A stretch of 64,000 bases of DNA. Origin: Bdellovibrionota bacterium (lineage in GTDB: Bacteria > Bdellovibrionota_C > UBA2361 > JBGSMV01). Below the pieces are notes generated by a model, which saw only the letters and a program-made list of their open reading frames with translations, searched no databases and was not told where the DNA came from. This document shows, in pieces, positions 1-64,000 of the stretch; the stretch's first letter is position 1, and every line of letters begins with the position of its first letter. The stretch lies in assembly GCA_041739995.1 (NCBI GenBank), contig JBGSMV010000042.1, positions 46,046-110,045 of the forward strand, given 5' to 3'. Both the position numbers and the translations under genes were made by a program.

Positions 1-1533
1 TCGTTTCGCGGGTTGCCGCCTCCTGGGTCACGCTACAAGGTGTACATCATCGATGAAGTACATATGTTTAGCACGGCAGCGTTCAACGCGCTGCTTAAGA
101 GTCTCGAAGAGCCTCCGCCAAATACGGTATTTATTCTGGCCACCACGGAAGCGCATAAGATCCCTGAGACAGTAATCTCTCGTTGCCAACGGCATGATTT
201 TAGAAGCCTTAGTCTCGATGATATCGAGACTCGCTTGCGCGAGATTGCGGGTGAGGAACGAATGCAGGTGGAGCCTGAGGCATTGCAGATGGTGGCGCGC
301 CTTAGTGATGGCTCCATGCGCGATGCGCAGTCGCTTCTCGAACGAGTCAACTCTTTTTGTGATGGGGCGATTTCGGCGGCGAATGCGAGTGTAGTTCTTG
401 GTACGGTGGAGCGAGCTATTCTTGCACGACTGTCGCAGGCCGTGCTGGGGCGAGAGGCTGGCGTTGCTCTTGATCTGATCGCTGAAGTCTTTTCAAAGGG
501 CGTCGATCCTTCACTGTTTTCGAAAGACCTCGCCACTCATTTTCGAGAGCTGTTGCTGGCGCGTTTCGGCGGTGATGCAGCGCTTCTAAGACTTGGATTA
601 GGCGAAGCCGATCGAGTCGAGCTGCTTCGTCAAGCAGGGAGTGTGAGCGAGCAAGATATTCAAGACCTCTCGCAGCTGGCGCGCCAAGGTTGTGATGCGG
701 CCGTGCGTAGTTTGTACCCTAAGTATGCACTTGAAGCCTTAGTGGTGCGTATGGCGACCAGGGAGCCTACGCTGGTACTAGCCCAAGTTCTCGCGTCGAT
801 TCAGCAGGGAAGAGTTCCTTCTGGCGGAGGTGCTGGTGGACGAGGGCCGCAAGAGAGCGGCGCAGGGCGTTCTGCAGCGGCAAGCGCTTCAGCGCTAACT
901 AATGTTCAAAGTGTGGCGGAGACAGGCGAGGCCTCCAGTAGCTTTCCTAGCGCGTCTTCGGTCGCTGGAGTAGAACCTGAGCCTCATCTTACGGCGGGAA
1001 AAGCGTCTCCGAGCAGCTCTTCGGTGGCGAGTGGAGCAGCCGTGCTTGTGGCGGGAGAGGCGAAGCCCCTCGACTGGCCAGCTTTTGTTGGTGAAGCGAG
1101 TTGCGCTCTTTCTCGCATCCTCGTCGAGCATCTTCGAAGGCTCTCTGTCGACAAATTTGTGATTGAATCTCGAAAGACTCGTGATGCTACGGGGGTGGCA
1201 ACTGAACAGCTTAACGGCGTACTTGAAGCTCGTGGAGCTTCATTCTCTGTTGGCTCTCTTCTCCAGGCTGAAGCGAAACGAAAGTTGCAAGAGGTATTGC
1301 ATAAGTTCTCAGGCGTAGCGCACTGGGCTATATCTTTAAAGAGTGTTGCGGCCAATGAGATTGCGCCTGCAGGAATGGAGCAAGGAGCCAGCCTGATTGA
1401 GAGTGAGCGTGCCGAGCAAAGGCGAAGCCGCGCTGCCAAAGAGAGTGATATATCGAACCATCCGCGGATAAGGGATTTGCAGAAAATATTTCCCGGAACC
1501 GAGATTGAAACGATAACCATGAAAGAGGAGTAA
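1..1533 (+). CDS. dnaX: DNA polymerase III gamma/tau subunit (5'-truncated by window edge)
   Basis: YKVYIIDEVHM, AFNALLKSLEEPP, FILATTE, TVISRCQ and GSMRDA clamp-loader motifs; dnaX-ybaB-recR synteny; frame open from base 1. Confidence 0.97.
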   Translation, partial: SFRGLPPPGSRYKVYIIDEVHMFSTAAFNALLKSLEEPPPNTVFILATTEAHKIPETVISRCQRHDFRSLSLDDIETRLREIAGEERMQVEPEALQMVARLSDGSMRDAQSLLERVNSFCDGAISAANASVVLGTVERAILARLSQAVLGREAGVALDLIAEVFSKGVDPSLFSKDLATHFRELLLARFGGDAALLRLGLGEADRVELLRQAGSVSEQDIQDLSQLARQGCDAAVRSLYPKYALEALVVRMATREPTLVLAQVLASIQQGRVPSGGGAGGRGPQESGAGRSAAASASALTNVQSVAETGEASSSFPSASSVAGVEPEPHLTAGKASPSSSSVASGAAVLVAGEAKPLDWPAFVGEASCALSRILVEHLRRLSVDKFVIESRKTRDATGVATEQLNGVLEARGASFSVGSLLQAEAKRKLQEVLHKFSGVAHWAISLKSVAANEIAPAGMEQGASLIESERAEQRRSRAAKESDISNHPRIRDLQKIFPGTEIETITMKEE

Positions 1534-1538
1534 GAAAG

Positions 1539-1874
1539 ATGGCGAAGGGTTTTTCGGGGATGCCCGGTAATATGCAAGGCTTGATGAAACAAGCACAGAA
1601 GATGCAGCAGGATCTGCAAAATATTCAAGCAGAAGCGGAGCAGTATGTCGCTGAGGGATCGGCCGGCGGAGGTGTCGTGCGGGCGTCAGCAAACGGGAAA
1701 AACGAAATTGTCTCTTTTACCATTGATCCACAGGTAGTGAATCCATCGGATGTTGAGATGTTGCAGGACCTTGTCCGCGCTGCGGCGAATGACGCACTTA
1801 CCAAAGTGCAGGAGAATTTAAAGCAGAAGATGTCTTCAGTCACCGGCGGGGTTGGCCTTCCTGGGCTCTTTTAG
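1539..1874 (+). CDS. ybaB: YbaB/EbfC nucleoid-associated protein
   Basis: MKQAQKMQ, GSAGGGVV, DVEMLQDLV motifs; AGGAG SD; lies between dnaX and recR. Confidence 0.95.
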   Translation: MAKGFSGMPGNMQGLMKQAQKMQQDLQNIQAEAEQYVAEGSAGGGVVRASANGKNEIVSFTIDPQVVNPSDVEMLQDLVRAAANDALTKVQENLKQKMSSVTGGVGLPGLF

Positions 1875-1895
1875 CTTTTCGAGCGTCGTAGTTCT

Positions 1896-2501
1896 ATGGC
1901 GTCATTTCCTCCGGCGATGATGAAGTTGGTGGCAGAGCTTTCAAAGCTGCCATCTATCGGTGAGAAGTCAGCAACTCGTTTGGCTTATCATCTTGTTTGT
2001 CGGCACCGCGAGCTTTGCCAGTCACTCTCGACGAGTCTGCAAGAAGCCTCGCGATTAGTGACTTTGTGCGAGAAATGTTTCTTCCTTAGCCAAGAGCCAC
2101 TTTGTTCCATCTGTAGAAATTCAAATCGCGATCAGTCGCTCTTATGCGTGGTGGAAAAGCCGATGGACGTCATTGCCATTGAGCGTGTCGGCGATTTCCG
2201 TGGTCTCTATCATGTGTTGCATGGACTTTGGGCTCCTCTCAGGGGACAGGGACCAGAGACAATGCGTCTTTCAGAGCTTGCAGAGCGATTAAAGGGAAAG
2301 ACAGTTACTGAGGTGATTATTGCCACCGGGGCGACAGTCGAAGGTGATGCGACAGCGCTCTATGTGGCCCGGATGATGAAAGAGTTTGGCGTTAAATCCA
2401 CCAGGCTTGCCCAGGGTATGCCTAAAGGTGGAGAGCTCGAGTATGCTGACGATGTGACCCTTTCGCGAGCGTTTTCAGGACGCAGTGAGATAGGGGGATA
2501 G
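1896..2501 (+). CDS. recR: Recombination mediator RecR
   Basis: LPSIGEKSATRLA HhH, C4 zinc finger (CEKC..CSIC), Toprim TVEGDATA and LEYADDVTL. Confidence 0.97.
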   Translation: MASFPPAMMKLVAELSKLPSIGEKSATRLAYHLVCRHRELCQSLSTSLQEASRLVTLCEKCFFLSQEPLCSICRNSNRDQSLLCVVEKPMDVIAIERVGDFRGLYHVLHGLWAPLRGQGPETMRLSELAERLKGKTVTEVIIATGATVEGDATALYVARMMKEFGVKSTRLAQGMPKGGELEYADDVTLSRAFSGRSEIGG

Positions 2502-2543
2502 CCGCCCCAAATTCTGCAGTAGCAGGCCATCCAAACGGCGGTA

Positions 2544-2572
2544 TTGACTTGATTTTCTGGTCAACGTAAGAA
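2544..2572 (+). promoter_or_regulatory. Candidate sigma70 promoter for tRNA-Asn
   Basis: TTGACT-N17-TAAGAA ending 24 nt before the tRNA; overlapped by CTTGATTT/AAATCAAG inverted repeat. Confidence 0.45.
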
Positions 2573-2596
2573 ATCAAGCTCTAGTAACGCCGAAGT

Positions 2597-2672
2597 TCCC
2601 CGGTAGCTCAGTTGGTAGAGCAGGTGGCTGTTAACCACCTTGTCGTAGGTTCGAGTCCTGCCCGGGGAGCCA
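2597..2672 (+). tRNA. tRNA-Asn(GTT)
   Basis: 76 nt cloverleaf: acceptor TCCCCGG/CCGGGGA, D arm AGCTCAGTTGGTAGAGC, anticodon stem GGTGG/CCACC with GTT at 2630-2632, GGTTCGAGTCC T arm, encoded CCA. Confidence 0.98.
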
Positions 2673-3086
2673 TTCTGTTTTTTACGCTTGGCGCTCTGGC
2701 CCAGGGGCTGTTGCCCCTCTCGCCCTAGTCGGGCGTTCACCCCGCTAGTTAGAACTTAGCCACCTGTAACGGTAACCAGCTTTGCGGCAGGACTCGAACC
2801 GTCTGCACGACCGACTGGTCGTGCAAACAAGACTGCGAGTCCTTCAGTGCCGTCAGGCACTGAAGTCCTGCCCGGGGAGCCATTCTGGTGTTTACGCTTG
2901 GCGCTCTGGCCCAGGGGCTGTTGCCCCACTCGCCCAAGTCGGGCGTTCACCCCACAAGTTAGGACTTCGCCACCTGTAACGGTAACCCGCTTTGCGGCAG
3001 GACTCGAACCGTCTGCACGACCGACTGGTCGTGCAAACAAGACTGCGAGTCCTTCAGTGCCGCCAGGCACTGAAGGACTGCCCGGG
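2654..3086 (+). repeat. tRNA-linked 210-bp tandem repeat (2 copies plus short remnant), each starting with the last 19 nt of the tRNA
   Basis: 2654-2863 vs 2864-3073 differ at 10 positions by manual alignment; AGTCCTGCCCGGGGAGCCA at 2654 and 2864; several internal hairpins. Confidence 0.95.
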
Positions 3087-3115
3087 CGTCAAACGCTTCA
3101 ATGTGAATAGAAATG

Positions 3116-5341
3116 CTATTGGATTAGCATCGGCCGCCGAACGGTCGCAGGGTCTGGAGATATTAAACGCTGCGGTAGAGGGACTCCGTTATCAACCGTT
3201 CCGCAGTCAAGACGAGCACGCACTCCTCCGCAGCCATACTGTGGTTCAATTGCTGAAGGTGGCCTGATGCAGCGTGGGTCTCCAAAGGGAAATTCGCAAT
3301 TCGGATTGTAGAGAGACATGCAGGCCTTTCCTTCGCGGATTACCTCAGGTCTTGGGGGATACCCATCTAGATTCAAGCCAGTGCCGATGAGAAGCAAGCA
3401 GGTGTTGTAGTCCGGTTGAGGTGGGCGCTGGGCGCAATTCTGAATAGCTGCAAAGGCAGGCATGTCAAAGCAGTCTTTCATCGCATCCCAGTGGCCTCCG
3501 CTTGGAGGGGTCGGTGGGTTCGGTTCACCAGAGCAGTTGATAGGGCAATCAGGAGGAGGATTCGGAAAGGAACAACGAAGCGCTCGCTGCCTGCACTCTC
3601 TCCAGTTCCTATGTTCCACCACAAACTCACCAGTCGCCTCGAGAAATGGCGTATATATACCGCGCATGATTACCCCTTCCGGGTTGGGGCTCGCTGGATT
3701 CTCGCAGGTGCCACCCTCGCTGCCGCAGGAGTTAGAGTTGGCATAGCGTTCAAATCTGAAGTCAAAAAGGTTCGCTCGAACGAAGCCAACCACTCGTGGT
3801 CGGGTAGAAGCAAAGGGTGGAAAGGAGCTTTGATCGGCGCCCTGAAATACTGAGGCGTAGTCACAGTACATTTCATTTTCAACGCCGTTCGAGCCCCGGG
3901 CGGTCGGTGAAATGACCATAATATTTACTGGGAGCGCTTTTCGTTGTGCGGGAGGGACGTTTCCATAGCCACGATGGGTGCACATCGGATTAGTAAAGGC
4001 GGGAAGCCCAGGCGCCGCAGGGGGAAATTCCTTCATTCGAAGTCTAATGTTTGAATTTACGTCTATGAAGTAGTTGCGTGCTGCGCTCTCTGGACGAAGG
4101 CGTGGAAAATTATCGATCGCATCTTCCCCTGATTCAATACTCATCACCTGTTGCAGCGGAGAGCCTCTTGAGATTAGTTTTTCGAATGCTTCAGTTGCTT
4201 TTGCCGCGTTCTCTTGAGAACTCAAGAATCCTCCTGCGAAGATCGAGTTCTCCAGCGGAATAAAATATTCTCCTAGCTTTGCGCGCACACCGCCGTTGTT
4301 GGCGATTTCGCCAAGCAGGCGGGCAAATTCGTTTCCTGCGATTGGATCATCTCTAGTGATTCCGTTAGAGGGCGGACGAAGTGATTCTGGCATACCCAAC
4401 ACACCAGAGAGTGGAAGTGCTCGGCGCGTTTTTCGATGATCGTAGGATGCTGCACGGACAATGCCCTCAGCTCTTTCATCGAACGGGGCCCAGACCTCCC
4501 CGGCAGGGCGAGGCCCAAGCGGGTCGGCTTCTGTAAAGGTGAGCTCTCGTATGCACTGCTTTCCTGGCACAAAATCCGCTGTATCAAATTGGTAATCCCC
4601 GGTGCCCAAGTCGCCGCTGGTCTCAAGCAGAAGGGCGCAAGCAGGAATTGCCAGCGGCACGACTGGGGCGCTTACGCTGGCGTCTGATACCGCTACGGCG
4701 GTTCTAGACATTGAGCCGAAAGTGGAGAGGCCCACAAAGTTTCCAAAGAATGCTCGTACGCCAGTGAGCTCAGCGGTCACTCGAACTGCATTGGCAATTA
4801 AGTGCACGGGGACATCGTAGCGCACCGGAATTGAACTATGAGGTACCCCACGATACACGACCGGTCTGTTCACAGTGGCGAGATACTGTCCGGTGTCTCC
4901 TCCGACACCCTCTAAAGAATTGAACTCCAGGCTTTCTCCGTCGGCCCAATATGCGCCTCGTTCTACGATGAATCGAATGGGGCCAAGCACCGCTTGGTTG
5001 GTGAGGTAGGGGTTCGGCTCGATTCCTCCCAGCGCAGCTTCAAATGGATCTTGCAGACCTTCGGAGGAAAATTCTAGTTCTCCGAGATCTGCCACGCCGA
5101 GCCCACTTAACTGCTGGCGTTTCAGCGCCTCGATGGTGAAGCGCTTTGATTGACCAAAACTCTCGACATCACCACCGAGTACTCGAGCACCGGCTAGAGC
5201 GGCGGCATCAGCGACACTTTGCGCCTGTCGCAGCATCGCGTGTACTCGCAAAATATCAATCGTAAGTGCAGCAAGTGCACCGAAAACGGCGAGAAATCCC
5301 ACCATCCAGACAATTGCAATACCAATTTCAGCTCTTCTCAT
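3116..5341 (-). CDS. TadG-like pilus tip/minor pilin with large Cys/Pro-rich C-terminal region
   Basis: EIG/IAIVWMV prepilin-like N-terminus, hydrophobic helix, AQSVADAAALAGA Tad motif; ATG at 5341 abuts upstream tadE stop. Confidence 0.8.
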   Translation of the reverse strand: MRRAEIGIAIVWMVGFLAVFGALAALTIDILRVHAMLRQAQSVADAAALAGARVLGGDVESFGQSKRFTIEALKRQQLSGLGVADLGELEFSSEGLQDPFEAALGGIEPNPYLTNQAVLGPIRFIVERGAYWADGESLEFNSLEGVGGDTGQYLATVNRPVVYRGVPHSSIPVRYDVPVHLIANAVRVTAELTGVRAFFGNFVGLSTFGSMSRTAVAVSDASVSAPVVPLAIPACALLLETSGDLGTGDYQFDTADFVPGKQCIRELTFTEADPLGPRPAGEVWAPFDERAEGIVRAASYDHRKTRRALPLSGVLGMPESLRPPSNGITRDDPIAGNEFARLLGEIANNGGVRAKLGEYFIPLENSIFAGGFLSSQENAAKATEAFEKLISRGSPLQQVMSIESGEDAIDNFPRLRPESAARNYFIDVNSNIRLRMKEFPPAAPGLPAFTNPMCTHRGYGNVPPAQRKALPVNIMVISPTARGSNGVENEMYCDYASVFQGADQSSFPPFASTRPRVVGFVRANLFDFRFERYANSNSCGSEGGTCENPASPNPEGVIMRGIYTPFLEATGEFVVEHRNWRECRQRALRCSFPNPPPDCPINCSGEPNPPTPPSGGHWDAMKDCFDMPAFAAIQNCAQRPPQPDYNTCLLLIGTGLNLDGYPPRPEVIREGKACMSLYNPNCEFPFGDPRCIRPPSAIEPQYGCGGVRARLDCGTVDNGVPLPQRLISPDPATVRRPMLIQ

Positions 5342-5342
5342 T

Positions 5343-5867
5343 TTAACAACCCAATGGATATCCACATAAAGCACTAGTGTCTTCGATTGGGGCTTTGGTC
5401 GACAGATTCAGTTCGAGGCCACCTACGAACAAGCAAAAAATACACGGAAACTGCACGCGAACCTCAGTAGCGAGCAGCGGATGAGAATGGTTCTCCAAAG
5501 GAGGAGAGAAGGATGTTCTATCGCACTCGAAGCCAGAGTCCAGAATTCTTATATTCTGTAAATTGGACGAGCTCCCTGTAACTCTTCTTACCTCACCTCT
5601 TATCTGGTGTGCGAGGCTGTATAGTTCATCTGAGTCCTCGCGGCGCTCTTCTGGTAGAAGAGCCGAACACGGCGCAGATGCAGCTCTCCGGGTCATGCGC
5701 GCTATTCCTTCGGAGAGTTCTCCGTAGCGTTGTAAACCAAAGGCAACGTCAATAAGGAATCCAGAAAGGAATAGCAGCACCACGCTCGAGAGCATGGATT
5801 CTACCAAAGTTGCACCACGCTCCCTGCCCATATTCGTATGCCTGTGTGAGGTTGTTCTCGCTAACAT
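5343..5867 (-). CDS. TadE-like pseudopilin
   Basis: RERG/ATLVES prepilin site with Glu+5, hydrophobic helix, C-terminal CIFC; ATG overlaps upstream stop. Confidence 0.75.
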   Translation of the reverse strand: MLARTTSHRHTNMGRERGATLVESMLSSVVLLFLSGFLIDVAFGLQRYGELSEGIARMTRRAASAPCSALLPEERREDSDELYSLAHQIRGEVRRVTGSSSNLQNIRILDSGFECDRTSFSPPLENHSHPLLATEVRVQFPCIFCLFVGGLELNLSTKAPIEDTSALCGYPLGC

Positions 5868-6517
5868 GCTCCCTCCACGGCAAACAGCGATCGACCGTTT
5901 GAGACTGCGGCTTTGAGGTAGTCTCCGAAGCAAAGTAGGCAGGTTCTCGCATCAAAAGAGCGACGAATATCGACTTGAATAGAGGGAAAGAGGCGGTCGG
6001 ACCCCTGAGCATCGCCGGGCACCTGAACATCACATACGCGTGCACTAACCTTCCAGTCGTCAAGATCCATGTCTGCTGAAGCGAGGCTAGCCGTGGCTTC
6101 CTTGAACGATAGGCAAGTTAAGGAATCTTGTTCATTCTCACATCCACCATTCGATTTCTCTCCGATTTCCCATGGAGAGGAACAAAGCGGCGTGGCCTTT
6201 TGTGGGGGACATCGGTAGGGCGTACGTGGATCGCCAGGCGGATAGAAGTCATCTTCAAAGGATATAATTGCAGCGGTTCGGGCAGCATTTCGGGATATGT
6301 CGCTGGCCTTTTCTGTTTGATGTAGCGCGATGCCGAAGTCTACGAGGGCGCCGATAAGAAAGAGCGCCAAGGGAAGAACGACCACGAGCTCAACAATCCC
6401 TGCCCCTGACTCAGAAGGGAAACGAGATGAAACTCTCGCTCGATTGACATTTGTATGTGCGGACAGCCCAAACTGCCGGCACAAAGCCAAGAAACCCATA
6501 CACTTAACCCGGTACAC
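5861..6517 (-). CDS. TadE-like pseudopilin
   Basis: ESG/AGIVELVVVLP..LVDFG..SRNAARTAA TadE motif; Cys-rich head; exact start uncertain. Confidence 0.8.
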   Translation of the reverse strand: MYRVKCMGFLALCRQFGLSAHTNVNRARVSSRFPSESGAGIVELVVVLPLALFLIGALVDFGIALHQTEKASDISRNAARTAAIISFEDDFYPPGDPRTPYRCPPQKATPLCSSPWEIGEKSNGGCENEQDSLTCLSFKEATASLASADMDLDDWKVSARVCDVQVPGDAQGSDRLFPSIQVDIRRSFDARTCLLCFGDYLKAAVSNGRSLFAVEGAC

Positions 6518-6742
6518 CCTAACCCGCGAGCGCTAAGCACTCACAAGACAACCACTACAAACAGTTATCACGCTTATTGAAGTCCAGGTGACGTGGGAAA
6601 TGAGGCTGGGGTGTCTCGGAGGCTGGCGGCGCTCAAAAAACTGCATAAAAACAGAGTCTTAACGATCTTGATGTGCATTCTAGGTGCAAGCTCGACATTC
6701 TCGCCAAAGTGGGAGCTGCGAGATTCATTTTCAGGGGAAAAT

Positions 6743-8014
6743 TTAGGGCGACACTTCGAGCGCTACGAGGACTTCGCGACCCTCGGTCGACACCAATACT
6801 CTCGATCCAGTGCTTGTGCCAATGTTTATGGTAGAGAGCCACGAGCGCGCGCTGCTATCGATGCTGCCTTGAGCGCGCGCGTTGTTTAACTTCTTAATTC
6901 CAGCAAGAAACTGAGATACGTCTTGTTCGGTAGCCCATAAAGTGCGCCACACTATCACCTGAGTCTTTCGCCCTTCGAATGAGTACCAGGCGACACGATC
7001 TGCTCTCCATCCTTTCGCTGCCAATATTGCTTGTTCGTGAGATAAAAAAGATCCGAGCGCGACGCGAATGGCATACTGACCCAGACTGTCTACGTGAGAA
7101 AGCTTCGCGCTCCCGAACATTGATGGCAAGCGGGGGGGATCGAGAGCTGGTGACCTTTCTGCGGAAGAAGCGTCTCTGTGAATAATTTCTCTAGTAGTGT
7201 GAGGAGGGTTAAGGAAGGCTCGGTCGAGCGCGGTTTGTCCACCAGCTTCTCTTAATCGTGCTACCCAGATTTTCCCGAATGTATAGGGGAAGAAGTTAAT
7301 GCTATCGAGGGCAGCAGAACTGGCGCAGATATCCTTAACTTTTTGAGATTCACTTTTCGGTGGAGCACCTTGAGCCGGATCTCTAAAAAGGGAACGAACC
7401 CACAATGCGTCTCCTTCTATAAGGGCAGCGACGGCAAGTGAGGAATCAAGCGAGGTGGCGTTTCTTCGAACAAGTGATTTCAGGTCAAAGTGCTGGTCGA
7501 GGAGCGCATGCATGACCTCGTGTGCGATAATGCTGTCAGGTGGAGATGTTTCTTCTCGGAGCATAATGCGCTTGTTCTGAGCATCATAGAACGCTTCAAT
7601 TCCTTGTGCGTCAGCGTTCGTTACGCACCTTTCGTACGGGTAGTTCTCGGGGATTATTGCGAGTCCACGGAAAAGAGCTCTTTCGAATGGAAGGCTATCT
7701 GACGAGCCAAGACTTAGGATGTGTTTGCGATACAGCTCAGAGAATTCGTGAGTGTTGGCGGCGACACAGTCGAGGGGCTGCAAGGCCTTTAATCCACGAA
7801 GTGCTTCAACCTTCGAAAGAATAGATGAGGCCCGGCTGCAAGGGGCAGGAATCGCTGCAGGTTGAGCCGACGCAGATTGAGCTAAGTAGCTCCAAGAAAG
7901 GACGAGCTGAATAAGAGCGAAGGCTAGCGTGGGGGGTAGTACCAGAGGTGAGGGAGTCGCTTTGGTGACCAGAGGCAGCGCTTGTTTGCAATTCTTCATA
8001 GTGTCTTCTTGCAT
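6743..8014 (-). CDS. Exported zincin-like metallopeptidase domain protein
   Basis: N-terminal hydrophobic signal; AFYD...IIAHEVMHALLDQHF (HExxH) followed by ALIEGDA third ligand; FPYTFG. Confidence 0.65.
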   Translation of the reverse strand: MQEDTMKNCKQALPLVTKATPSPLVLPPTLAFALIQLVLSWSYLAQSASAQPAAIPAPCSRASSILSKVEALRGLKALQPLDCVAANTHEFSELYRKHILSLGSSDSLPFERALFRGLAIIPENYPYERCVTNADAQGIEAFYDAQNKRIMLREETSPPDSIIAHEVMHALLDQHFDLKSLVRRNATSLDSSLAVAALIEGDALWVRSLFRDPAQGAPPKSESQKVKDICASSAALDSINFFPYTFGKIWVARLREAGGQTALDRAFLNPPHTTREIIHRDASSAERSPALDPPRLPSMFGSAKLSHVDSLGQYAIRVALGSFLSHEQAILAAKGWRADRVAWYSFEGRKTQVIVWRTLWATEQDVSQFLAGIKKLNNARAQGSIDSSARSWLSTINIGTSTGSRVLVSTEGREVLVALEVSP

Positions 8015-8340
8015 CGTTTGGGTGCGCGGTCACCACTTCCTGAAGGAAAGGTGCCGGGTTTTCTCTGAATACGTGCTTGCCAATCGATATAGCGGGAGTG
8101 TGCGCCTTTTTGGATAGGTTGCGGGGAGCGGCCGGCGGTATCGGGGTCTCTCGTGAACGTGAGGAAAGCCCTTGTTTCGAAACGGTTATCTATCGCTCAC
8201 GGGCAAAATCTTGATTGACTATTGGAGGAGGTGTTACAGAAAAAGTAGGAGCTAACGGTCTGGTAAAACGGAGGTGAATTGCCGCACACTTTGTCTCGTC
8301 CATCCTTACCCTTGCGCTAGCAACACGTATTATTTTTATT

Positions 8341-9417
8341 ATGACAAATAGAATCCGAAATATTTTCTTTTCCGCATTAACGCTTTCATTAATTCTTCCC
8401 GTTTGCTGTTTTGCCGAGTCGTTTCAAAGGAAATTCCGTCTAGGCTTCATAGCTCCGCTGTCTGGTCCCGCGCAGGTGTATGGCGACGCAGCGAAAAACG
8501 GCTTTGAGTTGGCACTGTCTGAGCTTGGGCGGGCCGAGCCTGGACGGGACTGGATCGAGGTAATTTACGAAGATGATGAATTTAAGCCCGCAAAAAGCGT
8601 CGCCGCATTTCATAAGCTAATCTCGACGGACAAAGTCGATGCCATTGTTTGCGTCGCTTCTACACCATGCAATGCAGTCGCGCCGCTAGCGCAACAGCGC
8701 GGCGTCCCGTTGGTCGCATGGGCAAGTGACACTAAAGTTTCAAGGAACCGCCCATTTGTTATTCGCTCTTACCCTAGCGGTGCTGATGAAGGCAGGGAAG
8801 TTGCAGAGGAAGCGATTAGGAGAAAGGCCGACAACGTCGCCGTAACTATCTCTACCAACGACTACAGTGAGTCGTGGCGACAAGGATTCATAGAGTGGTT
8901 TCCCGAAAACAAAATCTTGATGAATGAGGAGGTGCCTAACGATTCGAAGGACTTCCGCGCTATAATACTTCGCGCAGCAGCTCGAAAGGTATCACAGTTC
9001 GCTATTTGTTTGGACCCCGGACAAAGCGCTGCGTTTGCGAGACAAGCCGCCCAAGTGGTGCTCAATATGAAAATATTCGGATGCGAAAGTCTTCACGCTA
9101 CCTCAGAAATTGACGCTGCGGGTGGCGCACTTGATAGTGCATGGTTTGCGACGATTTCTGTGACCGATGAGTTTCATCGCAAGTATGTTGAGCGGTTCGG
9201 GAACGACAGTGTGATTTCCGCAGGTGCAAATCATTACGATCTCGCATATTTGTTACATAGTGCTTCGACTAGCGCCGGAACTGAGGATTTCATCTCGCGC
9301 TTGCTCACTGGCGCAGAGCACCAGGGGGCTGTGGGAAAGTTTCGCGTGGTTGAATCTGCTGGCGATCAGTATTTTGATGTTGAACTTCAGATAAAGGCGG
9401 CAAGGGTGGTTCGATAA
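8341..9417 (+). CDS. ABC transporter substrate-binding protein, Leu/Ile/Val-type
   Basis: signal peptide; LGFIAPLSGPAQVYG, IYEDDEFKP, ANHYD motifs; no permease genes adjacent. Confidence 0.85.
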   Translation: MTNRIRNIFFSALTLSLILPVCCFAESFQRKFRLGFIAPLSGPAQVYGDAAKNGFELALSELGRAEPGRDWIEVIYEDDEFKPAKSVAAFHKLISTDKVDAIVCVASTPCNAVAPLAQQRGVPLVAWASDTKVSRNRPFVIRSYPSGADEGREVAEEAIRRKADNVAVTISTNDYSESWRQGFIEWFPENKILMNEEVPNDSKDFRAIILRAAARKVSQFAICLDPGQSAAFARQAAQVVLNMKIFGCESLHATSEIDAAGGALDSAWFATISVTDEFHRKYVERFGNDSVISAGANHYDLAYLLHSASTSAGTEDFISRLLTGAEHQGAVGKFRVVESAGDQYFDVELQIKAARVVR

Positions 9418-9552
9418 AATCTAACTCCATGAGAAAGCTCGCGTTCCTGCCTGCCCGATTGCCTCTTGTTCGTATCCCTGTGTCCGTCCGACAATAATCA
9501 TCCAGGGGATACTTTTTGATGTGCGCTAAGCTTTTTGGTAGGTGGGTGTTCA

Positions 9553-10617
9553 ATGGTTTGGTTTTTACTCTTGGTAGGTCTCATTCTCCTGACCATAGGA
9601 GGGGAGTTGCTCGTACGGGCGGCCAGTCGACTTGCTATCTCATTTGGAATAGCACCCTTAGTGGTGGGACTTACTGTAGTTGCATTTGGAACAAGCAGCC
9701 CCGAACTTCTTGTAAGTGTTAGCTCGGCTCTCAAGGGAAGTTCCGACATTGCTCTCGGCAACGTGGTCGGGAGCAACATGTGCAATATCCTGTTGATTCT
9801 CGGGGTATCCGCGCTGATTGCTCCATTGATCGTACACCAACAACTCCTGCGCCTCGATATTCCCGTCATGATTGGGGTGTCTGGCTTGTCTCTGTTGGTG
9901 AGCCTTGATGGAGTGGTAAGCCGTGTAGATGGAGTGCTGCTTGTCGTTTTATTGATTGCGTATGTCGCATTCCTTGTTCGAACAGCTCGAAATGAGAAAG
10001 ATTCTCGTTTAGCGGCAGAGAATGAAGGTGCTTCAGGGTTTGTCGATCGGCTTCTGAGATCTCGCGGAGGACAGGTAGCGGGTCTTGTCGCAGGGCTAGG
10101 CGTGTTGACCGGTGGTGCTGAGGTTTTTGTTGGTGCAGCAATTGAGCTCGCGCGTCTTTTCGGAATGAGTGAGCTGGTAATCGGGCTCACCGTCGTGGCG
10201 GTGGGCACTTCGTTGCCTGAAATCGTAACCTCAGTCATTGCAACCATACGTGGAGAGCGGGACATCGCGATCGGCAATGTGGTGGGGAGTAATATCTTTA
10301 ATATTCTGTCGGTGCTTGGAATTACTTCAATAGTTTCTCCGATAGCTGTTTCTGGCGCCGCATTGACCTTCGACCTGCCGGCCATGATTGCGGTCAGTTT
10401 TGCATGTTTTCCGCTGTTCTATGTCGGCATGAAGATAGATCGATGGAAGGGGGCGCTGTTCCTAGGGTACTACCTCATTTATGTAACGTATCTTGTGCTC
10501 GATTCGAGCGGACATTCATCGGCACCGATCGTCAGCGAGGTGATGTTACTGGGAATTTCCCCAATTGTTGGCGTGACTATTCTGGCACTTGCCTACAGAG
10601 AGTTTCGAAGTGCTTGA
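9553..10617 (+). CDS. yrbG: Calcium/sodium antiporter (YrbG/CaCA family)
   Basis: two alpha repeats GTSSPE..GNVVGSN and GTSLPE..GNVVGSNIFN; about 10 TM segments. Confidence 0.93.
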   Translation: MVWFLLLVGLILLTIGGELLVRAASRLAISFGIAPLVVGLTVVAFGTSSPELLVSVSSALKGSSDIALGNVVGSNMCNILLILGVSALIAPLIVHQQLLRLDIPVMIGVSGLSLLVSLDGVVSRVDGVLLVVLLIAYVAFLVRTARNEKDSRLAAENEGASGFVDRLLRSRGGQVAGLVAGLGVLTGGAEVFVGAAIELARLFGMSELVIGLTVVAVGTSLPEIVTSVIATIRGERDIAIGNVVGSNIFNILSVLGITSIVSPIAVSGAALTFDLPAMIAVSFACFPLFYVGMKIDRWKGALFLGYYLIYVTYLVLDSSGHSSAPIVSEVMLLGISPIVGVTILALAYREFRSA

Positions 10618-10639
10618 GCAGTGCGCCTAGTTAAAGCGC

Positions 10640-11368
10640 TTACTTAATCGTTCGTAGCGTTTCAAGAAGCGCCGAAGGTTCTGCTCTCTTCGTATAATCA
10701 GCGTCAACAAACGAATATCGAATAGTTCTCTCGCCATCCACCACAAAGGTGGCCGCAAGCGGAAGCTCCCACGAGTCTACGCCGTGAGCTTTGGGCAAAT
10801 TGATTCCAAAGCCTTCATACACACCGCGAAGGTCGTTACCGAGTGCGAATACAATTCCAAGGGAGCGTGCATAGGTGTTGTTTTGATCGCTCAATACGAC
10901 AAATTCCAGCTCATTTTTTGCTTTGGTCGAGAGAGCCTGATCGGGAAGTTCAGGAGATATCGCGATTAACTTGGCGTTTAGGGCCAATATTTCAGAGAGA
11001 TGCTGTTGGTACTCATGTAATTGGATGTTGCAGTAGGGGCACCAACCACCTCGATAAAAAGTGACAATGGCGGACTTCCCCTCAAGTTCCTTGGAAAGGG
11101 ACGTTTTTTGGCCCGTTGCGGTTATGAAGTTGCCGTCGGGGAGCTCGGCACCAACTTTTGGTGCGTGTTCGGTGAGCTCAGATGCGGCAAGGGCGGCGGT
11201 CGCTGAGGTCATGATGCGACGAGATTCAGGGGGAGTTTTTCCAGAACCAGAAGAGCGTTTGGCGTCAAGTTTCTCTTGGAGGGACTCGGCCATGCTGTTT
11301 TGTGGAGTCAGAAAGGTAAAACTACATATTACTATAGCGAAGAATGCGAGTATCAGACGTTTCTGCAT
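10640..11368 (-). CDS. Exported peroxiredoxin-like AhpC/TSA family protein
   Basis: FYRGGWCPYCN thioredoxin-fold motif, signal peptide. Confidence 0.88.
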   Translation of the reverse strand: MQKRLILAFFAIVICSFTFLTPQNSMAESLQEKLDAKRSSGSGKTPPESRRIMTSATAALAASELTEHAPKVGAELPDGNFITATGQKTSLSKELEGKSAIVTFYRGGWCPYCNIQLHEYQQHLSEILALNAKLIAISPELPDQALSTKAKNELEFVVLSDQNNTYARSLGIVFALGNDLRGVYEGFGINLPKAHGVDSWELPLAATFVVDGERTIRYSFVDADYTKRAEPSALLETLRTIK

Positions 11369-11452
11369 GGGAGCTCCCTAGGTAAAGTGAGTATGACGCA
11401 GCTCTGGAGCCTATCGTCGCTCGCAGGTGAGCACAAATCGAGTGGAGAAGCC

Positions 11453-12031
11453 CTAGACCCCGTACTTTTTCTTCAGGCGGTCGAAAAGTTCGCAAGCCTC
11501 TGTGGGATTAGTGGAAAGCATTTCGGCGTAGCCGCGCGTGTCGGTATTGAAGTCTCTAAAGATGTCCGAGCTTTTTCGTCCTGCATCGACTTCTTTTTGA
11601 AGAAGTCCGTGCAGCTCCATTTGTTTGATTGCCGCATCCGCTACTGAGCAGGTGCCGCCACCTTTACCGCCATCTTTGGCGAGCTGCTCCATCGTGATCA
11701 TGCCTTCGGCTTCCTTTGCAAGGTTGAGCTCGTACTTTTTATCAAGTTCGGCCACCTTGGCGCAGGCTTCGGTATATTTCTCTTGGGCGATCAATTCGCT
11801 CACGGTGCCGCTCTCGGTTTGAAGGCCGGCGGCAAACTTAGTCATCCCTTCGCCACCAATCGCGAAATATTTACCTACCACTTTGTTGAGCGCCAGCATT
11901 TTGTTGTTAGCTTGATTTGAGTCGCAGCTGTTACCGCCTGAACATGAAGTGAGGTTCATGCACAGCAATAGGATGCCTACGGGGACAAGCAGCCAGCGGA
12001 AGGGAAGAAAGGGTAGGGTGATGTGTTTCAT
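11453..12031 (-). CDS. Hypothetical lipoprotein with two internal Cys-pair repeats
   Basis: LTSC lipobox; EACAKVAELDKKYEL and EACELFDRLKKKYGV repeats; start inferred at MKHITL. Confidence 0.6.
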   Translation of the reverse strand: MKHITLPFLPFRWLLVPVGILLLCMNLTSCSGGNSCDSNQANNKMLALNKVVGKYFAIGGEGMTKFAAGLQTESGTVSELIAQEKYTEACAKVAELDKKYELNLAKEAEGMITMEQLAKDGGKGGGTCSVADAAIKQMELHGLLQKEVDAGRKSSDIFRDFNTDTRGYAEMLSTNPTEACELFDRLKKKYGV

Positions 12032-12165
12032 GCGCCCGAACAAATCACGAAATCGATTGTGTTTCCAGCGCAAAATGCGTGAGTCGTTACTCAATGGCGT
12101 GAGGTCTCTGGGATGGATTGAAAGGGTGGCACGGTGGGGCAACTCGCACCGAAGGGGGTGGCGCG

Positions 12166-12390
12166 TTACGCAATAATATCAAGAATGCTTTTATCTAACT
12201 CTTCCGCGGTTTTGATGACCTCTGCAGAAGCCTTTATCTGTATGTCAGCGGTCTTTTGATCAATGATTCCTTTGACAGGGTCTTCTGTACTCTCTGGTCG
12301 AAAGGCGCTGGTGATGCGGCTAGAGGCATCGCTCAAGCGTTCAAAGCCGTTTTTGAGTCCACGAAGACCAATACCCAATACTGAATCCAT
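12166..12390 (-). CDS. Mini flagellar rod/hook-terminus-like protein (Flg_bbr_C-like)
   Basis: N-terminal GLRGL..ASSRIT and C-terminal ASAEVIKTAEELDKSILDIIA resemble rod/hook D0 termini. Confidence 0.7.
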   Translation of the reverse strand: MDSVLGIGLRGLKNGFERLSDASSRITSAFRPESTEDPVKGIIDQKTADIQIKASAEVIKTAEELDKSILDIIA

Positions 12391-12398
12391 GAGGTGAT

Positions 12399-12425
12399 GG
12401 ATCGTCTTTGTTGGCCAAAGGCTTA
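12399..12425 (-). promoter_or_regulatory. Candidate sigma28 (FliA) promoter
   Basis: TAAG-N15-GACGATCC on minus strand, 8 nt before the ATG at 12390. Confidence 0.6.
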
Positions 12426-12556
12426 AGCTTTGGTGGCATTTGCATCACAAACAAGACCGGTCTTGGCTGTAATTGACTGAAGTTCTTATTGTTTTCGGCG
12501 ATGTTGGTGCGGGTGGCGCCTGCTGGTGAGCAACTCTCGATCGAAACATCCGATTA

Positions 12557-12992
12557 TAACACGGTGGACGCGGGGGGCACGGAGGATGATTCTTAAAGAA
12601 CTCACAGGGTAGGTTATTGACGCAGCAATTAAGGTGCACTCAGCACTTGGGCCAGGGCTCTTTGAGCAGGGCTATCAAGTCTGTCTTCAGCACCAACTTT
12701 TGATGAGAGAGGTAAGAGTCTTTTCGGAAGTTGGAATTCCAGTCATCTACGACGGTGTCTAGCTAGAGGTTGGTTAAAGAGTCGACCTCTAGGTCGAAGA
12801 CCTTTTAATAGTTGAGCGTAAGTCCGTAGAGCGCCTTGCCCTCGTACACAAGGCCCAGCTACTTACCTATCTTAAACTTGCACACAAACCAGTTGGGCTA
12901 TTCCTTAACTTCAACGTCCCTCATCTTAGAGACGGAATTGTTCGAGCAGTTAACTCGCCGCACCCTGCGTGTCCCCCGAGACCTCCGCGTTA
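12557..12992. repeat. Imperfect 29-bp inverted repeats flanking the GxxExxY pseudogene
   Basis: 12557-12585 and 12964-12992 match at 23/29 as reverse complements. Confidence 0.8.
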
Positions 12993-12993
12993 A
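12586..12993 (+). pseudogene. GxxExxY PD-(D/E)xK nuclease family pseudogene
   Basis: manual translation: VHSALGPGLFEQGY..RVDL*VEDLLIVERK..HKAQLLTYLKL..LFLNFNV; in-frame stops at 12610, 12760, 12775, 12790; GGAGG directly before ATG. Confidence 0.92.
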
Positions 12994-13063
12994 AAATTTC
13001 GTTGCAAATTACCACAGCTAGCCCAGAGCATTTTCGACAGCCAAGCAAAGCTCGGAAACTGCC

Positions 13064-13969
13064 CTAGGCGATATCTTTAAGGTTTTCTACGATCATAGTA
13101 CCCACGCCTTCGTTTAAGAACAGCTCCATGAGCAAAGAGTCACTCCTGGTTCCGTCTATTATATGGGCGCGGTGCACACCGCCCTTTATCGCTTCAAGGC
13201 AAGCTTGGACTTTGGGCAACATGCCCGCCGTAACCTTGCCCGCTTCGACCATATCTTGAATCTGTTCAATATCAGCGTAGGAGACCAAAGAGGTTGGTTC
13301 AGATACGGAACGAAGCAGTCCAGGAACGTTCGAAAGTACGATCAGTTTTTCAGCGCCGATCGATTGTGCGACCTTAGAAGCAAGTGTGTCGGCATTGATA
13401 TTAAAAATCTGCCCGCTCGTGCTCGCCGCTATCGGTGAAATTACAGGGACAAGATTTTCCTTAAGAAACTTGCCTATCAGCTCCGTATTTATGGACTCGA
13501 TCACGCCGACGTTCTCGAAGTCCACTAATTCAGTGCCGCCTTGATCTGATTGGACACGAAGTGGGGGACGCTTTGACGCAAGCACGATTTGAGCATCGGC
13601 ACCCGAAAGCCCTAGTGCACGCACTCCATGTTTACCGAGTGCCGTGGTTACTGATGTGGCCAGTTCGCCACAGAACACCATTACGGCAGCCTTCAGCGTC
13701 TGGTCGTCGGTGATACGTCGGCCCGCCTTTTTTACGGTCTCTAGCCCAAGTCTTTTGCTCAGCACATCAAGCTGAGGGCCACCACCGTGTATCAGCACAA
13801 CCTTCATGCCAATGTGATGAATCAAGCTAATCTGACGGGCGACGTTTTCAAGTACCGCTCCAGTGCAGAGTTCGCCGCCAAGTTTTAGGACAAATGTCTT
13901 GCCCTGAAACTCACGTACATAAGGGAGAATTTCTGTAAGCGCTTCGATACGGTTCATGGTGTTCCTCAT
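13064..13969 (-). CDS. argB: N-acylglutamate kinase
   Basis: LPYVREFQGKTFVLKLGG, IHGGGPQ, NINAD, GMLPKV, C-terminal ELFLNEGVGT. Confidence 0.95.
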   Translation of the reverse strand: MRNTMNRIEALTEILPYVREFQGKTFVLKLGGELCTGAVLENVARQISLIHHIGMKVVLIHGGGPQLDVLSKRLGLETVKKAGRRITDDQTLKAAVMVFCGELATSVTTALGKHGVRALGLSGADAQIVLASKRPPLRVQSDQGGTELVDFENVGVIESINTELIGKFLKENLVPVISPIAASTSGQIFNINADTLASKVAQSIGAEKLIVLSNVPGLLRSVSEPTSLVSYADIEQIQDMVEAGKVTAGMLPKVQACLEAIKGGVHRAHIIDGTRSDSLLMELFLNEGVGTMIVENLKDIA

Positions 13970-13991
13970 TCCTCAGTGTCACAGTTCTTTG

Positions 13992-15023
13992 TCACAGGTC
14001 AGTTTTAAGAATTTTTAAAAGCAAAGCATTCTGGGCGTGCATTCGGTTCGCCGCTTGCTGCTCAGTAAGGCTGCGTTTGCTGTCCAGTACTTCATCCGCT
14101 ACTTCAACGTTCCGTCTTACCGGTAGGCAGTGCATGAAGTAAGAATCATTTCCGTGAGCCATGACTTCCTGGTCCATTATCCAAGGAAGCAACGACTTGC
14201 GATGTTCTAGTTCAAGTTCGCGGTGTCCTATAAAGCCAGGAGGTGTCCAACTCTTTGCGTATACAATATCAGCTCCTCGAACCGCCTGTTCTTGCTCATA
14301 GAAGACCTCGACGGATCCACCAGAACTGCCTGCGGCACTCTGAATCATAGACATTATCTTTGGATCGAAGTCGTAGCCTTCCGGATGGGCAATGCGCAGT
14401 TGCAGCCCAAGTTGTGCGGCAATCAGCGCCGTGGAGTGAGGAACCGCAAGAGGAAGTTGTTTGGGGTGCGGTGCCCAAGAGAGGGTAAAAACCTTGCCGT
14501 GTAGCTTGTTGCCGAAAGTTTCGCGCAATGTGAGGGCATCGGCCAAGGCCTGACAGGGATGCCAGCAGCTTCCTTCCATACTAATAAGGGGAATATCAAG
14601 ATGCTTGGTGAAGGCCGAGAGCACTGGTTCATCTCGGTCTTCCTCCCAAGAGGAAAGCTTGGAGAATGCTCTGACGCACACCGCATCAAAGTACTGAGAA
14701 AGCACTCCCGCTGCATCTTTGATGTGCTCAGTGCGGTCCCTATACATCATGGCACCGTCCGCAAATTCCAGAGTCCACGAGTCGGCTCCTGGGGAGAGGA
14801 CGACCGATTGTCCGCCGAGGCGAGCAATACCGGACTGAAAGGAGGCTCTAGTGCGCAGAGACGGGTTAAAAAACATAAGAGCAAGTACTCGCCCTGAAAG
14901 AGACGAGGAGAAGTCACGCCAGTGGCTTGATTTTCCCTTGGCTGCGAGTGCAAGGGCTTCGTCCAGCTCTTGGAGCGTCAAATCTGAAGTGCTTATAATT
15001 GATCTAGAAGATTTAGAAACCAT
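13992..15023 (-). CDS. argF: N-acyl-ornithine carbamoyltransferase ArgF' (succinyl-type signature)
   Basis: FFNPSLRT, WTLEF..EHIKD, HPCQ, WAPHPKQLPLAV, HCLPVRRN motifs of the AOTCase/SOTCase group. Confidence 0.92.
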   Translation of the reverse strand: MVSKSSRSIISTSDLTLQELDEALALAAKGKSSHWRDFSSSLSGRVLALMFFNPSLRTRASFQSGIARLGGQSVVLSPGADSWTLEFADGAMMYRDRTEHIKDAAGVLSQYFDAVCVRAFSKLSSWEEDRDEPVLSAFTKHLDIPLISMEGSCWHPCQALADALTLRETFGNKLHGKVFTLSWAPHPKQLPLAVPHSTALIAAQLGLQLRIAHPEGYDFDPKIMSMIQSAAGSSGGSVEVFYEQEQAVRGADIVYAKSWTPPGFIGHRELELEHRKSLLPWIMDQEVMAHGNDSYFMHCLPVRRNVEVADEVLDSKRSLTEQQAANRMHAQNALLLKILKTDL

Positions 15024-15076
15024 GTGTGCTGTCCTTCTTGCTGTTCCTCTTAGTCCGTCGACTATCTCAAGTTCCG

Positions 15077-16183
15077 TTACGGGAAAAGTGCGGCTGCGCA
15101 GAGCCCGGTAGTCTCAGGGATGTGGTACATCAAATTCATGTTTTGAATGGCATTTCCTGCGGCACCCTTTACCAGATTATCTAGCGTACTAATGACTACG
15201 ACTTCGCTTCCTTGTTGCCGAACGGTTATGTCACAGAAATTTGAGCCGCGTACATCGAGCACCCGTGGAGTAACGTCTCTATAGCGCATGAAGAACTCAG
15301 TCGCGCAGAATTTCCGGTAGAGTTCGACTACATCTACAGAGCCGTCGGGAATGGTAACGAAGCTTGTGGAATAGATTCCTCGCGAGAAGTTGCCAGAATG
15401 TGGAACCAGATGAATCTTGGTAGCGCCACTTTGCGCGAGGGAGAGCGCTTGCTCGATTTCTGGGCCGTGCCTATGAGTCAGTACCTCATATGAACTCATG
15501 GATTCGTTTCTTGCTGGGTGATGTGTTTTGGCGGTGGCGGTCACGCCACTACCTGTGGATCCAGTCACCGCTGAGACTCTCGCAACAAGTGGATGTTTGC
15601 CAAAGTGAAGAACTAAAGGGAGAAGTCCCAGCGTTACGCAGTTTGCAAAGCAGCCTGGGTTTGCCACTAGTCGAGCAGACTTTATGCCGTCACGGGAAAC
15701 CTCCGGCGTGCCATACACCGCCTCGGCAATCAGTTCAGGGCAGGGGTGCTGTTGTTTATAAAACTGACTAAAGTGTTCAGCGGAAAGTCGAAAGTCTGCC
15801 CCTAGATCAATGATTCGCAGATCGCCCGAGACAAAACGCTCACATTTGGATATGGCGCCGATAACCGGAGACGACTGAGCGTGAGGTACTGCAAAGAACA
15901 ACAAATCAAGTTCCGCAAAAGCGCTATCGAGCACTTCGATAGGTGAGCCAAGCGCTGGTGGTTCAACAAAGATGAGGGGGCAAAGTCCTTCAAGCGACGG
16001 ATGCACTGACGCCACGCTTTTCCCGGCATACTCTCTGGAGGTGACAAGGGCTAGATCCGCTTGGACATGGTTTAAAAGCAGGCGCATGAGCTCTAGACCG
16101 ACGTAGCCCGAGCCTCCGAATACGCCTACTTTGAGCGGTGCTCCACTCGAGGGCTGCCTCTGGTTTTCTAGAGACCTCTTCAT
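15077..16183 (-). CDS. argC: N-acyl-gamma-glutamyl-phosphate reductase
   Basis: GGSGYVG, IDLGADFRL, VANPGCF, DNLVKGAAGNAIQNMN. Confidence 0.96.
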   Translation of the reverse strand: MKRSLENQRQPSSGAPLKVGVFGGSGYVGLELMRLLLNHVQADLALVTSREYAGKSVASVHPSLEGLCPLIFVEPPALGSPIEVLDSAFAELDLLFFAVPHAQSSPVIGAISKCERFVSGDLRIIDLGADFRLSAEHFSQFYKQQHPCPELIAEAVYGTPEVSRDGIKSARLVANPGCFANCVTLGLLPLVLHFGKHPLVARVSAVTGSTGSGVTATAKTHHPARNESMSSYEVLTHRHGPEIEQALSLAQSGATKIHLVPHSGNFSRGIYSTSFVTIPDGSVDVVELYRKFCATEFFMRYRDVTPRVLDVRGSNFCDITVRQQGSEVVVISTLDNLVKGAAGNAIQNMNLMYHIPETTGLCAAALFP

Positions 16184-17244
16184 GGAAGCTCCTCACCGAA
16201 AACTTGCTTGTATACAATCCCTGCGAACTCCCTGCCATCGCGCATAGCATTAGCTGCCTGCAATTTGAGTCTTGAACGAATGAAGTTTTTGCCCACGTCA
16301 TTATCTGTGCAGGGGCCACAAATCACGGTTATTTCGTGGCATGGATGGTCGGACGGGAGGTTCGACAAGAACTCGTGAGCGCCCCAAGCAGCTACTGGAT
16401 CGTTTGCACTTACCACGTGGGCAGAGGTAAATTTCATAATCTCTGGATCAGAAAGAATCGACATTGTGCCGTACTCGCCCATGATGCCGTCACCAAGTTC
16501 TAACACGATGCAGTCTGGCTTCTTCTCGCTGAGAGCTGCGATGACGCCTTTTGCTGAAGTAACTGCGTTGTCCGCAGTTGAAGTAACTATACCCGCGTCG
16601 GTAAAGTTCAGCACCGCGACTGCGCCGCAATCTGCCATTGCAAGCGTATCGCGCATTAGGCTTACGCCCGTGAGCTTTGCCGCGCAGACCTTCTTCCCGG
16701 CGCGAGTAATGTGTTTCACCAACTCACAGGCCGCTCTGGTTTTCCCAGCATCCATGCAAGTTCCAGAAATAACAATGAGTGGGGCGGCGTGGGGCAGGTC
16801 TTGTCGGGGGCGAATTTCGCCTTCGAGAATGGACGCTGGGGAACCGACACGTTGCAGAAAGTTAGGAAAATGCTGTACTGCTCCAAGCACTTCCATGTCT
16901 ATGGGACGTCCGAGTTCAGCGTTGTCGCTAGTGCACTTGCCGACCACGCCTCCCAGATTCAGTATCTGCAACGTTTCACCGACCTTAATGGATTGAGGCA
17001 CAATGCCACTGAATCCCTTTAAGGCGTTACGGGGACCCAAGACGCCAACTACGACGTCATCACGATAGAGGCGGCTCATGCGCCCGGAAGCCAGCTCGAT
17101 GGTGTTATAGTCAGAGCGCTCGTTGAGCAGGCGCCCAGCGATGATGAAGCCCTCTTTCGCGGTGATGTCGGGTGAAAGCGTGAGCTCAGACGAGAGCTTG
17201 GCGTTTCGAGCGGCGGAAGCGATTTTATCAGCGACAATTTTCAT
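16180..17244 (-). CDS. DUF1611-like P-loop protein
   Basis: SGTCMDAGKT P-loop, AAKLTG, ELGDG; stop overlaps argC start (ATGA). Confidence 0.7.
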   Translation of the reverse strand: MKIVADKIASAARNAKLSSELTLSPDITAKEGFIIAGRLLNERSDYNTIELASGRMSRLYRDDVVVGVLGPRNALKGFSGIVPQSIKVGETLQILNLGGVVGKCTSDNAELGRPIDMEVLGAVQHFPNFLQRVGSPASILEGEIRPRQDLPHAAPLIVISGTCMDAGKTRAACELVKHITRAGKKVCAAKLTGVSLMRDTLAMADCGAVAVLNFTDAGIVTSTADNAVTSAKGVIAALSEKKPDCIVLELGDGIMGEYGTMSILSDPEIMKFTSAHVVSANDPVAAWGAHEFLSNLPSDHPCHEITVICGPCTDNDVGKNFIRSRLKLQAANAMRDGREFAGIVYKQVFGEELP

Positions 17245-17264
17245 ATGCGTTCCCTATTATGTTT

Positions 17265-17918
17265 TCACTTAAGCTTGGGGCTCTCTCGTCCAGAGATTGA
17301 ATTCAGAATTCGTAGGGTGCGAGGCGCGTCTTCCTCGGTCACCACCATCATGAGCTCAGTCCAGCAGCTCATCTCTTCGACCACGTTCACTCCCTGCTCA
17401 GCGAGCACCCCGTAGATGAACGACACCACCCCGGGGGTTGATTCTAGGCGCTCATCAAACAGCATTGAGATTTGAACGAGGTCAGCGCTGGTCTTTTTTA
17501 TCTTACCTCGGAACTGTGCGCGAATTTCGGGTAGGTAATCCTGATTGGTGATCAGCACCAACACTTCAGCGCCTTCAATCAGGTGAAAGTCTCCGCGCTC
17601 TTGTCGCACAAAGGACTGAAGGCGATGCAGCTTCTCAAAGTCGCGGGGCTTTTCAACGATGGCAACCGCCATTTGGTTGGTAGTGCGGATCGAGACACTT
17701 TTAAGGAGTGCACGCACCTTGGTCTCAAGCGACTCTTTTCCTTTTACGCGCTCAGAGTAGCGACGGCATGCCACCAGCACAGCATCAAAGTGTTTATCGC
17801 CAAACTCCTCGCAGATTTCCCGTGAGAGCGCAGAATAGTTTATCAGACCGCGCTTAAGGCAGTCCCGCACACTAGGACGCTCTGAGATGTAGTGCTGGGT
17901 GAGGCGGGTGATAGACAT
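17265..17918 (-). CDS. ACT-domain protein with helical N-terminal domain (archaeal-type putative regulator)
   Basis: DCLKRGLINYSALSREI N-terminal motif; C-terminal TPGVVSFIYGVLAEQGVNVVEEMSCWTE ACT signature; start inferred at MSITRL. Confidence 0.8.
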   Translation of the reverse strand: MSITRLTQHYISERPSVRDCLKRGLINYSALSREICEEFGDKHFDAVLVACRRYSERVKGKESLETKVRALLKSVSIRTTNQMAVAIVEKPRDFEKLHRLQSFVRQERGDFHLIEGAEVLVLITNQDYLPEIRAQFRGKIKKTSADLVQISMLFDERLESTPGVVSFIYGVLAEQGVNVVEEMSCWTELMMVVTEEDAPRTLRILNSISGRESPKLK

Positions 17919-17988
17919 GGGCGAGAAAAGAGATTGGGGGTTTGGGCGCGCTGCGCCCGCTATCGATTTCGCAATCTTGGTCAACAGT

Positions 17989-18093
17989 GTCCAGCATTGG
18001 ACTACTCTGATTGTTTATCAATGCGAGCTGCGGATCAAGGGCAACGACAGGTCTCAAGCCCGAAGACGGACATAATTGTCCTATATCGGACAA
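17989..18093. promoter_or_regulatory. Two GTCC-N6-GGAC palindromes in the divergent ACT-gene/argG intergenic region
   Basis: GTCCAGCATTGGAC at 17989-18002; TTGTCCTATATCGGACAA at 18076-18093; extra half-site CGGACA at 18067. Confidence 0.6.
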
Positions 18094-18176
18094 GAGAGTT
18101 CTTCGCAGTTGGAGCTATTCTTGATGTTCGTGATAGCCTTTAGCCTCACGTTACGATCAATCAAGGTGAGCGAGAG

Positions 18177-19394
18177 ATGCCTAAGAAAGTAGTGTTAGCA
18201 TACAGCGGCGGTTTAGATACTTCATTTTGTATTCCCTATCTGAAGGAAGGTGGTTTCGAGGTGACTACCGTAACTGCGGATACGGGAGGATTTTCAGACT
18301 CAGAGCTGAAGACCATTTCGCAGCGATCAAAGGAGCTCGGCGCAACCCAGCATATTACTGTGGATTTGAAGGAGCAGGTGTATCAACGCTTTGTCTCCTA
18401 CGTCATTAAAGGCAATGTGCTGAGAGGGCAAGCGTACCCACTGTGTGTGGGAGCAGAGCGCGGCATCCAAGCCGAGGCTCTTGTAAGAGTGGCTCAGGAA
18501 GTGGGCGCACAGGCCGTGGCGCATGGCTGCACCGGAGCGGGAAACGACCAGGTGCGCTTTGATATTTCTATCAAGAGTCTTGCGGGAAATTTGCAGATTA
18601 TTGCGCCCATTCGTGAACTGGATTTGAGTCGAGAAGAAGAGGTGCGGCGCCTTGCCGAGTGGGGCTTCGATTTTCCAAGCGTAAAAAAGAAGTATTCAGT
18701 AAACCAGGGCATCTTGGGCACGACTATCGGTGGCGGTGAAACGCATGATTCCTGGATGAAGATTCCAGAAGAAGCCTGGGTCATCACCAAGTCACCTGAG
18801 GCTTCCGGAGCTAAACCAGCAGAAATCACCATTAAGTGGGAAGCGGGAATGCCTGTTGAGCTAGACGGCGTCACCTTTTCGAATAAGGATAGCAACAGTC
18901 ATGAGCTCCTTGTGCGCCTGAATGAGCGTGGCGGAGCGCTTGGCGTTGGACGAGGTATTCACATCGGAGACACAGTGCTTGGAATCAAGGGCAGAATAGC
19001 CTTTGAAGCTCCGGGTGCCATGATCTTGATCGCAGCTCACCGTGAGCTTGAGAAGCTTGTGCTCACGAAGTGGCAAATGCAGGTCAAAGACCAGGCGGCC
19101 AGTACATACGGCATGCTGTTGCATGAGGGGCAGTATTTTAATCCTGTAATGCGCGACCTCGAAGCTTTGATGGACTCGAGTCAGAGCATGGTGTCGGGCG
19201 AAACGTTAGTGCGATTGGAACACGGTCAAGTCTCAGTGGTTGGAGTTCGAAGCCGGCATTCTCTGATGGACGCTCGCGCTACCTACGGCGAAGGAGCAAA
19301 GCTCTGGACCGGCGCTCAAGCTGAAGGCTTCTGTCTCATTTCTGGAGTTCAGAGCATGTTGGCTGGGGGACGCAGTACGACTGCGAGGAGCTAA
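18177..19394 (+). CDS. argG: Argininosuccinate synthase
   Basis: VLAYSGGLDTS, HGCTGAGNDQVRF, GIKGRIAFEAP. Confidence 0.97.
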   Translation: MPKKVVLAYSGGLDTSFCIPYLKEGGFEVTTVTADTGGFSDSELKTISQRSKELGATQHITVDLKEQVYQRFVSYVIKGNVLRGQAYPLCVGAERGIQAEALVRVAQEVGAQAVAHGCTGAGNDQVRFDISIKSLAGNLQIIAPIRELDLSREEEVRRLAEWGFDFPSVKKKYSVNQGILGTTIGGGETHDSWMKIPEEAWVITKSPEASGAKPAEITIKWEAGMPVELDGVTFSNKDSNSHELLVRLNERGGALGVGRGIHIGDTVLGIKGRIAFEAPGAMILIAAHRELEKLVLTKWQMQVKDQAASTYGMLLHEGQYFNPVMRDLEALMDSSQSMVSGETLVRLEHGQVSVVGVRSRHSLMDARATYGEGAKLWTGAQAEGFCLISGVQSMLAGGRSTTARS

Positions 19395-19696
19395 GCTTTT
19401 CGCAAATTAGCGCTAATTTTGGAGTCCACGGAGGCGGGGGCCACTTAATGTGGGTGCACCTCGCGGCTGTGCAACCCAAACCCGGTTCGACCGCACGCGG
19501 CGTAGTGCGCCATCTCCAGGCCTCAAGTGGAGCAATTTGCGGCCCCAAAGTCTTTCGAGTCCTCGCACATCAGGTTAGAACCAGGAGGCTTCGCCTCTAT
19601 TGATGCGCTATCGGTGTGAGGGCAAGCGCTGAGCTTCCCCGTGTATTCGCGCTAGTCTCTGCAGACCATTCCAGTGACTTTCGAAATAGGACATAC

Positions 19697-20824
19697 ATGA
19701 ATCAATCTCCATCCTTTGTTTACCACTTTCGTAGGTCACGAATGCTGAGCGCATGTCTGGCAATAGCGTTTGGTCTCGTTGTCCCGACCGCGGTCGAGGC
19801 CCAAGCCGCAGCTGGACGTCCTATTCCAGTGCTTGTCACACGCGTAACCTTGCAGCCCTTAGTCGATCGCATAGAAGCTCTGGGAACCCTGCGATCCAAT
19901 GAGAGCGTGGACCTTACCGTCACAGTGACCAAGACGATTAGCGCCATTCACTTTGAGGACGGCCAGAGAGTTGAAAAAGGGATGTTGCTCGCAGAGATGA
20001 CCAGCACGGAGGAGAGCGCCCTCCTCAGGGAAGCTCGCGCAGAGGTGAAGGAGGCGCAAATCCAATACGACCGACTTACACCCTTAATTGAGCGCGGAGC
20101 GGTGCCAACCAGTACCGTTGACGAACGCAAGCGCAATCTCTCAACCGCTCAAGCACGAGTGCAAGCTATCCAGTCGCGCCTTCAGGATCTTCTTATTGAG
20201 GCACCGTTTGACGGTGTGGTGGGCCTTCGAGGCATCAGTAGAGGTGCGCTGGTTACTCCAGGAGCACTGGTTGCCACGATTGATGACGATTCGATAATGA
20301 AATTAGATTTCTCGGTTCCGAGCACATTCTTACCGGTATTGAAATCAGGTTTGAAGGTGCGTGCGCGGGCTCGTGCATTTCGAGACGAAGTATTTGAGGG
20401 AGAAGTAAGCAGCGTTGATACTCGAGTCGACCCGGTAACCCGCGCAGTAGCTATTCGTGCGCTCATTCCAAATCCAACGCGACGACTCAAGCCCGGACTT
20501 CTTATGACGGTCGAACTTATGAAAGACCCTAGAGAATCACCAGTGGTACCAGAGGAGGCCATCATCTCAGTGGGGAGAGAGCATTCGGTATACGTTGCCA
20601 TTTCTCCCGACCAGGGCGCCCCAACAGCGTTACGAAGGGTAGTGCAAATTGGTGCTCGAGAGCCGGGACGAGTGGAGATTACCGAAGGCGTTACCCCAGG
20701 AGAGCTAGTAATTATTCATGGCACGATGATGTTAAGTCCGGGGGCCCCGGTAAAAATCCTCAAGGAGCTAGCCGCAGAAGATTCTATCAAAGATGTTCTT
20801 CGTAACCTCACGCAGGAGCAATAG
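19697..20824 (+). CDS. RND efflux membrane-fusion (periplasmic adaptor) protein
   Basis: F.DGQ.V.KG lipoyl-like motif, IEAPFDGVVG, VDPVTR, LKPG; start uncertain. Confidence 0.92.
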   Translation: MNQSPSFVYHFRRSRMLSACLAIAFGLVVPTAVEAQAAAGRPIPVLVTRVTLQPLVDRIEALGTLRSNESVDLTVTVTKTISAIHFEDGQRVEKGMLLAEMTSTEESALLREARAEVKEAQIQYDRLTPLIERGAVPTSTVDERKRNLSTAQARVQAIQSRLQDLLIEAPFDGVVGLRGISRGALVTPGALVATIDDDSIMKLDFSVPSTFLPVLKSGLKVRARARAFRDEVFEGEVSSVDTRVDPVTRAVAIRALIPNPTRRLKPGLLMTVELMKDPRESPVVPEEAIISVGREHSVYVAISPDQGAPTALRRVVQIGAREPGRVEITEGVTPGELVIIHGTMMLSPGAPVKILKELAAEDSIKDVLRNLTQEQ

Positions 20825-20826
20825 GC

Positions 20827-23800
20827 ATGAGGCTCTCGGACGTCTCAATAACTCGCCCAGTTTTTGCCTCGGTCATTTCTCTGATCCTGCTTGCTTTCGG
20901 CATGGTCAGTTTCTCCCGTCTTCCTCTACGCGAGTATCCAGACATTGACCCGCCGATTGTTACCGTAGAGACGAGTTATCGTGGAGCATCCGCTGCAGTA
21001 GTAGAGACACGAATCACCGAACTTATAGAAGATCGCATCTCAGGCATTGAAGGCATTCGCTACATTCAATCTTCAAGCCAAGATGGTCGTTCTCAGGTCA
21101 CCGTTGAGTTTAACGTCGAGCGAGATATTGATGCGGCAGCAAATGATATTCGTGACCGCGTATTTAGTATCTTGGATGATTTGCCCCCCGAGGCTGATCC
21201 GCCAGAGATTCAGAAAGTGGACGCCAATGAGGATGTGATTATTTGGCTGAATCTTGCCAGTGATCGCCTTTCTGTCCCCGAGCTTACCGATTACGCTGAG
21301 CGTTACCTACTTGATCGATTTTCTGTGCTTGATGGTGTGGCACGCGTTCGCATTGGGGGAGAGCAGCGCTATGCCATGCGAGTTTGGCTTGACCGCATAG
21401 AACTCGCTGCTCGTAACCTCACTACCGAGGATATCGAGAATGCGCTTCGCAGAGAAAATGTCGAGCTTCCCGCAGGAAATATTGAATCGCTTCAAAAGCA
21501 GTTCACGGTGCGAGTCGATCGCCCTTTTGAGGATGCTTCACATTTTCAACGGATTGTAGTGAGCCGAGGGGGTGATGGCTACCTGGTGCGTCTCGGGGAT
21601 GTCGCCCGAGTAGAAAAAGGTACCGAAGAGGATCGGGTCATGTTTCGCGGCAATGGAATTCCCATGGTCGGCCTCGGGATCATTAAACAAAGCACCGCCA
21701 ATACGATTGAAGTTGCTCGGGGCGCTAAGGAAGAGATGCAGCGCCTGAATCCCCTTCTTCCGCAAGGAATGAGCCTGAATGAAAGTTACGATAGCTCCGT
21801 GTTTATTGAAGGGGCCATTAATGAGGTTTACCAGACGCTCTTCATTACTATTCTATTGGTAGTGGCGGTGATCTATCTTTTTTTGGGGAGCGTTCGAGCG
21901 ACCTTAGTGCCCGCGGTTACGGTGCCGGTATCAATCGTAGCGACGTTTATCGTGCTGTATGCGCTGGGCTTGTCTATTAACATGCTCACCCTGCTTGCAT
22001 TGGTGCTTGCTATTGGAATGCTCGTCGACGATGCAATCGTCGTGCTTGAGAACATCGTTCGCCGTATGCAGTTATATGGCGAAACTCCGCTTGTAGCTGC
22101 ATTTAAAGGCACCCGAGAAGTAGCGTTTGCGGTAGTCGCAACAACATTGGTGTTAGTAGCGGTATTCGCGCCAATCTCATTCCTCGAAGGTAATATTGGT
22201 AAGCTCTTCCTCGAGTTTGCGGTCACGATGTCGGCGGCAGTGTGTTTCTCGAGTCTCATTGCGCTCTCTCTTTCCCCTATGATCGCGTCAAAGATTCTTG
22301 GTCGCGGCCAGGGGACTCCAAGCAAAGTGACGCAGTTCATGGATCGCTTCTTCGCCAGGTTGCATGGCCAGTACAGGAAATTGCTCGCCGGTAGCCTGGA
22401 GCGGCCACGTCTGATTGCCGCTCTGTTTCTTGCCACACTCCCTTTGGTGGCAGGGCTATTTATGATTCTTCCCTCTGAGTACACTCCTAAGGAGGATCGT
22501 GGCGCATTCTTTGTTCAGGTGAACGGCCCCGAAGGAGCTTCCTATCAGTACATGGTTGATTACATGGACGAGATTGAGCGTCGTCTAATGCCACTTGTAG
22601 GTGACGGGGGGATTCAGAGACTTTTGGTGCGCGCGCCGCGAGGTTTTGGTGGGCAGATAGCGTTTAATACAGGACTTGTTATTTGCACTTTGCGTCCCTG
22701 GGGCGAGCGAGATTCCGCATGGGATCTGATGGGTCGAGTCACTAAGATGCTTGCCGATCTTCCAGGCGTGCGTGCATTTCCGGTAATGCGACAAGGCTTT
22801 GGAGGAGGAATCCAAAAGCCAGTACAGTTTGTTTTAGGGGGTGGCACGTATGAGCAGCTAGCCGAGTGGCGTGACACCATTGTGCAAAAAGTGAACGAAG
22901 CCAATCCTGGTTTTGTAGGCCTGGATTGGGATTACAAAGAGACAAAACCTCAGATTCGCGTCCAAATCCATTACGATCGCGCAGCTGATTTAGGCGTCAG
23001 CGTAGAAACAATCGGCAGAACCCTTGAAACCATGTTGGGGTCTAGGCGTGCTACCACCTACATCGAGGGTGGCGAAGAGTATGATGTGCTGATTGAAGGA
23101 GAACGCGACACGCAGAGAACCACTCGCAATGTTGAAAGCATTTACGTGCGCTCCGATCGTTCTGGTCGACTGATTCCACTCTCTAACTTGGTATCCATGG
23201 AAGAGATTGCTGATTCGAGTTCCCTCAATCGCTACAATCGGGTGCGATCGGTCACCCTAGAGGCCAATCTTTCTGATCAGCTCTCGCTTGGTAAGGCGCT
23301 TGCTCACCTAGAAAACCTCGTCGCAACTCATCTGCCCGAGGAGGTGGTCGTGGATTACAAGGGCCAATCGAAGGACTTTAAGTCGTTCGGAGGCTCGGTC
23401 TTATTCACCTTTGTCCTAGGGATTTTGGTAGTGTTCCTGGTACTTGCTGCCCAGTTCGAAAGTTATATCCACCCGCTTGTAATCATCCTCACCGTTCCGC
23501 TCGCCGTGTTGGGTGGGCTGATAGGATTGCTAGTGTCTGGAGGAAGTTTGAATCTTTTCACTCAAGTCGCGTTGATTATCTTGATAGGAATAGCGACGAA
23601 GAACGGAATTCTCATTGTAGAGTTCATAAACCAACTTCGGGAGCGTGGAACTGAGTTCATGCAAGCGATTCAGGAAGCGTCTGAAGTTCGATTCCGTCCG
23701 GTACTAATGACCGCGGTTACTACCGTTGCAGGAGCGGTTCCGCTGCTTCTTGCCAGTGGACCAGGGTCTGAAACCCGTTCCACCATTGGCTTTGTAGTAT

Positions 23801-23955
23801 TCTTTGGAGTTGGGGTTGCCACAATTTTTACCCTGCTCGTAGTACCCGTGGCGTACTCTATTCTCGCACGACAGACCGGTTCTCCCGGAGATGTCGCTCG
23901 TCGGCTTGAACACGAGCAATCAGCGGTGACTCAGCCAGCTCAGGCGAGTAGCTAG
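20827..23955 (+). CDS. RND efflux permease (AcrB/AcrD/AcrF family)
   Basis: LPLREYPDID, LAIGMLVDDAIVVLENI, KNGILIVEF, RFRPVLMT. Confidence 0.96.
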   Translation: MRLSDVSITRPVFASVISLILLAFGMVSFSRLPLREYPDIDPPIVTVETSYRGASAAVVETRITELIEDRISGIEGIRYIQSSSQDGRSQVTVEFNVERDIDAAANDIRDRVFSILDDLPPEADPPEIQKVDANEDVIIWLNLASDRLSVPELTDYAERYLLDRFSVLDGVARVRIGGEQRYAMRVWLDRIELAARNLTTEDIENALRRENVELPAGNIESLQKQFTVRVDRPFEDASHFQRIVVSRGGDGYLVRLGDVARVEKGTEEDRVMFRGNGIPMVGLGIIKQSTANTIEVARGAKEEMQRLNPLLPQGMSLNESYDSSVFIEGAINEVYQTLFITILLVVAVIYLFLGSVRATLVPAVTVPVSIVATFIVLYALGLSINMLTLLALVLAIGMLVDDAIVVLENIVRRMQLYGETPLVAAFKGTREVAFAVVATTLVLVAVFAPISFLEGNIGKLFLEFAVTMSAAVCFSSLIALSLSPMIASKILGRGQGTPSKVTQFMDRFFARLHGQYRKLLAGSLERPRLIAALFLATLPLVAGLFMILPSEYTPKEDRGAFFVQVNGPEGASYQYMVDYMDEIERRLMPLVGDGGIQRLLVRAPRGFGGQIAFNTGLVICTLRPWGERDSAWDLMGRVTKMLADLPGVRAFPVMRQGFGGGIQKPVQFVLGGGTYEQLAEWRDTIVQKVNEANPGFVGLDWDYKETKPQIRVQIHYDRAADLGVSVETIGRTLETMLGSRRATTYIEGGEEYDVLIEGERDTQRTTRNVESIYVRSDRSGRLIPLSNLVSMEEIADSSSLNRYNRVRSVTLEANLSDQLSLGKALAHLENLVATHLPEEVVVDYKGQSKDFKSFGGSVLFTFVLGILVVFLVLAAQFESYIHPLVIILTVPLAVLGGLIGLLVSGGSLNLFTQVALIILIGIATKNGILIVEFINQLRERGTEFMQAIQEASEVRFRPVLMTAVTTVAGAVPLLLASGPGSETRSTIGFVVFFGVGVATIFTLLVVPVAYSILARQTGSPGDVARRLEHEQSAVTQPAQASS

Positions 23956-24253
23956 TTCCTCCCTAGCCTGCGGTTAGGGGTGACTTGAGTTGCCCTTTTC
24001 ACAATGAAGGCAAAAGCTATGGAAGGAGCTTCGAATGAAGGCCTTTGTCTAAATTCGGAACTCCAGGGCGTGCTTGTAAGGGGCAGAGTACGGTGGCGAC
24101 GGGCTAAACTTCCCCTAAATTAATACGTTTTTCTTATAAATTCAGCGCTATTTGGTGATTCGGAGCTGCCGAACCTTGGTGTTCCAGGCCTCAATCGTGT
24201 AAAACACCGCCCTTAACATTTACTTAAACTTTACCTAGGTTTGGCCCTTAGTC

Positions 24254-26068
24254 ATGGTTGCCCTCGAGAAGAACACGCGCATTCGAAATGTTGCTATCAT
24301 CGCACACGTTGATCACGGCAAGACTACACTTGTTGACCATCTCCTCCGCCAAAGCGGCATGTTTAGAGAAGGGCAGGAGATGAGCGATCGGCTGATGGAC
24401 AACATGGACCTTGAGCGTGAGCGTGGGATCACCATCGCCGCCAAGAACTGCGCGGCCCGTTACAAGGATGTTAAGATAAACATCCTCGATACTCCGGGCC
24501 ACTCGGACTTCGGTGGAGAAGTCGAGCGCGCACTGAGCATGGTCGATGGTGCCATTCTGTTGGTAGATTCCAGCGAAGGGCCACTTCCGCAAACTCGCTT
24601 TGTATTGAAGAAGGCGCTTGAAGCTAACCTTGGCCTCGTAGTGGTCGTGAACAAAATCGACCGTAAGGATGCCCGCCCTGCCGAAGTCCTTAATTTTGTC
24701 TACGATTTGTTGATTGACCTTGATGCTGATGAAGACCAGCTTGATGTCCCGGTGGTTTACGCAGTGGGTCGAGAGGGTAGAGCGCAACCCTCGTTAGAAG
24801 ACGAGCGTAGCGATCTATCGTATCTGTTTGAAACTATTGTCGCGAAGATTCCGCCCCCTGAGCATGACCCCGCTGAGCCATTTCAAATGCTGGTGGCAAA
24901 CTTAGGGTACTCTGAGTACCTGGGTCGACTTGCTATCGGGCGAGTGTTTCATGGCAACGTTCGAAAGAATGATAACTTGGTCTGTATCGGACGTGACGGG
25001 CAGCCGCGACCATTGAAAGTCTCCAAGCTGCAAGTATACGAGGGAGCTTCGTTTCAGGACGTCGACTCAGCAGAGGCAGGCGATATCGTGATCCTTTCTG
25101 GTATCGAGGATGTCGAAATCGGCGACACCATTTGTACTAAGGAACAACCCAAAGCGCTAAAGCGCATTACCGTTGACGAACCAACCATCTCGATGAAGTT
25201 CAGCATCAATTCGTCGCCTTTTGCCGGGCGTGACGGAAAGGTCATTCAAGCCAAGCGCCTGTATGAGCGACTGTATAGAGAGACCCTTAATAATGTGGCT
25301 CTGCGCGTAGAAGGCTCCGCTCAGAGCGAAAGCTTCGTCGTGAAAGGGCGTGGCGAGTTCCAGATGGCGATTCTGATTGAGCAGATTCGTCGCGAAGGCT
25401 GGGAAGTCGCGGTCGGTCGCCCACAGATCATTTTTAAGGAGATTGACGGCGTTCAGCAGGAGCCAATTGAGCATCTGTTCGTGGACTGCGAAGAGCGCTT
25501 TCTTGGAATCGTCACCGAAAAGCTTGCCCAGAGAAAGGGCAAGATGACTAACTTGGTCAATCACGGCACCGGTCGAGTAAGAGTTGAGTATTCAGTTCCT
25601 TCACGCGGATTGATAGGGTACCGCTCAGAGTTTCTTACTGATACTCGCGGCACTGGGCTGATGAATTCGTATCTGACTGGCTACGAGCCGTATCGCGGCG
25701 ACTTCGCAAGTCGACTTACGGGCTCCCTAGTTGCGGACCGTCAAGGAGAAGCGACCGCATATGCTATTTTCGGGCTTGAGCCACGTGGCTATATGTTTGT
25801 GGTTCCCGGAGACCCTGTATACGAAGGCATGATTATCGGTGAGCATAGTCGTGAAAACGATCTGAACGTGAACATCTGTCGTGAGAAGAAGCTCACCAAT
25901 ATTCGTGCAGCCGGCAGGGATGAGAATATTATTCTGACCCCAGTGACGCCAATGACGCTCGAGCGCGCTATTGAACTCATTAGAGACGATGAAATGGTGG
26001 AAGTTACTCCAGCGTCAATTCGCATTCGTAAAATCGTTCTTACCGCCAACAAGAGAGGCGGAGTGTAA
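24254..26068 (+). CDS. typA: Translational GTPase TypA/BipA
   Basis: [37 protein letters not shown]-terminal VEVTP..IRIRK. Confidence 0.98.
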
Positions 26069-26090
26069 GTGAGGTCTGGGCGCTCTGACT

Positions 26091-27479
26091 ATGGTGAGCG
26101 AAGCGGTTACATCTTTAGTTGTCTCTGATACGCAGCGAGCGTTGGATCTAGAGATGGTTCCTTTCGACTTGCAGGCTACGTCTGCCCACGTCGAAATGCT
26201 TGGTACAGTCGGGATCGTTAGCCCTGATGTCTCCCAGAAGATTCTTGCGGCACTTACCGATATTCGTGCCACTTACGAGCGCGGAGAGTTTTCCATTGAT
26301 CCTGCGCTTGGTGCCCAGCTTACCCTTGAAAAGGAGGTCATCAGCCGCGTCGGGCAGGACGTTGGTCTCGCAATGCATACTGGGCGCAGCAGAAACGATC
26401 AGGTGATGGTAACGGAGATGCTGTATCTTCGCTCCAAAAGTAGCCAGATTATAGAGAAGCTAAACCAGGTGGTACAGGCGCTCTATGGGCGCGCTGGTGC
26501 AGGAATCAATGTTCCTATGCCGGGGTATACTCACATGCAGCCTGGCAAGCCGACGGCGCTCAGTCATTGGTACCTTGCACATGGGGACTGCCTTATGCGC
26601 GGAAGGGTAATGCTCGAGCAAGTGCTCGAGCAGTTCAACCAGTGCCCACTTGGATCAGTGGAGTCTTTCGGCACCACCTGGCCGCTTGATCGCTTGTATG
26701 TGGCGCGGCGCTTAGGGTTCGCCCGGGTGTGGGAAGTGCCGCAGGACGCTATTTCTAACAGAGGGATTTTCCAACTCGCACTTTTAGGGGCCCTCAATCA
26801 GGTAGCCATTGGGATTGGAAGAATGGCGGCTGACCTGATGCTGTACACCACACATGAATTTCAAATGGTGGAGCTTGGGGATGAAGTAGCGCAGCGCCTA
26901 CATCCCATTACTGGTAGTTCGGTAATGGCGCAAAAGCGTAATCCCGATGCCTTAGAGCTTTTGCGTGGAAGTGCTGCTCAGTTTGGTGGTCTCTACGCCA
27001 CCGTCAGTTCACTCCTTTGTGGATTGCCGACCGGATACAACCGTGACTCCCGAGAGGTCAAAGAGTACGCGGCAACCGCATTTCGTAAGATGAATGAGAT
27101 GCTGCTTTCATTGGAGCAAGTGGTAGTCACCAGCACATTTGATGCGAAGCGCATGAGTGAAATGGTGGACGATAACTATTCGCTTACCACGGACCTTGCC
27201 GATCAACTGGCGCAAACTACCGGCATTCCATACCGCCGCATGTACAAAATTGTGGGCGTTGCGGTGGATGAGTTGATGCGCACCCGTCAGCCACTGCCGA
27301 AGCTTACGGCTGCTATGTTGAAGCGCTCTGCGGATGCGTTGAGCATTAAACTTGAAGTTGATGATGCGCTGATATCTCGCCTTCTCGACGCGCGCCATGC
27401 CCTTGAACGAAGGGCGCATATTGGCGGCACCGCTAAGCGCAGAGTCGAAGCTATGTTATTGCGACGCCGCTCACTTTAA
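26091..27479 (+). CDS. argH: Argininosuccinate lyase
   Basis: HTGRSRNDQV, MPGYTHMQ, GSSVMAQKRNPDALE, GYNRD. Confidence 0.9.
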   Translation: MVSEAVTSLVVSDTQRALDLEMVPFDLQATSAHVEMLGTVGIVSPDVSQKILAALTDIRATYERGEFSIDPALGAQLTLEKEVISRVGQDVGLAMHTGRSRNDQVMVTEMLYLRSKSSQIIEKLNQVVQALYGRAGAGINVPMPGYTHMQPGKPTALSHWYLAHGDCLMRGRVMLEQVLEQFNQCPLGSVESFGTTWPLDRLYVARRLGFARVWEVPQDAISNRGIFQLALLGALNQVAIGIGRMAADLMLYTTHEFQMVELGDEVAQRLHPITGSSVMAQKRNPDALELLRGSAAQFGGLYATVSSLLCGLPTGYNRDSREVKEYAATAFRKMNEMLLSLEQVVVTSTFDAKRMSEMVDDNYSLTTDLADQLAQTTGIPYRRMYKIVGVAVDELMRTRQPLPKLTAAMLKRSADALSIKLEVDDALISRLLDARHALERRAHIGGTAKRRVEAMLLRRRSL

Positions 27480-28237
27480 AGTTCGTAAGCAATCTTTCCG
27501 GCGGTGAGTATCGCCATAAGAATATAGAGCCACTTTACAAAAGAGTTACCCTTGGAGATGGCAGTGTGTGCCCCAATGTATCCTCCAAGAATGTTGGCGG
27601 CCGCCATTGGAATTCCTAAGTCGTAGCGAATGTTTCCTTGCGTCAAAAAGTAGAGCAAGGAAACTACGTTGCTTGTTAAATTCAGAATCTTGGTATTTCC
27701 TGAAGCGCGTAAGAAGTCCAGCTTAAAACTGTGGATGAATAGAAAGGTGAGGAAGATGCCAGTTCCGGGGCCAAAGAATCCGTCATAGGCGGCCAGCGCG
27801 AACGCGCCAGCACGCAAAATAGTAATGGATCGCTTGGTGAGACCTGCGTAGCTACTTTCAGCCCCAAGATTTGGACGAAAGAAGCAGTAGAGGGCTACGG
27901 CGATGATAAGAACCGAGACGACTGGCCGAAGAAACTCATTGGGGAGGCACACGATCAGCATGGCCCCCGCAAGAGCACCTACGACGGACCAAGGCAGCGC
28001 GGCTCTTACAATTTCCGACGAGACTTTTCCTTTTTTAAAGTAAGTCCATGAAGCGACGGAAGTGCCCAAAGTAGAGACGAGCTTGTTGGTGCCAACAATA
28101 TCCGCTACCGGAAGGCCTAAAAAGAGAAAGGCAGGGAAAACTATGACTCCGCCTCCACCGGCGACGGCGTCGACGAATCCAGCAGCAAATGCAGCAACCA
28201 TGAGAATTGAAAGTTCTGCGAAATCCATGCGAGCCAA
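27476..28237 (-). CDS. TSUP (TauE/SafE, YfcA-like) transporter
   Basis: AGFVDAVAGGGG, GTNK, YDGFFGPGTG. Confidence 0.92.
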   Translation of the reverse strand: MARMDFAELSILMVAAFAAGFVDAVAGGGGVIVFPAFLFLGLPVADIVGTNKLVSTLGTSVASWTYFKKGKVSSEIVRAALPWSVVGALAGAMLIVCLPNEFLRPVVSVLIIAVALYCFFRPNLGAESSYAGLTKRSITILRAGAFALAAYDGFFGPGTGIFLTFLFIHSFKLDFLRASGNTKILNLTSNVVSLLYFLTQGNIRYDLGIPMAAANILGGYIGAHTAISKGNSFVKWLYILMAILTAGKIAYEL

Positions 28238-28625
28238 GACTTGCAGGGAAACAAACCAGCGCCAAGTAACTTCTATTTATGTTTGACGATCAGGGTCGGC
28301 GGGGATTGGTTTCTGTATCGAATTGAAATACGTGAGTCTAAGTGGCTCAACATGTCGGCCAGAAATTTAGGATTTGGATGATGGCAGGGCCTAGTCAGCG
28401 AGAAATTGGGCGGTTGGAGCGCGGAGATATGAACAATTCCTTGGTGGGGGCAGAACCTCGATAGGTACTTCTGGAGATAACGCGGGGTTGAGGGTGCCAG
28501 CCGGACCGACCAAAAACGTTTTAATTCAATAGGTTAATGCCCTGAAGCAACTCCGTCCGAACGGGCGACTAGTGGTTGTACCTAGCGCAGCTGTTTTTTG
28601 ACAGCTCTATGCGGAGGGTCATTAG

Positions 28626-29588
28626 GTGCCCATCCGCCAGATTAAGGGAAATGTAGTGAACCGGCAGTTCTTTGAAAATTTACTTCCCGGCACCGTCCTC
28701 TTTGGAAGGTTCGAGTTGATGCGCTGCTTATGTGCGAGCGATGTGGGTGCGGTGTACCTTTGTTCGTCTAAAATCGACGGTCAGCAAGTCGCCCTAAAAG
28801 TGATCGCTCACGGGGCACTTCGTGAACAAGAACAATCAGCGCAGTTTCGGCGCGAAGTCGATTTAAGCCTTTCTCTAAAACATCCTCATGTAGTTCAGGC
28901 CTTTGATTTTTTCTGGGATGAATCTTTCATCGCGTTCTCCATGGAATTTGTACCGGGCGGAACGCTCGCGGATCTTGTTGGTGGGGGAAAACGATTGCCG
29001 CTTGGGCGCGCCCTAAAGATGCTTTCGCAGATCACATCCGGACTCTCCGCTATTCATGAAAAGCACATCGTACACCGAGATCTCAAGCCAGAGAATATTC
29101 TGATAGATGCAGAAGGCAACGCCAAGATAACCGACTTTGGTATTGCCGCCGCACAGAGCACAAGTGTGCTGTCTGGCGCTGATCAACTCTCAGGAACGGT
29201 AAATTATCTAAGCCCCGAATACGTGGCACATGGAATCTTTGACGAGCGCTCTGATATTTATGCGCTTGGCGTTGTAGCCTATGAACTATTGACAGGCAGA
29301 GCTCCTTTTGTGGGAGATAGCTTGATTGACACCTTGGTGCGTCGAGTACAGTTCGACCCCAAATCTCCTCGGGACATTTGTCCTGAAATTCCACGTGCAC
29401 TAAGTGATCTTACTCTGAAAGCAATGCATCGTTTACCGGAGCGGCGCTACCAGAGCACAAGTGAGCTCCACGGACACTTGGAGCTCATTCGTGTGCTTGG
29501 CGACGCGGTGCTTGAGCCACGCGAGTTCCAGCCACAAATTGCCTCAGGCTCTGCGCCACAAAGAACCGCAGCGCGCCAAGCCGCGTAG
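28626..29588 (+). CDS. Stand-alone Hanks-type Ser/Thr protein kinase
   Basis: VALK, HRDLKPEN, DFG, GTVNYLSPE, SDIYALG. Confidence 0.92.
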   Translation: MPIRQIKGNVVNRQFFENLLPGTVLFGRFELMRCLCASDVGAVYLCSSKIDGQQVALKVIAHGALREQEQSAQFRREVDLSLSLKHPHVVQAFDFFWDESFIAFSMEFVPGGTLADLVGGGKRLPLGRALKMLSQITSGLSAIHEKHIVHRDLKPENILIDAEGNAKITDFGIAAAQSTSVLSGADQLSGTVNYLSPEYVAHGIFDERSDIYALGVVAYELLTGRAPFVGDSLIDTLVRRVQFDPKSPRDICPEIPRALSDLTLKAMHRLPERRYQSTSELHGHLELIRVLGDAVLEPREFQPQIASGSAPQRTAARQAA

Positions 29589-29648
29589 TCCTCCGTTAAT
29601 CCGTTCGATTTCCCGATGTCGCTAAAGAGGCCGGGCCTCTACCCCTCT

Positions 29649-30056
29649 TCATCTTGAGCGCTTCGCTTTGGACTTCCTAGTCTGCTCTCTTGGCACAACC
29701 CCAAACAATTCGCTGGGTCGCGCAACGGCCTTCACAATATTTTGAGCTACTTGCTCAAAGTCATTGCGCTCAGCCGATAGGTAAAGCCACTTCCCCAGCA
29801 CTTCGTGAGGCGCGAGCTCAGGAAACAAGACGCGAATAGCGTTATGATGTTGAGTTGATGTGGCCACGAGCAGACCGTTCCATGGTTGCTCTCCGTCAGC
29901 CAGTACCAGAACTAAAAGTCCATGAAGATAGCAGGCGCGACAACCGAACATGGGTTTTTCGATGAAGGATGGGTCATCCATCAGAGGTTCGACGAGCCAC
30001 ATGTGTGCGTTCGACTTTGGTGCCATTCTATTCCCCAGAAAGGTTTTATGGGGCAA
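29649..30056 (-). CDS. Conserved hypothetical protein, TfoX-N-like
   Basis: KPMFG...Y motif; WNGLLV, LGKWLYL; start may be downstream. Confidence 0.55.
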   Translation of the reverse strand: MPHKTFLGNRMAPKSNAHMWLVEPLMDDPSFIEKPMFGCRACYLHGLLVLVLADGEQPWNGLLVATSTQHHNAIRVLFPELAPHEVLGKWLYLSAERNDFEQVAQNIVKAVARPSELFGVVPREQTRKSKAKRSR

Positions 30057-30079
30057 GCGACAAGGAGGCTAGGTTCGAC

Positions 30080-31333
30080 CTAATCCCAAGAGCCTTCGAT
30101 GCATTCAACGAACGTACGCAGAAACAAGTTCGCCTTAAATCCATCGAGTACGCGGTGATCGATGGTTAATGTCACATAAGCCTTGGGGCGTACGACTACT
30201 TGTTCAGCGCCTTTGACTTGCATCACACAAGCGCGACGCTCAAGTTTTCCAATACCTAGAATCGCAGACTGAGGCTGATTAATAACGATTGGCGTGGCGA
30301 ACAAGCTTCCACTCACTCCGTGATTAGAAATCGTAAACGTTCCGCCTCGTACCTCTGCTTGAGAAAGCTGACCGAGGCGAGCTTTCTCGGTGAGCGCGTG
30401 TAAGGCGCGAGCGGTACCAAGTAAGTCGAGCTTGTCGGCATTACGCAGGACGGGAACGATAAGTCCGGAATCCGAATTTGGAGAACCGTCGGGTGCGATA
30501 GCAGTGGCGATACCAATGTTAATATCTTCAAACACCTCAAGCGCGTCTTCATGAAGACGACTATTCACCTCTGGTGCTGCCTGTATGCCCTTAACGCAAG
30601 CCTGCACGAAGTAGCTGGTGAAAGTTAGTTTTGCGCCTTCACCTTCAAAGCGTGCCTTGGACTTTTCTCGGTGCGCCATTACTGAAGAGAGGTCGAGTTC
30701 AAACACCGAGGTGACGTGAGGCGCGGTGTGCAACAAGCTCTGAGTCATGTGCTGAGCGATTTGGCGACGCATGGCGTTAAGTGGAATTTTACGGCTTTTT
30801 AGTGCTTCATTTCCCGAGCTGCCCGCATTTGAAGGAGCATGGCTTGCAGAGCTCCCTGACTTGGCGCCTGCAAGATACGCCGTAACGTCGTCGTGCGTAA
30901 TTCTGCCGCCCTTACCCGTGCCAGTCACCTTTGAAGCGTCGATATTGTTTTGACTGAGTAGTCGTCTAACTGCGGGGCTTAGCTCCTGAGCAGCATTTGC
31001 CGCACTTGAGCTTGCCGAACCTGCAAGCGCAGAAGCAGAAGGTTGACCCTGAGCTTTCGCCGCATCGACACCAGAAGACTTTGAAGTGTCTGCAGAGGCA
31101 TTGGGGTTGATTGACCCTAAAATATCTCCAGGAGCAATTTCATCGCCGTCTTTCTTTAGAATCTCAGAAAGTACGCCCGTCCCAGGAGAAGCGATTTCAA
31201 CGTTTACTTTATCAGTGCTGACCTCAATCAGCGGCTCATTTTCAGTAACAGCCTCACCAACTTTCTTGAACCACTGAGACACCACTGACTGGGTGCCCTC
31301 TTGTTGATCACTGGAAAAGAGTACTTTGATCAT
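30080..31333 (-). CDS. 2-oxoacid dehydrogenase E2 (dihydrolipoamide acyltransferase)
   Basis: lipoyl STDKV, binding domain SPAVRRL..GTGKGGRIT, catalytic DHRVLDG. Confidence 0.95.
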   Translation of the reverse strand: MIKVLFSSDQQEGTQSVVSQWFKKVGEAVTENEPLIEVSTDKVNVEIASPGTGVLSEILKKDGDEIAPGDILGSINPNASADTSKSSGVDAAKAQGQPSASALAGSASSSAANAAQELSPAVRRLLSQNNIDASKVTGTGKGGRITHDDVTAYLAGAKSGSSASHAPSNAGSSGNEALKSRKIPLNAMRRQIAQHMTQSLLHTAPHVTSVFELDLSSVMAHREKSKARFEGEGAKLTFTSYFVQACVKGIQAAPEVNSRLHEDALEVFEDINIGIATAIAPDGSPNSDSGLIVPVLRNADKLDLLGTARALHALTEKARLGQLSQAEVRGGTFTISNHGVSGSLFATPIVINQPQSAILGIGKLERRACVMQVKGAEQVVVRPKAYVTLTIDHRVLDGFKANLFLRTFVECIEGSWD

Positions 31334-31336
31334 GTC

Positions 31337-33418
31337 TTAGGCCTCTAAAATCGAAGTCATTGCCTCTCGAACTTTGCTAATACTTGGAACTACCGCTTCC
31401 ATGAGAGTCACGTTGTGCGGAATTGGTAGATCGGGGACGGCCACTCGACGAATGGGAGCGTCAAGATCAAAGAACGCGCGCTCGGCAACCACAGCGGCGA
31501 TTTCGGCACCGAATCCAGCAGTTATGCCGTCTTCATGCACTATTAAACAGCGCCGGGTCTTTTTCACTGATTCCAACACGAGCTCTCGGTCCCATGGTGC
31601 AATAGTGCGCAGATCAATAAGATCAATGTCACCTTCGAAAGCATCGGCTGCCTCATCACAACGCTCTGCCATCGCCCCCCACGTCACGCAGGTTAGTTTT
31701 GAGCCAGAGCGCACACGGGAGCCAACACCCATCGGAAGCACGTAGTCATCGCCTGGATACGGCCTGCGCGCCCACGGAGTGTCCAGCATGTGACGGTGTT
31801 CAAAGAAAATAGTTGGGTTATGGCTGCGCATGGCGGCTCGAAGCAGGCCGACTGCGTCTTCTGCATTGGACGGCATGCATACCTGCCAGCCGATTGAATG
31901 GGCAAACACCACTTCGCTACTTACTGAGTGCCAAGGGTCGCCGCATTTAAAAAAGCCGCCTGGCATACGGACCACAATTGGCGCTGAGAAGCGATTATTG
32001 GTGCGCCAACGAATGGTGCCGCAGTTATTAAGCTGTTCAGTCGCCGGATCGGCGTACTTACGAAACTGAATTTCAGCCACGGGCATGAGGCCATTTAGCG
32101 CCATGCCTACGGCTCGGCCGATAATTCCTTCTTCAGACAGCGAAGTGTCAAAGACTCGTGTAGGACCAAAAGTTTCTTGGAGTCCTAAGGTCGCGGCATG
32201 AACGCCACCCTTTGGACCGACATCCTCTCCAAAGACTAGTACTTTTGGATTGGTGCGCAGCTCGTGTTCAAGCGTGCGACGAATCGCAGTTATCATGTTA
32301 ATGCGGGTGGGTTCTGGCTTTGGTGTGGCGTTCGATTCTGGGAATGTGTGGCCATCTGCGCCAAGTCCGCCGCGCTTTGAAAAAATCAGAGCACCCTCAG
32401 GATTAACTTCGCAGAAAACGTGTTTACTTACCCCCGAAGGGCTCGCTTCAGGACGAGAGAGCGCCGCCTCCAGCGCGTTCGCTACGTCATTACTGACCTG
32501 ATGTTCGATGCCTTGCCAGGTGTCAGGGCCTTTCCATAGTTCAAGACAAAAGGCTTTTAATTTAGGTAGGGGATCTCGTCGCCATTCAGATTCAACTAGT
32601 TCTTTGCTCTTGTATGACTGGGTGTCTTGTCCGGAATGTCCGGAGAGTCTCGGGACGGCTACTCGCAGCAGCACTGGCCCCTTAGCGTTTCTGATAACGG
32701 TAAAAGCTTCGGCTACGGTCTTGGCGGTGGCGCTTGGATCTGAGCCATCACACTGGAGAACAGTGAGATTCGCAAACGCACTTAAGTTCGCCGCGATATT
32801 ACCGCCAGGAGTTTGCTGGGTTCCAGGAACTGAAATCCCAAAACCGTTGTCTTCAACATAAAAGAGCATTGGCAGAGATAAAGTCGTCGCCATGGTGAGC
32901 GCTGACCAGAATCCACTAGTCGCTGCCCCTGCATCGCCCGTATGAGCCACCGAAACCGCACCGCGATAGGCAGACTCCTTTAGGGTGTCACGTCGATACA
33001 TGATCGACTGTGCCCAACCAGCCGCGGGGGTAAATTGAGAACCAACATCTCCTGACATCGGAAGTACCGATGGGCCCGTGCGAGAAGGTAAATTGCAGAC
33101 GACGCCGATATCTCGACCGTCGCTAAATCCGCCTGATCTTGCCATCGGAGCTGCAATCGCATCTTCAAGTGAAAGTCCTAAGGAGAGAAGAATAGGGCGC
33201 GAGCGGTAGTAGGCGCCGACGGCATCACATGGATGAGAGAGGAACGAGGCCATAATGGCTTGGGAAACTTCGTGTCCTCGTGCAGAAAACTGATAGAGAA
33301 CTTTCTTCTCAGGGACGAGCTTTTTTTCCTCTACATCGTCAATGGCTCGCGAGGCGAGGGCGATGTAGGCAATGCGTTTCCAATCGAGCTCAGACCATTC
33401 CATTCTCATTTTCTCCAT
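31337..33418 (-). CDS. Fused E1 alpha/beta 2-oxoacid dehydrogenase (branched-chain/aromatic type)
   Basis: TPP motif GDAG..EDNG, GHSGQD, GEDVG, EIQF, DLRTIAPWD. Confidence 0.93.
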   Translation of the reverse strand: MEKMRMEWSELDWKRIAYIALASRAIDDVEEKKLVPEKKVLYQFSARGHEVSQAIMASFLSHPCDAVGAYYRSRPILLSLGLSLEDAIAAPMARSGGFSDGRDIGVVCNLPSRTGPSVLPMSGDVGSQFTPAAGWAQSIMYRRDTLKESAYRGAVSVAHTGDAGAATSGFWSALTMATTLSLPMLFYVEDNGFGISVPGTQQTPGGNIAANLSAFANLTVLQCDGSDPSATAKTVAEAFTVIRNAKGPVLLRVAVPRLSGHSGQDTQSYKSKELVESEWRRDPLPKLKAFCLELWKGPDTWQGIEHQVSNDVANALEAALSRPEASPSGVSKHVFCEVNPEGALIFSKRGGLGADGHTFPESNATPKPEPTRINMITAIRRTLEHELRTNPKVLVFGEDVGPKGGVHAATLGLQETFGPTRVFDTSLSEEGIIGRAVGMALNGLMPVAEIQFRKYADPATEQLNNCGTIRWRTNNRFSAPIVVRMPGGFFKCGDPWHSVSSEVVFAHSIGWQVCMPSNAEDAVGLLRAAMRSHNPTIFFEHRHMLDTPWARRPYPGDDYVLPMGVGSRVRSGSKLTCVTWGAMAERCDEAADAFEGDIDLIDLRTIAPWDRELVLESVKKTRRCLIVHEDGITAGFGAEIAAVVAERAFFDLDAPIRRVAVPDLPIPHNVTLMEAVVPSISKVREAMTSILEA

Positions 33419-33791
33419 CAGCGTTACCTAAGAGAGATAGCGCAACCTGCTGCTTAAGGCCCGTACTGACCCGTACCCTCGTGCCGCGTTTTTGGTCGCG
33501 AAGCCGCCTGTTTGCAGCAATATAGAGTCCTGCGGATACACCAAAATGAGCGTTTGGTCATCCCTGGCCGGGTTCGGGTGTAACTGGCCGAAGTCTATGC
33601 TATGAGTCCGTGGCACAGCCGTGTTTATGAGGGTCAGCCTTCGCTCACATGTGCCTGTGGTGCCATTTAATTCTAGGAGGCTTCGGGGCGGGACGTCGTC
33701 GTCTGTGCCTTTGTTACAGACTCCTAGAAGAGCACCGATTAGGAGGAGCGGGGAGCGTGTTCTGATACGCTGTTCGTGCTGCCTTTGATGC

Positions 33792-33898
33792 GTTGTTCCC
33801 AGTACTCTGTTGTTCCCAGTACTCTGTTGTTCCGAGGACTCTGTTACTAGGGAGTTGTTACTAGGTAGTTGTTACTAGGGAATTGTTTCTAGGGAGTT
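33792..33898 (+). repeat. Compound tandem repeat: 3x17 bp then 4x14 bp, just upstream of paaG
   Basis: GTTGTTCCCAGTACTCT x2 plus variant (33792-33842); GTTACTAGGGAGTT-like x4 (33843-33898). Confidence 0.93.
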
Positions 33899-33904
33899 AT
33901 AACG

Positions 33905-34708
33905 ATGAGCTTTTCCCCCAGCAGCACTTTTGAGTGTCTTCAGTTTGAAGTGAAAAGCGGCGTCGCGCACTGTACGTTGTCGCGCCCTGACAAGCTCAAC
34001 AGTATGGACCGCCAGATGGCTAAGGAGCTGCAGCTTGCGCTTGCTATGGCATCCTCGGACGAGGCGATTAGAGCGGTTCTTATCACTGGTGCCGGCCGAG
34101 CATTCTGCGCGGGTCAAGATATTTCCGAGTTTTCAGAATTAACCGAAGCACCTGACCTTGGCGAAATCATTCGCACTTGTTGCAATCCTGTGGTGCGCGC
34201 CATCCGCAATCTTGAGAAACCAGTGGTGTGCGCGGTTAACGGGGTTGCGGCTGGTGCGGGGGCGAACTTAGCTCTTTGCTGTGATGTAGTGCTGGCGGCA
34301 GAGAGTGCCAGTTTTGTTCAAGCGTTTTCGAAGATTGGTCTTATTCCGGACTTCGGGGGCTCGTTCTTTCTTCCGCGCTTGGTAGGTTTCGCTCGTGCGA
34401 ATGCCTTGGCGATGCTGGGACCGAAAGTGTCCGCGACCGAAGCGCAGGCCATGGGGTTGATTTACAAGGCTTGCGAAGATTCAGCGTTGATGACCGAGGC
34501 AGTTGCTCTAGCTGAGAAGTTAGCGGCCGAGCCGACTCGCGGGTTTGGACTTACCAAGCGAGCTTTCAATGCTTCTTTAGGGAATTCGTTAGAAACGCAG
34601 CTGTCCTTGGAGGAACAACTACAGGGAACCGCAGGAAGGACTGCTGATTTTCTTGAGGGAGTGAAGGCATTCTTTGAGAAGCGAAAACCAAAATTTCTTG
34701 GGCGCTAA
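33905..34708 (+). CDS. paaG: Ring-epoxide-CoA isomerase (crotonase fold)
   Basis: RAFCAGQD, GVAAGAGANLAL, IGLIPD; heads a paaHIJY run. Confidence 0.85.
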   Translation: MSFSPSSTFECLQFEVKSGVAHCTLSRPDKLNSMDRQMAKELQLALAMASSDEAIRAVLITGAGRAFCAGQDISEFSELTEAPDLGEIIRTCCNPVVRAIRNLEKPVVCAVNGVAAGAGANLALCCDVVLAAESASFVQAFSKIGLIPDFGGSFFLPRLVGFARANALAMLGPKVSATEAQAMGLIYKACEDSALMTEAVALAEKLAAEPTRGFGLTKRAFNASLGNSLETQLSLEEQLQGTAGRTADFLEGVKAFFEKRKPKFLGR

Positions 34709-34744
34709 AGCTTTCTTTCCCTGCTTAGTGAGGAGCAACAAATC

Positions 34745-35929
34745 ATGATGCATAGTGTACTTGATAGATCTTCCGTCATTGGTGTGATTGGCGCCGGAAC
34801 CATGGGAGCAGGGATTGCTCAACTTGCAGCGCAGCAGGGTCACCGCGTACTTTTGTTTGATGAGTCCAGCGACGCGCTGGTAAATGCTCGTACTTCTTTT
34901 GGTAAGATCTTTGCGCGCCTGGTAGAAAAGGGCATCCATACCACCCAGGAAGCAGAGGAAATTAAGAAGCGCATCTCATTCGCTGAGAACCTGAGAGGCT
35001 TTTCTCACTGCAAACTTGTAGTCGAAGCGGTAGTTGAAGATCTCTCAGTAAAGCAGGAGATTTTTAAACAACTCGAACGTCTCGTTAGTGAAGCCTGTAT
35101 TTTAGCGACCAACACCTCTTCTCTCTCGGTCACTAGTTTGGCTACTTCGTGTGAACGGCCCGGCAGAATTCTGGGGATTCACTTCTTCAACCCCGCACCA
35201 ATCATGCAGCTGGTGGAGATTGTTCCGTGGCTACAGACCACAGAGGAGACACTACTAGCGGCCACGCACCTTATTGGTGGCTGGGGTAAGAAGGCGGTTC
35301 GCGCAAAGGACACCCCTGGGTTCATAGTGAATCGAGTCGCGCGCCCTTTTTACGGCGAAGCACTGCGCATCTTTGATGAAGGGATGGCAGAGCCGGCAAC
35401 GATTGATTGGGCCATGAAAGAGCTCGGCGGTTTCAAGATGGGGCCGTTTGAGTTGATGGACTTAATCGGCAACGATGTAAATTTCAAGGTGAGTCAGACA
35501 GTCTTCGAAAGCTTCTTCTATGAGCCTCGTTTTCGGCCCTCTTTGGCCCAAAAGAAGCTGGTGGAAGCGGGCTTACTTGGGCGAAAGCGATCGCGTGGTT
35601 GGTATGACTATAGCTTGCATGCGCCCGTCCCTGTGCCCAACAAGGACAAGGAGTTAGGGGCGGCAATTTTTGAGCGAATTAGAGCGATGCTGATTAATGA
35701 GGCTTCAGAGGCGGTACAGCAAAAGGTAGCGAGCGTTGAGGACATTGATCTAGCGATGACCACTGGAGTGAACTACCCAAAGGGACTTCTTAAGTGGTGC
35801 GATGAACTTGGTGCCGCCGTTGTGCTTAAGACTCTCAACAGCTTACAGACCGAATATGGAGAGGAGCGCTACCGCGCGTCACCACTGCTTCGTCGCATGG
35901 CGAAAGAGGGCACTACTTTCCATCGATAA
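34745..35929 (+). CDS. paaH: 3-hydroxyacyl(adipyl)-CoA dehydrogenase
   Basis: GAGTMG, ATNTSS, GIHFFNPAP, PGFIVNRVARPFYGEAL. Confidence 0.88.
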   Translation: MMHSVLDRSSVIGVIGAGTMGAGIAQLAAQQGHRVLLFDESSDALVNARTSFGKIFARLVEKGIHTTQEAEEIKKRISFAENLRGFSHCKLVVEAVVEDLSVKQEIFKQLERLVSEACILATNTSSLSVTSLATSCERPGRILGIHFFNPAPIMQLVEIVPWLQTTEETLLAATHLIGGWGKKAVRAKDTPGFIVNRVARPFYGEALRIFDEGMAEPATIDWAMKELGGFKMGPFELMDLIGNDVNFKVSQTVFESFFYEPRFRPSLAQKKLVEAGLLGRKRSRGWYDYSLHAPVPVPNKDKELGAAIFERIRAMLINEASEAVQQKVASVEDIDLAMTTGVNYPKGLLKWCDELGAAVVLKTLNSLQTEYGEERYRASPLLRRMAKEGTTFHR

Positions 35930-35981
35930 AGTCTTATTGATAGTCACTAAGTAGTTTAGCAATGCTTTGTGGGAGATTGGA

Positions 35982-36413
35982 GTGAGTACGGAAGCCGAAA
36001 ACGAACGAGCCCGGCAGATTGTGCAGCACATGGTGGACCATGATGGGTTTAGCCGCTGGCTTGGAATCTCCATTGATGAAATTGCCCCGGGCCGCGCGAC
36101 ACTTCGCATGACGGTACGTGCAGAAATGCTGAACGGCTTCGGTACTGCCCATGGCGGCATTCAATATTCTTTCGCTGATAGCGCCTTGGCGTTTGCCTCC
36201 AATGGGCGTGGGAAAAAGGCAGTCGCCTTGCAGAATGTAATCTCTTATCCGGCTCCGGTGCATGCGGGGGATGAACTCACTGCGGTGGCCGAAGAAGTTT
36301 CGTTGGGAAACACTGTGGCAACCTACGACGTAAAAATTACCAATCATAATAACCGAGTGGTCGCCTTGTTTCGCGGCTCGGTGTTCCGTTTACAAGAGGA
36401 GTGGTCCGTATGA
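35982..36413 (+). CDS. paaI: Hotdog-fold phenylacetyl-CoA thioesterase
   Basis: MLNGFGTAHGG..FADSALAFASN; GTG start after GGAG. Confidence 0.9.
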   Translation: MSTEAENERARQIVQHMVDHDGFSRWLGISIDEIAPGRATLRMTVRAEMLNGFGTAHGGIQYSFADSALAFASNGRGKKAVALQNVISYPAPVHAGDELTAVAEEVSLGNTVATYDVKITNHNNRVVALFRGSVFRLQEEWSV

Positions 36414-37618
36414 AATCAGCATTCATCGTCGATGGGGTAAGAAGTGCTATCGGCAGTTTCGGCGGGAGTCTGTCGGCGATTAGAGCAGACGATCTTGCCG
36501 CTACGGTAATTCAACAATTAGTCGCGCGGCATCCTGGAATCAATCCAGCTTCGATTGAAGACGTAATTCTCGGGTGCGCGAATCAAGCAGGCGAGGATAA
36601 CAGAAACGTGGCGCGTATGGCGGCTTTGCTGGCCGGGTTGCCAGAGAGTGTACCTGGACAAACAGTCAATCGCCTTTGTGCCTCAGGTCTTAGTGCGGTG
36701 GTCGAAGCTTCTCGAGCGATTGAAGTGGGAGAGGGCGATGTTTTTATTGCAGGCGGAGTGGAGCATATGACCCGCGCCCCGTACGTCCTCTCTAAGTCAG
36801 AGACTGCTTTCTCTCGCGGCATGGAGTTGTTTGATACCAGCATTGGTTGGCGCTTTGTGAATCCGCAAATGAAGGAGCGCTTTGGTACGGATTCGATGGG
36901 GGAGACGGCAGAGAACGTGGCTGCCCAGTGCAAAATTTCGCGAGACGACCAGGACAGATTTGCGGTGTGGTCTCAGGAGAAAGCGCTTATTGCTAGGGAG
37001 AAAGGGCGCTTTGAGCCAGAAATTGTTCCTGTCGCAGTTCCGCAAGGAAAGAGGGAGCCGCCAAAGCATTTTCAGCAAGACGAGTTTATCCGTCCTGGAA
37101 CCACGCTCGAAACACTTGCGAAGTTGAGGCCTGCGTTTCGAAAAGATGGCAGTGTCACTGCTGGTAATGCATCTGGCATCAACGACGGCGCGTGTGCGCT
37201 GTTGTTGGCGAACGAAGAGGGCATGAAGGCTCAAGGATTAAAGCCGCGTGGAAGGATAGTGGCTTCAGCTGCCGTAGGATTAGCCCCTCGTATTATGGGG
37301 CTTGGTCCGGTGGAGGCAACCAGGCGAGTACTAAAGCGAGCCGGACTGTCGCTCGATGATGTGCAGGTGATTGAATTGAATGAAGCCTTTGCGGCGCAGA
37401 GCCTGGCGTGCGTGCGCGAGCTTGGATTGAAGGACGCGGACCCGCGCATTAATCCCAATGGTGGTGCGATAGCGCTGGGGCATCCGCTCGGCATGTCAGG
37501 AGCACGTCTTGTGCTTACCGCCTTGCATGAGCTTGAGTTGCAGCGCGGAAAGTATGCGCTCTGCACCATGTGTGTAGGCGTGGGGCAGGGGATGGCCGCC
37601 ATCATCGAGCGCGTGTGA
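36410..37618 (+). CDS. paaJ: 3-oxoadipyl-CoA thiolase (PaaJ/PcaF)
   Basis: GCANQAGEDNRNVARM, NRLCASG, NEAFA, GHPLG, MCVGVGQG. Confidence 0.93.
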   Translation: MKSAFIVDGVRSAIGSFGGSLSAIRADDLAATVIQQLVARHPGINPASIEDVILGCANQAGEDNRNVARMAALLAGLPESVPGQTVNRLCASGLSAVVEASRAIEVGEGDVFIAGGVEHMTRAPYVLSKSETAFSRGMELFDTSIGWRFVNPQMKERFGTDSMGETAENVAAQCKISRDDQDRFAVWSQEKALIAREKGRFEPEIVPVAVPQGKREPPKHFQQDEFIRPGTTLETLAKLRPAFRKDGSVTAGNASGINDGACALLLANEEGMKAQGLKPRGRIVASAAVGLAPRIMGLGPVEATRRVLKRAGLSLDDVQVIELNEAFAAQSLACVRELGLKDADPRINPNGGAIALGHPLGMSGARLVLTALHELELQRGKYALCTMCVGVGQGMAAIIERV

Positions 37619-37632
37619 GTGAGGAGACTTTG

Positions 37633-38256
37633 ATGAGCGCTAATGTTTTTTCATTTGAAGGAGTAGTCCCCGTTGTTCACCCGAGTGCATTTGTTCACCC
37701 GAATGCAACGGTCACAGGTGATGTAATTATCGGTCGTGACGTTTACATCGGACCAGGGGCGGCGATTCGCGGAGATTGGGGCAGGATCGTTATTGAGGAC
37801 GGTTGCAACGTTCAGGAGAACTGTACCATTCATATGTTCCCGGGAGTGACCGTCACTTTAGAAGCGGGTGCCCACATCGGTCACGGAGCGGTGGTGCACG
37901 GGGCACGAATTGGTCGTAATGCTCTAATCGGCATGAATGCGGTGATCATGGATGAAGTTGAGATTGGGCCCGAGTGCATCGTTGGGGCGCTGTGCTTCGT
38001 TCCCGCACAAATGAAAATTCCAGCCAGAAAGGTCGTGGTAGGCAATCCTGCCAAAGTAGTTAAGGACGTGAGTGAAGAGCAGCTGACCTGGAAGACCGCG
38101 GGCACAAAAATTTACCAAGGGCTTCCGTCCGCATGTGCCGAGACTCTCCGTGCCTGCGAGCCATTGAGGGAGCTAAGTCCTGAGCGGGAAGCGACCCGTA
38201 CCCGACTGGTGAGCGCTACGATGCAGCCCTGGAGGAAAACGACTGAGGGGGCGTAG
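37633..38256 (+). CDS. paaY: Gamma-carbonic-anhydrase-like hexapeptide protein
   Basis: PVVHPSAFVHP, IRGDWG, NVQENC, IGHGAVVHG; paa context. Confidence 0.8.
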   Translation: MSANVFSFEGVVPVVHPSAFVHPNATVTGDVIIGRDVYIGPGAAIRGDWGRIVIEDGCNVQENCTIHMFPGVTVTLEAGAHIGHGAVVHGARIGRNALIGMNAVIMDEVEIGPECIVGALCFVPAQMKIPARKVVVGNPAKVVKDVSEEQLTWKTAGTKIYQGLPSACAETLRACEPLRELSPEREATRTRLVSATMQPWRKTTEGA

Positions 38257-38407
38257 CTCCTTTGGGTGTTTGGTGGGCTTGCGCGGCAGTTGTCCCAGCC
38301 CTTGTCCTACTCTAACCCACATAAGTTATTTGTGATTTTGCAATATTGGGCAACCTCCTTAGTTGGGCTGGAGTAGCGGTCCCCGTGGCGGTACCCTGCT
38401 CGACCCT

Positions 38408-39712
38408 ATGTTGAACATGAATCGCTCCCCTGAACGGCGGGCTTGTGCCGTTTCCCTCGCAATCTCAGCCGCCTTCTTCTCCGGGTGCAACTCTGTTGAT
38501 AAGACCTCAACCGAGCCAACCGGGTCATCTGGAGCAGTAACGGCTGCGCCCTCGCTCGAAGACTTACTTCAAGATACTGCTGCGTTACGGGCGCGCGCCG
38601 CGTCGTGGTGCCCCCAGAGCGCAGAGCAGCTCTCACAGATTTCTGCACGAGAGCATATTTTAAATGCGGTCGCGGTCTCGCACTTTCGCCCTAACAAATC
38701 AGAGAGCGATCTTGAGTCGTTGCGCCAGGGGCTCGTGATGGCAGGAATGACTCCAGTAGACAGATACGAGCGTTCGCTGATTGATTTGTATTCGGTATTG
38801 CCGGAAGTGCCATTTGGATTTGGGATGGTATTTGGCCCTGACCCTGTGCGTCTGATTACCATTAAGAACTCCCTCCAGGAGTCTTCGCGGGACTCCGTGC
38901 TTGCATCGGACCGATTCTATCCGCTTGAGACACGAGTGCTCGGCGATCGTCTTGATAAAATGTTACGTGGAGTGAAGTCGGAGCGCGAACTGCAAGAGGC
39001 AGAAGCCATCTTTTCAAACTTCAAAGCCTCGCCCCTTTTTGAGGCAATTTTCACGCGTGAAGCGGCGCCCACTGAAGTGGAAAGGCGTGCTCGGGTAGCG
39101 TTGGCGCAGATTGTTACCGAGATGACTAAGGAACTCCGCGAGCTTGGAGGGGTGGGTGGACGTAGCTCCGTCTCAGCCGAACAGCTCTTCCCCGCAATGC
39201 GCAATTATCTCTGTCAAAGTTTTGGTGTGACTGACGCCGTGCAACCATCAATTGTGGCCGGCCTTGCAACAAAACTCTTCGACTGTGATGTCTATACGCT
39301 CGTAGCTTGTGAATTCGGAAAGCAGGTGGGCCTGCCAATTGAAGCCATATATCTTTTCGATCCGAGCAAGTCTCAGCCGGTCGGGCACTGCCTTCCGACG
39401 GCGCTCCTGCGATCAGGAAACCAGACTAGGTATGTCGCTTACGAAATGAGAGAGCCGATTGAGCGCTTACCTGACGGCACCGAGCGGCGTCTCTATCGCG
39501 GGTTTGAAGAGATGAAGACGCGGGTGAACACCTTGGCGGGCGAAGAACTCTTGGGCGGCTCGACTATTGCGTGCCTTCTTACTGATCGGGGCAAAGTGAT
39601 GCTTGTTAATCCCTACGGAACTCGCGAGATGATCAGCCTTTCATCAAGCGACATGCGGATTTTGTTTGGGTCGGTGGCGAATGCTCAAGAGCGTGCTGAG
39701 TTAGGAAAATAG
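38408..39712 (+). CDS. Hypothetical lipoprotein with candidate transglutaminase-like domain
   Basis: FSGC lipobox; FDCD..(helix)..GL..(strand)..GHC..YE. Confidence 0.55.
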   Translation: MLNMNRSPERRACAVSLAISAAFFSGCNSVDKTSTEPTGSSGAVTAAPSLEDLLQDTAALRARAASWCPQSAEQLSQISAREHILNAVAVSHFRPNKSESDLESLRQGLVMAGMTPVDRYERSLIDLYSVLPEVPFGFGMVFGPDPVRLITIKNSLQESSRDSVLASDRFYPLETRVLGDRLDKMLRGVKSERELQEAEAIFSNFKASPLFEAIFTREAAPTEVERRARVALAQIVTEMTKELRELGGVGGRSSVSAEQLFPAMRNYLCQSFGVTDAVQPSIVAGLATKLFDCDVYTLVACEFGKQVGLPIEAIYLFDPSKSQPVGHCLPTALLRSGNQTRYVAYEMREPIERLPDGTERRLYRGFEEMKTRVNTLAGEELLGGSTIACLLTDRGKVMLVNPYGTREMISLSSSDMRILFGSVANAQERAELGK

Positions 39713-39769
39713 TAAGCTGATTAACATCAGTAAAGTGCCACTGAGCTTCGCTGTGATTGAGGGCTGCCG

Positions 39770-40312
39770 TTAAGGTTTAAGATACTCATAGCCCGATGGA
39801 GGTGCCCATCCATAGGGAAGCGAGTGCCACTTCTCTACATAGGCGACGGTTTCCTGGAGTTGACTGAGCGACAAGTGCTGATGACCGCACCAAGTGTTAA
39901 TTGCCATCAGATCCAGGTCAGAGACGCCTAATAGAACTAACTCCTTTCTCTCTGCAACATCTAAGCAGAGTTGGCGATGATGTGAGACGGCCTGTTCATA
40001 GCGCTCACCAATCGCTGGAATGACTAAGAGAAATCCATATTTGCCCACGTTCTCTTTGCGAATTTTCTCAAACTGCTCTAGCAGGCTTTGCACTGAATCA
40101 AGATTAGACAAGGTCGCTTCGCGTTCAGGGGCCAAAGTGGCGCGGGTTTCGGGCGGGACGCTAAAAAAGTGGAGGTCCGGCGCGGTTTGACATCCAGACA
40201 GAAAGCTCGTCGAAACAATTAGAGCTGCGAGAGTTGGGTGGGCGCAGGAATGACCCTTTGGTGGTGTAGGTTGATGAGTCTCAGCGGCGTGCGAAACAGC
40301 AGTCACGGCCAT
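39770..40312 (-). CDS. Hypothetical lipoprotein
   Basis: GAGG SD, hydrophobic stretch ending LSGC. Confidence 0.55.
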   Translation of the reverse strand: MAVTAVSHAAETHQPTPPKGHSCAHPTLAALIVSTSFLSGCQTAPDLHFFSVPPETRATLAPEREATLSNLDSVQSLLEQFEKIRKENVGKYGFLLVIPAIGERYEQAVSHHRQLCLDVAERKELVLLGVSDLDLMAINTWCGHQHLSLSQLQETVAYVEKWHSLPYGWAPPSGYEYLKP

Positions 40313-40394
40313 ACCTCGCTTTTAGCATGTACCCACATCCGAACCAGATGATTTTATTTCGTGGTTTGTGTCCTGGGGCCAGGCTTCCTTTTAG

Positions 40395-40724
40395 CCTTGG
40401 AAGGCGGCGGCTATAGACTTCACGGGGGTCGAGAATATTGCGCGAAGCCCAGCAGCTCTCGAAGCTCTTCGTAATCGGGTTGAACAGCTTTCCCTTTTTC
40501 AGGGTACCGTTGGCGCTACGCAGAGTCGACTCACCGCTGCGATGGAGGTAGCAAGGGCCTCCGGCGAGAACACGAAATCGGCTGAATCGCGTATTCGCGA
40601 TACCGACGTTGCAGCAGATGCTACAAGCCTCACCGCAGGCCAGATTCAACAATCGGTAGCGACTTCTGTCCTCGCCCAAGCCAATCAGCAAACACGAATC
40701 GCACTTGAACTTTTACGCTTCTAG
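40395..40724 (+). pseudogene. Flagellin C-terminal fragment
   Basis: stop-to-stop frame reads ALEALRNRVEQLSLFQGTVGATQSRL..AESRIRDTDVA..SVLAQANQ..ALELL; no N-terminal flagellin domain upstream. Confidence 0.85.
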
Positions 40725-40927
40725 ATTGAATCGTTCGAACTGCCCCGGCTTCTTGGTGGCGCAAATAAGTGATGCACCTTTGCATGAAATCGTAGCCTTG
40801 GTGCCTGTGTTTCTGGCACGGCAACTTTTCATAAGGTGAGAACGAGGCTCTAATCCGCAGATATTATGCCATGGGGCGAGTTGGGGTATTCCAAAGTATG
40901 CACAGTTGGCCTTTCACTGACGACCCA

Positions 40928-42796
40928 CTACTCGGTCTGTCTAAGTAGGAGCAGGGTGAGACTAGGCTGTTGATTTGCCTGTGCCAGGACAGCGGAAGAA
41001 GCTTGCTGAAGAATGTTTAATCGCACAAGAGTAGCACTTTCTTGGGCTATATCGGCATCCCGGATTCGCGAATCCGCTGTTTCGAACTCAGTAGTTTGGG
41101 CGCTGAGCAGCGATGCGGCGGTTTCTAATCGACTCAATGTTGCCCCAATTTTTCCTCGAAGCGTGGTTACCGATAAAATATTTGATTGTAGGGTCTCAAG
41201 AGCTTCTCGTGCGCTGTCCTGCGACGAAATAACAAGCGAGCCAAGACCAGATAGGGTGCGCCTAATCGACTCAAGGGCGCCAGAAATTGAGCCACTTGCA
41301 CCACTGCCAACCTCAAAGTTGTAGCTCCTCTCCCCCGGGGTCATGTCGAAACGCTCGAGCTGGCCCGCGCGTACGCTCGAGACATATCGCCCATCAGCAG
41401 AGATTCCCTGAGTGCTCGCGGGCCCCAACGTTTGCGACTGGAAATTAGTAACCTGCCTCAGCCCCTCACCTTCAAATTCGAAACTGAACAGCTGCCGGAA
41501 TCCTTGAGAATTTTCTCCGGTAACATTGCCCGCTGAAGTGAAGTAGATAGCATCAAGTCGAGCGTTAGCTTTGACACGGTCGAAATTTAAGTTTGAAGTA
41601 AAGCTAGTGAGTTGGCGCACACTGTTATCGGCACCTACTTTGAAAAATTGTGCGAGTGTGCCGCCATTATCACCGCTGATGTTGCGGTTGCTGAGCAGTA
41701 AGAGCTCCCCGCTATTATTGATTCCGAGGAGAGTGAATAGGTCAGAGCCGACACCCGTTGTGTTCGTGCGCTTCTCAAGGTCTGAAACGCTCTCACCCGA
41801 GAAACTAAACGAGAATATTTCATTTTGGCTTAAGGTCGAATCATCTATTTTCGAAGTACTGACCGCGATACGGGAGCCATCTTCACTGACCGACAGAAAG
41901 CTGCTTAAAACCTGGATTCCATTAGTCCAAAGTAGCCCGCTCGCTACGTCCATGACGTAGAGTTGGCCACCGGTAATACCCGAGGCTGAAGTGACATCCG
42001 CGCCGTTGGCGTAATTTGTTTCAGAAATAAAGGCTATGGTCGACCCATCGGCTGAGACCGCGAATCCCAGTAGGGAACCAGAGGTCACCTCGTTTGTTAT
42101 TTGCGAGATCAGTCCAGTTGAGAAGCTGGCGCGCCGAATTTGCCCATCACCAAAACCGCCACCTGCCTCCTGGTAGACGACATCGCCGGTGTCGAGTACG
42201 GTAGCGTTGCTCACTTGGCCGTCGCTGGTGGTGAATACTTTAACCGAATTGGTCAGGCTATCGTATACTCGAAGTTCAGTGACTCCAAAGGCCGCGGTGA
42301 ATCGGCCATTATTCGAATTTCGCGTTCCATTAGCCGAGAATGTTGCGAGCGTGGTGGCCGATGGCGTCACCTTGCTGCCTTCATTTAGGTTCAATCGGTT
42401 GAATGAAGTTGATCCCGCAATGCGTCGAATATCTTTGTCGAGCTGGGTATACTCGGTGTCAAGGGTACGTCTTTGTTCCTTGCTGAATACTCCGTTCGCC
42501 GCTTGCTGAGCAAGCTCCGTCATGCGTGTCAGGAGGCTTGAAACTTGAGCAAGGGCGCTGTCGGCGATTGAGAAGAGAGAGACCGCATCACCCACATTCA
42601 TTGAAGCGCGACGCAAAACCCTGGTCTTGGCCGAAAGGGAGGTAGCAACGCTTAGGCCAGCGGCATCATCGGACGGTCTGTTGATCCTTTGCCCGCTTGA
42701 GAGGCGCTCGAATACTCGGCCGAGCTCATCGCTTACGGTACTCAGCTGTCGCTGTGCCTTAAGAGCTCCGATATTTGATCCGATCCTGATCGCCAT
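40928..42796 (-). CDS. Flagellin with beta-propeller-like central insertion
   Basis: ERLSSGQRINRPSDDAAGL N-terminus, SRIRDADIAQE..VLAQAN C-terminus; central SADG/SEDG repeats. Confidence 0.93.
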   Translation of the reverse strand: MAIRIGSNIGALKAQRQLSTVSDELGRVFERLSSGQRINRPSDDAAGLSVATSLSAKTRVLRRASMNVGDAVSLFSIADSALAQVSSLLTRMTELAQQAANGVFSKEQRRTLDTEYTQLDKDIRRIAGSTSFNRLNLNEGSKVTPSATTLATFSANGTRNSNNGRFTAAFGVTELRVYDSLTNSVKVFTTSDGQVSNATVLDTGDVVYQEAGGGFGDGQIRRASFSTGLISQITNEVTSGSLLGFAVSADGSTIAFISETNYANGADVTSASGITGGQLYVMDVASGLLWTNGIQVLSSFLSVSEDGSRIAVSTSKIDDSTLSQNEIFSFSFSGESVSDLEKRTNTTGVGSDLFTLLGINNSGELLLLSNRNISGDNGGTLAQFFKVGADNSVRQLTSFTSNLNFDRVKANARLDAIYFTSAGNVTGENSQGFRQLFSFEFEGEGLRQVTNFQSQTLGPASTQGISADGRYVSSVRAGQLERFDMTPGERSYNFEVGSGASGSISGALESIRRTLSGLGSLVISSQDSAREALETLQSNILSVTTLRGKIGATLSRLETAASLLSAQTTEFETADSRIRDADIAQESATLVRLNILQQASSAVLAQANQQPSLTLLLLRQTE

Positions 42797-42864
42797 TTAT
42801 CGCCTAAGTGCCATCCGTGCGTAGGCAGTATCCGCAAACGAATCGCGCACACTCCCTGTAAGAA

Positions 42865-42891
42865 GGATCGGGGGACTCGCCCGGCGACTTA
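42865..42891 (-). promoter_or_regulatory. Candidate sigma28 promoter of flagellin
   Basis: TAAG-N15-CCCGATCC; leader carries GGA motifs (CAGGGAG, GCGGATA, ACGGATG). Confidence 0.7.
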
Positions 42892-43368
42892 ATAATCTGC
42901 GGCGATTTTGAGGAGTTAGGCCAGGTCCCCAGCGTTTTCAGCACGGATCAAGCAAGCTTCAGGAGCTAAGCGAGATCTCTTGAGAAAAACTCCTAAAAAC
43001 AGGCCAAATTCCGCTCTGGCCCGGGAGCTGCTTATTGTTTCTTCTCCGAGATCTTCTTAACCCTATTAACCTTAGGAGCCCCCAAACGACATACGCTTGG
43101 TCCCGGGCACCGAACAAACCGGATTGATCCGCTAATCATGTCCCAGGCCTTCATCGAGCGCTGCGGGAAGTAGCCAGTGCGGAATCAGCCCGCCAGCTGC
43201 TTAGCGGGTTGGGCATACCGGTGGCGGGGGATCGCGCTGCAATGTAGGTGCAGTAGCTTTTCCTAGGATTGTCGGTTTCATATCGCTACCTAACCAAGCG
43301 AATTAATACAAAAATTTGACTGATCAAGGGCTATAGGCTTAAAGCTGTTGGTGTCTGCAGTTGAATTA

Positions 43369-43384
43369 GTATATACGTATATAC
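43369..43384. promoter_or_regulatory. Perfect 16-bp palindrome (GTATATAC x2), candidate RHH operator
   Basis: GTATATACGTATATAC directly abuts the ATG at 43385. Confidence 0.7.
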
Positions 43385-43861
43385 ATGAGCTCGTTTCTTC
43401 TTGAGGTATGCCGCGCTCTCAGCCAGGCGAGTGTTACTTATGCCATAGCGGGAGGCGTGGCGGTGGCATTGCATGGTGCCGTGCGCGGAACGGTTGACCT
43501 TGATCTTGTGGTTACACTCGATGAGCAAAATCTTACGCGACTTGAGCAAGCGCTTCATCGACTTGGACTCGTTTCGCGTATTCCCATAAACGCAAAGGAG
43601 CTCGCGCAATTTCGCCTCGAATTTATTGAGAAGCGAAACCTTGAGGCCTGGAGTTTCGTGGACCCCAGCAACCCACGAAAGCTAGTGGACATCATTGTCA
43701 CAGAAGATCTCTCTAAGCTCAAAACTGATTTAGTCGACGTCGGCGGTTTTACTTTGCCCGTGTTGAGTAGGAACTCTTTGATTGCGATGAAGTCAAGAAG
43801 CGGGCGCCCGCAAGATTTAGCGGATATAAAAATGCTAGAGAAGCTAAGAAAGAATGACTAA
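43385..43861 (+). CDS. Minimal nucleotidyltransferase (DUF6036/AbiEii-like), putative toxin
   Basis: AGGVAVALHG..RGTVDLDL and K..SGRPQDLADI motifs. Confidence 0.8.
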   Translation: MSSFLLEVCRALSQASVTYAIAGGVAVALHGAVRGTVDLDLVVTLDEQNLTRLEQALHRLGLVSRIPINAKELAQFRLEFIEKRNLEAWSFVDPSNPRKLVDIIVTEDLSKLKTDLVDVGGFTLPVLSRNSLIAMKSRSGRPQDLADIKMLEKLRKND

Positions 43862-44135
43862 CGATGAACAGCCGAAGCGCGCGGTACAGTTTTTAGATGA
43901 CCAGCAATTGGCGCATGCGCAAACACTTACTAAAGCTCAAGTGTTGGAGTTCTTAGAAGACTTCCGTTTGCTATTTGCGGCGCCGCTGCCCCAGGCCGGT
44001 TCTAGTACGGCGGTGAGTATTCGCGTCCCTGATGATCTTCGTAGAGCGTTTAGGCACAAATGCGATCGCGATGGAGTTCCGTATCAGTCGATGGTGAAAA
44101 CGTTAATGAGGCGTTGGTTGGCTGGCGAGGCTTAG
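43854..44135 (+). CDS. CopG/BrnA-like ribbon-helix-helix protein, putative antitoxin
   Basis: AVSIRVPDDL..F..K....GVPYQSMVKTLM; 8-nt overlap with upstream gene. Confidence 0.8.
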   Translation: MTNDEQPKRAVQFLDDQQLAHAQTLTKAQVLEFLEDFRLLFAAPLPQAGSSTAVSIRVPDDLRRAFRHKCDRDGVPYQSMVKTLMRRWLAGEA

Positions 44136-44151
44136 TAAACCCATAACGCTT

Positions 44152-44604
44152 TCAGTCTTTCCCTGCCCATAACGTGCCTTGAGCGTGGTGGCTTCTCCAA
44201 GCTGCTTCAGACCAGACTTCAACGAAGCTCCTCGCACCGGTAATCAGCAGATTCTTGTTGGGTTCGAATCCGAGGCGTCTTCGCAGCTCTGAGGGAACAG
44301 CGACTCTTCCAGCGGTGTCTAGGCCCTCTACGACAAATGCTGCAGAAAACAGATGTTGAGCGTTGAGCTGGTTTGTAGAATTTTCACGAGCGGCATTGAG
44401 AGTCTCCTTTTCGAGGACTCTAAATAACGGAAGCGGAAGTACCCTTAATGTTCCCTCGTCGCCTGGCAAAAGTACGAAGGAGTTGGGGAAGGCTCCTCTA
44501 AAATGAGCAGGCATACAGAAGCGAAATTTCTTATCGAAGAGCACGGTCGCCTCTCCAAGTAGTGGCAGCTCAGAGGAGGGCCGCGGGGGAAGGGAAAGAT
44601 TCAT
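44152..44604 (-). CDS. MraZ-like tandem SpoVT-AbrB domain protein
   Basis: DKKFRFCMPAHFR and LDTAGRVAVPSELR, G....VEVWS...W. Confidence 0.8.
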   Translation of the reverse strand: MNLSLPPRPSSELPLLGEATVLFDKKFRFCMPAHFRGAFPNSFVLLPGDEGTLRVLPLPLFRVLEKETLNAARENSTNQLNAQHLFSAAFVVEGLDTAGRVAVPSELRRRLGFEPNKNLLITGARSFVEVWSEAAWRSHHAQGTLWAGKD

Positions 44605-44877
44605 GAGGTCGAGACGGCCTTGGCAGAGAGGAAGCGGGGAGCGCGGGGAAGGCGTTCTCTAAATTAGAATGGGATGGTGAAGGTGACACCGAGGCAGTAT
44701 GAGGATGCTCGCTCACCTAATCAAACCGTCGAGACGTTGCGGTGAGTTCGCTTCAGAAGGTAATTGGGCCATTTAATTCAATATTTTTCGCTTCCTGAGC
44801 CTCTCTCCGGGGATCTCGCCCTTGATTTCTTGGCTGAAGGTACGAAGATAGGAAAAATTAATTCTATTGAGGAACGC

Positions 44878-46920
44878 ATGGTGATTCAGAGCTTTTCCGA
44901 AGGGCAGTGGGTTAACGGTAAGGGTAGCGGCAAAGAGGTCTACCACGCAGTGACTGGAGAACCAGTCGGCCAAGTTTCGAGCGAAGGCTTAAATTTTAAT
45001 GGCATGTTGGAGTACGGGCGTACGGTCGGCGGACCGAACCTTCGCGCACTTACTTTTCATGAGCGAGCCTTAAGACTAAAGGCGCTCGCCAAATACCTCA
45101 CCGATCGTAAGGATGAGTTTTACAAAGTTTCCTCGGCTACTGGTGCTACCAAACTTGATTCCTGGATTGATATTGAAGGTGGTATCGGGACTTTCTACGT
45201 CTATGCCAGTAAGGGCAGGCGAGAACTTCCCAATGAGACGTTTCTTGCAGAAGGGGATGTCGAGCAAATCTCAAAGGGTGGAACGTTTCTGGGTAGGCAT
45301 ATCTGTGTGCCGCTGGAAGGTGTGGCACTTCATATTAATGCCTTTAACTTTCCTTGTTGGGGAATGCTTGAGAAGCTCGCCCCTACATTCCTTGCCGGCA
45401 TGCCTTCAATTGTTAAACCGGCGTCAATTACTTGTTACCTGACGGAGTGCATGGTGAAAGCCATGCTTGAATCAAAGATCCTCCCTGAGGGAGCGCTGCA
45501 GCTTATTTGCGGAAGTGCGGGCGACATTTTTGATCATCTTACTTGTCAGGATGTGGTGACCTTTACTGGTTCGGCCACCACGGGCAGATCGCTCAAAGAG
45601 CACCCTAAGGTGGTCGGAGAGTCGATTCGCTTTAATATGGAAGCCGACTCGCTTAACTGTTCAATCTTGGGGCCTGATTGTGGACCTGGCACTGAGGAGT
45701 TTAATCTTTTCATCAAGGAAGTTGCGCGCGAGATGACGGTAAAGGCCGGGCAGAAATGCACTGCAATTCGCCGCACCATTGTTCCTGACAGCATGGTGCA
45801 AGATGTTCTATCTGCCCTCACGAAACGTTTGCAGGGCATAAAGCTTGGTGACCCCGCAGTCGAGGGCGTCCAGATGGGGCCACTGGCTGCGCGTTCGCAG
45901 GTGAGTGAAGTGACGGAGCGTATCGGGCAGCTATCTAAAGCTGCAAAGGTCGTCTACGGGGATCCAAAGAACTTTGAAGTGCACGGAGCGGATCGGAGCA
46001 AGGGAGCTTTTTGTCCTCCGGTACTATTGCACTGTGAAAAGCCACTCGCGATGAGTGAGCCACATGACATCGAAGCCTTTGGACCAGTGAATACGGTCAT
46101 GCCGTATAAGGGAATTGATGAAGCGATCGAGCTTGCTCGACGGGGCAAGGGAAGTTTGGTGGGCTCGCTCTTTACCGGGGATAACCAAATAGCTCGTCAA
46201 GTGGTGCATGGGCTCGCCCCCTATCACGGACGAATCGTAGTGCTCAGTCGAGAGAGCGCCAAAGAGTCAACCGGACACGGCTCTCCGCTACCGCACCTTG
46301 TGCATGGAGGACCAGGGCGTGCTGGCGGTGGTGAAGAAATGGGTGGCATGCGTAGCGTGTTGCACTATATGCAGCGCACCGCAGTGCAGGGCGCACCGGC
46401 AGCGCTGACCGCTATTTCTGGCGAGTGGGTAAAAGGTACTGCGCCGATTACTGACCGTGTTCATCCGTTTCGAAAGTTTTTTGAAGAGCTGCAAATTGGC
46501 GAGTCATTGTTGACGCATCGGCGCACGGTGACGGAAGCAGATATCGTAAACTTTGCAGCCATTAGCGGTGATCATTTCTATGCGCATGTCGACGAGATTG
46601 GTGCGAAGGAATCTATCTTTGGTCGACGCGTCGCACATGGATACTTCGTGTTGTCGGCAGCGGCGGGATTATTTGTAGATCCCGGCCCAGGACCAGTACT
46701 TGCTAATTACGGACTAGAGCGATTGCGTTTTATTAAGCCGGTGTACGCGGGCGATACCATTCAAGTGCGCATTACCGTGAAGCAAAAGATTTCTAAAGAA
46801 ACTCCTGAAGGTGCGATACCGCAAGGGGTGGTTGCTTGGGATGTTGAAGTGATGAACCAGGAGAATGAAGGCGTGGCGGTATACACGATTCTTACACTGG
46901 TAAGGCGCAAAGCAGCGTAG
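44878..46920 (+). CDS. paaZ: Bifunctional oxepin-CoA hydrolase/aldehyde dehydrogenase
   Basis: [33 protein letters not shown]-terminal MaoC domain. Confidence 0.96.
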
Positions 46921-47191
46921 AGCCATACGAAGGGAACCGTGCCCTAGTCGAGGGCTTTAGAGCTTTGTAGCAGAGGTGCCTTCTTACCCCAACAAGTGAA
47001 TGCAAAGAGGCCAAACAGTGACTTCGCTGACTCGGTGTGGCACAGCCTCGCCGGTGTATGGGACGCGTCGACAGGATGCAGGAATCGATAGCTCTGGGGG
47101 GTGTGAGGGGTTTTGAGCCTTTAAGGCTAACTCTAAGGGTAAAGATTGAGTCCCCTTGCAGGGAAGTGCATCTAAAACGCATAATCAACCT

Positions 47192-48016
47192 ATGCCGACC
47201 AACGCTGACCCTCGCCAAATGTACGGTAACTGCCTGAAGCTCCTGCTTCAACCCATCGCCCGTTTGGCGTTGCGCAAAGGTATTACCTTCAAGGATTGCA
47301 GCCATTTTCTTAAGCAGGTCTTTGTGTTCGAAGCGGCACGGCAACTCGAGGATCAAGGGAAGAAGATTAATGTGAGCCGAATCTCGGTAATGAGCGGCAT
47401 CATGCGAAATGAAGTCAATCGAATCTACTCGCTTGGAGAGACCTCACGAGGCGTAGAGGTCAGCATCCCAACTCGAGTCATAGAGTTGTGGGAAAGTGAT
47501 GCTCGTTACAAACGGAACGGTAGGCTAAAGACACTGACCATAGCAGAATTCCAAACACTGGTGAGCCAAGTGAGTAAGCATGTAAATCATGGCACGGTGC
47601 TGTTTGAGCTTGTAAGGTTGGGGAACATTATTCGTAAGGGGGACTCCCTTCGTTTGAAGCGAAAGGTTCATAAACTTGCAGCCGAGCCCGAAGAAGCCTT
47701 TGCGCTTGCGGCAAAGGATGTCGATACCTTGATCGAGTGTGTCGAAGAGAATTTGGACCCCATGGTGTCTCTTGGAAATTTACATATTCGCACCGAGTAT
47801 GATCACATCTCAGAAAAGTCCCTACGCGTAATTCGCAAATGGTTCATTAGTCAGGGGAGGGCGCTGCATAAGCGTGCTCGAAAGTTCCTTTCCGCACATG
47901 ACTTGGATCTTAGTCCTGAGCTTGTGGCAGGGCATCGTGGAGGAAATAAGGCAGTGATTTCAATGGTTACGCTTACCAGTCCACTCTCTCAGGAGAAGAC
48001 TCTCCCTCACGATTAG
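47192..48016 (+). CDS. DUF6502-like protein
   Basis: LLQPIARLALRKGI..LKQVFV..A..NVSRISVMSG..R.EV..RVI..W pattern. Confidence 0.7.
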   Translation: MPTNADPRQMYGNCLKLLLQPIARLALRKGITFKDCSHFLKQVFVFEAARQLEDQGKKINVSRISVMSGIMRNEVNRIYSLGETSRGVEVSIPTRVIELWESDARYKRNGRLKTLTIAEFQTLVSQVSKHVNHGTVLFELVRLGNIIRKGDSLRLKRKVHKLAAEPEEAFALAAKDVDTLIECVEENLDPMVSLGNLHIRTEYDHISEKSLRVIRKWFISQGRALHKRARKFLSAHDLDLSPELVAGHRGGNKAVISMVTLTSPLSQEKTLPHD

Positions 48017-48102
48017 ATCGATTAACGGAAGTATTCTTCGCCCTGCACCAGATATGAGGGAGTTCCTTTGCAGGGTCTCTCTAAATGTGTGGTGGGTATT
48101 AG

Positions 48103-48384
48103 GTGGGACGAATGAGAACTACTTCTCGAAAATCTTCAGATATCGGCGCGAGCATCGTAGAATTTGCACTCGCCTTGGCCTTGATTGCTGGAACCACTCT
48201 GACCGCCGGGGGGCTCATTAGTACCTCAATTCGTAGTCAATTCGAGAATTCTGTTGTTGCACTGAATGAGCTCGGTGGCGGTTCGCATACCACTACCGGG
48301 GGCCTTGATAACGAATGTGAGGATGGGGAGATTTTTGTGGGGATGAGCCCCGGCGGAAAGCCTATCTGCGTTAAAGAGCCATAG
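48103..48384 (+). CDS. Flp/TadE-like pilin
   Basis: DIG/ASIVEFALALALIAG prepilin site; C-terminal Cys pair. Confidence 0.7.
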   Translation: MGRMRTTSRKSSDIGASIVEFALALALIAGTTLTAGGLISTSIRSQFENSVVALNELGGGSHTTTGGLDNECEDGEIFVGMSPGGKPICVKEP

Positions 48385-48734
48385 TCCGAGCGTTTTATTG
48401 AAAACAAGCGAGGTCTAGCGTTGAGTCTCTAGTCGGTCGGATTTCAGAGAAACACGTCGGAAGTCGGGCGGGCTCTGCCAGAACGATCTATTTGTCTATC
48501 AAAACCTTTCGGCAATAGGACAAGGGACGATGCCGTTTCGTTTCGTCTTAACTACCTCTTCTGCGGTTTAATCCGTACCCTTTATTTCAATCGAAATGGG
48601 CTTGGGGAGCGCTGTCACGGTTTGCAGCGCGTGCGAGCTGTGTACTACGCTGGCGTAAGTCAGGCACCTCACGCTCACTTACAAAATAGTGCATACTGTA
48701 ATCCAATTATCCACTACTCTCTGAGCATATTCAT

Positions 48735-49229
48735 ATGGGGAACTTGGAATCTTGGGAGCTTGCTAGTTACGTCGTGACCGTCTTCGGTCTGCCGTTCGCT
48801 ATTTTCCTCTTCTTTTGGGACCACCGCAAAGAGCGACAGACGGAAGAAGAAGAGATGTATTTAAAACTCTCCGACGAGTACGCGAATTTTTCTAGATTGC
48901 TTCTCAATAATGCGGATCTGTATCTGACCGCGGATTCAGAGCCTCCCACACCGCTTGGGCCCGAGCAGCTTGAGCGCAAGAAGATCATCTTCGAAATTTT
49001 AATTTCGCTCTTTGAGCGCGCCTTTATCTTGGTTTACGAAGAGAGCATGTCGAAACAAACGGCCAGATTATGGGCCAGTTGGGAGGATTACATCAGGTTT
49101 TGGTGTAGGCGCGATGATTTCCGAGCAGCACTTCCGGAGTTGCTCGATGGAGAAGATGAAGATTTTCGAATGTACGTGAGAAACATCGCTAATCTGCCCC
49201 CTCTCCCCAATCATCAGAGTCAGATATGA
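48735..49229 (+). CDS. Hypothetical protein with N-terminal membrane anchor
   Basis: 164-aa ORF filling gap; single TM helix then helical domain. Confidence 0.65.
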   Translation: MGNLESWELASYVVTVFGLPFAIFLFFWDHRKERQTEEEEMYLKLSDEYANFSRLLLNNADLYLTADSEPPTPLGPEQLERKKIIFEILISLFERAFILVYEESMSKQTARLWASWEDYIRFWCRRDDFRAALPELLDGEDEDFRMYVRNIANLPPLPNHQSQI

Positions 49230-49241
49230 TTTTTGGGAGCG

Positions 49242-49868
49242 CTAATTGACTCTCGTAGTCTTGTCCCCTGCATCAGTCTGCTCGCAACGATAGCTAGTGC
49301 CTATACAGGTGTCGCAAGAGTAGTTTAATGCCTCTGCCTCAACTGTGCAGGTACCGCGTCCTTCGCTTTCGCAGTACTGCTTGCAGGCCGCTTCGATTGA
49401 ACTATGGAGCTGTGAACTACAGAAGCTCTCGGTGGATTCACAGAGCGCATCAATGTCGTTTGGAACACATCGATTAAGGCCGCATTGTTGTTCTCCCTCA
49501 TATTTTTGAGGGAGCCCTTCAGAGCATTGGAATACGAGTGTCATTTTACAGTTCATGACCGCGTGGGTGTAGGCGGAGCACTCAGGATCGTCGCATGGGC
49601 CCACTTTGCCTTGAGCTAGGCTTGAGACGCAACTCTTACTCATCTCAGCTGGCTTTTCATCCTTGTTGGCGACGAACTTTGCAGTATCGTTGCACCCTTT
49701 GAAGTCAGTGAAAGACATCGTGATTGGAGCAAAGTACCCGCTGACCGTTTTACCTTCGGAACCGCCACCTGGTGTATCGAGGCAGTTCCCCCGAGTTGCG
49801 AGGATGACGTTCAAGAGAACCAATGCGCAGGCAGATGCAATAAAGACTCGAATGTTGTTGAATTTCAT
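49242..49868 (-). CDS. Secreted cysteine-rich protein
   Basis: GGAGG SD, signal peptide, 18 Cys in 208 aa. Confidence 0.7.
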   Translation of the reverse strand: MKFNNIRVFIASACALVLLNVILATRGNCLDTPGGGSEGKTVSGYFAPITMSFTDFKGCNDTAKFVANKDEKPAEMSKSCVSSLAQGKVGPCDDPECSAYTHAVMNCKMTLVFQCSEGLPQKYEGEQQCGLNRCVPNDIDALCESTESFCSSQLHSSIEAACKQYCESEGRGTCTVEAEALNYSCDTCIGTSYRCEQTDAGDKTTRVN

Positions 49869-50055
49869 ACTGGCCTCCGGTTCATTGTACGAATTGTAAC
49901 GACACCTCAATGCCGTTTTTTAAGCCACTTGTTGTTCGTGTGTCCTGCATGACTACTTCCCTAGCCATTTCAGGCGATTAAGAATCGCTAGTTTAGCATG
50001 CAGGCTCGATGGGGGTGAAGTGGCTGAGCGCTCAGTCGTCGGAGATAGGGCGCTC

Positions 50056-50817
50056 TTAGCGAGGCAGCAGTAGCTTGCGCAGGTCCTCGATAGTTCCAGT
50101 AAATGTGTTGAGGTCCACCGCCTTCTCGACTCCGGAGACCACTCCTTGTTGTGAGTATTGCCAGAAGGTCCAGTTATTCCAGCCATTCGGCAACGCTGGC
50201 TGCGTAACCCCGTACTCGGCGACCCACAGGGCATGATTGGGAAAGGGTTCTTTAATTGAAGAGCTCCAAAATTTTGGCCCGGTGTAAATGATCGGTGGCA
50301 CGCCAAAATGTTTCTCAAGCGCGCTCACAAAAATCTTTAAGTTTGCAGTAAGATTGGGAAGGTCTTTCTTGTCAGCACGTTCAACGTCAACGACAGGTGG
50401 GAGATCTCCTGGCTCAAGCGCCACATTCTGAATGAACCAGTTTGCTTCGGCGACGGGATCATCAGCAGAGACGAAGAAGTGGTAAGCGCCTCGAATGAAT
50501 CCGTTCTTCTTGGACTCCTGCCAATGAGAAGCAAAGCTTGGATCTACCCAGTCGACCCCCTCGGTGGCCTTTAGAACTACGAAGTTGAGGTCGTTCTTTG
50601 AGACGACATCCCAGGAGACCCCACCGTTAAAATGTGAGACATCAAAGCCATGCACCGCAGACTTGGTGTCTGGAGGAGCTATAAGCTTTTGAGTTCTTGG
50701 TGCCGGTTGTCGTGAAAGGGTCGGTGAAGCCTTTGGAGTCACAAGGAGCGCTCCGGCAGCAATGACTCCGCTGAGAGCAAGTACGAGGAATTTGAAGAAG
50801 CGGTAAGGTTTATTCAT
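50056..50817 (-). CDS. GH25 muramidase (lysozyme) with N-terminal signal/anchor
   Basis: GFDVSHFNG, KATEG, RGAYHF, PPVVDVE, FWQYS, VDLN. Confidence 0.93.
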   Translation of the reverse strand: MNKPYRFFKFLVLALSGVIAAGALLVTPKASPTLSRQPAPRTQKLIAPPDTKSAVHGFDVSHFNGGVSWDVVSKNDLNFVVLKATEGVDWVDPSFASHWQESKKNGFIRGAYHFFVSADDPVAEANWFIQNVALEPGDLPPVVDVERADKKDLPNLTANLKIFVSALEKHFGVPPIIYTGPKFWSSSIKEPFPNHALWVAEYGVTQPALPNGWNNWTFWQYSQQGVVSGVEKAVDLNTFTGTIEDLRKLLLPR

Positions 50818-51029
50818 GTTTCAACTTCCGAAAAACACAGCGACTGCTGGACCAATTAAGACACGTCCGGCGCGTAGGGGTTTCTGGGAGTAATTATTAG
50901 AAACCAAAGGATAGGTCGGATTTCGGCGCGAACCGCATAAGGGAATTTGAGCCAAAATTATAGGGGCCACTCAAATGAGCCGCCTTGTTATCGATGAGAT
51001 TCGCACTGATAGCTGCGGCTAGGACGCTT

Positions 51030-53591
51030 CTAGGCTTTCATCAGGCGTGCCAACGCCCGTTCAAAGGCCATATCGGAAGTGGCGGTTGAGCAAACGTCAG
51101 GACCAGAGTTAGTAGCGCCATTTTCGAGAACACAGGCTGAGCGGTCCTCAGACTTCGGCCCATCGGAAAGGTCAAGCGCCTGATTGAGACCTCCCTCTAC
51201 TAAGGGACGAAGAAGCAGACGCTGTTGCAAAAAGGATTTGCCGATACGTCCCACCGCTGTCTTTCCTCCGATCTTTGCTCCAAGGTTCAGCCCTTGCTTG
51301 AGGACCTGGCTGGGTGAGAATTTGGCGAGCATCGGAGCCATGCCATCCACTGTTCCAAACGCAAGGTCTTGCAGTACCTCTTCAGTTGAATAGCCATAGC
51401 CCTTCAGCGACTTCTTTATCGAGTAGCGCACAATGGCGGAGGTACCGAAAACCAAAAGCCCTACGCTCCAAAAATGGCTGTGGATCTGAATTCCGGCTTG
51501 CGCAGCAGCGAGCAGGGTGATGCCGGAGGCAACGCCGCCGCTAAGGTTTGCGACCACGTCAGCCATCGCATTCTTTGTCTTTCTGAATATCGTCATGTCG
51601 CGAAGGCACATGCGCGACATGATCTCTATGCGCTTTGCTGCTTCCTTTGAAAGCTCGCCATTCTTAGTCTCTTTAAGATAATACTCGCGAAGCGCCCGCA
51701 CATCTCGGTCCATGACAGGACCCTCGCGAGTGATGAGGTCAAGCCGACGGAACCATCCACTACGTTCGTGACGGTGCGTGGACTCTACTCGCTCAACCCA
51801 ACCAGCGGCACTTTCTGGCCACCCTTGAAGCAGCATTCTCATGTCGTGCAAGTCATCCCCGGAAGTCTCGCGCTCGAGGCGCTCGGCTAGGCTTTGCTCT
51901 TTGCCATGCCGCTCACGCATTATTGAACGAAAGTGCATATCAAGTGCGGCTATTTCTGACACGCGTTTGTGCTTAAGAACAGCTTTGATTCCCAACACAT
52001 CGGTTCCGATGCCATCAACGCACTGATATATAGCCTCCTCATCAGGAAGGTGACCTTCTCGGATAAGAGTTTCGCTGAGTAGCCGCGTTCGACGACGAAA
52101 ATTCTGCTGGAGGTCCTGATCGAGTCTGGAGCCGTAGATCAAGTGATAGTCCGCAACCATTGCTCGACGAGTAAAAGCATCCTCCCCGTCAAACCACTCG
52201 CCAACTGTGGTGCTTCCAAGTCGTTCGACCGCACAGCGCACACCAGCGACGAGATATCTCCGTTCTGCTGGAATGCTTCGAGCCTCCGGACCCCAAAAAT
52301 CTGTATGGTGCCGCCCGGCATTCTGCCATTCAAGGTATGAGAACATGCGCTGCTTAAGCGCTCGTGAAGCGCCTGTGAGCTGGGTGATCGTCTGATAGAG
52401 TGAGTTTGTTGAGGTGCAATCAAATCGAGCAACGAGTGCTGCCAACTGTCCGACAGGAACTGCTTCTAACTGCTCGCAAGCAGCAACAGCCCCGCCTTTC
52501 TTGTCATTCAGCAGAGTTTTAAGTTCGATGGTGTGGGCCAGTACTGAATCGCCTCGAAGTAGGGCAGCGATGATGGCGTTGTTCGGATGTTTGAACTCTT
52601 TGCTGAGATCGCGAAAAGAAGGCTGTGCAGATGAAGCGCTCTGTTCAAACTGAGCTGCGACTACTGACATATGCTCGGGAGCTATTTCTCTAAGAGCATC
52701 TCGGATTCGCTCGTACCTTCTAAATCCTTTCTGCTGGACGGCCGCAACCAGTGCATCTGCTGCCGCAGCAGCGTGATCTCCCCGCATCAAATTCTTGGCG
52801 CGCTGACTGATTCTTTCGGTGGGGTACACCAGAGAAAACCCTGGACGTGTACAAACGTCTTCAAATTCCTGAAGGATCGATTTTCCGTAGCGTTGCACGA
52901 ATGCATCATCGACGAGAGTTCGTTCAAGCTCTGTGCGGTCTCGCAACAAGGCGAAAGCATCCTTGAAGTGCGGGAAGAATCGTCGTAGCGCTACAGAGAG
53001 AGTGATTGCCTCCTTCTCAGCATGCTGCCGCATTTCTAAGCCGAGCTGCTCACGCTCAGCACACACCTCGTCAACCCGGCGCCCAAGCGAGGGATAGCGC
53101 AGGTACAAATCGGTATGGGCATGGCGATGGCTATTGCACTGCTGGTGCAGCTCTTTTCGTGCGAGCTCGACGCCAGCTAAATCCAGCGTTCGTCCCTGCT
53201 GCAAGCCAAGTTGGAGTGCCGAGCTTTCGATTCGGCGACCAAACTCGGCAATACGCGCCTGGTCGTAACTCCTTCGCAGACCCGCACCCAACGTTTCTCT
53301 TTCCTCTTGGGGCAGCCTGTTGGATGCGGCACGAATGAGTCGGAAGAAGTCCTGATCCGAGTTCTTGGACTCTGCCATGTCCGCGCAAAGAGCGCGGCGT
53401 TTGCCACGGTCGGCGGCGCGATCAAGCAAAAGAGCTTGCAACCGTGGAAGCTGAGTTTCTGCGAAAGAAGACGCATCACAAACACTGCGGGCCAGCCCGA
53501 ATCGCGCTGAATCTGGAACTTGCTTGAGAGGAGCCTGCCGCTGAGTGTCGGGCAAGGGCGGGTGCTGGCTCGATGGGCTCACGTCAGTCAC
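51030..53591 (-). CDS. Annexin-repeat-containing protein with C-terminal hydrophobic hairpin
   Basis: AIYQCVDGIGTD..L..ETSGDD repeat and degenerate repeats (RYGKSI, IYGSRL). Confidence 0.75.
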   Translation of the reverse strand: MTDVSPSSQHPPLPDTQRQAPLKQVPDSARFGLARSVCDASSFAETQLPRLQALLLDRAADRGKRRALCADMAESKNSDQDFFRLIRAASNRLPQEERETLGAGLRRSYDQARIAEFGRRIESSALQLGLQQGRTLDLAGVELARKELHQQCNSHRHAHTDLYLRYPSLGRRVDEVCAEREQLGLEMRQHAEKEAITLSVALRRFFPHFKDAFALLRDRTELERTLVDDAFVQRYGKSILQEFEDVCTRPGFSLVYPTERISQRAKNLMRGDHAAAAADALVAAVQQKGFRRYERIRDALREIAPEHMSVVAAQFEQSASSAQPSFRDLSKEFKHPNNAIIAALLRGDSVLAHTIELKTLLNDKKGGAVAACEQLEAVPVGQLAALVARFDCTSTNSLYQTITQLTGASRALKQRMFSYLEWQNAGRHHTDFWGPEARSIPAERRYLVAGVRCAVERLGSTTVGEWFDGEDAFTRRAMVADYHLIYGSRLDQDLQQNFRRRTRLLSETLIREGHLPDEEAIYQCVDGIGTDVLGIKAVLKHKRVSEIAALDMHFRSIMRERHGKEQSLAERLERETSGDDLHDMRMLLQGWPESAAGWVERVESTHRHERSGWFRRLDLITREGPVMDRDVRALREYYLKETKNGELSKEAAKRIEIMSRMCLRDMTIFRKTKNAMADVVANLSGGVASGITLLAAAQAGIQIHSHFWSVGLLVFGTSAIVRYSIKKSLKGYGYSTEEVLQDLAFGTVDGMAPMLAKFSPSQVLKQGLNLGAKIGGKTAVGRIGKSFLQQRLLLRPLVEGGLNQALDLSDGPKSEDRSACVLENGATNSGPDVCSTATSDMAFERALARLMKA

Positions 53592-54103
53592 TCAGATCTC
53601 CAACTCTGCAATGGTCATGCAACATGGGGGTAAAAGTCCCAATCAGCCTACATGAAAAGGCTAAATCTAAACGGAATTGTCGAAGTTATAGCCCGGGCTG
53701 GTCAGATAGTAGCCCTGGCGGTTTCTAAGGGTAACATCTTGGCAGAGCTACTCAAATTTCGCTGAAACTGCCCATAAACTTTGATTAGCACCCCAATCTC
53801 ACTTACGCTTTGAGGCCGTCCTGCTAGGACCATTAGTAAATTTATATTCGCCGATCTTTTTAGCGCTCTTGGGCGTCCCCTCGGGCATTCATACTAGTAG
53901 ATGAGAACGAACACCTGCTTCTACAGAGCACTTTAGTTAGTGCCATGTGGATGCAGGCATGTTCGGTAGTCTAAGGTTTTTTCAATTTTGGCCACTTTTT
54001 GTTTCTCTTTTGAGGTGTGTGTCAGGCCACGGTTGAAGCACTGCAGCGCGGTGCTTCAGTCGTGGTCCTGAAAAAATTCACACCCTTACAAGGAGAAAAT
54101 AAA

Positions 54104-55051
54104 ATGAGTGGACAAGATGTTGTTGGTGGTGGCGCGGCGCAGGATACCCCTGTTTCTGTGCCGACCGCGGCCCCAGTTCCCGCACAGACCTCTTCGCCTC
54201 CGAAGCGCGGCTTCGGCGCGCGGCTTGTGGGGCTCATCGGAGGCCTCAAGGATCGGTTCTTCAAGACCGTGCTGGTGGTGACGCTGATCTGGTATGCGAT
54301 CTTCAACCTGCCAGGGTTCTTAAATGTGCTCTCGGCCATGCGGCTCAAAAAGCACAAGAAGTGCATCGTGCGCGGGTACACGAAGTTCCTGTACTTCTAC
54401 CCGCTGATTCCGATCAGCATCATTTGCACTCTGCTACACCTGGCAGGAGCGCCGTCGTTTCCGTTGGCGGTCACCTGGATCTTGATGATCTTTGTCTGCG
54501 CCCTTGTCGCGGCGGAAGACATTGCTGGAGCGGCAGCGCTCGGAGCGATGGGATTTTTGGTGGCCATCATCGGAGTGTACTCAGCGCTTTGGATTGCGGG
54601 GCATGATGTGAACGGCTGGATCAAGTCGTTCTTTCACGCCTTCACACCGGAGTTCGACCCGGGAATGGCGATGTTGTTGGCGGCTCTGCTGTCAATCGCA
54701 TTCGTCATTTTGTACGCACGGGTAACCGTCAAGTCGACGATTCGCGTCGACAACAATACCTATAACTTGAAGGAGATTCATCAGAGTACTCCGTATCCGT
54801 CGCTCGAATGGCGACTGCGCGGTGAGATCATCGACTGGACCGAGTACTTCCTGATGGGAGCGGTCAGCCTGAAGTTCCTCGCCAATCTTGGAGCTGGACG
54901 AGGGCGTGCGGCATCGAGTGGTGGTGTGGAAGGTCACCAGGATGATCGCGTGGCGGCGTCTCTGGCGAATGTTCCAGGCGGTGCCATCGTGGACCGACTG
55001 ATCTGGCAGGCCATGGCTTCGCTCAACATTGAGCGCGGCAGCGCCAACTAA
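54104..55051 (+). CDS. Hypothetical multi-pass membrane protein
   Basis: AAGGAG SD; about 5-6 hydrophobic segments. Confidence 0.75.
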   Translation: MSGQDVVGGGAAQDTPVSVPTAAPVPAQTSSPPKRGFGARLVGLIGGLKDRFFKTVLVVTLIWYAIFNLPGFLNVLSAMRLKKHKKCIVRGYTKFLYFYPLIPISIICTLLHLAGAPSFPLAVTWILMIFVCALVAAEDIAGAAALGAMGFLVAIIGVYSALWIAGHDVNGWIKSFFHAFTPEFDPGMAMLLAALLSIAFVILYARVTVKSTIRVDNNTYNLKEIHQSTPYPSLEWRLRGEIIDWTEYFLMGAVSLKFLANLGAGRGRAASSGGVEGHQDDRVAASLANVPGGAIVDRLIWQAMASLNIERGSAN

Positions 55052-55209
55052 CCAGGGCGCTTCGACAACTCTTGTCTCCACATGCTCCGTCGTGCCCTGA
55101 ATGAGACGTCAGGCATACGGACTCAGCGAAGGGAGCTTACCTTGATAGCACCCAGGTCGCGAAAACTTACGCAGTGAAGGACGGCCACTTGTCTTGTTGC
55201 TGGCGTGAG

Positions 55210-55284
55210 GGGGTGTGGCGCAGACCATCGGTTTTTCTGGAAGGTTCCAACTTACCGAACTGCCCGCACCCCATTTTCTTTTTG
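55210..55284 (+). terminator. Long bulged hairpin followed by T-rich tract
   Basis: GGGGTGTGG/CCGCACCCC outer stem, GCAG/CTGC and TCGGT/ACCGA inner stems, then ATTTTCTTTTT. Confidence 0.5.
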
Positions 55285-55426
55285 TACACCTCGAAAGGTG
55301 CGTTCAACTTCAGACTTCCAGCCTGTGTGAAAATTTTAGGCGGCAAATAGGAGATCCTGCCCTTGAGTTTGATTTCGATGGTGCTAAAGTAAAACACCAT
55401 TTACTTGGACATCGGCGGAATTACCT

Positions 55427-58393
55427 GTGCGAGATCAATGGATTAGTCATGATTCAGATAACTCGCCTTCTAAGGGTGCCGGGGATGGTTCGTGTCAGTT
55501 CCGTGCCGACGTGCCTAAGAAGGCAGATTTATCTAGGCTGAAGCCGGTTTCGGGAACCGAGTTTCGGATCGATGGTTGTGAGAAGTTGGACCCGCTATTG
55601 GCGCTTGTTGCCCAAGAGACCGGGATATCTCCAAAGCAGACGGCGCAGATTGCAGAGGCTCTTCGCCCCCATCACGAAGAGCTTCGCAGACTCACCGATA
55701 AAATAGTCGTCGGAAGCGCATCCAAAGAGGACTGGCGGGACCTCGGGTGCGCGCTTGAGTTCGCAAGTAAGCTCCCTTCCATAGGGCGGAGTGATTTTCT
55801 ATCTTCGTTTTTTCAGCTGGCCAACTTGGCGCGTTCAGACCAGGACGTTGGCTTGGTGCTCGAGTCGGCTGCGATCTGTGCCGACTATGGTCAAAGTCAA
55901 TCAGGGCTTTTGAGCAAGGTAGTCTCTCGAGTTCTATGTCTCGCTCAGCTTGAGGGTGAGGATGAACTTGTGAGCACTTCGCAGGCGCTCACAATTCGCC
56001 TTGCTCACCGCGCGATCGACCGAGCGTGGAGTCAGCAGACTCTCGCCCGCGTTCTGGCCACTATCCCTAAAGATCCGACGCTAGAAGCTACTCGAGCGCG
56101 CCTTTCTCTGTTTGATGAGCGCTTTGACGGGTACAATAAGTTTCAGGTTAGGAATGATTTTTTGTGGATTGCTTCTTGGGAACGGGCGCTGAGTGAGCAG
56201 CCAGATCCCGCATTCTCGCAAGCCAAGGACGCCATTCTTCGGTCAGCGCTGAGAGCGCGGTTGGTCGGGGCGCTAGTCGGTCTTACGGAGAAACTAGGAC
56301 GAGTGCCGGACGGTGTCCATGAACTTATTGCTCAAGCTGGCGGCGAGGGCATTCCTTCGGAACAGTCGATCCTTGGGCTGCTTCATCGTGGGGCGCCGGA
56401 AGGGGAAGTCGCCGCTATAGCACGGCTTCGATCGTTTGGGATTCCGTTACCGTTAGCCGGAGGTGAGGACAAGGCATCGTTGCTTTACTTATATCGAGAG
56501 ACGCACGCGAAGCTCCTGCAGCTCCAGCAACCGACCAGCATTCTCGATGAGGTCATCAAAGGGCTAGTGGCGTTTCACCAACGGGTTGCATCGAGCCGAC
56601 CAGAATCGGCACCGAGTGCACACATCATCCCAAAACTATTGCGGGCGATTTGCAACGAGGACGAGGGGCAGTTCGAAGCATTGGTGCTCAGTAGAGTAGG
56701 TCGCGAGAAGCTACTGGTGTGCTTGCACGGACGCGGGGTGTTACCTGGCGATGCGATTTCGCAGGAAAGCGACTTTTATCGACTGCTAACTCATCTTCAT
56801 GCACAGCATGATGTAGACCAGATAATACGCACTCGTGATGCAGAGGAATCGCTGTTGCGCAGAAAACGGTTTGCTCAAACTTTTAAGATAGACAATCCAC
56901 CATTTAGCCTCGGGAAGACTCCCAAAGCTGAACAAGTTGCGTTCATGCAAATGACTGAGCGGGTCTTTGCCAGGCAGGTCGACTCATATCTCGGCGCTTG
57001 GGCAAATACCTATGCTTTTCGACACACACCACTGACTCGGCGCTGTCAGTTTGATGAGTTCGCCGCCGGTGTGGGTGAGAAACTCTGGGTCTGGCCGTCG
57101 AACGACATTGGACGATTTCCAGGCAGGGGGCGTGTTCTTGAAGGGCTCGATCTCACGCGAGTCTTCGCGCCCCCCCGCGGCGCCTCCGACAGTGATCCAC
57201 TTAGCTACTGGAAGACACAAATATTTCCGCACTTTGGGCTGGTAGAGGGTAGCAGGCGGCGTGGCAACCAACATGCCATGGATAATTTGAAGGAAATGAG
57301 AGTGATCGCATTGCGCGGCTGCTTTGCTTTTGAGCATCCGAGTAATCCATTTTTTCGAATTGACGACGAACCGATGTCCTACTTCGATTTCAACCATCAC
57401 TTCGATCCCACCGGTGCGAATCGAGGATTCCTGGTACCCTCGCGGGCCGTTGAGACACTCCTGTTTCACCGCCTGGTGTATCATCGCCCAGGGGTAGACG
57501 AGTTTCCGTTCAAAGTAGAATCCGCCGACGACGATTTCCCATTTAGTATTCAAAGAATTCGTGACTGCGCCAAGGAGATTGGTTGCCGCATAGGTGTGGT
57601 GAATCTCTCGTCAGGGTCACTCTATGGTGGAGGACTCTGTAACGGCCTGGATCCTGGGTCTGTTCCATACTTCGCCTGGCAACACCAACATCATCAGTAC
57701 AAAGATGGTTTTGGACATCCTCACAAGTGGAACGTTCAAGGTGTTGCGCCTCTGCTCGATCGCATGAATGAAGTCTCAAGAAGAATATATGAAGTTGCTA
57801 CAGCGTATCAGAATGCGAGGGACCTCTATAAGATCGCGTTTGGAATTGATGCGAAGGGGTGGTCGCACCGCAGGGAGTTCACGGGAATGGGACCGCCGCC
57901 GAGTCCTAAGGATGAGGCGATTCGACGAAGCTTTGAGCTCGATCAAGGAAAGGCTTCTCCTGCGGGTAGGTTGCAAGCAGAAGATGCGGAGCAGTCCTTC
58001 GATGATCTTATTCAGCAACAAGACACGGCTGAGAGGGACCGCGAAAGAGGGCGTTATATGCTAGACCTTTTTTGTGATTTCGTTGATGAATGTGCAGAAA
58101 TAAGAGCACCAAAAGATCAGCTGGGGGTATTGGTAATCTCTAACATGGCGGAGTGGGCCACGGCTCCGGAGACTCCGGTGTTGCTGAATGCGCGACTTGG
58201 CTATGCCTTCAGAAGGAGCGGACGACCTGTAGAGATTATTGACGGTAAGGGCTTCACCAATCGAAGATTACTTGCCGAAATTTGGGACAATGAAATCGAG
58301 CCGTTTTTGGGAAAAAGCGAAAATTATTGGAAAGCGCCGCGCATTGTAGCGGAGCAGAATTACGTAGATCAGATTAAGGCCATGTCTAAGTAG
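55427..58393 (+). CDS. Large hypothetical protein (988 aa)
   Basis: long uninterrupted ORF; no family recognised; start uncertain. Confidence 0.75.
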   Translation: MRDQWISHDSDNSPSKGAGDGSCQFRADVPKKADLSRLKPVSGTEFRIDGCEKLDPLLALVAQETGISPKQTAQIAEALRPHHEELRRLTDKIVVGSASKEDWRDLGCALEFASKLPSIGRSDFLSSFFQLANLARSDQDVGLVLESAAICADYGQSQSGLLSKVVSRVLCLAQLEGEDELVSTSQALTIRLAHRAIDRAWSQQTLARVLATIPKDPTLEATRARLSLFDERFDGYNKFQVRNDFLWIASWERALSEQPDPAFSQAKDAILRSALRARLVGALVGLTEKLGRVPDGVHELIAQAGGEGIPSEQSILGLLHRGAPEGEVAAIARLRSFGIPLPLAGGEDKASLLYLYRETHAKLLQLQQPTSILDEVIKGLVAFHQRVASSRPESAPSAHIIPKLLRAICNEDEGQFEALVLSRVGREKLLVCLHGRGVLPGDAISQESDFYRLLTHLHAQHDVDQIIRTRDAEESLLRRKRFAQTFKIDNPPFSLGKTPKAEQVAFMQMTERVFARQVDSYLGAWANTYAFRHTPLTRRCQFDEFAAGVGEKLWVWPSNDIGRFPGRGRVLEGLDLTRVFAPPRGASDSDPLSYWKTQIFPHFGLVEGSRRRGNQHAMDNLKEMRVIALRGCFAFEHPSNPFFRIDDEPMSYFDFNHHFDPTGANRGFLVPSRAVETLLFHRLVYHRPGVDEFPFKVESADDDFPFSIQRIRDCAKEIGCRIGVVNLSSGSLYGGGLCNGLDPGSVPYFAWQHQHHQYKDGFGHPHKWNVQGVAPLLDRMNEVSRRIYEVATAYQNARDLYKIAFGIDAKGWSHRREFTGMGPPPSPKDEAIRRSFELDQGKASPAGRLQAEDAEQSFDDLIQQQDTAERDRERGRYMLDLFCDFVDECAEIRAPKDQLGVLVISNMAEWATAPETPVLLNARLGYAFRRSGRPVEIIDGKGFTNRRLLAEIWDNEIEPFLGKSENYWKAPRIVAEQNYVDQIKAMSK

Positions 58394-58397
58394 GGAG

Positions 58398-58667
58398 GTG
58401 TTGATGAATTCGAGACGAGCAGCCCATGCAGGTGAGCGAACCCCGCATTCCGATAATCCGTTCGGGGCTCTCCATGTGCCTACTCCATTCATGATGCCCG
58501 GTACTGAAACTGAGCCAGGCACAGCGCCCACTCCGACGTTGCCCCCTCGGACAGATCCTCCAGCGGCTCCTCCCCAACGACAACCTGCTCCCCCAGGCCC
58601 AGCAACTACACCCGGAACCGACCCTGACCGTCAGCCTGAGGTGATTCCAGGGCCTTGCAGATTTTAA
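58398..58667 (+). CDS. Small Pro/Thr-rich protein
   Basis: GGGAGG SD-like sequence right after upstream stop; hairpin downstream. Confidence 0.5.
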   Translation: MLMNSRRAAHAGERTPHSDNPFGALHVPTPFMMPGTETEPGTAPTPTLPPRTDPPAAPPQRQPAPPGPATTPGTDPDRQPEVIPGPCRF

Positions 58668-58858
58668 TTGAATCTATCGCCTCAGCAGCGCAAAGGAAGC
58701 TTTCGTGCCGGGCCACGAGAAGCTTGTTTGGCTTGGTATAAAAACGACTCAAATCTGAGGTCGGTTTAAGTGCCTATCGCGCAGCACTGACTACGAGACT
58801 TTCCTAGAGTCTTGCAAATTCTACTTCGGAATCACTGATTAGAGCCGACCATATAGTT

Positions 58859-59884
58859 ATGACCGTGTCCGTTCGTGCGATAAGAGAGACCTACCGCTTT
58901 GCTGAAGCAGCAAGGGCACAGCCCCATACCGAAGCACTTCGTCTATCCAAAGTTTCCTTTCGCACTCAAACCAAATCACAAGAAGCAGTCATCGCACAGC
59001 TCTCGGGGCGTCGTGAAAGTTCTCGCCCGGGCGGTGACGTGAAGGAGGTAGAGAAAGCGGGTGCAGTGCTGGAAGGAAAGTCTGCTGGTGCGCTCGCGGG
59101 ACTTTTCGCTGAAGTGAGAGATCTCGGTGAGCGCCTCAATGCGATTCAGTCAGATCTTGACGCAGAACCGCAGGGGTCCGCGCGGCATCAAGCGCTGCAA
59201 GAAGAGCTTCTGCACCAGCAGCAGGCTTATGATCAACTTCTTAGTGGTCCGACCTATCAACGGTTACAGAGCCTTTTCGAGCGAATGGATCAGGCACTCG
59301 CACGCGGAGTAAGCCGCGAAGACTTGGCGCGCTTGCTTGGCGGAGAGCGGGCTCTGCTGGGGGATAACTTCCTTGGAGTTTTGCAACAAGGTGATGTGAG
59401 TGGACTGCTTCAGGTGCGTGGGCGACTGGGGGAACTCTCTGGGCTTGATATTGGGGCGCCGGGGGTTGGGTTTGCTCTGCAGAAAATTGGAGAAGATGGA
59501 TTGCAAGCCTTGGCAGGTAAATCCTATCAGAAAGAAAAATCGGTCGAAGTAGCGACCACCTCGAAACTGGGCCCAGCACCACAGCCAGTGCTTGAGAAAA
59601 TCAAGATTGATATGCCAGGCAACGTTTCCTTCGCCCTAAACACCATAACGGGCAAAGACATTGCGCGCGCCATTGAAGCGCATCGAATCCCTGATCCTCG
59701 TTACGCGCTAACTTTAATCCTTGATGACGGTGATAAAGAGACTTCCGAGAAAGAAAAGCAACGCATCGAAGAGCAGCGGCGCGCGAAGGAACAAAAGTCT
59801 CCATTCAATCGGGCATATCCTCATCAGCCGATTCGAGCATTGGACAGCGACGATCAGCGAGCGCGCGCAGAATCAGCGGGGTGA
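58859..59884 (+). CDS. Hypothetical helical protein
   Basis: 341-aa ORF, coiled-coil-like. Confidence 0.65.
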   Translation: MTVSVRAIRETYRFAEAARAQPHTEALRLSKVSFRTQTKSQEAVIAQLSGRRESSRPGGDVKEVEKAGAVLEGKSAGALAGLFAEVRDLGERLNAIQSDLDAEPQGSARHQALQEELLHQQQAYDQLLSGPTYQRLQSLFERMDQALARGVSREDLARLLGGERALLGDNFLGVLQQGDVSGLLQVRGRLGELSGLDIGAPGVGFALQKIGEDGLQALAGKSYQKEKSVEVATTSKLGPAPQPVLEKIKIDMPGNVSFALNTITGKDIARAIEAHRIPDPRYALTLILDDGDKETSEKEKQRIEEQRRAKEQKSPFNRAYPHQPIRALDSDDQRARAESAG

Positions 59885-59939
59885 GTTCGGGCCCTCAGAT
59901 AGAAGCAATGTGAGCTAGTGCGTTTTCGCGGAATTATGT

Positions 59940-61139
59940 TTAACCGACGAGCGGCGATTGGGGCCGAGCTACCTCAACGCAAAATGCTTGGTGACATTCT
60001 TTAACTTCGGGCCACTCTCTGACTTGCCGCGCAAATTCACCCAGGCTGTATAGGCAATCTCCCGGTAAGTTCTCGCCGTGTAAGGCTCCGAGTAGGCTAC
60101 CCACCATGGCGCCATTTGAGTCGGTATCACCGCCGGATTCGACAGTGTGAAGCAATGCATCTAGTGAGTGCGGATTGGACAAAAAGAAGTAGTAGGAGAA
60201 CGGTAGAGAGTCGTACACATAGCAACTGCCGCCCCCGAATTCTTGAATGACCGTTTGAGGAGACTCGGCAATCATCTGGTGCAGGCGCTTTAACCGTGCC
60301 GTCAAATCGTCAGATTGCTGCGGGAAGGCGGTGTTGTCGGCAGCTTTTGCGCTCCACTTCGTAACAAGTGAAATGAACTCATCTCGATCAAATTTATCGG
60401 GGCTTGTTCCGAGACAGTAGGTAACCGCGGCGACATGAGCGAGTCCGGCACTAACTGCCATCTCAGTACGATGCGTCATTCCAGCAAATTCAGTGACCAG
60501 CTTCACAATCTCATCCACCGGGAGCTGTTTAACAAAAATAAACAGAGCCAGGGGAGCAATTTTCATTGGGATTCCGTTACCCAGTCCACGTCTTTCATTG
60601 TTGGTTTGGCCACTGTCTTGCCAGTGTGTCCCGTGTGCAAGTTTCTCAACGGCCTCCCGAGTACTTGCGCCCCAACCCGTGTCACTTCTGTGTAAAGCCT
60701 CAATATGCTCCGACGCGATTAGATCCATGATATTTTGATCCGTGTCGAGGCCCTTGGTGACGGCCCGCAGCACCGCCATGGTAAGCTGCAGATCGTCGGA
60801 GGTGCTTGCGGGTGGAACATTCTTGCCCGCTAAGAACGGATTATGCTCATTCGAAAGAAAGGAGCGAATGGGCCCGATTTCCGAACGAATCCTTTCTGCG
60901 CTAAAGGTTTCCACCGGAAGTCCCAGAGCATCGCCAAGGGCAATACCATCCCACACGCCTGCCACTCGCGAGAGCTCGATAGTAATTGGGCGTTCAAGTA
61001 TCGAGGAGTGCCGTGTAATTGAGCCTATACGCTCAGTGACCTTTGAGGGCATGCAAAGTGTTTCTCCCGGAGGTGCAGGAAACTCGAGTGGTGAGCCTCG
61101 CTGCAGTTCGCATAGGGTTTTAGGTGCAAGTGGCTCCAT
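59940..61139 (-). CDS. ADP-ribosylglycohydrolase family protein
   Basis: GIALGDALG, TSDD, GNG, TH, GGDTDSNGAMVGSLLGA. Confidence 0.92.
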   Translation of the reverse strand: MEPLAPKTLCELQRGSPLEFPAPPGETLCMPSKVTERIGSITRHSSILERPITIELSRVAGVWDGIALGDALGLPVETFSAERIRSEIGPIRSFLSNEHNPFLAGKNVPPASTSDDLQLTMAVLRAVTKGLDTDQNIMDLIASEHIEALHRSDTGWGASTREAVEKLAHGTHWQDSGQTNNERRGLGNGIPMKIAPLALFIFVKQLPVDEIVKLVTEFAGMTHRTEMAVSAGLAHVAAVTYCLGTSPDKFDRDEFISLVTKWSAKAADNTAFPQQSDDLTARLKRLHQMIAESPQTVIQEFGGGSCYVYDSLPFSYYFFLSNPHSLDALLHTVESGGDTDSNGAMVGSLLGALHGENLPGDCLYSLGEFARQVREWPEVKECHQAFCVEVARPQSPLVG

Positions 61140-61314
61140 AGAGTCTCCATCAACAGATGTGATATCTTGAAGCTACTTCGTATTCTAGCGCGACCGCATG
61201 CTCAGAGTAGCAGAGTTTTCAGCGGAAGCTGTAAATTTGAATACTTATTGCGGGTAGTGAATTCTTTTGGGTATCGCGCCGCCTAGCAGCGGAACAGCGG
61301 CCGCAAGCTGAATG

Positions 61315-61785
61315 TCAGCGACGGCTTATAATCCTCGCCTCGCCGGTCGAGCTAATTGTTACTCTCGAGTCAGTCGACGAGGAGAATCGTGCACCGGTAC
61401 CCACTTCAGTGCCGGTCACTCGAATTCTAGCTACATATACGTGGGTGCAGAGCAGATCAAAGGATAGCGAGCCCGAAGCTAAGGTCGTCAATCCAAGTTG
61501 CGACAGCGAAAGGCCGTTCAGGACTTCATCAAAGGAGTTCGAACGCACATCGGTCTCGCCACCTACTCGTCTAAAGAAGACTCGAACCCGCAAACTTTTG
61601 TACGCAGTAGAGTCAATCAGGCTCTTAACCTTTTGAGCGATCACTTTTTCGTATAGGGGAACATTGAGTGCCGCTTCAGGGCAGAGGACGCGCACTTGAC
61701 CGGAAGACTGTGCATGGGCGAGCTGCCCCACTGCGAGGCTGAGGATAATCGAAAGCGTGAGCGCTAACACAAGTTTGTTAAACAT
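61315..61785 (-). CDS. Exported hypothetical protein
   Basis: GGAG SD; signal peptide ending AHA; one Cys pair. Confidence 0.7.
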   Translation of the reverse strand: MFNKLVLALTLSIILSLAVGQLAHAQSSGQVRVLCPEAALNVPLYEKVIAQKVKSLIDSTAYKSLRVRVFFRRVGGETDVRSNSFDEVLNGLSLSQLGLTTLASGSLSFDLLCTHVYVARIRVTGTEVGTGARFSSSTDSRVTISSTGEARIISRR

Positions 61786-61957
61786 ATGTTGAATCTCCTG
61801 TCCGATGATGAGATTGCCGGGACGGCCAACTGGATTCAGGTATCCTGTCAGGCATGCCTATAAACGCTGGCTTGAGTGAATTGAGCCGCCTTAGAATGTG
61901 GCGACGAAGGAGCCCGCTAACAGGAAGGTCCTGCCGGAGAAGTAGTAGCTTTCTAGA

Positions 61958-63652
61958 CTACCTTGCGGCAGCCAAGGTTCGAGCCGTTTCAATATCTGAG
62001 TCATTCAGGCCAATCGACGTCCGGTACTCTGCGGCGTGTTTGACGACATCTCTTACGGCCTCTTTATTCTCGAGAAGCGTTCGAAACATTCCTTTGGCCT
62101 GATCCGATCCAGTGCCGAGCCAGGCGACGGTCCACATGGCCTCGTGACGAAGATCGCCATAAGAAGATTCTGGGCTGGCAATTGAGAGGCACAGTTTTTC
62201 AATGCGATGGCGAAGGGCATCCTTCGCCGCATCTCCCTCTCTATGGTTTAGATAGAGGCTATCGCCTGGCCTTCGCACGTCCGCCATGAATCGAACTTGT
62301 TCGAGAGCGTCCCTGAGAAAGACAGTATCTTCTCGATGTTGCTCCCGGTCCAGGTTTGGAGTCTGCGCAAGTCTCTCAGCAAAATCTAAGATTGGCCCAT
62401 AGCCTTGTATGCCGAAGCTCGTTAGAGCATTCATTGGGGAATGGTTTGAGTCCCTGACCTTGAGATTGCCTCTCGTGGCCACAAGTTGGTCACCGAGAAG
62501 CTTGACGCAAAGGGTGCGTTCAGAAAGTAGGGCTCCCTGATCAGGGTCCTGATGGCCATCGGGAGCGAGGTTGCTTAAGTCATGGAGCCGAGTTGTCTTC
62601 CAGCCAAAAGCCCCAAGGCTTTCACATGCTCGAAAGTATGGCGTGCCCGATTTCGGACCTGCTGAAAGAATTTCTCGCGCAAATCCTGTGTCACCAGTTC
62701 GATTCATGGTCTTCTCATGCACTGCGAGTGCGTGGAGAGTGAGCAGCTGCGCATTCTCCGTGTTGAGGCCCATTGTCTCTACGGTTCGTAGTGAATCAAG
62801 AAGTCCGCGTAATGTAATGAGGAGATTGGCGGCATTTCCATCAGAAATCACGGCCCTGTCCTGCAGGAGCTCATGAACGGCGTCTTGAGGATCTCGACTT
62901 TGGCTCGAGCTCGAAGGGGGGAGAATGTTGGAAGCAACTCTTCCCAGACAGCCAGAAGAAACTAAGCGAGAGAGGTCTATTGCTTGATTAGAAAATTCGA
63001 TAAGTGGGCGAAGGAGACTAGAGGCTTGTTCCTCTAGCTGCAGCGCATTTTCGCCAACGAAGTAGAAGGCTGAATCATGGTCTTTCGCCAATGCACCGCT
63101 CGCGTCCAATCCCAGAAGATCTTTTGCTATTTTCTGGAATTTCTCGTTATGGCCATCAATGATTCGTGACACTCTTTGGGTGGCGTTTGGAGTGGAATCA
63201 TTTGGTTCAAGATTCTGCCCAATTTTGTCTGCTAGCTTTGCATGGCTTAGCAGTGAATTTTGTATGGCAGTCGTTGCTCCAAGGAAGGCAAGTGCCGCCA
63301 GTGTTCTAAAGTCATCACCCGTCTTAAGATGGCTTTCTGCAGCGGCCTTAACCGCATCAGGACCTGCTTGCTCAAATCTCTGGAGATGAAGATGGTCGAG
63401 GGCTGATTTAGACCCCTCGCGGAAGCTCTGTCTTACAAGATCGAGGGCTGCATGCACCGTCTTTAAAGTCTCCCTAATGCTGTGGTCAGATTCCGCTAGA
63501 GCTTGGCCAGCCCGCGCAATTTGCTCGGCTCCTTTTTGAATTTGTGGAAAGAGTTTCGGGATGTCGACTGCCAGAGCTCGTTCGGGAGCATGTAAGTCGC
63601 CACTGTTTGCGGGACCTTGAGTTCTCGAATCGTGAAAAGTATTCGCTGCCAT
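61958..63652 (-). CDS. Hypothetical helical protein
   Basis: long ORF; start inferred at MAANTF after GGTGG. Confidence 0.7.
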   Translation of the reverse strand: MAANTFHDSRTQGPANSGDLHAPERALAVDIPKLFPQIQKGAEQIARAGQALAESDHSIRETLKTVHAALDLVRQSFREGSKSALDHLHLQRFEQAGPDAVKAAAESHLKTGDDFRTLAALAFLGATTAIQNSLLSHAKLADKIGQNLEPNDSTPNATQRVSRIIDGHNEKFQKIAKDLLGLDASGALAKDHDSAFYFVGENALQLEEQASSLLRPLIEFSNQAIDLSRLVSSGCLGRVASNILPPSSSSQSRDPQDAVHELLQDRAVISDGNAANLLITLRGLLDSLRTVETMGLNTENAQLLTLHALAVHEKTMNRTGDTGFAREILSAGPKSGTPYFRACESLGAFGWKTTRLHDLSNLAPDGHQDPDQGALLSERTLCVKLLGDQLVATRGNLKVRDSNHSPMNALTSFGIQGYGPILDFAERLAQTPNLDREQHREDTVFLRDALEQVRFMADVRRPGDSLYLNHREGDAAKDALRHRIEKLCLSIASPESSYGDLRHEAMWTVAWLGTGSDQAKGMFRTLLENKEAVRDVVKHAAEYRTSIGLNDSDIETARTLAAAR

Positions 63653-63687
63653 ATCACCACCAACCATTTACCAACCAACCTAGAGGG

Positions 63688-63714
63688 TTATGGGCTTCAG
63701 CTGGCCTACAGTTA
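63688..63714 (-). promoter_or_regulatory. Candidate sigma28 promoter
   Basis: TAAC-N15-GCCCATAA, one mismatch per box from TAAA-N15-GCCGATAA. Confidence 0.55.
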
Positions 63715-63838
63715 CTCAAAAAAAGACCAGGGATTCATGCCCCATTTGTGCGGTTACGGAACCAGCGCGCAAACTATAACTAACTGTTCTCATTAGTAAA
63801 TGCGTCCCCCTTCGGTACACCTATCTTACTGCCTACAT

Positions 63839-63994
63839 TTCACCCCTGTACCTTCACCCCTGTACCGGGGCTACTCTCCCTAGCGAGGTAGGCAGCGCTC
63901 CGCCCGACTGCACACCCGAAGAGTCCCCCCCCCTGTACCGGGGCTACTCCCCCGACCCCCCAATCACTCTCATCCCTCCCTGTACCGGGGCTAC
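63839..63994 (-). repeat. REP-like 17-bp repeats (GTAG + hairpin), 3 copies plus a partial
   Basis: CCCTGTACCGGGGCTAC at 63858, 63931, 63978; reverse complement GTAGCCCCGGTACAGGG. Confidence 0.75.
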
Positions 63995-64000
63995 AGCGAG

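Follow-up and report, generated by a model that had tools for sequence, protein, structure and literature searches.

We propose, with a probability of roughly 60%, that an ACT-domain protein encoded in an arg locus of a Bdellovibrionota bacterium is a dimeric, arginine-sensing repressor of the divergent argG/DUF1611-argC-argF'-argB units, that it acts via the palindrome at positions 18076-18093, and that it replaces ArgR. All positions refer to the window, the whole 64,000-nucleotide stretch of contig JBGSMV010000042.1 that was analysed. Binding of the protein to this palindrome is very probable and, given such binding, arginine is likely to be the signal. A preliminary description of this DNA had named the gene a candidate non-ArgR regulator of arg genes, a view supported by the presence of a motif near orthologs and by the failure to find ArgR.

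The regulator gene heads a run of a DUF1611-like gene, argC, argF' and argB and diverges from argG, confirming the arrangement first described for this locus (Table 1); argH lies at 26091 in the window. An ORF finder extended the regulator frame to a TTG at 17984 but, because homologs begin at the ATG at 17918, we took the latter as the start. The DUF1611-like gene is locked to argC in nine of the clustered loci and also in an ArgR-type operon (loci L228-L230). In a recent preprint, a distant homolog of a D-glutamate acetyltransferase is the predicted stand-in for ArgA, and such a DUF1611-like gene is predicted to be an alternative N-succinylglutamate synthase (10.1101/2024.10.14.618325). Matched to the preprint's gene by description, the window gene is a predicted ArgA substitute. 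The literature yielded nothing on a link between DUF1611 and arginine, and ArgJ was not found in this genome. Elsewhere in the genome (locus L236, C64:208000-216000), a LysW-type cluster contains LysX-like, argC-like, GATase_4-like, amino-acid kinase and argD-like aminotransferase genes; it is a possible source of the aminotransferase activity for which the arg operon has no gene. A short GNAT gene, possibly a short ArgA, is present at loci L016, L019, L045, L067 and L079; such a gene diverges from the regulator in genomes G009 and G038, and in L045 it is placed between argG and argH.

Table 1. Coordinates of the arg genes, regulator domains and candidate operator elements in the window.
Feature	Positions	Strand	Remarks
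Regulator gene (DUF7523 helical domain + two ACT domains), 217 aa	17265..17918	-	ATG start
N-terminal helical domain, residues 1-75, Pfam DUF7523	17694..17918	-	
Tandem ACT pair, aspartokinase regulatory fold	17295..17693	-	candidate amino-acid pocket (inferred)
DUF1611-like P-loop protein, predicted ArgA substitute	16180..17244	-	second operon gene
argC	15077..16183	-	TIGR01850 over cut-off
argF' (N-acetylornithine carbamoyltransferase family)	13992..15023	-	NF003384 over cut-off
argB	13064..13969	-	TIGR00761 over cut-off
argG, divergent target	18177..19394	+	TIGR00032 over cut-off
Main candidate operator TTGTCC-N6-GGACAA	18076..18093	.	22.1 bits; genome's best motif match
Weak second palindrome	17987..18004	.	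8.3 bits; ~70 bp upstream of regulator start
Half-site, regulator side	18067..18073	.	CGGACA at 18067-18072; 20 bp from main site
Half-site, argG side	18097..18102	.	offset -9 from main site

The intergenic region had been said to hold two palindromes of identical geometry. Both are present, GTCC-agcatt-GGAC at 17989-18002 and GTCC-tatatc-GGAC at 18078-18091, and the latter does extend to TTGTCC/GGACAA; they are not of equal standing, since the extended site is strong at 22.1 bits and the other marginal at 8.3. The further CGGACA half-site, 20 bp before the CGGACA at 18087, was recovered as well, and the remark that these elements do not resemble ARG boxes proved right, the best intergenic match to an ARG box having three mismatches. 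Scored with a matrix derived from other genomes, the 18076 site ranked first in the 3.8-Mb genome (next match 15.3 bits), and block-shuffled genomes gave one to three matches at 16 bits or more. The long form occurs once in the genome. The short form GTCC-N6-GGAC occurs 55 times versus 23-48 for other spacers (0 to 13), and is unspecific because it is frequent at other spacers too and is inflated by a dispersed repeat. This repeat, roughly 90-100 bp long, REP- or MITE-like and present in at least 11 copies in this genome, contains GTCC-N6-GGAC; copies lie at C23:47955, C32:78122, C42:73447, C60:50557, C64:317829, C67:59629, C67:109471, C77:49674, C79:54609, C79:134368 and C81:15543.

Unseeded palindromic sampling on the upstream regions of 79 of 80 loci (L114, with no upstream DNA, was dropped, and this genome was excluded) returned an 18-bp motif, WTGTYY-N-A-W-W-T-N-RRACAW. 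The motif scored 16.7 bits versus 7.4-7.5 in three shuffled sets and was reached by 3 of 12 starts. Sites of at least 12 bits were detected at 71 of the 79 training loci and in none of the downstream control regions. Held-out loci came from another archaeal class, that of G071, which is probably Thermoplasmatota though labelled a Methanobacteriota archaeon; 14 of these 29 had a site upstream and none had one downstream. Conservation of the motif near orthologs, a check named in the preliminary description, was thus observed in both sets. The 15 held-out loci without a site count against the repressor reading, as do the 35 of 80 loci without a core arg gene nearby. Core arg genes, detected by tblastn and possibly including some argD and argH paralogs, were found at the other 45 of 80 and at 25 of the 29 held-out loci. 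The most constant neighbours are argG (39 loci) and argH (35 loci), and in the usual layout of DPANN archaea argH-argG face away from the regulator. In an archaeal sub-branch (L097, L104, L105, L110) the regulator faces an amino-acid racemase, not argG, and in three of these four loci a 258-aa unknown gene lies between the two.

Aligned operators were compound, with a half-site at offset -9 (18/28 bacterial and 24/43 archaeal operators) and, at a distance of 30 bp, a weaker palindrome (15/28 and 25/43), both on the side away from the regulator. The window keeps the -9 half-site, its -30 palindrome is degenerate, and it carries an extra half-site and a second site on the regulator side. The regulator-side half-site at 18067 is found in a few close relatives and is not family-wide; a same-genus relative has a 9.5-bit site at a position like that of the window's 17987 site.

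The motif also accompanied the regulator in trans. Of 19 strong-ortholog genomes, 11 had a site of at least 10 bits in the 300 bp upstream of argG, versus 0 of 27 others (11/20 and 0/26 if G027, which carries a contig-end ortholog fragment, is counted). Six of the 11 sites belonged to the motif training set; the informative ones are those of this genome and of the four genomes in which the regulator is unlinked to argG (G006, G026 and G037, from one genus, and G055). No site was detected before argG in the remaining eight (G002, G003, where the contig ends, G009, G018, G020, G038, G041 and G054), and G015 has the ortholog with no argG match. Outside the order, G061 had four exact pattern matches in 5.1 Mb: a 21-bit site precedes an unlinked argG by 106 bp, and another match is inside the gene diverging from argC. 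G070 has a match where argS begins, next to a further member of the family. Exact matches in G062-G065 numbered 20, 6, 5 and 5 versus 0, 4, 2 and 2 for the reversed pattern, and were mostly at non-arg genes (minC, dinB, bioB-like, folE2) or repeats, which counts against an arginine regulon there. Several of the 20 matches in G062, the genome of L052, are at contig ends with identical sequence; the G062 set is either an expanded non-arginine regulon or a repeat. From the G062-G065 matches, the eight argG genes without a site and G015, we infer that parts of the clade keep autoregulation with a lost or changed regulon.

In this genome, 44 matches of at least 10 bits were counted versus 47-65 in shuffles. 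A wider regulon here was rejected, the count being no higher than in shuffles and no match lying before argH or carA. A scan for the motif at other arg genes, a check named in the preliminary description, gave no further site in this genome; since argH, carA and the argD-like gene all lack sites, the regulon in this genome appears to be the divergent pair only. Matches of 10.8 and 12.0 bits in the LysW-type cluster sit inside genes.

Position supplies the strongest single clue. In genus g26 (L228-L230), argR lies between argG and the DUF1611-like/argC genes, that is, in the regulator's slot in the same operon; identity to the window is 43-44% for the DUF1611-like gene and 54% for argG. Each of these three loci has two ARG-like boxes with one or two mismatches and no site of the regulator motif. 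ArgR was not found in the window's genome, which is 91% complete: neither the regulator protein nor the genome matched PF01316 (N-terminal Arg_repressor), and there was no match to PF02863 (Arg_repressor_C). Among 61 genomes of the order, 20 carried a strong ortholog (E 2.5e-49 or better) and 10 carried ArgR, the two occurring together only in G009 and G038. The regulator shares with ArgR/AhrC its operon slot and targets, and likewise pairs a helical, putatively DNA-binding part with an alpha/beta effector part; the folds are weakly alike (1b4a, Z 7.4, rmsd 7.1, 126 aligned). They differ in that the regulator has two ACT domains and ArgR one ArgR core, that the regulator is a predicted dimer whereas ArgR is a hexamer, and in their operators, TGTYY-N6-RRACA versus TGAAT-N4-ATTCA.

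A second correlation came from 26 more distant loci, which form a separate branch (support 100) whose helix 44-58 and ACT loop differ from those of the arginine clade. None of the 26 reached 12 bits with the arginine matrix. TGTTR-type palindromes, by a pattern written after the sites were seen, were present at 14 of the 26 loci versus 0 of 110 arginine-clade loci. Divergent neighbours in this branch point to lysine: dapA and asd (L286, L288 and the partial locus L290), lysA (L271, L284, L285) and a homocitrate or isopropylmalate synthase (L226); other loci adjoin GNAT, racemase-unrelated or unknown genes. L275 adjoins lysX and L225 a serB-like gene. Operator, candidate reading helix, ligand loop and pathway therefore change together, as direct binding predicts, in a comparison of two clades only. 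The ArgR swap, for its part, is that of one genus, and in neither case are kin independent.

The protein matched Pfam DUF7523 (PF24367) over residues 5-75 (32.9 bits, cut-off 27) and has a C-terminal ACT region, with weak ACT_7/ACT_9 matches at residues 157-206. Its nearest Atlas cluster was 'UCP014439, ACT family' (score 0.96), a family presumably also named PIRSF014439 and APE1894. Public labels often call DUF7523/UCP014439 members 'aspartokinase', and no description of family or motif was found in a search that had most subscription papers and RegPrecise outside its reach. A structure model built with 114 sequences (pLDDT 94.8) comprised five N-terminal helices and two interleaved ACT domains of aspartokinase type. 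Residues 70-210 matched aspartokinase regulatory domains (Foldseek E 1e-8; Z 14.2, rmsd 2.5, 139 aligned). The N-terminal domain alone had no Foldseek match at E 0.001; its best Z was 5.9 (FF domains, rmsd 2.4, 68 aligned) with homeodomain rows at 4.3-5.1, and in Foldseek and VIA-align Z values of 4-6 did not separate FF, homeodomain and other helical bundles. No known DNA-binding fold was matched, a result that speaks neither for a new fold nor for a different one. Residues N27, L31, R33 and R53 of this domain are invariant and A46, A50 and R52 nearly so; the ACT pair conserves G163, N178 and S184. Helix 44-58 is a candidate DNA-reading helix.

Two copies of the protein were predicted to associate with a score of 0.79 versus 0.00 for the best of three controls; runs shared 93% or more of their contacts, and pLDDT was 86 or higher. 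For comparison, 20 of 30 solved pairs passed the mark, as did 1 of 23 single chains. We treat the regulator as a predicted homodimer, although the pass may reflect likeness to ACT dimers. The contacts named by the prediction include residues 9-34 and, in the ACT part, residues 162-190, but not helix 44-58.

The aspartokinase regulatory (beta) subunit has the same tandem ACT fold, with PG, N and S positions conserved in both. Unlike aspartokinase, the regulator has no kinase domain (no AA_kinase match; 18.6 bits against the TIGR00656 cut-off of 402) and adds the N-terminal helical domain. A protein whose only fold match is to enzyme regulatory domains could be the allosteric subunit of an arginine enzyme, and stand-alone ACT proteins do serve in this way (10.1101/2024.10.14.618325). 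The palindrome would then belong to another factor or be a promoter feature. This is very improbable, since the motif accompanies the regulator gene even where arg enzymes are not nearby, does not precede argG in genomes that lack the regulator gene, changes with the protein clade, and is the same in bacteria and archaea despite their different promoters; the invariant arginines of the N-terminal domain also speak against it. Among DNA-binding families, Lrp/AsnC proteins have a RAM domain where the regulator has two ACT domains in the model, and no Pfam match to the AsnC HTH plus RAM was detected in the regulator at E up to 1.

The proposed recognition of arginine by such a fold has a eukaryotic parallel. 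CASTOR1 carries four ACT domains in one chain and acts on a protein partner, not on DNA. Its aspartokinase-like ACT domains bind arginine, making it the mTORC1 arginine sensor (PMC5187391). The regulator weakly matches ACT_7 and aligned with CASTOR2 at Z 8.1 (rmsd 3.3, 132 aligned) and with CASTOR1 at Z 7.6 (rmsd 3.7, 135 aligned); as these matches are weaker than those to aspartokinases, they show no special kinship with CASTOR.

The signal could also be something other than arginine, such as ornithine, citrulline, an acylated intermediate or several amino acids, read by an operator-binding sensor that is often mainly autoregulatory. Orthologs that persist without linked arg genes or, in G015, without argG, the sites at non-arg genes in G062-G065, and the coexistence of regulator gene and ArgR in G009 and G038 would all fit such a sensor. 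We nevertheless consider it quite unlikely: the most constant neighbours, argG and argH, encode the last two steps, argS has a site in G070, and the arginine and lysine clades have different ACT loops.

Whether the bound protein would repress or activate was judged from promoter geometry. Of 43 archaeal loci, 24 have a TATA-like box that starts -1 to +2 nt from the main site, and 26 have one 4-6 nt from the weak site on the argG side. Since the TATA boxes abut the sites, a bound protein would cover both BRE positions. In bacteria, a -35-like hexamer lies inside the site in five related loci (L051, L054, L055, L058, L059), and site and promoter overlap in 20 of 28 loci versus 30% in shuffled sequences, a count inflated because the half-site resembles TTGACA. 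A repressing dimer is favoured because of this coverage of the BRE positions in archaea and of the -35-like hexamer in bacteria. A strict promoter scan of 17850-18250 found no promoter.

The same protein and operator could instead activate arg genes when arginine is short, as do archaeal LysM and Tar, or the protein could repress itself while activating argG. Archaeal activators bind just upstream of the BRE (PMC2995911, PMC6737238). A TATA box 10 nt from the site, as found in 8 of 43 archaeal loci, suits an activator and counts against repression, and the best argG promoter-like match in the window (8/12, -35 at 18130) is ~37 bp beyond the main site. Activation in either form is nonetheless unlikely, since most archaeal sites abut the TATA box and would cover the BRE, the regulator gene occupies the slot of a repressor, ArgR, and activation would need a different polymerase contact in bacteria whereas blocking would work in both domains.

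In the proposed repression mechanism, the N-terminal helices of the dimer would read the two RRACA half-sites, and arginine would sit where ACT domains of the two subunits meet, the place that amino acids occupy in aspartokinase. Occupancy of the strong site alone would autorepress the regulator promoter. With arginine, the protein would also occupy the half-site and the weaker palindrome, which lies 30 bp away on the argG side, thereby covering the argG promoter.

A precedent among archaeal regulators is TrpY, which is built of an HTH plus ACT; it uses tryptophan and TRP boxes, and the regulator showed no TrpY family match in Pfam or NCBIfam. In Methanothermobacter, TrpY represses itself without tryptophan and both divergent units with it, and its amino-acid response at a divergent promoter pair resembles the mechanism proposed here (PMC6737238). 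Tar and the Lrp-family LysM/FL11 are likewise archaeal regulators of amino-acid synthesis, and FL11 binds Lys and Arg (PMC2995911). Tar (TK0271) binds TGGACA-N8-TGTCCA, half-sites like those of the regulator but facing the opposite way; its homologs are called MarR-like, and it activates without response to end products (PMC6737238). Tar was rejected as a member of the same family, judged from that paper's description only.

The named records closest to the regulator are from Bdellovibrionota or Oligoflexia, at 59-74% identity; Woesearchaeota and other DPANN archaea come next. The nearest relatives outside Bdellovibrionota are thus archaeal, and the earlier term 'archaeal-type' is fair. The family comprised 1,311 clusters (50% identity) at E 1e-10 or better. 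In two quick trees, bacterial rows nested among Woesearchaeales-type rows (support 95-99); both trees were made without rows L022, L023, L225 and L275, and two clades were thinned. An AU test on 45 rows did not reject archaeal monophyly (p = 0.28), so the trees do not show the direction of transfer. No fused forms were found at E 1e-8 among 7,996 longer candidates, which is weak evidence. Three proteins of ~480 aa (P0218, P0245, P0255) have two matched stretches each, P0218 resembling a tandem duplicate of the whole regulator. The window's genome also encodes a distant paralog (C58:41729-42496, minus strand), which aligns in part at 26% identity. By eye, its neighbours are a photolyase-like gene and a MoxR-like operon, and no clear palindrome was visible. 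In Natrinema, the copy has cysS rather than arg genes nearby. A distant family member also occurs in a genetically tractable host, Haloferax volcanii, where a match to PF24367 exceeds the cut-off.

These elements can be joined into a broader reading, which we hold as tentative and at less than even odds. The family may consist of amino-acid-sensing transcription factors with a new DNA-binding helical domain, its clades reading arginine, lysine or serine via matching palindromes. The arginine branch may have passed from Woesearchaeales-type archaea to Bdellovibrionota, where it would have displaced ArgR in place, and it may repress archaeal BRE/TATA and bacterial sigma-70 promoters from the same operator. 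If true, arginine sensing in the manner of CASTOR1, by an ACT pair of aspartokinase type, would have a prokaryotic counterpart.

One-component amino-acid sensors are a known kind of regulator; the family, its domain pairing and its operator appear to be absent from print. If the repressor reading is true, it would provide a function, a binding site and a candidate ligand for a large unannotated and often mislabelled family, and would be a clear case of one operon exchanging its regulator, in the same slot, for an unrelated one. An as yet unclassified domain would then bind DNA, and an aspartokinase-type ACT pair would recognise arginine in organisms other than eukaryotes. The reading would also explain how arginine synthesis is controlled in many archaea and some bacteria without ArgR.
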